A stretch of DNA of 30,413 nucleotides from Myxococcota bacterium (GTDB lineage: Bacteria > Myxococcota > JACRCW01). Made by a program: the position numbers and the translations under genes. Shown here piece by piece: positions 1-30,413 of the stretch. The stretch is taken from NCBI GenBank assembly GCA_040752415.1, contig JBFMGU010000126.1, forward strand, positions 1 through 30,413. The letters are read 5' to 3'. The notes under the pieces were generated by a model that was not told the origin of the DNA, ran no database searches, and worked only from the letters and a program-made list of their open reading frames with translations. Position 1 is the first letter of the stretch, and each line of letters opens with the position of its first letter.

Positions 1-51
1 AACGCAGACGCCCTCTTTCCGACGAGAAAACGCCCCAGGTCCAAAGGAGTG

Positions 52-101
52 CCCCCTTCCCCGGCTCGGTGACGACGGAAAATCGGGACTGGGGAAGGGG
101 G
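52..101. repeat. Inverted repeat / GC-rich hairpin (CCCCCTTCCCC ... GGGGAAGGGGG)
   Basis: 52-62 is the exact reverse complement of 91-101. It lies downstream of the minus-strand ORF 278-1261. There is no clear U-tract, so its function is unassigned. Confidence 0.5.
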
Positions 102-162
102 GCGAGCGGACGCAGTGGCCCAAGCGTGGGGGGTTAGGTGTTCGCCGCCCTCGCCGGAACGC

Positions 163-377
163 CCAGGCCACTGGATTCCTGCCAGAAATGACTGGAATTC
201 ACCCAGGCAAGATGAGCGCGATGTTTGCCTGGAAAACGAACATCATGCCTGGGAAGACACATAACTTGCCTGGAAGGTCATCGATCTTGCCTGGCCAATA
301 CCCGCTTCTGCCTGGATGCGGCCTTCTTTGCCTGGGCCTTGATCGGCCTTGCCGGGGGTGCCGGGATGCTTTCCGGG
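163..377. repeat. Phased ~21-bp array with a TGCCTGG core and variable spacers
   Basis: TGCCTGG starts at 226, 246, 267, 288, 309 and 329, with degenerate TGCCGGG at 350 and TTCCGGG at 371. Inverted CCAG(G) cores lie at 163, 182 and 203. Confidence 0.8.
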
Positions 378-1261
378 GCGGCTGGAGATGGGTCCAAGGG
401 GGTCGCAGGCACGTCAGGAGGTGGCGGAGCCATTGTCGCGGCGTGCATGGGAGACTCCGCGGGCTCAGTGGTCGACACCTTGGCCTTCTTGCCGCGCTTC
501 GGCGGGGCCGCCGCCTTCCCCCGCCGGTTCTCCCACGCGCGCCTCTCGGCGCTGATGGCGGGTAGGCGGAAGGGCCGGGGTGGCTTGGGGGTGCCCCAGG
601 GCACCGCGTCCGCCCATCCGGCGACGTAGTTCAGCACCCCCAACATCAACGCGCCCACCGCCGTCGTGTCGGCCTCCGCCTCCACGCGCAATGCCTCCTC
701 GGTCTCGGCAAGAAGCAGCATCTCCCGGGCGCGCGCCAGGGCCTGCTCCACCGGCGACAAGAGGCGCTTCAGCCGCCGGGCCACGTGAGGCGTTCGCTTG
801 GCCACCGCGTGCAACCTCACGACCAGCCGCTCTCGTTCGGTCAACAACCCCCACGGATTGTCCTCGGAGGTGGTGCGCAGGATGAGGTTTGCCGGAGACG
901 CGCCCTCGTTCCGTGCAGTGGTGATCGCAACCTGGAGATCGTGCTCGGATTCACGCAGCGCCTTGATCGCCTGTTCGGTCAGGGTGTCCAGCCGCACCCC
1001 GCCCAATTTCACTTCACCCTCGACGGTGCCCTCGAAGCCCAGCAGGGCCTCCAGTTGCTGGAAGTGCGCCCCGGTCACCGGGACCTCGTGTTCCTTTAGG
1101 CCGTCCAGGTACGCCGGGCCATCCACGCTGAGCTCGAAGGCGTCGCGGCGGATGGCGTCATGCGAATGGCGAGGATGCGTGGTGACACCCACCGCCTTCT
1201 TCCGACGCCACTCCCGCACGTCCTCCGCCACCTTTGCCTCGAGCTTCTCCGCCTCGGACAT
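278..1261 (-). CDS. Hypothetical protein (helical, with a Pro/Lys-rich low-complexity C-terminus)
   Basis: 327-aa ORF with a GGAGG RBS just upstream of the ATG and protein-like composition. No family recognised. Confidence 0.7.
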   Translation of the reverse strand: MSEAEKLEAKVAEDVREWRRKKAVGVTTHPRHSHDAIRRDAFELSVDGPAYLDGLKEHEVPVTGAHFQQLEALLGFEGTVEGEVKLGGVRLDTLTEQAIKALRESEHDLQVAITTARNEGASPANLILRTTSEDNPWGLLTERERLVVRLHAVAKRTPHVARRLKRLLSPVEQALARAREMLLLAETEEALRVEAEADTTAVGALMLGVLNYVAGWADAVPWGTPKPPRPFRLPAISAERRAWENRRGKAAAPPKRGKKAKVSTTEPAESPMHAATMAPPPPDVPATPLDPSPAAPESIPAPPARPIKAQAKKAASRQKRVLARQDR

Positions 1262-1304
1262 GCTGCCTCCGTCTCCCTCGATGAGTTGTGGGGGTTCTTG
1301 AGCT

Positions 1305-1403
1305 TCAGCGTCGGGTGGCGCGCCAGGAGAGCCAGCCCGACCACGCCGTCAGCACGGCGAGCAGCACCAGCGGGAAGTTGTCCGGTTGCCACCACAGGTT
1401 CAC
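1305..1403 (-). CDS. Small membrane protein, 32 aa (MNLWWQPDNFPLVLLAVLTAWSGWLSWRATRR)
   Basis: GTG at 1403 has GGAGG (1410-1414, minus strand) 6 nt upstream. One hydrophobic segment is followed by a basic tail; TGA at 1305-1307. Confidence 0.6.
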   Translation of the reverse strand: MNLWWQPDNFPLVLLAVLTAWSGWLSWRATRR

Positions 1404-1492
1404 GCGGTACCTCCGCGCGGGGAGCCTAGCGCGCTTTGACCGGGAGGGTGCGCCCGGGCCAAAGAAGGGCCTCCGTGACTGGGAGAAGGACG

Positions 1493-3097
1493 ATGAGCGG
1501 CGCAAAGAAGGCAGACGGCAACGACGTGCGGAAGACCTCCAGCGGCATCGAGCTCAAGCCCGTGCACGGCCCCACGACGGACGCGACGCACTTCCAGGAA
1601 CGCGTGGGCCTGCCCGGCGAGTTCCCCTTCACCCGCGGCGTCCACCCCAGCGGCTACCGCTCCAAGCTGTGGACCATGCGGCAGTACGCCGGCTTTGGCA
1701 CCGCCGAGGAATCCAACGCGCGCTACCGCTACCTGCTCTCCCAGGGCCAGACCGGGCTCAGCGTGGCGTTCGACCTGCCCACGCAGATGGGCCTGGACCC
1801 CGACCACCCGCGCGCCCTGGGCGAGGTGGGCAAGGTGGGCGTCTCCATTGCCACCCTGGGCGACATGCAGACGCTGCTCAAGGACATCCCGCTGGACAAG
1901 GTGTCCACCAGCATGACCATCAACTCCACCGCCACCACGTTGCTGAGCCTCTATTGCGTGGTGGCCGAGCAGCAGAAGGTCCCCTGGGGTGAGCTCAACG
2001 GCACCGTCCAGAATGACATCCTCAAGGAGTACATGGCGCGCGGCACGTACATCTATCCGCCCACGCCCAGCCTGCGCCTGACCACGGACCTCTTCGCTTT
2101 CTGCGCGGAGAAGGTGCCCAGGTGGAACACCATCTCCATCAGCGGCTACCACATCCGCGAAGCGGGCTGCACCGCGGCCCAGGAGCTGGCCTTCACGCTC
2201 TCCGACGGTGTGGCCTACGTGGAAGCGGCCATGAAGCGCGGGCTCAACGTCGACGAGTTCGCGGGGCGGCTCAGCTTCTTCTTCAACGCGCACAACAACC
2301 TGCTGGAAGAGGTGGCGAAGTTCCGCGCCGCGCGCCGGATGTGGGCGCGGATCATGCGGGACCGCTTCAAGGCGAAGAACCCGCGCAGCTGGATGCTGCG
2401 GTTCCACACCCAGACCGCCGGCTCCACGCTCACCGCGCAACAGGTGGACAACAACGTGGTGCGCGTGACGCTGCAGGCGCTGGCCGCGGTGCTGGGCGGA
2501 ACACAGAGCCTCCACACCAACGGCAAGGACGAGGCGCTGTCGCTGCCCACCGAGGCGTCGGCGACGCTGGCGCTGCGCACGCAGCAGATCATCGGGTACG
2601 AGAGCGGCGTGGTGGACACCGTGGACCCGCTGGCGGGCAGCTACGTGGTGGAGCACCTCACCGACGAGCTGGAAGCCCGCGCGCTGGCGTTGATGGAGAA
2701 GGTGGATGCGCTGGGCGGCATGGTGCGCGCCATTGAGCAGGGGTTCCCGCAGCAGGAAATCCAGGACGCCGCGTACGAGGCGCAGCTGGCCGTGGAGACG
2801 GGACGCCAGGTGGTGGTGGGCGTGAACAAGTTCGTCACCGACAACGTGGAGCCGGAGCGCATGAAGCTGGACCCCGCCATGGAGCGCGCACGGGTGGAGG
2901 CGGTGCGGGCGTGGCGTGCGGGTCGGGACCCGGGGCCGGTGGAGGATGCGCAGCGTCGACTGGCGGAAGGGGCGCGGGGTGGGGACAACCTGATGCCGCG
3001 CATCATTGACGCCATCCGCGCCAGGGTCACGCTGGGGGAAGTCTCCGAGACGCTGCGTGGGGTCTTCGGGGAGTACCGCGAGGACGTGGTGCTCTAA
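1493..3097 (+). CDS. Methylmalonyl-CoA mutase, large (substrate-binding) subunit of a split enzyme
   Basis: Motifs [62 protein letters not shown] and GGTQSLHTN. Tyr in RQYAGF and Arg in YMARG are the MCM-type specificity residues. There is no C-terminal DxHxxG B12-binding domain. ATG 1493 follows GGAGAAGGA. Confidence 0.93.
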
Positions 3098-3201
3098 ACA
3101 ACGCCTCAACATCGCTAAGTCGTCGTTAACACCACCGGCCGTGCGTGAGAAGCCTGACGCAGGATGGGCCGCGGCCACGGCTGGTCCGCTGGGAGGCATC
3201 C

Positions 3202-3987
3202 ATGGGTGGCTTGGTTGCGCGTGTCGTCGGGGCGTTGGTGGCGGGCCTGCTGGTGGGTTGCGTGGGGAACAAGCCCATCAGCCAGGACGCGTTGAAGAAC
3301 ATCAAGAGCGCCGCGGTGGTCTCGCTGATGGCGCCCATTGCGCCCCGTTACAACAATGACCGCAGCTCGTTGACCACTGGCGTCGGGGTGGACCTGGGGT
3401 GGCGGGTGGGCGGCCTGAAGAATGAGCACGTCCGAGGCGCCCTGGACGCCTTCCTGGAGGAGCTCACCAGCGCTCCCAGCTCCGTGAAATGGCTCAGCCA
3501 GAAGCAGGTGGCAAACCACAAGGCCTACCGCGCCCTGAAGCCCAACCCGCCCCAGGTGGACATCATCAACCCCACCGGCCTGGACCGGCTCATTCCCTTC
3601 ACGCCCAAAGGCAACGGTGGGCTGGCCCGTGACCTCGACGTGGACATGGTGGTCGTCGTCAAGTTCCACTACTACATCGTGTACATGGACTCGCAGTTTG
3701 CCCTGGGAAAGCAGGACCACTCCTTGCGGACGGAGATGGATGTCACGGGTTACAGCCGGGACGGCGCGGTCATCTGGAACGAACAACACATCTACGCCGA
3801 GACCGACGAGCTGTATCACGGTCGCGGTGGGAAACCGGACGACTTCTCCGTCTACGCCGCCGTGATGGAGGACCTGTTCCGCAACGGCGGGAAGACCGTT
3901 GCCAAGCGCCTGAAGCCGCGCTCCTCCGACGCCACCAAGGCCAAGGCCAAGAAGAAGAAGGCGAAGAAGGAAGCGGACGACGAGTGA
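3202..3987 (+). CDS. Putative lipoprotein of unknown function
   Basis: GGGAGG RBS at 3191-3196; signal peptide with lipobox LLVG-C; Lys-rich C-terminal tail. Confidence 0.75.
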   Translation: MGGLVARVVGALVAGLLVGCVGNKPISQDALKNIKSAAVVSLMAPIAPRYNNDRSSLTTGVGVDLGWRVGGLKNEHVRGALDAFLEELTSAPSSVKWLSQKQVANHKAYRALKPNPPQVDIINPTGLDRLIPFTPKGNGGLARDLDVDMVVVVKFHYYIVYMDSQFALGKQDHSLRTEMDVTGYSRDGAVIWNEQHIYAETDELYHGRGGKPDDFSVYAAVMEDLFRNGGKTVAKRLKPRSSDATKAKAKKKKAKKEADDE

Positions 3988-3988
3988 G

Positions 3989-6136
3989 CTAATCGTTCGC
4001 TCCGCTTCCCTGCTCCTTCGCGGCGAACGGGAAGGCGCCGTCGTCGTACCAGAAGCCCGCGTGCAGCTGTCGGGGCCGGCCGTGGTTCGTCCGCTCAACG
4101 CCACAGGCTTCCGCCAACTCCCGGCACATCTTCTCCACCTGGTGCGCAATCTGCGGCGCGAGCTCCCGGCTGGCGACGTAGAGCCGGTAGCCCAGCAGCT
4201 GGTGTTCCTCCGTGATGGCCAGCAGCTTGCGCGCCAGGATGGTGCCGGAGGCGTCGCGCACGTAGAGCACGCGCTTGTTGGCATCCAACGCGTTGATGAT
4301 GGTGGACGCGGCGTTCTCTCCGTCGGTTAGCGAGAGACAGGTGTGGAACGGGATGCCCATGCGGAGCACCTCCAGCGGATCCTCCTCGAGGTGGAGTGTG
4401 AGGGACCGCCCGTTCAGCTCCACCGTCCGACGACGCGGCGCCAGCCAGGCCGCCACGTCCATGTGGTCCTGCGCGCTGGCCAGCCACGCCTGGTTCTCCG
4501 CCGACGCGCGCACGATGGGACGGCCCGGATTGGCCGCGGCAAGGCGAAGCAGCCGCGCCAGCAACCCCTGGTTCTGCTCGACGACGAAGTGGAACTGCAG
4601 CGCGTCGCGCCAGGCGGGCGTCACCTCCGGCAACGTGATGTTCCACAGCTCGCGCAGCAGGATGCGGACCAGCTCGTCGTGTTGGACGCGCCAGGCGCGC
4701 TGCAGCAGGTCGGGGATCCGGTCCGCGATGCGACGACGGGTGCGCGCCGGGGTGGGTGCTTCGTCGGTGTCATGCTGGAGGAGCAGCTGGAGGATGCGGT
4801 GTTTCTGTTCCTCCGTGGGCTCCGGGACCGAACGCAGGTGCTCCAGCTGGCCGCGGACACGCGCCGCGCGCGAGTAGTCCTCCAACAACGCACGGGACAA
4901 AGCCACCGGCTCCTGGGCCAGCGCGCACAGGTGGAGGTAGCGGTCGAGCAGCGGGTCGTCGTCGAGCCAGGAGGCGAAGGCGGCGTCCGTCCGTCGTCCC
5001 AGACCCGGCGTGGTGCCCTCAAGCCGCGCGAGCACCTGGTGCGCGCGGTCCGGCGCGCCGCGGAAGAGCGCCAGCGCGGTGCCCAGGGAACGGATGGCGC
5101 TCCCGGTGTCACGCGTGGGCGCGTCCATCAGGCAATGCAGGAGCAAACCCAGGTCCACGTCGCGAAACACACGAAGTTGCGCGAAGCGCTGAATGGGAAG
5201 CGCCAACGTCACGCCCTGCGCCGCATAGTGGGGCACCAGCCGGGAGAGCCAGTGGCACCACGCGCGCACGGTGTTTGCCTCGCCATGGAACCCGCGCAGC
5301 GAATTGAGCGGATGGACCGCAGCGGCAGCCTGCAGCAGGGACGGCTCCAATCCTTCCGCCACCCACTCCGCGCATCGCCGCAGAGCGCCGTTGGAGATGG
5401 GCAGCTTGAGCAGCGTGAGTGCCTGGCCCAGCGTGATGCCCGTGGCGCCCAACATCCTGACGCGCTCCGCAACCGGACCCACCACGCTCTGCACGTCCTC
5501 CAGCGCCAGGTGCGTCGCTCCCGCGGGAAACAGGAGCCCCAACCTGGCCAGCGTGTTTGCGACGACGTGGGGATCGGTTCCTGGAACGCGGAGCTCTCGT
5601 GACTGGCGCGCCCACTGGTTGGCGAGGTGGCTCACCGTCTGCGCGGAGGGTTTGCCGTGCAGCTCCGCGATCAAGACGAGCGTCGTCGAGAACCACCGCG
5701 GCAACGACGGGTCCGGGTCCGGCCAGGTCTGGTCCGTGGCCACCAGCTCGCGCGAGAGCGCGGTGATGCGCTCCTGCTTCTCGTCGAGCCACGCAGGGGT
5801 GAGGCCGCCGTAGCGACGGTACAGCCGCGGCGCCTCCCGACGCAGGTCGCGGTGCTGCAACGCCTTCCCCAGCCGCTTCAGGTCGTGCTGGCAGCCAGCG
5901 AGGAACGCGGGTGTCAGCGCCAGAGGCTGGCCGTCCACGTCGACACCCGCCTGCAGCTGCTGCAGCGTGGGCGGTGCATGGGCCTGGCAGGCGTGCAGCA
6001 GCGGCGTCACGTGGCGGACGGCCTTCACGCGGACCAGGTGCGGCCCGGAGGCGCAATGCACCAGGCGTGCGTCCAGCTTCTCCAGTCGGACCAGGCAGCG
6101 CTGCCAGTCCTTGATGTCGTCCTTGACCTTGGGCAT
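3989..6136 (-). CDS. Hypothetical protein with a conserved-looking C-terminal domain (LRMG..TCLS..NALDANK.V.Y.RD)
   Basis: Long ORF of about 715 aa from ATG 6136, convergent with and abutting the lipoprotein gene. Start is uncertain (alternative 6184). Confidence 0.72.
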   Translation of the reverse strand: MPKVKDDIKDWQRCLVRLEKLDARLVHCASGPHLVRVKAVRHVTPLLHACQAHAPPTLQQLQAGVDVDGQPLALTPAFLAGCQHDLKRLGKALQHRDLRREAPRLYRRYGGLTPAWLDEKQERITALSRELVATDQTWPDPDPSLPRWFSTTLVLIAELHGKPSAQTVSHLANQWARQSRELRVPGTDPHVVANTLARLGLLFPAGATHLALEDVQSVVGPVAERVRMLGATGITLGQALTLLKLPISNGALRRCAEWVAEGLEPSLLQAAAAVHPLNSLRGFHGEANTVRAWCHWLSRLVPHYAAQGVTLALPIQRFAQLRVFRDVDLGLLLHCLMDAPTRDTGSAIRSLGTALALFRGAPDRAHQVLARLEGTTPGLGRRTDAAFASWLDDDPLLDRYLHLCALAQEPVALSRALLEDYSRAARVRGQLEHLRSVPEPTEEQKHRILQLLLQHDTDEAPTPARTRRRIADRIPDLLQRAWRVQHDELVRILLRELWNITLPEVTPAWRDALQFHFVVEQNQGLLARLLRLAAANPGRPIVRASAENQAWLASAQDHMDVAAWLAPRRRTVELNGRSLTLHLEEDPLEVLRMGIPFHTCLSLTDGENAASTIINALDANKRVLYVRDASGTILARKLLAITEEHQLLGYRLYVASRELAPQIAHQVEKMCRELAEACGVERTNHGRPRQLHAGFWYDDGAFPFAAKEQGSGAND

Positions 6137-6221
6137 GGGACCTTGGTCGCAATCCTTGCCGAGCTCCGCACCGGATGCACCCACCGACGGAAAATCACCG
6201 CCATGGCTCCGGTTCCGCGGC

Positions 6222-6237
6222 CGGCTCGTTGTGTGCA
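6222..6237 (+). promoter_or_regulatory. Possible sigma54 (-24/-12) promoter for the CBS gene
   Basis: CGGCTCGTTGTGTGCA has GG-N10-GC spacing and partly matches TGGCACG-N4-TTGCW. It ends about 38 nt before the ATG. Confidence 0.35.
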
Positions 6238-6274
6238 GGTGAGCCGGTTAGCACATCCCTCGAAGGGAGGAACC

Positions 6275-6712
6275 ATGACCGCCATGACAGTTGAGACCGT
6301 GATGACGCCTTCCCCGCACTCCATTGGCAAGGACCAGACAATGGCCAAGGCGCACGAGGTGATGCGCCAGTACCGCATCCGTCACCTGCCGGTGCTGGAG
6401 GCCGGGCAGATCATTGGCGTGGTCACCGAGCGCGACCTCCACCTCATGGAAACCCTCCCCGACGTGAAGCCCGAGGAGGTGCAGGTGGAGGATGCCATGA
6501 CCTCCGACCCGTACATCGTGGACCCGGCCACGCCGGTGGAGGAGGTGGCCCTGGCCATGGCGGAGCACAAGTACGGCTGCGCGGTGGTCATGAAGGACGG
6601 GAAGCTCAAGGGTATCTTCACCACGGTGGACGCGCTCCGGGCCTTGGCCGCGCTGATCCGCGCGCCCAAGCGCGCCACGACGTCCAAGGGCAGGAAGCGC
6701 CGCGCAGCCTGA
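6275..6712 (+). CDS. CBS-domain pair protein
   Basis: GGAGG RBS; two CBS repeats (VETVMTPSP..IRHLPV..GVVTERD and VEDAMTSDP..YGCAVV..GIFTTVD). Confidence 0.9.
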   Translation: MTAMTVETVMTPSPHSIGKDQTMAKAHEVMRQYRIRHLPVLEAGQIIGVVTERDLHLMETLPDVKPEEVQVEDAMTSDPYIVDPATPVEEVALAMAEHKYGCAVVMKDGKLKGIFTTVDALRALAALIRAPKRATTSKGRKRRAA

Positions 6713-6793
6713 CGCGGTCGACGAAAAGCGCGCGGCGCGGAGAGGTCGGTGGTGGACCCCTTCGCGCCGTCGGAATTTCCACGTTTGGCGGGC

Positions 6794-7231
6794 TCAGGGT
6801 GAGAGCGCCGAGAGATGCTCGCGGATGGCGCGCAGGTCCTCGTGCACCAGATCCTTGGTCAAGGAAATGGTCACGCACCGGGACGTGGGGCCGCTCAGGT
6901 TGGCGCGCAACAGGCCCAGGAGCTGCGCACCCGCCACCAGCTGCAGCTCCTCGTACGCGCCGTTGCGCCGCCCCTCGTCAAGACGCTTGGCCACGCTGCG
7001 GATGAAGCGCAGGCGCGACTCCGACTCCGCCGGGTCCTCGGTGGACACGCTGTGACGCCCGCCGCCCATGCGGTCATAGACCCGCCCGGCGGCGTCGGAC
7101 CGTTCCGCGCGGAAGTCCCGGTCCGCGTCCTCGTTCATGATGGTTTCCACCGGGGTCATGGCGCTGAGCGCCCCGGCACTGCCAAACACGCGCGCGCGAT
7201 TCTTGTCCACGACGACGATCCACTTCCTCAT
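6794..7231 (-). CDS. Host attachment family protein (AtsE-like / baeRF-related)
   Basis: WIVVVDKNRARVF N-terminus, SDAAGRVYD..GGGRHS, F.R.VAKRLD, LQLVAG..LLGLLR and a C-terminal KDL. Confidence 0.82.
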   Translation of the reverse strand: MRKWIVVVDKNRARVFGSAGALSAMTPVETIMNEDADRDFRAERSDAAGRVYDRMGGGRHSVSTEDPAESESRLRFIRSVAKRLDEGRRNGAYEELQLVAGAQLLGLLRANLSGPTSRCVTISLTKDLVHEDLRAIREHLSALSP

Positions 7232-7275
7232 GACATGCTCCCGTGCGGCAGGTGCAGTTGCCGCGTGTTTGCGTT

Positions 7276-7506
7276 TCAGCCGTAGGCCTCGTCCGTATCC
7301 GCCAGCGCGCTTCCCGGCTCGAAGAGGACGAGCGCGCCAAAACCGCCGCGTCGGTTCTCCTGGGACGCGGGGTCCATGGCGTATTGCACGTCGACGATCT
7401 CACCGCCGGACGCGGCAACCTCGCGCAGCGTGGTGTTCAGCTCAGCCTCGAAGGCGTTTGCCTCGTGGCTGTAGACGTGACGCACCTTCAGTCCCCTGGT
7501 CTTCAT
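7276..7506 (-). CDS. Small hypothetical protein (76 aa), loosely Cse60-like
   Basis: GGAGG RBS upstream of ATG 7506. The pattern LKVRHV..FEAELN..EIVDVQY..FGALVLF resembles small beta-alpha-beta-beta proteins. Confidence 0.65.
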   Translation of the reverse strand: MKTRGLKVRHVYSHEANAFEAELNTTLREVAASGGEIVDVQYAMDPASQENRRGGFGALVLFEPGSALADTDEAYG

Positions 7507-7556
7507 GGTCTGTCCCTCCACGCGGGGCTGCCGCGACGGCGGTGTGGTTCGGTGAA

Positions 7557-8036
7557 TCACTTCCTGACGGCGATCTTGAGCGGTTGCGTGCCGGCCTTGC
7601 GCGGGACGAACACGCTCAGCACACCGTCCTTCAGCTCGGCCACCGTCTTGCTGGTCTCCGCGCCCTCGGGCAGTTGGAAGGTGCGGGAGAACGAGCCGTA
7701 GGTGCGCTCGTAGGTGTACCAGGTGTCGTGTTTGTCCTGCTGCTCCGCTTCGCGCTTGCCGCTGATGGTGAGGCGGTTGTCCGTGATGGTGACGTCGACG
7801 TCATTCTCCTTGACGCCCGGCATGTCACCCTTGAACACAAAACCCTCCTTGTTCTCCTTCACCTCGAACGCCGGGACGAAGCTGGCGTAGCGGTCCATGT
7901 AGCGCTGCAGCGCGGCCGGGCTGCCACGGAAAGGATCCCAGCTCATGAGGTCGCGCATCATGCGGAACGGGTCCCATTCCGAGGCTGGTGGAACAGAAGG
8001 CGCGTTGGACTCCTTGCGCACGGAAAGATTGGCCAC
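7557..8036 (-). CDS. Small heat shock protein, Hsp20/alpha-crystallin family
   Basis: WDPFR repeats in the N-terminus, DMPGVK..DVDV, LTISGKRE, ERTYGSFSRTFQLP, AELKDGVLSV and a C-terminal IAV motif; AAGGAG RBS. Confidence 0.95.
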   Translation of the reverse strand: MANLSVRKESNAPSVPPASEWDPFRMMRDLMSWDPFRGSPAALQRYMDRYASFVPAFEVKENKEGFVFKGDMPGVKENDVDVTITDNRLTISGKREAEQQDKHDTWYTYERTYGSFSRTFQLPEGAETSKTVAELKDGVLSVFVPRKAGTQPLKIAVRK

Positions 8037-8083
8037 GGTGGTCTCCTTGAGGGGGTGGCGTCGCTTGCCACGCCGGTCAGGAG

Positions 8084-8100
8084 AGCAAGCGGTGTTCCAA
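8084..8100 (-). promoter_or_regulatory. Sigma54 (-24/-12) promoter upstream of hsp20
   Basis: The minus strand reads TTGGAACACCGCTTGCT, with GG-N10-GC and a good match to TGGCACG-N4-TTGCW, about 48 nt before the start codon. The palindrome CCATGT-N6-ACATGG is adjacent at 8103-8120. Confidence 0.65.
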
Positions 8101-8186
8101 GCCCATGTGCGGAGACATGGTCCGCGTCGCGCCGCAGCCTTTGCGTTCCCTGCGAAATGGAAGGTGAAAACTTCGTCTGGACTTCG

Positions 8187-9377
8187 TCAGTGTCCGGAGG
8201 ACTGGAAGATGAAGGGATAGCTCACCACCACCACGCCTCCTCCTCGTGGCGGCGGGAACATCATGCGTTGCACCACGCGCAGCACGCAGGTCTCCACCAC
8301 GTCGTCATCCAGGGCACTCTCCTGGACCTCGGCCTGGGACACCCTTCCGGTGCCGGCGATGGTGAAGCCGATGTGAACCTTGCCCGCGAGGTTGGGGTTG
8401 CGGTTCAGCTCCTTCTCGTAACAGTGCTTCACCAGTGACAGGTAGCGACGGATCACCTGGCCCACCTCGTCCTTGGAGAGCCCTCCGTCGACGACCGAAC
8501 GCCGGTTGTCCACCTCCACCCGGCGCTTGGCGCGCGTGTCCGAGAGACTCACGTCCGTGCCGTTGCGCACTCCGTCGGGAGAGCCGATGACGCCGATGTT
8601 CTGCACGTTCCCACCCCCGCCGCTGCCGATGGAACGCGTGCCCAGTCCTTCACTGCCCCGTGCATCCGCGAGCGCGCCCCGACCAAGCACTCCCGCCGCG
8701 GTGTGCAGCTCATTGCCGATTCCCGGAGAGCCCAGCACCGCGGCGACGGCGCCATTCTGACGGAGCGCCATCAGCAGCGGAGAGCGTTGCACCGCTTCCC
8801 GGTCCGCGCGTCGTGAGCCCGTGGAGAGACGGGCCGGGTTGCGTGGTGCGTCACGTCGTCCCAGCGTGCCTTGTTTGCCGCTGGCCTGCTGGCCTTGTCG
8901 CACGTGCCGGGGAGTGGGGGGCTTGCGGATGGGTGGCTCGCGGATGGTGCTGGTGATGCGGCGCGCGGTCTGGAGCGCGGTGTCGTCGAGCGCAGGCAGG
9001 TGCGGTGTGAGGTGCAACGCAAAGCCCAGCATGGCGCTGGTGGCCAGCGTGGCGGTGAGCACCTGCGCGAAGAGCACGTCCAGCGTGGGAGTGGAGGACA
9101 CCACCTGCGGGACGTCGTCGACGAAGCGCAGGCGATGCGTCAGTCCGTCGACCTCGAGGTGCAGCGTCTCATCCGGGCGGAGCACCACGGGCTCGTGTGT
9201 TGAACGCGGCTGGTTGTTGCAGCGGATCCTGGCGCACGGCGGTGCGTTCACGACGACGTGGTCCGCGCCCCACTCCACACGAAGGTCCGACCAGGGAAGC
9301 GCTTGCGAGTGGTGCAGGTGACGCAGGTCGATGAGTGTGTCGGCCCACCACGTGGTGAGCTCAAGGGTGGATGGCAT
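8187..9377 (-). CDS. AgmX/PglI C-terminal (TonB-C-like) domain membrane protein, GltG-like paralog
   Basis: Central TM segment and Gly-rich linker. The C-terminus GGLSKDEVGQVIRR..VKHCYEKEL..NPNLAGKV..FTI..G.V..CV..M.FP.PRGGG.V.VSYPF.F is typical of this family. Confidence 0.85.
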   Translation of the reverse strand: MPSTLELTTWWADTLIDLRHLHHSQALPWSDLRVEWGADHVVVNAPPCARIRCNNQPRSTHEPVVLRPDETLHLEVDGLTHRLRFVDDVPQVVSSTPTLDVLFAQVLTATLATSAMLGFALHLTPHLPALDDTALQTARRITSTIREPPIRKPPTPRHVRQGQQASGKQGTLGRRDAPRNPARLSTGSRRADREAVQRSPLLMALRQNGAVAAVLGSPGIGNELHTAAGVLGRGALADARGSEGLGTRSIGSGGGGNVQNIGVIGSPDGVRNGTDVSLSDTRAKRRVEVDNRRSVVDGGLSKDEVGQVIRRYLSLVKHCYEKELNRNPNLAGKVHIGFTIAGTGRVSQAEVQESALDDDVVETCVLRVVQRMMFPPPRGGGVVVVSYPFIFQSSGH

Positions 9378-9503
9378 GGCGGTGCCTCTTCCAGGCGAAC
9401 GTGCGCCCGGCGGTGATGTCAGTCTGGGGGTGTGCGGGAAGAGACAGCGGGGTCCGCAAAAGGTTCCTTGCGGAGCAATTGCGGCGCGTACTACCCGGGA
9501 TGC

Positions 9504-10256
9504 ATGGGATCCGTGGTGCGGCTGCTCGTCGCTGCGGGGTTGCTGGGTGCGGTGGCGTGCCCGGCCTCCGTCCACGTCTCCGCTGGAGAAGCCGAGCCGC
9601 TGGCGGTGGACATCCCGGATGCCAAGGCGCCGTTGCCTGATGCCGGCCTGCGCGACGCCGCACTTCGCGACGCCACGGTCATTCCTCCGGATGCCGGACG
9701 AGACGCTGGTGAGGGTGTTGATGCGTCCTCTCCGCGTGATGCTTCCGTTGCCCCCGACGCCACCCGTCCCGACGCTGCCGTGCGGGTCGACGCGGGCATC
9801 CCGCTCGCGCGATGGACGGCGGATCCCACGCCCGACGTCGCGGGATATCTCTCGCTGCGCGCGGTCGCCGTGACGACGGAGCGCGTGACCTTCGCGGTGG
9901 ATGTCACCACGCCCATCCCGGTCTTTGGCGCGGCGGTGCGGCTGGAGCACGCGTCGACGGTTCTGCGAATGGTGGATGTGACGTCGTGTGGCGGGCTGGA
10001 TGGGGCAGGACCGGCACCGCGCACGTGGCGGGAGGTGGGGCCGGGCCAGGTGTGGGTGGGGATTGCGTCGGCTTCAAGGCAGAGCCTGCTCAACGCCACG
10101 CAGGGCGCGTGCCTCCTGCTGGTCACCTACGACGTGGTCGCCCCGGGAACCACGCGCGTGGACCTGGTCCCGTCACGCAGCGCGGCGGTGGGACCAGCGG
10201 CCAACACGTATGCCACCAGTGCCGTGGCCGGTGGGTTGCTCGAGGTGACGCCATGA
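9504..10256 (+). CDS. Lipoprotein with an Asp/Ala/Pro-rich (DAG/PDA) linker and a C-terminal cohesin-like domain
   Basis: Lipobox GAVA-C, then repeated PDAG/DA linker units. The beta-rich domain (VTFAVDV..VFGAAVRLEH..VLRMVDV..GQVWVG..LLLVTYDVVAPGTTRVDL) follows the cohesin strand pattern. Its stop overlaps the next start (ATGA at 10253-10256). Confidence 0.7.
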   Translation: MGSVVRLLVAAGLLGAVACPASVHVSAGEAEPLAVDIPDAKAPLPDAGLRDAALRDATVIPPDAGRDAGEGVDASSPRDASVAPDATRPDAAVRVDAGIPLARWTADPTPDVAGYLSLRAVAVTTERVTFAVDVTTPIPVFGAAVRLEHASTVLRMVDVTSCGGLDGAGPAPRTWREVGPGQVWVGIASASRQSLLNATQGACLLLVTYDVVAPGTTRVDLVPSRSAAVGPAANTYATSAVAGGLLEVTP

Positions 10257-12121
10257 AGCGGTGGTTGTCGCTTCTCCTCGCGCTCCTGGCGCCGCAGGGG
10301 GCGTGGGCTGCCACGGAGCTGCAACGTCACTTCGACGCGCTGTGGCTGGAAGCGGCATCCCGCGCTCCCACGACGACGGTGCACCCGTTGGGCATCCCGC
10401 GTACCCCGTCCGGTGACTATGACCTCCACCGCGTCGACGTGGATATGACCATCCATCCCGACGACGGAACGCTGGACGCCACAACGACACTGACGTTGGC
10501 GGCACAGGCGACCACGCTGACGCGACTGACCATGTACCAGGTGGGACTCCAGCTCTTGTCCGTCTCCGACGAGCAGGGCGCGCTCACCTGGCAGCTGGAC
10601 CCCAACACCGCGGAGCTGGTCATTGCGCTGCGAACCGCGTTGGCGCCGCAACAGAGCGTGACGTTGACGCTGGTCTACACCGGCACGCCGTGGTGCAACG
10701 GGGACTGCAACATTGGCGAGATCACGTACCTGCCGCTGTACCACCTGATGCCGTATGACCCGGACCTGTTCACGGGCGCGTGGGACGACCGTTACCTCGC
10801 CGGGTACCGCGTGGTGGTGCCCGCGACGCATGGCGTGCTGGCTTCTGGTGAGCTGGTCTCCCAGGAGCTCCGCGACGACGGCACCGCCGCGCACACCTTC
10901 GAGCAGGCCCACCCCGGTTTGTTCTTTGGCATCACCGCCGCGCCCTACAACATCACCGGAGGGAGCATGCCGGTGGCCTTGCGCGTGGCCGCACTGCCTG
11001 GTCACGACGTGCAAGCCCCGGTGTTCATGCAGATCCTCGGCGACGCGCTGCAGACCTACTCCACGCACTACGGCGCTTTGCGCTTCAGTCACGTGGGCAT
11101 GGCGGAGATTCCCTACAGCAGCGTGGCGCAGGCGTATGGATTGGAGGCGCTCATCTGGTACGCGGAGCCGCACCTCGTCGACGCGGCCGCGCCATTCGGC
11201 TCCCTCACGCTGGCGCACGAGGCCGGTCACCAGTGGTGGGCGAACATGGTGGCGGTGGCGGAAGCAGAGGCGCCGTGGCTCTCGGAGGGATTCGCGGAGT
11301 TCTCCGCCATGCTCTACACGGAGGAAACCCTGGAGCCGGTGACCTACACCTCCGACGAGAAACGCGCGCTGCGTGCCCTGCACGGGGACTACTACGTCTA
11401 CCGCGACCTCTTCGGCGTGCAGGACGTTCCCCTGACCAGCGCGGACATCCGTCTCGCCGACTCCACGACGTCGTTCATAGTGACCTACATGAAGGGTGCC
11501 ATGGTGGTGGAGGCGTTGCGCGACCTCCTGGGAGACCAGACCTTCAACACGACCATGCAGCGCTACGTCTCGCTCCACGGCGAGGACGGGGTCACGACGT
11601 CGATCTTGCAGGCGGTGGCGGAGGCGGAATCGGGCCTCCCACTGGATGATTTCTTCGCCGCGTGGGTGTTCGGCACCGGTTCCCCGCGTTACACCGTGCG
11701 CACCCTGCTCGCCGACGCTGGAGCCTACGTGACGTTGTCCCTGGATGACCCCACCTTCGTGAACCAGCCCGTGCTGGTGCGCGCCGCGGGACCCGGGGTG
11801 GCCTGCGCGGACGTCCTCGTCACCGTGCCGTCCAGCGGAACGCAGGTGGAGCTGTTGTGCACCGGTGCTCCCGCGCGCGTCGACGTGGACCCGGAGTACC
11901 GGTTTCCCCGTCGGGTCCGCTCCGAGCAGCCCGGCGACCTGGACGGCTCCGGTGACGTCGACGGCTTTGACTTCGTGGCGGCGGTCCACGCGCGCGACGC
12001 AAGCTTCCATCTCAATTCCTCCCACTGGAACCCGGAAGCGGACCTGGATGAGGACGGTCAGATCACCCAGGCGGACCTCGACGTCATCGAGGCAACTTTC
12101 GGCCAATCCCTGACGCCGTAG
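10253..12121 (+). CDS. Secreted M1-family zinc aminopeptidase with a C-terminal dockerin domain
   Basis: Signal peptide MKRWLSLLLALLAPQGAWA; HEAGH-x18-E (LAHEAGHQWW..WLSEGFAEF); catalytic Tyr region TYMKGAMV; two Ca-loop repeats GDLDGSGDVDGFD and ADLDEDGQITQAD at the C-terminus. Confidence 0.9.
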   Translation: MKRWLSLLLALLAPQGAWAATELQRHFDALWLEAASRAPTTTVHPLGIPRTPSGDYDLHRVDVDMTIHPDDGTLDATTTLTLAAQATTLTRLTMYQVGLQLLSVSDEQGALTWQLDPNTAELVIALRTALAPQQSVTLTLVYTGTPWCNGDCNIGEITYLPLYHLMPYDPDLFTGAWDDRYLAGYRVVVPATHGVLASGELVSQELRDDGTAAHTFEQAHPGLFFGITAAPYNITGGSMPVALRVAALPGHDVQAPVFMQILGDALQTYSTHYGALRFSHVGMAEIPYSSVAQAYGLEALIWYAEPHLVDAAAPFGSLTLAHEAGHQWWANMVAVAEAEAPWLSEGFAEFSAMLYTEETLEPVTYTSDEKRALRALHGDYYVYRDLFGVQDVPLTSADIRLADSTTSFIVTYMKGAMVVEALRDLLGDQTFNTTMQRYVSLHGEDGVTTSILQAVAEAESGLPLDDFFAAWVFGTGSPRYTVRTLLADAGAYVTLSLDDPTFVNQPVLVRAAGPGVACADVLVTVPSSGTQVELLCTGAPARVDVDPEYRFPRRVRSEQPGDLDGSGDVDGFDFVAAVHARDASFHLNSSHWNPEADLDEDGQITQADLDVIEATFGQSLTP

Positions 12122-12129
12122 GTGCTCAC

Positions 12130-12912
12130 GTGTGTCTTCTCATTGTGCTTCACAAGGTCCACCCGGAAGCCCCGTTGCTCATTGCCGCCAACCGCGACGA
12201 GCTCCTGGCGCGACCCGCCGTGGCCATGACCGTGCTGCAACAGAAGGGTCCACGCATCCTGGGTGGTCGCGACGAGGTGGCGGGAGGAACGTGGCTGGCC
12301 ACCAACGAGCACGGCGTGGTGGCGGGGTTGACGAATCTCCCGTCGGTGAACGGCCGCGACCCGTCGCGACGCTCGCGCGGTGAGCTGCCGCTGGCGTTGG
12401 CACAACACGAGACGGCGGCGCGTGCGGTGGAGGTGTTTGCACGGGAGCATCGGCCGCGCGACTACAACCCGTGCTGGATTCTCGTCGGCGACGCCACGTC
12501 GCTGTTCTACGTGGACATGACCAACGGTGACACGCCGCAGGTGCGCGAGCTGGCATCCGGAATCCACGTGCTGGAGAACCGCCCGCTGGAGGTGGATTCC
12601 CCCAAGGTGGAGCAGGTGCAGGCGCTGCTTGGCGGTGTGATGCCGCGTCGTGGCGACGAGCTGGTGAGCGCGCTCACCGCGGTGGTTGCCAGTCACATCA
12701 TCCCGGAGCGCATCCTGCGTGAGCCGCACCCGGTGTATCCGTCGGAGGCGGCGGCGCCGTGCGTGCACGCGGGAATGTATGGCACGCGGTCCTCGTCGGT
12801 GATCCGGGTGTTGCCGGGAGCGAAGCCCCGCTTGTGGTCCGCGGACGGAACGCCCTGCACCGCACCCATGCGCGAGGTGAGCGCGTTGTGGTCCGGTGAC
12901 GACGTGGCGTGA
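12130..12912 (+). CDS. NRDE family (TANGO2-like, Ntn-fold) protein
   Basis: N-terminal MC, IAANRDE, GGRD..GGTWL, SRGEL and YGTRSS motifs. Confidence 0.9.
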   Translation: MCLLIVLHKVHPEAPLLIAANRDELLARPAVAMTVLQQKGPRILGGRDEVAGGTWLATNEHGVVAGLTNLPSVNGRDPSRRSRGELPLALAQHETAARAVEVFAREHRPRDYNPCWILVGDATSLFYVDMTNGDTPQVRELASGIHVLENRPLEVDSPKVEQVQALLGGVMPRRGDELVSALTAVVASHIIPERILREPHPVYPSEAAAPCVHAGMYGTRSSSVIRVLPGAKPRLWSADGTPCTAPMREVSALWSGDDVA

Positions 12913-12928
12913 GGAAGGTCGGTACGGT

Positions 12929-15900
12929 TCAATCCGGGCGGATGAGCAGGGTGTAGCTTCCCGCCGCCACGGAGTCGTCCGCGCCCATCACCTGGAAGTG
13001 CACGCCGTAGACGGGCGGGATGTCGATGATCACCGCGGAACACGCGTTCCCAAGCGGGAGCCCGCCGCCGAGGGGGAAGCCGTCCGGGCTGTAAAGGTTG
13101 AGCCGGAGGTCGGGACTGTCGCAGGGGACCGCCCGTCCCGAGGCGCCGTAGAGCTCGGCGCGGACGCGCAGCGCGGTGTCCTCGGCGGGGTTGGCAACGT
13201 AGAAGAAGTCCTCGTCGCCGGCGGGCGTGATGGCGCCGCTGATGAACACCACGCTCGGGACCGGTTGCGCTGCCGCGGGGAAGTCGTCGCCGAACTCTCC
13301 GCCCGCCGTCGACGGGGCGCCGTCGTCGTTGGGCTCCGGCTCCGGGATGGCCTCGGGGAAGCAGGTGTCGTCGCAGCCGTCGCCATTGCTGGTGTTCGTG
13401 TCGTCGCAGAGTTCGTCACCCTCCACGCGGCCGTTACCGCACACCGGGTGCGCGCAGACGTACGCGGAAAGATCATCCAGGAGGCACAGGCCGTCGGCGC
13501 AGCGCGTGTCGACCTCGTCGGGATCACAAGGTTCACCCAGCGCCATCACGAAGCGCTCCCGGATGGTGATCTCGAAGTCCCCGGGCACGGGCTCGGTGCC
13601 ATAGGGCCCGAACGGCTCCACGCCGATGTACACGGTGGAGCCGCCGGCGAAGTTGTTGGCGTTGGCCCGGGCCACGCCGTTGTCGGCGAAGCCACAGCCC
13701 TGCACGCCCTGGGTGCAGTCGCCGAAGATCTGGATGGTGTGCGGGTCACCGGCGACCTCCACAAACACGTCGCGGAAGTCACTGGCGGTGCCTGACACCG
13801 TGTAGCGGAAGAAGGTTTCCGGGAGGGTGACCGACACCGCGCACGCGTTGTCCAGCTGGTCTCCCGCTCCGACGGTGGTGCCCACGGTGGGCACGCCGGT
13901 TTCAAGCAGCGCGCCGGCGTTGCAGGTGGTGACGGGATCAGGACGGTTGGTGCAGACGTGGCCACCGCCGCCGTCGGGCGCGCACACCTGCGAGGGCTGG
14001 CACCGGTTGTCCAGGCCCGCGGGGTCGCACGGTTGATCCGCGTCCAGGACCTCGCGCTCGTACAGCACCAGCTCATAGGGCCCAGGAGCCACGTTCGTGC
14101 CGTCGAGCGGGTTGTAGCCACCTGCGACCAGCACCGAAAGCGACGTGCCCGCGCCCACGTTGGCCAGCAACAGGCCGCGCTCGGTGTCCGTTTCCGTGGT
14201 CACGCCGCACGCCTGCTCGAAGAATGCGGAGGTGCAGAACGCAGCGTCCCGGATGGAAAGGGCCATGTTGCCGCCGGTGAGACGCACCACCACGTCGGAA
14301 AGCGTGGCGCTGGTGGTGTACCGGTAGAACGCCTGCGCAACACCACGCTCGTAACAGGCCATGACCGTCACGGCGCCGTCGGTCAGCGTGGATTGCACCA
14401 GGTCGCCATGCACCAGCGGGGTGGCGTCGGCGCAAGCGTTCTGCGCGGCGGTCCCCGCGTCCTGACAGGTGTGCCCGCCCTGTCCGTCGGGAGCGCACGC
14501 GTGGGGAATGCCGCTGTCGTCGTCGCAGCGGTTCTGCAGGCGGAAGGGATCGCACGCGCTGCCCGGCGGCAGCACCGGACGCTCCGTGATGCGCACGTTC
14601 AAGGGGCCGCCAATGGGAGCTCCCTGGTCGTCGACGCCGCCGCCGATCACGACGGCAAGCGGTTGTTGCGCCTGGACATTGTAGAGCATCAGCGCGTGCT
14701 GCGTGGCGTTGTCCGGGATCGCTTCGCAAGCCGCTTCGGCATAGTCGTACTGGCAGTCGTAGCGCACACCCACGAGAGTGCGCGCCGGTCCTTCCACCTC
14801 CACGACGACATCCGCGACGTTGGCACCGGTGAGATAGCCGTAGATCACGTTGGAGGATGGCTCGCCGCACGCCATGCCAGTGATCGGTGGCGCGTTGTCC
14901 AGCGAGCCCGCCATCCACTCGCCCGAGGTCAGCGACGGCGCCGCTTCGCACGCTGCCTGCAACGCCGCGTCCGGTGGGGTGCAGGTGTAGCCGGCCTGAT
15001 CGCTCCCGAGGCATTCCAGGCCCAGGTCGGGGTCACACAGGCGCATCGGGTCGGCGGGGTCGCAAGGCTCGTCCTGGTTGAGGATCACCAGCTCCTCGAC
15101 GGTGAGCGTGAAGGGACCCGCGAATTGCGGCGCCGAGGGAGCCACGGCCAGGAACAGGTTGGTGCCCGGCTCGTACCGGTTGCCCACCTGGGTCCCCAGC
15201 GTGGTCCAATTGCCGCACGTGTCGTCGGCAGGAGACGGGGCGCAGGCGCGGCGCAGGTCCAGGAAGTGCGGCTCGCCCTGCGTCAAGCTGATGGTGACGT
15301 AGGAGGCGTGCGTGGCGTCGGTGGTGAAGGAGAAGGTGGATTCCGGCAACACCGTGTCCTCGGCAAGGCAGAGGCTGCGGGTGACGTTGGTGGCCGTGGT
15401 GGAGTCTCCCTGGACCTCGCCCACCTGCAACGGCGTGGCAGCGGTGCACGCGGCAAGCTCCGCGGCGGCCTGGTCCTGGCAGGTTCCTTCCTGGCACACC
15501 TGGCCCAACGTGCAGGCATCCCGAATCCCACGCGGGTCGCACGTTGCGCCGGCGTCACGAACGGGGAACGGGTTGACGGGAATGTTCAACGTGGCGCTGC
15601 GCATCCCGGCGGCGTCCACCAGCGTCACGTCCGCGCTGGCCAGATCTCCGAGGTTGAGGATGGCGGTGCCCCCGTAACGGGCCACGGCGTCGTCAAAGGT
15701 CGTCCGGCCGCGGGTACCGGAGTTCATCCGCACGAGGGGCTGGAACTCCTCGAGGCCACCGCCACCGCTGTGGGCCAGGATCAGCAGCGGGGCACCTTGC
15801 GCGTCCCGCGGCAGCACCTCCAGGCTGAACGCGTCACCGTCGGGGTCGGTGCCATCCAGCACACCGCGCAGGCCTTCCACCCAGCCGTCCGCGTCGTCAT

Positions 15901-18235
15901 CCACCACGAACAGTTCCGCCGCGTCGAGCGTGGGAGCGGTGGGCGTCGCGGGCGCGGCGGCGCAGTGGTACCCGCTCTCGTCCACCAGGCACGCGTTCCC
16001 GGGCGGGCAGGCGGTGAGAATCGGGATCGTGTCGCACTCGTTGCCCGTGTCCAGGACGGTGTACTCGCGCACGCGGATGAGGAGGTCCGTGTCACCCTGC
16101 GCATAGGACGACGCCACGATGAAGAGCTGCGTCCCGGCCGCTTGCGGACCCAGGCGGAGGATCTCCGAGTTGATGTTGGCGTCCAGGCAGTGCGTCTCGG
16201 TGTTCGCGTCGGCGCAGGAGGTGCGCACGCTCAGCACCATGTTCCGGTCGCTAAGCAACTGGATGCGCAGGCTCGCCCCGTCCTGTTGCACCGTGTAGCT
16301 GAAGATGACGTCGGGAGCGTTCCCGTCGACGGGGTCGCCGCAGGAAGGCGTGATCACGTCCGCGGAGCCCAGCGTGGTTGCGCTCGTGAAGGTGTTGCCC
16401 AGCGCCAAGGGCGCGGCGCACTGGAGGAGCAACCCGTTGGTGCAGGTACCGCCCAGGCACTGCGTCGCGGGGCTGCACGCGGTGGCGGCGTCGCAGGTCC
16501 CATTCTCCTGCACCACGGTCAGCGTCCCCAGCGTGACACTCAGCGGCTCGCTCTCCCGGCCGGTGCTGTCCAACAACGTCACGTCGGCGCTGACCACCGC
16601 CTCACGGTTCACCATGCGCCGCCACTCGTCGGTGTCCATGGGGAAGTCGGTCACCGAGGTGAGGCCGGCGGCGGGAAAGGCCCAGCCCGGCGAGGGGTAG
16701 GTGACGACGTCGAACGCGTCGTCATGCGAGCGACGGCCAAGCCGGTAGAGCGTCACCGGGTTGCCGGTGGCGTCCTTGAACACCAGGCGCAATCCGCTCA
16801 TGTCCCCGTCGGGGTCGCTGGCGGTGAGCACCATGCGAAGCAGGTCCGCTTCGCCGTCGCCGTCGGTATCGCCCTGGAGGAGGGCCAGGCCTCCCAGCGT
16901 GGGCGCGGAGCTGTCGGCGCACTGGAGGTTGGTCGCGTCGCAGCGCAGGCCGGTGGCGCAGCGCTGGGCGGGGTTCCCCGGCTCGCAGGAATCCGTGGCC
17001 TCGCCGGGCGTGAGCTCATCCAGGGACAGCGTGAACTCGTCCTCGTAGCCGGGCAGCTCCGCCGAGACGACGATGAACAGCTCCGTCCCCTCGATGACGT
17101 CGGTGACGTAGACCTCCTCCTCGGCCTGGAAGCCCAGGAATCCGCCGCCGTCGAGGTCCGCGCACGCACGCTCCGAGCCGGGATCCGTGCAGCTCCCGCG
17201 GACCATCAAGGTCAGGTCGCTGTTCGACTCGGCCTTGACGTGGACATCCACCGGCGAGGCGGGGCCGTTTCCCTGCACCACGTAGCGGAAGATGCGCTGC
17301 CCACCCGGGTGGGCCGAGGTGCAGGATCCGGTGGTGAGTCGGGAGCGTCCCACGGTGGTGCTGGTGGTGACGGTGGCGGTGATGTCGGCAACGTTGCCGC
17401 ACACCAGGGCCAGGTTCTCGCCGGCGTTCTCACAGCGCCACGTGTTGCTGGCGTTGCTGCACTCCAGCCCGGTGCCGCAGCGGCTGGTGCGGCCCAGGGG
17501 GTCGCATTCCCCGTCGAGCGACACCACGGGACGGGTGCGCGCGTACAACGAGAACGGACCCGCGGCCCCCGGCGAGAACGCGCCCACGAGCACGCGCCGT
17601 CGCGCGCCGGGCGCCACGTCGAGGAGCTCCAGGGTCTCCACGCGGGACTCCGTGTAGCGGTCCGCGCAGGCCAGCTCGTCGCCCGCGTCACAGTCGCTCA
17701 CCATGAGACCCTGGTCGGCGCCTCCGTCGTCCAGGGTGAGGATGAGGTCGACCGGGCCGGTGGCCTGCGAGGTGAACTCGTACGCCACGTCGGGGCCGCT
17801 CCCGCCGCCAAAGGCGGTCTGGCAGCTTCCATCGAGGAGATTCTGCGCGGTGCTGGTGTCGCCGGTGTTGGGCGCGTCGAGCGCGAGGGTCGGGACGGTG
17901 TCGCAGATGCCGGGTGTGCCCGAGGAGCTGGAGGAGCTGCTGGTGCTCGTCCCCGACGACGACGAGACGGCGCTGCTGGGCGCGCCCGAGGATGACGAGG
18001 AGGAGGACGACGACGAGGATGACGAGGAGGAGGACGTGCCGCTCGAGCTGCTGCTGGTTGACTCCCCGGACGACGAGGAGCCACCCGAGCTGGTTCCACC
18101 CGTCGACGCGGCGGCGCTGTCCGAGCTTGAACCGCTGGAGTTGCCACCGGGACCAGGACACGACGGACAGGCTGCCAGGAACGGAAGAATACCCACCACC
18201 ACCGGCGTCAGCGCGCCTCTCAAGCTTCGTCTCAT
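12929..18235 (-). CDS. Giant Cys-rich modular surface lipoprotein (1768 aa)
   Basis: Lipobox FLAA-C; poly-Ser linker; about 7 repeated Cys-containing beta modules; 2 'APTL..DPDGD..SADVTL.D' modules; myxobacterial Cys-rich repeat VCGNGRVEGDELCDD.N..NGDGCD..C; C-terminal EPND..GDEDFF PPC-like domain. Confidence 0.88.
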   Translation of the reverse strand: MRRSLRGALTPVVVGILPFLAACPSCPGPGGNSSGSSSDSAAASTGGTSSGGSSSSGESTSSSSSGTSSSSSSSSSSSSSSSSGAPSSAVSSSSGTSTSSSSSSSGTPGICDTVPTLALDAPNTGDTSTAQNLLDGSCQTAFGGGSGPDVAYEFTSQATGPVDLILTLDDGGADQGLMVSDCDAGDELACADRYTESRVETLELLDVAPGARRRVLVGAFSPGAAGPFSLYARTRPVVSLDGECDPLGRTSRCGTGLECSNASNTWRCENAGENLALVCGNVADITATVTTSTTVGRSRLTTGSCTSAHPGGQRIFRYVVQGNGPASPVDVHVKAESNSDLTLMVRGSCTDPGSERACADLDGGGFLGFQAEEEVYVTDVIEGTELFIVVSAELPGYEDEFTLSLDELTPGEATDSCEPGNPAQRCATGLRCDATNLQCADSSAPTLGGLALLQGDTDGDGEADLLRMVLTASDPDGDMSGLRLVFKDATGNPVTLYRLGRRSHDDAFDVVTYPSPGWAFPAAGLTSVTDFPMDTDEWRRMVNREAVVSADVTLLDSTGRESEPLSVTLGTLTVVQENGTCDAATACSPATQCLGGTCTNGLLLQCAAPLALGNTFTSATTLGSADVITPSCGDPVDGNAPDVIFSYTVQQDGASLRIQLLSDRNMVLSVRTSCADANTETHCLDANINSEILRLGPQAAGTQLFIVASSYAQGDTDLLIRVREYTVLDTGNECDTIPILTACPPGNACLVDESGYHCAAAPATPTAPTLDAAELFVVDDDADGWVEGLRGVLDGTDPDGDAFSLEVLPRDAQGAPLLILAHSGGGGLEEFQPLVRMNSGTRGRTTFDDAVARYGGTAILNLGDLASADVTLVDAAGMRSATLNIPVNPFPVRDAGATCDPRGIRDACTLGQVCQEGTCQDQAAAELAACTAATPLQVGEVQGDSTTATNVTRSLCLAEDTVLPESTFSFTTDATHASYVTISLTQGEPHFLDLRRACAPSPADDTCGNWTTLGTQVGNRYEPGTNLFLAVAPSAPQFAGPFTLTVEELVILNQDEPCDPADPMRLCDPDLGLECLGSDQAGYTCTPPDAALQAACEAAPSLTSGEWMAGSLDNAPPITGMACGEPSSNVIYGYLTGANVADVVVEVEGPARTLVGVRYDCQYDYAEAACEAIPDNATQHALMLYNVQAQQPLAVVIGGGVDDQGAPIGGPLNVRITERPVLPPGSACDPFRLQNRCDDDSGIPHACAPDGQGGHTCQDAGTAAQNACADATPLVHGDLVQSTLTDGAVTVMACYERGVAQAFYRYTTSATLSDVVVRLTGGNMALSIRDAAFCTSAFFEQACGVTTETDTERGLLLANVGAGTSLSVLVAGGYNPLDGTNVAPGPYELVLYEREVLDADQPCDPAGLDNRCQPSQVCAPDGGGGHVCTNRPDPVTTCNAGALLETGVPTVGTTVGAGDQLDNACAVSVTLPETFFRYTVSGTASDFRDVFVEVAGDPHTIQIFGDCTQGVQGCGFADNGVARANANNFAGGSTVYIGVEPFGPYGTEPVPGDFEITIRERFVMALGEPCDPDEVDTRCADGLCLLDDLSAYVCAHPVCGNGRVEGDELCDDTNTSNGDGCDDTCFPEAIPEPEPNDDGAPSTAGGEFGDDFPAAAQPVPSVVFISGAITPAGDEDFFYVANPAEDTALRVRAELYGASGRAVPCDSPDLRLNLYSPDGFPLGGGLPLGNACSAVIIDIPPVYGVHFQVMGADDSVAAGSYTLLIRPD
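17920..18145 (-). repeat. Coding low-complexity poly-Ser/Gly linker
   Basis: GAG/GAC/GAT triplet runs on the + strand are Ser codons on the minus strand within the giant lipoprotein. Boundaries are approximate. Confidence 0.75.
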
Positions 18236-18381
18236 GGGTGCGACCCTCGACCAGGCCCCCGGAGTTCCGTTGTCGGATCATCCCGGCGGGCGGCGGGGCA
18301 TGCTCTTCCACGCCCCCATCGCAGTCAACGCGCTCGTCGCCGTGTGTGCGTTCCATCACGGGCGTGCTAAGGCCGCGGGCC

Positions 18382-19149
18382 ATGAAGCTTGTGACGTGGA
18401 ACGTCAACTCCATCCGCGCGCGCAAGGAGCGTGCGTTGGCGTGGCTGCAGAAGAACCAGCCCGACGTGGTGTGCCTGCAGGAGCTGAAGACGGAGGAAGC
18501 GGGCGTCCCCGTCGAGGAATTCGCCGCGCTGGGCTACTCCGTCGCCATGACCTGCCAGCGCACCTACAACGGCGTGGCCATCCTCTCCCGCACGCCCATC
18601 TCCGACGTGGTGGTGGGGCTGCAGGATGACGTGGATGACCCGCAGGCGCGCCTCATTGCCGGCACCGTCGGGGACATTCGCATCATCTGTGCCTATATGC
18701 CCAATGGCCAGACCGTGGGCTCCGAGAAGTACACGTACAAGCTGGAGTGGATGCAGCGGCTGCGTCGCTACCTGCACGCGCGCTGCGACCTGGCGCGACC
18801 GCTGGCGTTGTGCGGTGACTTCAACGTGGCTCCCGACGAGCGCGACGTGCAGTTCCCCGACCAATGGGCTGGTGAGGTGCTGTTCCACCAGGACGCGCGC
18901 GACGCACTGGAGCGCCTCCGCGCGCTGGGTCTCGTTGACACGTTCCGCATCCATCACCAGGAGGGCGGGCTGTACAGCTGGTGGGACTACCGCATGTTGG
19001 CGTTCCCCAAGAACAACGGGCTGCGCATTGACCACGTCTTCGCCACGCCGTCGTTGGCGGAGCGCTGCACCGAAGCCGTCATCGACCGGCAGGAGCGCAA
19101 GGGCAAGCAGCCGTCCGATCACGCGCCGGTGGTGGTCACGTTCCGCTGA
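18382..19149 (+). CDS. xth: Exodeoxyribonuclease III (AP endonuclease)
   Basis: MKLVTWNVNSIRAR, VVCLQELK, YNGVAILSR, YMPNG, GDFNVA, YSWWDYR, GLRIDH and SDHAPV. Confidence 0.96.
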   Translation: MKLVTWNVNSIRARKERALAWLQKNQPDVVCLQELKTEEAGVPVEEFAALGYSVAMTCQRTYNGVAILSRTPISDVVVGLQDDVDDPQARLIAGTVGDIRIICAYMPNGQTVGSEKYTYKLEWMQRLRRYLHARCDLARPLALCGDFNVAPDERDVQFPDQWAGEVLFHQDARDALERLRALGLVDTFRIHHQEGGLYSWWDYRMLAFPKNNGLRIDHVFATPSLAERCTEAVIDRQERKGKQPSDHAPVVVTFR

Positions 19150-20180
19150 TGCGTCGCGTGGTGGTGCACCGGCCCGGCGGCTACGCGCGGCTCGTCGTTG
19201 AGGACGCGCCGGACGTGGTTCCCCGGGAAGGCGAAGTGACCATCGACGTGGAGGCCGCCGGGGTCAACTACGCGGACTGCATGGTGCGCATGGGGCTCTA
19301 CGCTTCCGCGCGCAAGTACGTGGGCTGGCCCATCACGCCGGGATTCGAGGTGGCGGGGCGGGTGCGGGCGGTGGGAGCGGGCACAACGGGGTTTTCCGTC
19401 GGAGAAGAAGTCTTCGCGGTCACCCGCTTTGGCGGCTACGCCTCGCAGCTGTGCGTCCCCGCGCACCAGGTCTTCCGTCCCCCGCGCGGCTGGACCGCGG
19501 TGCAGGCGGCGGGATTTCCCACCGTGTTCCTGACCGCGTACCACGCGCTCTTCCACCTGGCGCACGCGCGCCGTGACGACGTGATCCTGGTGCATTCCGC
19601 CGCCGGGGGCGTGGGCGGTGCGCTGGTGCAGCTGGGGAAGTTGCGGGGGTGTCGCGTGGTGGGCGTGGTGGGCGGGACGCACAAGGTGGAAGCGGTGCGG
19701 GAACTGGGGGCGCATCACGTCATCGACAAGTCGCGCGAGGACCTGTGGAGCGCCGCACGTCGGCAGGCGCCCGAGGGTTACGACGTGGTGCTGGACGCCA
19801 ACGGGGTTTCCACGCTGCGCGAGAGCTTCAACCACCTCCGTCCGACGGGAAGGCTGGTGGTCTACGGATTCCACTCGATGATTCCCCGTCGTGGCGGGAA
19901 ACCGGACTGGCTCAAGCTGGCCTGGGACTGGCTGCGCACGCCGCGGTTCAATCCGCTGGACATGACGGGAACCAACCGCAGCGTGATGGCCTTCAACCTC
20001 AGCTACCTCTTCGAGCGCGCGGACCTCCTCGACGAGGCGATGCGCGACCTGATGCGCTGGGTGGACGAGGGGAAGATCCACCCGCTCAAGGTGACGACGT
20101 ATCCGCTGGCCTCCGTGGCGGATGCACACCGCGACCTGGAATCCGGGAAGACGGTGGGGAAGCTGGTGCTGGTGACGTGA
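19149..20180 (+). CDS. Zinc-independent MDR oxidoreductase (VAT-1 / quinone reductase-like)
   Basis: GVNYAD, PGFEVAG, HSAAGGVG nucleotide-binding motif and C-terminal GKTVGKLVL. Overlaps the xth stop (TGATG). Confidence 0.9.
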   Translation: MRRVVVHRPGGYARLVVEDAPDVVPREGEVTIDVEAAGVNYADCMVRMGLYASARKYVGWPITPGFEVAGRVRAVGAGTTGFSVGEEVFAVTRFGGYASQLCVPAHQVFRPPRGWTAVQAAGFPTVFLTAYHALFHLAHARRDDVILVHSAAGGVGGALVQLGKLRGCRVVGVVGGTHKVEAVRELGAHHVIDKSREDLWSAARRQAPEGYDVVLDANGVSTLRESFNHLRPTGRLVVYGFHSMIPRRGGKPDWLKLAWDWLRTPRFNPLDMTGTNRSVMAFNLSYLFERADLLDEAMRDLMRWVDEGKIHPLKVTTYPLASVADAHRDLESGKTVGKLVLVT

Positions 20181-20210
20181 TATGGTGGGCGCCCTTCGTC
20201 GGAGATTCCC

Positions 20211-21038
20211 GTGAAGCAGATGCTGTTGGTGCTGGGAGCGTTGTCGCTGACGACGTGCGCGCAGCAATCCTCGCCGCCGCCCGACGCGGTCACGGGTCTG
20301 CAGGGCGTGGCGACGGAGGCGGGGAGCCTGGCCGGGACCTGGGGCATGGTGGTGGAGCTGGCCACCATCCTGACCCTGCCGGTGTTCGGCGACCGCAACG
20401 CGGGGAGCCAGAACCTGTGGCTGGTGACGCGCAGCTGGGATGCGTCGGCGGGCGTGTACCGGGACTCGTTCGTGTGGTGCGACCTGGAGGTCTGGGAGGT
20501 GGAGGGCAACAAGCTCACCGTTTCCCCTGAGACGCTGCACAAGCATCCGGCGGTTCATTTCTCGTCGACGGTGGACCACGCGAGCGGCAGCATGAAGGCG
20601 GAGCACGTGCTGGACATCTGGGGTCTGCGCAACCTGCCGGACCCGTACAACACCGAGCTGCCCACGCGGCACAACTGGGAGCAATCCCCGCAGCGCGACT
20701 GGATCTACGACGAGGACGAGGACGGAAAGCCCGCCACCACGGGGCACACCACCGGCGCCGCGGCGGGCGAGGTGTACCAGGTGGTGCGCGGCATCTACAC
20801 GTTCGACGCCACCGTGATCGGCCCCGATAGGATTCAGGGCCTGACGACGATGGAGAAGTACGAGCAGAACGTCATCGACGCCACGAACCCGCTGGCGGAG
20901 GGAGAGAGCAAGGTGCGCCAGGATCCGGACCCACGGAACACCTGGCTGGACATGGCCCGCCTGCGGGAGGGCGCCACCTGCGACGACGCCATCCAAGCGC
21001 GCGCCGACGGCCGCCTCTCCGCCACCCGCCCATTCTGA
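20211..21038 (+). CDS. Putative lipoprotein of unknown function
   Basis: GGAG RBS; signal peptide ending LTT-C; acidic DEDEDGKP loop. Confidence 0.72.
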   Translation: MKQMLLVLGALSLTTCAQQSSPPPDAVTGLQGVATEAGSLAGTWGMVVELATILTLPVFGDRNAGSQNLWLVTRSWDASAGVYRDSFVWCDLEVWEVEGNKLTVSPETLHKHPAVHFSSTVDHASGSMKAEHVLDIWGLRNLPDPYNTELPTRHNWEQSPQRDWIYDEDEDGKPATTGHTTGAAAGEVYQVVRGIYTFDATVIGPDRIQGLTTMEKYEQNVIDATNPLAEGESKVRQDPDPRNTWLDMARLREGATCDDAIQARADGRLSATRPF

Positions 21039-21054
21039 CAGGTGGCCGCAGCCC

Positions 21055-21870
21055 TCACGACCACGCGCGGAGGTGCGCGAGGATGGCCTCGTGCACGGCG
21101 CCGGGATGCGTCATGGGCAGCATGTGCCCCGCGCCCGGGATCGTCGTCAGCGTGGCCATGGGAATCAGCTCGCCCAGTCTTTCCGTGACCCAACGCGCGC
21201 AGCGCGGCCCCGCGTCGCCGCGCACCATCAACGTGGGCGCCGGGATGGCGGCGTAGCGTTCTCGCTGGTCGGGCAGCGCGAAGATCTCTTCCCACCCGCG
21301 GTACACCTTGCGGATGTTCCCGGCGATGGCGGCGCGATTGTTCGGCGGCAGCACCTCCCACGGAACCGGCTGCAACCAGTAGCCGCAGAACGCACGCGCG
21401 GCCTCCGCCTCGTCGTCACGCTGCAGCGCCTGGCCACACCGCTCCGTCATGTCCACCAGGTCCGGGTGCTCCCCCAGCCGCCCCTCGACGACGAGCACAT
21501 CCATGGCCACCGGCTCCAGCAGCACCACCGAGCGCACCAGCTCCGGCAGCCGCGACGCCACACGCAACGCCTGCACGCCGCCGTAGGAGTGCCCCACCAC
21601 GTGCACCGGCGCGCCCACGTGACGGATGAGCGCCACCGTCACCTCCGTCTCCAGGTCCAGCACCGACGAGGAGAACAGGTCCGCCGGCCGCGGCGTGCGA
21701 CCATCTCCAGGGAAATCCGGCGCCAGCACGCGGTAGCGCTCGCCCAACGCCGCGCCCAGGCCCTTCCACTGCGACCCTGGCGCCGCCCCCGCGGGCAGGC
21801 ACACCACGCCCTGGCCCTGGCCCCAGTCCTCGAAGTGCATCACCAGGTTGCGCACCGGCAATTGCGGCAT
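21055..21870 (-). CDS. Alpha/beta hydrolase (Ser nucleophile)
   Basis: APDFPGDG, GHSYGG nucleophile elbow and GAGHM catalytic His. Confidence 0.88.
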   Translation of the reverse strand: MPQLPVRNLVMHFEDWGQGQGVVCLPAGAAPGSQWKGLGAALGERYRVLAPDFPGDGRTPRPADLFSSSVLDLETEVTVALIRHVGAPVHVVGHSYGGVQALRVASRLPELVRSVVLLEPVAMDVLVVEGRLGEHPDLVDMTERCGQALQRDDEAEAARAFCGYWLQPVPWEVLPPNNRAAIAGNIRKVYRGWEEIFALPDQRERYAAIPAPTLMVRGDAGPRCARWVTERLGELIPMATLTTIPGAGHMLPMTHPGAVHEAILAHLRAWS

Positions 21871-21980
21871 GCGCCGTTGCTACCACAGCCGTGGACCCGG
21901 ACGGCGCCATTGAATCCTCCGCCAAAACCCCGCATCTCACCTGGCAGGTGCAAGCACGCACCGGGAACCGAGAGGGCGTC

Positions 21981-22367
21981 ATGGCTGGGCACACCGTGGA
22001 GATTCACAAGGCGGATTTCGTGGAGAAGGTGAAGGGCTCACCCACGCTCCTCATTGACTGGTGGGCGCCGTGGTGTGGGCCGTGTCGGGCGTTCGCTCCC
22101 GCGTACGAGCGCGTGGCGGAGAAGAACCCGGACATCGTGTTTGCCAAGATCAACACCGAGGACGACCCGGAGCTGGCGGAGGCGTTCCAGATCCGTTCCA
22201 TCCCCACGCTCATGGTCTTCCGCGACGGAATCCTGATCTTCCAGCAGGCCGGCGCGCTGCCGGAGAAGGTGCTGGAGGAGCTCATCGGCAAGGTGCGTGA
22301 AGTCGACATGGATGACGTCCGCAAGCACATCGCCGAGGAGGAGAAGAAGGCCGCGCCCCAGGCGTGA
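21981..22367 (+). CDS. Thioredoxin
   Basis: WAPWCGPC active site, IRSIPTL cis-Pro motif and QAGALP; GAGG RBS. Confidence 0.95.
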   Translation: MAGHTVEIHKADFVEKVKGSPTLLIDWWAPWCGPCRAFAPAYERVAEKNPDIVFAKINTEDDPELAEAFQIRSIPTLMVFRDGILIFQQAGALPEKVLEELIGKVREVDMDDVRKHIAEEEKKAAPQA

Positions 22368-23272
22368 CCGGCGTGCACGAACGCGCTACAGCTGCGCCCA
22401 TGGCGCTGGTCCACCGTGACGTCGTCACCAACGGCATCCACATGCACGTGGCGGAGCAGGGCGCGGGACCGCCGGTGATCCTGCTGCACGGCTGGCCGGA
22501 GTCGTGGTTCTGCTGGCGTCATCAGCTGCCTTCGCTGGCGCGCGCTGGCTTCCGCGTGGTGGCCCCGGACCTGCGCGGCTTTGGTGACACCGACGCCCCC
22601 GACGACGTCACGCAGTACGGCGTGCACACCCTGGTGGCCGATGTCACCGGGATGATGGACGCGCTGCACATCGACGGCGCGGTGGTGGTGGGCCATGACC
22701 TGGGCGGCTACCTGGCCTGGCACCTGGCGCTGTTGGCGCCGGAGCGCGTGCGCGCGGTGGTGTCCTTGAACACGCCGTGGCGAGGGCGCGGGTTGTTCCG
22801 TCCCACCGCGGAGTTCCGTCGGGACCCCACCGGGCGCTTCAACTACATCCTGGAGTTCCAGGTGCCGGAGGTCCCCGAGCGCCAGCTCATGTCCGACGTG
22901 GGCGCGAGCCTGGACCGCGTGGTGGAGCTGGTGGCGCATCACAAGGAGTTCTGGACCCCGGAGGTGCGTCAGGCCTACGTGCAGTCGTTCCAGAGGGGCC
23001 GGATGCGCTGCCTCCACTGGTACCGCAACCTGGACCGCAACTGGGCGGAGACGTCGTCACTGGCCGGCAGGACCGTCACGCAGCCCGCGCTCATGATCAC
23101 CGCGGAGCATGACCCGGTGCTCACACCCTCGTCGGCGGCGGGCATGGAGCGTCACGTTCCCAACCTCACCGTGAAGCTGGTGCGCGACTGCGGTCACTTC
23201 ACGCAGCAGGAGAAACCCGTCGTGGTCAACCGCCTGCTGCGCGCTTTCCTCCGTCAGGTGTATTCCCGCTGA
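22364..23272 (+). CDS. Epoxide hydrolase-like alpha/beta hydrolase
   Basis: HGWP, PDLRGFGDT, GHDLG (Asp nucleophile), cap tyrosines (FNYI, HWYRN), EHDPV and GHFTQQEKP. GTGA overlap with the thioredoxin stop; alternative start 22400. Confidence 0.88.
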   Translation: MTGVHERATAAPMALVHRDVVTNGIHMHVAEQGAGPPVILLHGWPESWFCWRHQLPSLARAGFRVVAPDLRGFGDTDAPDDVTQYGVHTLVADVTGMMDALHIDGAVVVGHDLGGYLAWHLALLAPERVRAVVSLNTPWRGRGLFRPTAEFRRDPTGRFNYILEFQVPEVPERQLMSDVGASLDRVVELVAHHKEFWTPEVRQAYVQSFQRGRMRCLHWYRNLDRNWAETSSLAGRTVTQPALMITAEHDPVLTPSSAAGMERHVPNLTVKLVRDCGHFTQQEKPVVVNRLLRAFLRQVYSR

Positions 23273-23337
23273 GCCATCACGGACCTCAACCGCTCCTCAG
23301 GTGAAATGTGCGGCCCACGGAACGGGTTGCGCGGGGC

Positions 23338-24027
23338 ATGATTGAAGGCTTTGGCGATGTGGAGCTGCCACGCCGGGAGCTCGTGGTCGACGACCTCGGG
23401 TTCCCGGCGTCCGTGTTGTACGTGGCGTTGGGGGACTCCACCGGTGTGGGGGTGGGCGCCCACGACGGCGGATACGTGGACCGGTTGTTCAACCGCATGC
23501 GTCACGCGCGCCCGGTGTCCCAGCTCATCAACCTGTGCCAATGCGCCGCGGGAACCGAGCAGGTCCTGCAGGAACAGCTGCCCCGCGCCCTGGAGCACCG
23601 GCCCAGCCTCTGGACGTTGGGCGTGGGCATCAACGACATCACCCGCATGGCCGACCTTGACGAGATGGTGGGCCACTTCGGCGAGATCCTGCGCGGCTTG
23701 CGTGGTCACGCCGAGGCCCCGGTGGTGACGTGGAACATCCCGTGTGTGTTGCACGCGCCGGGCATCCCCCCGCACCTGCGCGCGCTGCTGGATGCCCACG
23801 TGGCGGAGTGCAACGAGGAGCTGCAGCGCGCGGCGGCGCGGCATCCCGGCGTCATGCTGGTGGACGTCTACGAGCCCACCCGGCGCGAGCTGGCGCTGCA
23901 CCCGGAGTACTTCTCCGACGACGGATTCCATCCCTCCGACGCGGGCTACGAGTATTGCGTGGAGCTGTTGTGGCCGGTGGTCCGCGACGCGTTGATGGCG
24001 CGCACCACGCGGGAGGCCGCGGGTTGA
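23338..24027 (+). CDS. SGNH/GDSL hydrolase (lipase/esterase)
   Basis: YVALGDS (block I), GVGIND (block III) and DGFHPS (block V). Start uncertain (23308 or 23338). Confidence 0.88.
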   Translation: MIEGFGDVELPRRELVVDDLGFPASVLYVALGDSTGVGVGAHDGGYVDRLFNRMRHARPVSQLINLCQCAAGTEQVLQEQLPRALEHRPSLWTLGVGINDITRMADLDEMVGHFGEILRGLRGHAEAPVVTWNIPCVLHAPGIPPHLRALLDAHVAECNEELQRAAARHPGVMLVDVYEPTRRELALHPEYFSDDGFHPSDAGYEYCVELLWPVVRDALMARTTREAAG

Positions 24028-24033
24028 AGGCCC

Positions 24034-24738
24034 TCAGCCGTGTGGCGCCGACGGCGGAGAGGGCAGGCCGCATGCGCGGTTGGCGGGCACCGCCTCGTGG
24101 ATCTTCTTGGGCGGCGGAAGGTTCAGGTTGGCCATGATCTCCATGAACTGCTCCCGCGTCTTGCCGGCCACGCGCGGGTTGTGACGCTTCTCCTCCCCAA
24201 TGGTCGTCGAGGTCATGCCCTTGTAGTCATGGGCGGGGTAGACCTCCGTGTCGTCGGGGAGTGAGAACAACACGCGCGTGATGCTGTCGTAGAGGTCGCT
24301 GGCGTTGCCGTTCTGGAAGTCGGTGCGGCCGTTGCCGCGGATGAGCAGCGCGTCTCCGGTGAACACGCGGTTGCCCACCAGGTAGCTCACGCTGTCGTCG
24401 GTGTGACCGGGGGTGGCCAGCACGCGGATCTCCAACGCGCCCACCTTGAGGACCTCCCCGTGCTTCATGTGCAGGTCCACGCACGGCGCGGCCAGCGTGC
24501 CCGCCCCGGTCCGACACTTCAGGCGCTCCCGCAGCAGTCCCGCCGCCGTCACATGGTCCGCGTGGATGTGCGTCTCCAGCACCACGTCGAGCGTGAGGCC
24601 CAGCTCGTGGAGCAGCTTCACGTCGCGGTCGAGCTGCTCCCGCACCGGGTCAATGAGCACCGCCTGGCGGCTTTGCTCGTCGCCAAGCAGGTAGGTGTAC
24701 GTGGAGCTTTCCGGGTCGAAGAGCTGGCGGAACAGCAT
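24034..24738 (-). CDS. Persulfide dioxygenase, ETHE1-like MBL-fold protein
   Basis: MLFRQLFD..STYTYLL, ETHIHADH, TPGHT, FTGDALLIRG.GRTDFQ, YPAHDY and C-terminal PAN..CG; GGAGG RBS. Confidence 0.92.
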   Translation of the reverse strand: MLFRQLFDPESSTYTYLLGDEQSRQAVLIDPVREQLDRDVKLLHELGLTLDVVLETHIHADHVTAAGLLRERLKCRTGAGTLAAPCVDLHMKHGEVLKVGALEIRVLATPGHTDDSVSYLVGNRVFTGDALLIRGNGRTDFQNGNASDLYDSITRVLFSLPDDTEVYPAHDYKGMTSTTIGEEKRHNPRVAGKTREQFMEIMANLNLPPPKKIHEAVPANRACGLPSPPSAPHG

Positions 24739-24892
24739 CTGGCATCCTCCGGCTGACGTCGGGTGCGAGGGGGTGCTTGCCACCGGCGTGATCCGGGCGT
24801 CAAGGCGTGGGATCCGGAGGACGACGTTGCACCGCAAGGGTTGCGCCATGGCTTGTGGTGACGCCGCCGGCTCAACGGTTATAAGCACCCGC

Positions 24893-25462
24893 ATGATGTT
24901 CCAGACGTTGCTGACGGTCCTGGTGTTGGCAGGTGCCCCGGATGAGGCCGCGGCCGGGCTTGCGCAAGCGGAACAGCCCGCGCCCACGACGACGGAACCC
25001 GCGCCCGCGCCACCACCACCTGCGCCCGCTCCGCCCTCCGCCGACCCCACCGCCACCTCGCCCACGCCGCCGCCCGATGCCGCTCCCGCTCCCGCGCCCA
25101 CGTCGGAGGCGGCGCCCGCGCCCGAGACACCCGCGCCCGCACGCGCCAAGGCACCGCACCAGCGCCCGTGGTGGTCCTTTGCCGGGATCCTGGGCGGGCT
25201 CACCGTCTCGGCGGTGGCGGCGGCGGTGACGGTGGGCGGCGTGGCCACGCAGGCGTTGGCGCTGTACTTCTGGGTGGAGCAGACGCGCACCGACGGTCGA
25301 CTGGCCGAGCGCCAGGCCCGCACCGAGCGCGCGCGCATCACGCAGTGGATTGCGTTGGGCCTGATGATCGGCGGCGCCATCTCGTTCTTCTCCGGCCTCA
25401 TTGGCGCCACCTACGCGCTGGGCCTGGGCAATCCCGCCGCCACGCGGCCCGAGGACGTCTGA
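24893..25462 (+). CDS. Pro/Ala-rich membrane protein
   Basis: Signal-like N-terminus, PAP-rich stalk and two C-terminal hydrophobic segments. Confidence 0.65.
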   Translation: MMFQTLLTVLVLAGAPDEAAAGLAQAEQPAPTTTEPAPAPPPPAPAPPSADPTATSPTPPPDAAPAPAPTSEAAPAPETPAPARAKAPHQRPWWSFAGILGGLTVSAVAAAVTVGGVATQALALYFWVEQTRTDGRLAERQARTERARITQWIALGLMIGGAISFFSGLIGATYALGLGNPAATRPEDV

Positions 25463-25463
25463 A

Positions 25464-25596
25464 GGGGTGTCCGGGAGTCCCGAGAGGAAGTCAGAAGTCA
25501 GAATACAGAAGTCAGAAGGTGTTCACCGCTCGTCGTCGCGGGATCGCGTCCGGACTCCTCACTCCTGACCTCCGTTCCAGGACTCTCCGACACCCT
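25464..25596. mobile_element. MITE/REP-like intergenic element with terminal inverted repeats and GAAGTCA heptamers (copy 1)
   Basis: GGGGTGTCCGGGAGTCC (25464-25480) matches the reverse complement of 25580-25596 (AGGGTGTCGGAGAGTCC) at 14/17. Four GAAGTCA-type units lie at 25487-25514, with degenerate inverted heptamers at about 25553-25572. Confidence 0.55.
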
Positions 25597-25652
25597 CGCC
25601 CCTCCCCACGTTGACCGTCGGTTGGGTGCGGCTCCATCGTCCGTGGCCACGG

Positions 25653-28562
25653 ATGACGTCTGCCCATCTGCTGATCGCCCTGGCGCTGCTGCCCCGTCAG
25701 GTTCCCCCTGAGTCCATTCCCGACGTGCGCCTGGTGGTGAGCGGGCGCACCGGCGGCGTGGCGGCCCATCCCACGCGCATGCTGGCTCCATCGCTGCTGG
25801 CGGAGAAGCTCCCGAGCGCCACCGTGCGACACGTGGGATTCACCGCCTACGAACGCCGCGGCTGCTACCTCTTTTCCGACGAGCCCGTGGAGCTTCCCGA
25901 GCTGCACGCGCGCCTGGCGGACCCCGCTCGCCGACGTGTCTCCGCGGTCACGGAGGACGCCGCGCAGAGCACGCTGGACCTGAGTTGGGACGACGTGGGC
26001 GGGCGCTGGATGACCTGGCTCGTCGCCGCCGCCGCGGCCACGCCCGGGGCGCATCACCTGGAGCGCGTGACGGTGACGCGGACGCGCTGGGAGACGCAGG
26101 CGGGAACGTTGCTTGGCGTGGAGACGCCGGGGTGCACCAGGGAGGACGCCGCGGTTGCCGACCCGTTGCAGTGGGAGGTCCGCTCCGTCACCGAGCTGCG
26201 GCTGGATTCGCCCGACGGCAATCCCGCGCGCGTGTGGAGCGTGGCGCGGCCCATGGGGGAGGGTTCTCGTCGACACGTGGCGCACCGGGAGCGCATGCGC
26301 GAGGCGCGCGAGCAGGGAACCGTGGCGCTGGAGTTGTTGGCGGGCGTGAACATCGAAGGGTCCAGCTATCTCGAGACCACCACGAGCCTGCACCGCCCCA
26401 TCAGCGCGGACGCGTTGAAGGCGCGCTCCCCGTCGGTGTGGGTGCCGCAGGGTGACGAGCTCTACGACGGCGTCTCGCGTTTCCGCGCGCTGGCTTCCCA
26501 CGTGGGCGCGGTACCCGTGAGCGCCAACCTGCGACTCGCCGACGGGGCCGAGCCGTTTCCCGCGTACGCGTGGATCAGCGCGGGGGCGCGGCGACTGCTC
26601 GTCGTGGGGGTCACCGGGACGCAGGAGGCCACGCGGGTGCCCGCGTCGGTGTCGCGACAGATCCGCATCCTGCCGCCCGCGCCCGCGGTGCAAGCCGCCC
26701 TGAAACGCGCGGTGAACGAATCGGGTGCGTGGCCGGATCTCGTCGTGGTGCTGGGGGTGTTGGAGGGCGCGGATGCGGAAGCGGTGACGGAGCTTCCCGG
26801 TGTCGACGTGGCGTACGTGCGCTTCCAGAAGTCCTATCACGCCGAGCAGGTGGAGGCCGCGCTGCCGTCCACCGAGGCCCGGGGCTCACGCACCAGCCCG
26901 TTCCTGCCCGCGCTCTCCACCTACCGCGTGGAGCACACGGACCTGTGGTTCCACGTCGGCAACGGCGGCCCCGCGCGCCTGCGTCACGTGGCGGACCCGC
27001 TCACCATCGACGCGCCCCGCGACGAGGACTTTGCCTACCGTGTGCAACAGGTCCGTCAGCCCATCTATGAGCGCGGCGCGCAGGTGGTGCTGGGCGACAT
27101 TGCTCCGCTGCTGGAGGGCCGCGCCGCGGATCCCGACGTGGTGAAGGCCGCGGGTGAGGACGCCACCCATCCCGCGCGACTGGGCGCGCCAATGTTCAGC
27201 ACGCTCACCGCCGCGCTGGTGCAGGACGCCATGGGCGCCGACGTGGCCATCACGCCGCCACCGCGCGAGTTCTGGCGCACGCCGGGGGGATTCAGCCAGC
27301 TGCGTCTGCAGGCGGCGCTGATGGGCCAGGATCCGTTGGTGGTGGCGCTGCTCTCCGGACCGGAGCTGGAGAAGACGGTGGCCAACGCGCGCGCGTCGGG
27401 GCTGGGCGTGACGGGGATGGTGGGCGGCCAGGTGGGGGGGCGGCCGGTGGAGCCCAAAGAGCGCTATCTCGTCGCCACCACCGAGGCCGTGGCAGTGCAG
27501 CTCGGTCTGGAGGGGAAGATCATCGCGCGGCGCTTCGTGCGCGTGGGGCCGCGCTGGATTCCCACGCCCGCGGGTGGTGAGCGGGTGGCCTACCGTTCCG
27601 TCGTCATGAACGGGCTGGATGCGCTCAGGCAGCGGTACGCGTCGCGTGGTGAATTCGGTCCTTCCTATCTCAACGCGCTCTCCGGCTACCTGGTTCCCCG
27701 CGGCACCACGCTCACCCCGCGCCTCATGTTCGAAGCGCGCGACGTCACCGCCTCCTTCAGCTTCTACGACGTGCGCGGACAGGACCAGTACAGCCAGGTC
27801 CCCGACAGTCGCGTCCGCACGCCGCGCAACACCGCCGTCCTCCTCAACGGCATGGTCCGTGGTGCTCTGGAGACGCGTTACCTGGCGCTGGAGACGCGGC
27901 TGTCCGCGCGCTGGGACCGACGCATCTTCGGCGAGAACGACATCAAGGAGGCGTTCAATACCTGGAACGTCGTCACGGAGGCGCGCGAGCCGTTCCTGGC
28001 GGTGAACATTCCGTGGGTGCTGACGCGCGTGGAGCCGTTCCTCTCGCTGCAATACGAGTCGCAGTTCCTTCCCGGCACCTCGCCCACGTTGGGGAAGCTG
28101 CCGCCGGTGGCGTTCGGTCGTGCGTCGGGCGGTGCCGCGGTGTTCGGGCAGAAGGTGCTCAAGGAGCTGCGCATTGGCCCCGTGGTGCAGCACGACTTCA
28201 ACCAGACGCTCTACACCGAGCAGACCCGCTGGCGACTTCCCGGGACCAGCGTGGGCGTCGAGAGCAGCGCACTGCTGGCCTATGAGCTGGGGGTCATCAC
28301 GGTGGAAGCCAATGGTGCGTGGCGCTGGCTGGCCCCGCGTCCGGACGTCGACACTCCGCGCGACCTGGCGGTGACCATGCTCCTGCGCACGGCCGTGAAG
28401 GCACGCATCATCGACGGGCTCAGCGTCTCCACCTTCGGTGACATGTACGTGTTCCAGGGCAAGATGCCCGGCAACACCCCGGGTCTCTCCGCCACCGTGG
28501 GCGTGGGAATCGCCGCGGATCGTCGGTGGAAGCCGCTCACGGAGCTTGCGTACTTCTGGTGA
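25653..28562 (+). CDS. Large exported protein: degenerate 5'-nucleotidase-like domains plus a probable C-terminal outer-membrane beta-barrel
   Basis: Signal-like N-terminus. Scaffold motifs VPVSANL, LLVVGVT, PDLVVVL, LPGVDV, GADVAI, LSGPEL and ERYLVAT. The last ~270 aa show alternating amphipathic beta-strands and end in YFW. Confidence 0.7.
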   Translation: MTSAHLLIALALLPRQVPPESIPDVRLVVSGRTGGVAAHPTRMLAPSLLAEKLPSATVRHVGFTAYERRGCYLFSDEPVELPELHARLADPARRRVSAVTEDAAQSTLDLSWDDVGGRWMTWLVAAAAATPGAHHLERVTVTRTRWETQAGTLLGVETPGCTREDAAVADPLQWEVRSVTELRLDSPDGNPARVWSVARPMGEGSRRHVAHRERMREAREQGTVALELLAGVNIEGSSYLETTTSLHRPISADALKARSPSVWVPQGDELYDGVSRFRALASHVGAVPVSANLRLADGAEPFPAYAWISAGARRLLVVGVTGTQEATRVPASVSRQIRILPPAPAVQAALKRAVNESGAWPDLVVVLGVLEGADAEAVTELPGVDVAYVRFQKSYHAEQVEAALPSTEARGSRTSPFLPALSTYRVEHTDLWFHVGNGGPARLRHVADPLTIDAPRDEDFAYRVQQVRQPIYERGAQVVLGDIAPLLEGRAADPDVVKAAGEDATHPARLGAPMFSTLTAALVQDAMGADVAITPPPREFWRTPGGFSQLRLQAALMGQDPLVVALLSGPELEKTVANARASGLGVTGMVGGQVGGRPVEPKERYLVATTEAVAVQLGLEGKIIARRFVRVGPRWIPTPAGGERVAYRSVVMNGLDALRQRYASRGEFGPSYLNALSGYLVPRGTTLTPRLMFEARDVTASFSFYDVRGQDQYSQVPDSRVRTPRNTAVLLNGMVRGALETRYLALETRLSARWDRRIFGENDIKEAFNTWNVVTEAREPFLAVNIPWVLTRVEPFLSLQYESQFLPGTSPTLGKLPPVAFGRASGGAAVFGQKVLKELRIGPVVQHDFNQTLYTEQTRWRLPGTSVGVESSALLAYELGVITVEANGAWRWLAPRPDVDTPRDLAVTMLLRTAVKARIIDGLSVSTFGDMYVFQGKMPGNTPGLSATVGVGIAADRRWKPLTELAYFW

Positions 28563-28651
28563 AACACCGCGTGGCCTGCGCGCGCACCAGTCCGTCGCGG
28601 GGGCATGCGCGCACGTGACAGGCCCCCGCCCGACGGATTACCCATGAGGCC

Positions 28652-30181
28652 GTGAGCTCCGACAACCAGCCTGCCCTCGCCCCATCCCTTTCCCCGTCCA
28701 CCCGCAGCAACGTTGCGCTGGTTCCGCCGGTGTCATCTTCGACGCTGCCGGCCCTGCCCAACGACACGCTGCCCGGCCCCGACGCGTACCTCTACGGTCG
28801 CAAGGGTCCCTGGCCGCAGCCTTCGCCCGCGCATCCCCAGGGTGAGTCCGCCGCGGTCATCCACCTTCCCGACGACGAGCAGGCGGAGTGGAACAAGGCC
28901 ATTGGCGACCGCTACCTGAAGAACCTGCTCACCTACTGGCCCACGGCGCTGGTCTATGCGCTGGAGAATCCGCACGTCGAGATCATGGAGGACGACGAGT
29001 TCGGCGAGCTCTTCCGCAACAGCGTGATGAGCCGCTTCCTCTGTCCCAAGCTGGACCCGCCGGACCTCGCGGCGTTCGCCCCGTTCCTGGCCAATCCCCC
29101 GCCGGGCAGCACGTTCTTCAAGGCGGACTTCTCGGCCATGGGCTACGTGCAGCCGTATGAGGGCATGTACATCGCTCCGTCGGTGGTGCTGTTGCGGCGG
29201 GATGCCAAGGGCACGCTCACGCTGGTGGCCATCCGCGTTTATGACGTCGTCATGTCGCCGGTGAACGTGAATGCGTGGCCACTGGCCAAGTGCATTGCGC
29301 TGCAGGGCGCCACCACCCGGCTCATCCTCTCCTTCCATCCCAACCTGCACTTCCCCTACGACGCCATCAACGCGGTGACCAAGACCGCGCTGCCCAAGGA
29401 CCACCTGGTCTTCAAGCTGCTCTACCCGCACACTCAGTACACGCTGGTGCTCGACAACACGGTGCTCACCAACGAGTTCAGCGTGCTCAACAACTGGCGC
29501 TGGTTGATCTACGCGCCGTTCGCGGGCACCTCCACGGGGCTGCGCAACCTCGTCGTGGCGGGACACCAGGGCATTCCCGGCAACAGCGCCTACCCGGAGT
29601 TCCGCTTTCCCGTGGCGGGCGCGGAGGTGGAGGGGCCGTACGGAGAGTTCCTGCGCGCGTACTGGAACACGTTCAAGGGCTTTGTCACCACGGTGCTGCA
29701 GAAGCTCCCGCCGCGTGACCCGTTGGTGGCGCGTTGGGCGGACCATATCGCGCCGTGGGTGAAGGGCTTCCCGGACAGCCGCACCATCTTCGAGGGCGAC
29801 ACGCTGGCCAACGTCATCACCACGTACATGCACGACGTCAGCGTGGCCCACGCCTGCGACCACTACGACCTGGGCACCTACTCCATCAACAAGCTGCCCT
29901 TGCGTCTGCGCGTGCCGCCGCCCGCTTCACCGGACATCCCCAAGCAGGACCCGGCGAAGTTCATGAAGAAGGTGGACGTCTTCAAGTACAAGATGGCAGC
30001 GAAGATGTTCTTTGATCCCACCAACGTGACCCTGCTCCACGAGGTGGATTACAACTTCACCGACCCGCAGCTCATCCAGGCCAACAACGTCTTCCTGCAG
30101 GCGCTGCGCGAAACCGAGGCGAATCTCAAGGTGAAGAACTTCATCCCGCTCAACCAGATTGCCTGCAGCATCCAGTACTGA
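28652..30181 (+). CDS. Divergent lipoxygenase-fold protein
   Basis: WPLAK, HPNLH..AVTKTALPKDHLVFKLLYPHTQYTL, SVAHACDH and C-terminal ACSIQY align by eye with the LOX catalytic-domain motifs. GAGG lies upstream of the GTG. Confidence 0.78.
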   Translation: MSSDNQPALAPSLSPSTRSNVALVPPVSSSTLPALPNDTLPGPDAYLYGRKGPWPQPSPAHPQGESAAVIHLPDDEQAEWNKAIGDRYLKNLLTYWPTALVYALENPHVEIMEDDEFGELFRNSVMSRFLCPKLDPPDLAAFAPFLANPPPGSTFFKADFSAMGYVQPYEGMYIAPSVVLLRRDAKGTLTLVAIRVYDVVMSPVNVNAWPLAKCIALQGATTRLILSFHPNLHFPYDAINAVTKTALPKDHLVFKLLYPHTQYTLVLDNTVLTNEFSVLNNWRWLIYAPFAGTSTGLRNLVVAGHQGIPGNSAYPEFRFPVAGAEVEGPYGEFLRAYWNTFKGFVTTVLQKLPPRDPLVARWADHIAPWVKGFPDSRTIFEGDTLANVITTYMHDVSVAHACDHYDLGTYSINKLPLRLRVPPPASPDIPKQDPAKFMKKVDVFKYKMAAKMFFDPTNVTLLHEVDYNFTDPQLIQANNVFLQALRETEANLKVKNFIPLNQIACSIQY

Positions 30182-30211
30182 TGGGGCCGTGGGGTTCCTG
30201 GGGTTCCCAAG

Positions 30212-30300
30212 GGAAAGGAAGTCAGAAGTCAGAAGTCAGAAGTCAGAGGGGCGCTGCGACGTCGAGCGGTCAGCACCTTCTGAAGGGCTGTCGGATAATC
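30212..30300. repeat. Second, inverted copy of the heptamer-containing intergenic element
   Basis: Four perfect GAAGTCA units at 30218-30245. 30256-30283 is the reverse complement of 25512-25539 at 25/28 identity. Confidence 0.75.
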
Positions 30301-30413
30301 GGCAGGGAGGGAAGTGCCGAGCGCGTCACGAAGCGGGTGAGCGGAAGCAGCGGCGCCCTGGAGAGGGTGTCTCGGAATATCTGGCGGCGATTGAACCGGA
30401 AACCCCGGTCACC

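Follow-up and report, generated by a model that had tools for sequence, protein, structure and literature searches.

Predicted cohesin lipoprotein and dockerin-bearing M1 peptidase encoded as an overlapping gene pair in Myxococcota

Cohesin-dockerin docking is textbook knowledge for plant-cell-wall breakdown in Gram-positive anaerobes. In a stretch of 30,413 nucleotides from a Myxococcota bacterium, analyzed as a whole and referred to here as the window, two overlapping genes raise the question of whether such a plug and socket could hold a peptidase at the envelope of a double-membraned cell. A preliminary description drawn from the sequence had read the first gene (gene A) as a lipoprotein with a cohesin-like beta domain and the second (gene B) as a secreted peptidase ending in a dockerin, and had cast the lipoprotein as an anchoring scaffoldin for the peptidase and possibly other dockerin enzymes. 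The features of the pair are as follows.

9504..10256, + strand: gene A (P0001), single-cohesin lipoprotein, 250 aa (open reading frame and translation)
9504..9560, + strand: signal peptide and lipobox of gene A, with the predicted lipidated Cys19 at 9558-9560
9561..9803, + strand: flexible linker of gene A, rich in Ala, Asp, Pro and Gly, residues 20-100 (from composition)
9804..10253, + strand: cohesin module of gene A, residues 101-250 (from predicted structure)
10253..10256, + strand: ATGA stop/start overlap of genes A and B (from sequence)
10253..12121, + strand: gene B (P0002), secreted M1-family zinc peptidase with C-terminal dockerin, 622 aa
10253..10309, + strand: Sec signal peptide of gene B, residues 1-19, AWA|A (from sequence)
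11135..11149, + strand: YGLEA (residues 295-299) at the GXMEN position, 22 residues before HEAGH
11216..11287, + strand: zinc site HEAGH (residues 322-326) plus E345 (from sequence and conservation)
11486..11488, + strand: Y412, predicted catalytic tyrosine in TYMKG (TYxKG; from near-invariance)
11930..12118, + strand: dockerin of gene B, residues 560-622, with calcium loops at 11936-11971 and 12041-12076

Modules and catalytic body of the two genes

Inspection of the gene A N-terminus revealed a hydrophobic signal ending in ...GAVAC19, a lipobox in which Ala occupies position -3 in place of the usual Leu. The lipobox was judged from sequence and from comparison with homologues: Cys19 is invariant in all 7 aligned relatives, and a Cys follows the hydrophobic stretch in 12 of 12 phylum cohesin homologues. 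Both the lipobox and the DAG/PDA-type linker of the preliminary description were seen, the latter spanning residues 20-100 with A, D, P and G representing 59% of its 81 residues; neither the length nor the sequence of the linker is kept among relatives. The beta domain that follows was also present, its extent of about 9804-10253 being slightly longer than the 9843-10253 first proposed.

The predicted fold of this C-terminal domain is that of a cohesin. An AlphaFold2 model of the 151-aa stretch encoded by 9801-10253 (pLDDT 95.7, pTM 0.90) contained 12 strands over residues 2-150 and displayed the nine-stranded jelly-roll beta-sandwich of cohesins. Foldseek yielded 77 matches at E <= 0.001 (best E 1.9e-7), the top matches among those listed all being cohesins. 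With VIA-align the best 48 solved entries were cohesins, including 2vo8 with a Z of 15.8 and an rmsd of 2.3 over 128 residues. The model, Foldseek and VIA-align thus bear out the cohesin-like strand pattern that had been read from the sequence, and an ESM Atlas search with the domain also led to cohesin clusters (score 0.93, TM 0.79-0.81).

At the sequence level the family assignment is indirect. P0001 had no Pfam Cohesin (PF00963) match at E <= 1 and did not reach the curated cut-off, and the profile gave 0 matches in the organism's own genome at E <= 1. A HMMER search of a library of 1.8 billion proteins with the domain as query recovered the lipoprotein relatives P0026, P0028, P0030, P0031 and P0032, with P0031 matched at E 5.3e-5. 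Both P0031 (28.1 bits) and P0035 (24.7 bits) pass the Pfam cut-off of 24.1 bits. Since P0001 itself lacks a Pfam match while its relative P0031 passes, Cohesin membership is a transitive sequence link, reached through relatives and not by a direct match. The best match of the cohesin-family profile among PDB sequences was a cohesin, 5g5d_A, at a non-significant E of 0.28. A word-index search with the whole of P0001 returned only the protein itself, the low-complexity linker having probably swamped the search, and a single-sequence domain search of 61 relatives' genomes gave chance-level matches only (best E 9.9e-4).

The C-terminus of gene B contains two calcium-type loops, D562-D573 and D597-D608, joined by WNPEAD (592-597) as originally described, and has the two-repeat loop-plus-helix arrangement of dockerins. 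Ligand positions 1, 3, 5, 9 and 12 are D, D, S, D and D in the first loop and D, D, D, T and D in the second, and D562, D570, D573, D597 and D608 do not vary among 13 sequences. Positions 10/11 read G, F in loop 1 and Q, A in loop 2, and the repeats differ at these positions in all 13 aligned dockerins, a kind of difference that the preliminary description had taken to hint at a single binding mode. Pfam Dockerin_1 (PF00404) covered P0002 over nearly its full length (1-52 of 57 positions) but its score of 13.8 bits (E 0.071) lay below the cut-off of 22.9, a value reached by no dockerin of the family (best relative 22.3 bits). With a 13-sequence family profile, solved dockerins occupied ranks 1-8, ahead of calmodulin, and the best match, 2y3n_B (E 3.4e-6), spanned both repeats. 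The structural model (pLDDT 78) has two helices, one after each loop; Foldseek ranks 1-25 were all dockerin-bearing entries, the best fold match being 2y3n_B (TM 0.86 by target, rmsd 1.8, 65 columns). The modelled module has the dockerin fold despite this pLDDT and weak Foldseek E values (best 0.013, no match <= 0.001), and family profile and fold together uphold the proposed dockerin identity.

The body of gene B matches Pfam Peptidase_M1 (PF01433) above the family cut-off (60.8 versus 27.7 bits, E 1.9e-16) and carries the HEXXH-X18-E motif and catalytic Tyr of the family. The claimed zinc motif was found as HEAGH (322-326) with E345, in a protein whose signal peptide (AWA|A) has counterparts at the N-termini of relatives. 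Across 13 aligned relatives, H322 and E345 show no variation and E323 and H326 almost none. Y412, also nearly invariant across aligned relatives, is presumably the catalytic Tyr of M1 enzymes. The solved structure closest to the body, 6a8z_A (E 1.7e-11, alignment over residues 55-478), is that of an M1 'zinc metalloprotease' of 474 aa with two domains; in gene B, the two-domain catalytic body is followed by a small beta domain and the C-terminal dockerin.

The replacement of GxMEN by YGLEA was likewise seen. YGLEA lies X22 before HEAGH and keeps only the Glu of GXMEN, a distance within the M1 signature spacing GXMEN-X22-38-HEXXH given in excerpts of PMC2241622, where M1 subgroups with partial GXMEN loss are also described. 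Relatives read GGMGL, GGLGV, GGMAP and similar at this position, with Glu absent. Because GXMEN is altered in gene B and its relatives, aminopeptidase activity is not assured.

Conservation of the gene pair and number of modules per genome

The ATGA overlap of the two genes was present at 10253-10256 as first described, and of the 11 paired junctions read, 10 show a 4-nt overlap, either ATGA or GTGA. The pairing of cohesin with M1-dockerin genes is conserved in the phylum. Across 401 phylum genomes, the cohesin profile identified 12 loci in 8 genomes, 11 of them with an adjacent gene. All 10 neighbors outside the window and locus L023 matched Pfam Peptidase_M1 (9 over the cut-off), and 7 of the 10 had a weak Dockerin_1 match. 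Searching in the opposite direction, from the dockerin profile, yielded 26 best places, comprising 12 known and 14 new loci; a significant cohesin-HMM neighbor was present at 11 of the 13 assessable new loci, and next to the remaining 2 lies a lipoprotein ORF with weak similarity only. In total, 22 of the 24 M1-dockerin loci assessable in this sample of 401 genomes have a significant cohesin-lipoprotein neighbor, in agreement with the expected co-localization of homologues elsewhere, and the pairs occur with either gene first and span 9 family codes. Homologues, folds and the recurring gene pairing together indicate that the sequence features exceed chance.

The cohesin lipoprotein G006:C37 has no adjoining dockerin gene, and downstream of the closest relatives of the P0001 cohesin (P0026 type, locus L029) lies a 60-codon ORF instead of a peptidase. 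A search with a 4-sequence cohesin alignment recovered one genome locus, which ends just past the cohesin gene, together with two loci from metagenomes, of which one is truncated within the cohesin gene. The peptidase-body tree separated two subfamilies (support 100/99); the same split, as expected if the partners were inherited together, appeared in the best cohesin tree with poor support (49/0, in 51% of bootstrap trees), and the dockerin-only tree was unusable, the module being too short and saturated, with end branches up to 10.

Family profiles detected 3 cohesins and 3 dockerins in the organism's own 11-Mb genome, all as adjacent pairs, and the dockerin profile found no further dockerin of the same type there. 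Each of the three dockerins sits on an M1 peptidase beside its own cohesin lipoprotein, M1 peptidases being the cargo of all dockerins in the genome. P0001 shows no BLAST-level similarity to its paralogue P0024. The earlier suggestion that the lipoprotein possibly tethers other dockerin enzymes gained no support, as the genome contains exactly three modules, each M1-borne and paired, and on this 3:3 count we reject a scaffoldin serving many enzymes. A cellulosome has a multi-cohesin scaffoldin and many carbohydrate-active enzymes; here each protein carries a single cohesin, and the arrangement looks like a one-to-one system and not like a scaffold.

These counts bear on two other readings of the pair. 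Adjacency could reflect shared regulation only, with the cohesin recognizing a different ligand, for example a glycan or the surface of prey or kin, and the dockerin binding another partner. Cohesin-like folds with other partners do exist, one cohesin lipoprotein occurs without a dockerin gene, and other dockerin-type modules, scoring 25-50 bits, are found on unrelated large proteins of 900-1570 aa in the phylum; however, 22 of the 24 loci that could be assessed retain the pair, irrespective of gene order and over 9 family codes, and the genome holds exactly three cohesins and three dockerins, which renders this explanation highly improbable. Enzymes encoded with an inhibitor or a chaperone also typically show such tight one-to-one pairing and translational coupling, so the cohesin-fold lipoprotein might be a dedicated inhibitor, chaperone or immunity factor that covers or matures the catalytic body, the dockerin-like tail being only a calcium-stabilized end piece. 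We consider this quite unlikely: the co-occurring modules are exactly both halves of a known binding pair, and a lipid anchor on a long linker suits a tether better. Moreover, a relative in genome G026 has lost HExxH (which reads H-A-T-S-G) and the Tyr, and this catalytically dead protein still has its dockerin and its cohesin neighbor.

Proposed mechanism and cellular location

The two genes probably encode a dedicated module in which a membrane-anchored cohesin lipoprotein captures and holds the dockerin-bearing M1 peptidase. Once lipidated at Cys19, the gene A product would sit in a membrane, most probably the outer one, and present one cohesin on an 80-residue flexible linker. Gene B would be translated from the common message via the ATGA overlap, which would favor equal amounts of the two proteins, and its product is predicted to be a Sec-exported M1-family zinc peptidase. 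The dockerin would then plug into the cohesin, and the peptidase would be held at the membrane and kept from diffusing away. The intact catalytic residues, both folds, both family links and the conserved pairing come directly from the analysis. Physical binding of cohesin and dockerin in this pair is suggested by a single line of evidence, the conserved adjacency of the genes, which by itself is weak evidence for contact. Such binding may be calcium dependent.

We infer the outer-membrane address of the complex, which could face either the periplasm or the outside. Lys at +2 is found in 0 of the 12 cohesin lipoproteins; in M. xanthus this residue marks inner-membrane lipoproteins according to excerpts of PMC3222651, a sorting rule that comes from one distant species. 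As a Sec-exported enzyme and a lipoprotein of a double-membraned cell are involved, a meeting in the periplasm is as possible as one at the surface. The pair might form there, with the peptidase attached to the inner membrane or to the periplasmic side of the outer one, in a role in envelope or peptide housekeeping with no surface display. Both proteins carry only Sec-type signals, no secretion-system gene adjoins the pair in the window, and lipoproteins of double-membraned bacteria face the periplasm by default. However, both modules have extracellular proteins as their nearest structural relatives, and some myxobacterial lipoproteins are exported to the extracellular matrix (excerpts of PMC3222651). 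A periplasmic location is a tenable but somewhat doubtful variant of the best explanation, from which it differs in location alone.

A broader role for the tethering module is speculative and rather unlikely. Myxobacteria could load the outer membrane non-covalently, a peptidase or a catalytically dead binding-protein relative riding on the lipoprotein to be displayed, loaded into outer-membrane vesicles or, through outer-membrane exchange, handed to kin in the course of predation and social growth. If so, this would represent a third route of envelope anchoring beside lipidation and MYXO-CTERM sorting, and three mutually specific pairs in one cell would keep the cargos sorted.

In the region 9000-13100, the promoter/terminator scan detected 0 promoter-like sites and 2 terminator-like sites, the latter equal to the number in shuffles. 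The downstream TANGO2-family gene was rejected as a third partner, as it does not lie beside the pair in the other loci read. In support of a myxobacterial organism, MYXO-CTERM gave 28 over-cut-off matches in the genome and had such matches in 0 of 14 control genomes.

Comparison with known systems

Among the papers listed by literature searches on cohesins and dockerins in myxobacteria, M1 peptidases and lipoproteins, none describes such a pair. A survey of non-cellulosomal cohesins and dockerins was reportedly published by Peer and colleagues in 2009 and may list some of these genes. The pair would place the plug and socket in a minimal two-gene operon of aerobic-type, double-membraned, protein-degrading bacteria, with a lipid anchor and a peptidase cargo; the module is conserved in no fewer than 9 groups of the phylum at family level. 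It offers a concrete hypothesis for how myxobacteria retain digestive enzymes on the envelope, and candidate natural compact protein-protein connectors, three pairs in one cell and probably orthogonal.

The arrangement resembles OlpA/OlpC of C. thermocellum (PDB 3ul4, 4dh2), in which a single cell-bound cohesin takes one type I dockerin enzyme, and both cohesins were among the structural matches of the gene A model. OlpA/OlpC are held on the Gram-positive wall by SLH domains and receive glycoside hydrolases from a pool of many dockerin enzymes, whereas here a lipid anchor in a double-membraned cell, overlapping genes and a one-to-one M1 peptidase cargo are found. The best structural matches of the gene A cohesin were from C. 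perfringens (2vo8, 2jh2, 2ozn) and Archaeoglobus fulgidus (2xdh), with Z of 15.8 and 15.5, and 2ozn_B was also among the fold matches of the dockerin model. The pairs of these organisms likewise use cohesin and dockerin outside cellulose breakdown. The C. perfringens modules, however, lie inside large secreted glycosidases and link enzyme to enzyme (per PDB entry titles), and these systems have no lipoprotein anchor, peptidase or conserved two-gene operon.

Peptidases are docked in a similar manner in cellulosomes (reviewed in PMC12484212, seen in excerpt), as with the S8 double-dockerin peptidase (PDB 8x39, among the sequence and fold matches of the gene B dockerin) and the R. flavefaciens cysteine peptidase with ScaE, but these belong to other clans (S8, papain-like) and to large cellulosomes of Firmicutes. 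The short two-domain M1 peptidases 6a8z/6iff share with gene B the absence of the large helical C-terminal domain of aminopeptidase N, but have low identity to it, no beta-domain-plus-dockerin tail and no partner lipoprotein. Cohesins and dockerins also occur in double-membraned, non-cellulolytic bacteria in the report on syntrophic sulfate reducers and ANME archaea (PMC10553843), excerpts of which propose that the proteins work outside the cell as putative partner-contact adhesins. Those excerpts do not describe them as a lipoprotein-peptidase gene pair, the arrangement that distinguishes the Myxococcota locus.

Architecture of the coupled genes

The source genome is an 11.0-Mb draft in 520 contigs, and the G+C content of the window is 64-73%. 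The features considered here, in window coordinates, are as follows.

Features of the window
7557-8036, - strand: Hsp20 gene, upstream of gene A
8187-about 9390, - strand: protein with a sub-threshold TonB_C-like C-terminus, upstream of gene A in divergent orientation
9504-10256, + strand: gene A, lipoprotein of 250 aa (P0001) with signal, linker and C-terminal domain
10253-10256, + strand: ATGA overlap of gene A and gene B, read from the sequence
10253-12121, + strand: gene B, protein of 622 aa (P0002), Pfam Peptidase_M1 at E 1.9e-16
12130-12912, + strand: TANGO2/NRDE-family gene (E 3e-34), beginning 9 nt 3' of the peptidase stop
12929-18235, - strand: ORF of 1768 aa, lipoprotein-like at its N-terminus, in which a long Ser-rich linker and some nine Cys-rich repeats were seen

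The sequence features claimed in the preliminary description (ATGA overlap, lipobox, linker, HEXXH-x18-E, calcium loops, WNPEAD and YGLEA) were all present, confirming the observation on the two genes. The TANGO2/NRDE-family gene was not seen adjoining the pair in the other loci read. The sole Pfam match of the 1768-aa ORF was DUF4215, sub-threshold and near the C-terminus.

The gene A product comprises a hydrophobic signal ending in GAVAC19, a linker of 81 residues (A+D+P+G, 59%) and a C-terminal domain of about 150 residues. P0001 had no Pfam or NCBIfam match, and Pfam Cohesin matched nowhere in the source genome. A HMMER search of 1.8 billion representatives with the domain returned 9 proteins at E <= 0.001, including three lipoproteins of 211-218 aa built like the gene A product (E 2.9e-18 to 5.9e-8) and two shorter lipoproteins, P0031 (E 5.3e-5) and P0032 (E 5.7e-5); the remainder were the query itself and three long repeat proteins, which aligned over short stretches and were left out. 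Among the proteins compared, the Pfam Cohesin cut-off of 24.1 bits was passed by P0031 (28.1) and P0035 (24.7), while P0034 (22.2) and P0032 (14.1) scored below it and P0026, P0028 and P0030 had no match. An AlphaFold2 model built on a 9-sequence alignment was all-beta (pLDDT 95.7, pTM 0.90). Foldseek returned 77 PDB matches at E <= 0.001, the best being 6kgf_C (E 1.9e-7), and the matches listed were all cohesins. VIA-align superposed the domain on a Clostridium perfringens cohesin (Z 15.8, rmsd 2.3, 128 residues), its best 48 entries being cohesins, and ESM Atlas gave a score of 0.93 with TM 0.79-0.81 to cohesin clusters. The domain proposed earlier as cohesin-like is, as modelled, a cohesin fold; a direct Pfam match was not obtained, and membership in the family by sequence is transitive, via P0031 and P0035. 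In several ESM Atlas clusters, mostly from Acidobacteriota and Pseudomonadota, GspD-type secretins are joined to a cohesin module, a hint that some bacteria with two membranes have cohesins at the secretion pores of the outer one.

The gene B product carries a signal peptide ending in AWA|A and terminates in two 12-residue calcium-type loops with WNPEAD between them, the ligand positions 1, 3, 5, 9 and 12 being D, D, S, D, D and D, D, D, T, D. Pfam Dockerin_1 aligned over positions 1-52 of 57 at 13.8 bits, under the cut-off of 22.9. A family profile built from 13 C-terminal tails of relatives was compared with all PDB sequences; dockerins occupied ranks 1-8, with calmodulins from rank 9, and the best match (2y3n_B, E 3.4e-6) aligned both repeats. 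The tail model (pLDDT 78) has two helices, one behind each loop, and every entry in Foldseek ranks 1-25 carried a dockerin (for the best, rmsd 1.8 and TM 0.86 by target; lowest E 0.013). The dockerin assignment is therefore accepted on family profile and fold, as a module diverged from the Pfam model.

The closest solved protein to gene B was 6a8z_A, a 474-aa two-domain M1 'zinc metalloprotease' (E 1.7e-11, residues 55-478 aligned). The helical C-terminal domain of aminopeptidase N is therefore absent from gene B, where the dockerin and a short beta region take its place. YGLEA is followed after 22 residues by HEAGH-X18-E, and the TYxKG tyrosine is present. Across 13 aligned relatives, H322, E345 and K414 were invariant and E323, H326 and Y412 nearly so. 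The GXMEN position was not conserved: in gene B only the Glu survives (YGLEA, with the X22 spacing of the signature), one subfamily has GGMGL or GGLGV and so no Glu, and others vary. Partial loss of GXMEN in some M1 subgroups is described in the portion consulted of PMC2241622. The enzyme is probably active, and may or may not be a true aminopeptidase.

Pairing across the phylum

Two further cohesin-peptidase pairs, each with a 4-nt gene overlap, were found in the source genome on contigs C211 (P0024, a 176-aa lipoprotein, and P0025, a 582-aa M1 peptidase with Dockerin_1 at 18.1 bits) and C480. A cohesin-family profile scan of 401 genomes of the phylum yielded at least 12 loci in at least 8 genomes, counts that are lower bounds since 7 candidates were scored per genome. 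The peptidase gene adjoined the cohesin in 11 of the 12 loci, in cohesin-then-peptidase order in 8 and reversed in 3; one locus had a second peptidase copy in tandem, and one cohesin (G006:C37) stood alone. Outside the window and locus L023, 10/10 neighbours matched Peptidase_M1 (9 over cut-off), with a weak Dockerin_1 match in 7/10.

In the opposite direction, the dockerin profile gave matches in 76/401 genomes. The 26 best places (>= 51.9 bits), spread over 21 genomes and 9 family codes, comprised the 12 known peptidases and 14 new ones, all 14 matched by the family peptidase HMM. One new locus lay at a contig start and was left out, leaving 13 assessable; a cohesin-HMM neighbour was present at E <= 4e-8 in 9, and in two more (E 2.3e-17 and 5.9e-9) after the HMM was rebuilt for one round. 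Loci L058 and L066 have an adjacent lipoprotein ORF weakly similar to the cohesin family (E 0.11 and 0.004). Overall the pair was kept in 22/24 assessable loci, bearing out the expected co-localisation of homologues, and 10/11 junctions read showed an ATGA or GTGA overlap.

Variants were also observed. In L046:235-3855 (G006, contig C70), a cohesin lipoprotein with an extra N-terminal domain precedes a tandem pair of M1-dockerin genes; the open frame of the second is shorter, at 496 aa. In a metagenome locus (L029:2702-2884), the gene ATGA-coupled to a P0026-type cohesin lipoprotein, closely related to that of gene A, is not a peptidase but a downstream ORF of 60 codons. It encodes a signal peptide and one dockerin-like repeat, which hhalign matched to repeat 2 (probability 65%, E 6e-5), and could be a remnant or mini-ligand; L028:5339 has the same type of junction. 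In f11 and f30, two large families of the phylum, dockerin-type modules of 25-50 bits also terminate differently built ORFs of 900-1570 aa (e.g. G246:C1:8041947-8042117 and G171:C1:6373676-6373846).

Stoichiometry, proposed docking and predicted cell address

Exactly three modules in the source genome matched the dockerin profile at E <= 0.01, and these were the three M1 peptidases; five further Pfam Dockerin_1 matches were partial, single-loop and in large proteins. With all three profile matches on paired peptidases, the earlier proposal that the lipoprotein may also tether other dockerin enzymes is not borne out, and the system, as read from the genome, is one-to-one, not a scaffold.

A tree of peptidase bodies with the dockerin cut off resolved two subfamilies (support 100/99), and G000 and G115 each carry one peptidase of both. 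The best cohesin tree gave the same split, weakly supported (49/0; 51% of bootstrap trees), with an unstable long branch, G115_C1; every row was kept, and the cohesin tree also took in the orphan G006:C37. Results are consistent with, though not proof of, inheritance as pairs since an old duplication. A relative in G026 (L045:503-2527) has H-A-T-S-G instead of HExxH and Ser instead of Tyr, and retains both dockerin repeats and its cohesin neighbour. This relative is a probable pseudo-peptidase that would still be docked. Retention of the pair therefore does not depend on catalysis, a point for docking and against the lipoprotein being an inhibitor or maturation factor. The docking interpretation is supported in its core, with gene A and gene B products as predicted partners.

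All 12 cohesin proteins examined have a Cys behind a hydrophobic stretch and none has Lys at +2, a residue found in 8/12 inner-membrane lipoproteins of M. xanthus in the part of PMC3222651 consulted. By analogy, the outer membrane is the best guess for the cohesin lipoprotein, the sorting rule being extrapolated from one species. Both products have Sec-type signals only, and no sign of passage across the outer membrane came up; the complex may be tethered in the periplasm, displayed on the surface or loaded into vesicles. The preliminary description, which proposed a surface system, is corrected on two points, to a one-to-one system and to these several candidate locations. MYXO-CTERM sorting tags over the family cut-off numbered 28 in the source genome versus none in 14 control genomes, which places the source genome in the Myxococcota; the tag is stated to be universal among Myxococcota in the section consulted of PMC11980579.

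Relation to known systems

No description of an operon of lipoprotein-cohesin and M1-dockerin was found in the literature searched. S8 and cysteine peptidases bearing dockerins are known from cellulosomes (PMC12484212, in part), and cohesin/dockerin adhesin candidates from sulfate reducers (PMC10553843, in part). A cellulosome is ruled out as the identity of the module, since, unlike a cellulosome, it has neither a multi-cohesin scaffoldin nor carbohydrate-active enzymes. The nearest structures to the gene A module are the non-cellulosomal cohesins of C. perfringens, and the module would work as clostridial OlpA/OlpC do, an anchoring protein with one cohesin serving its enzyme.
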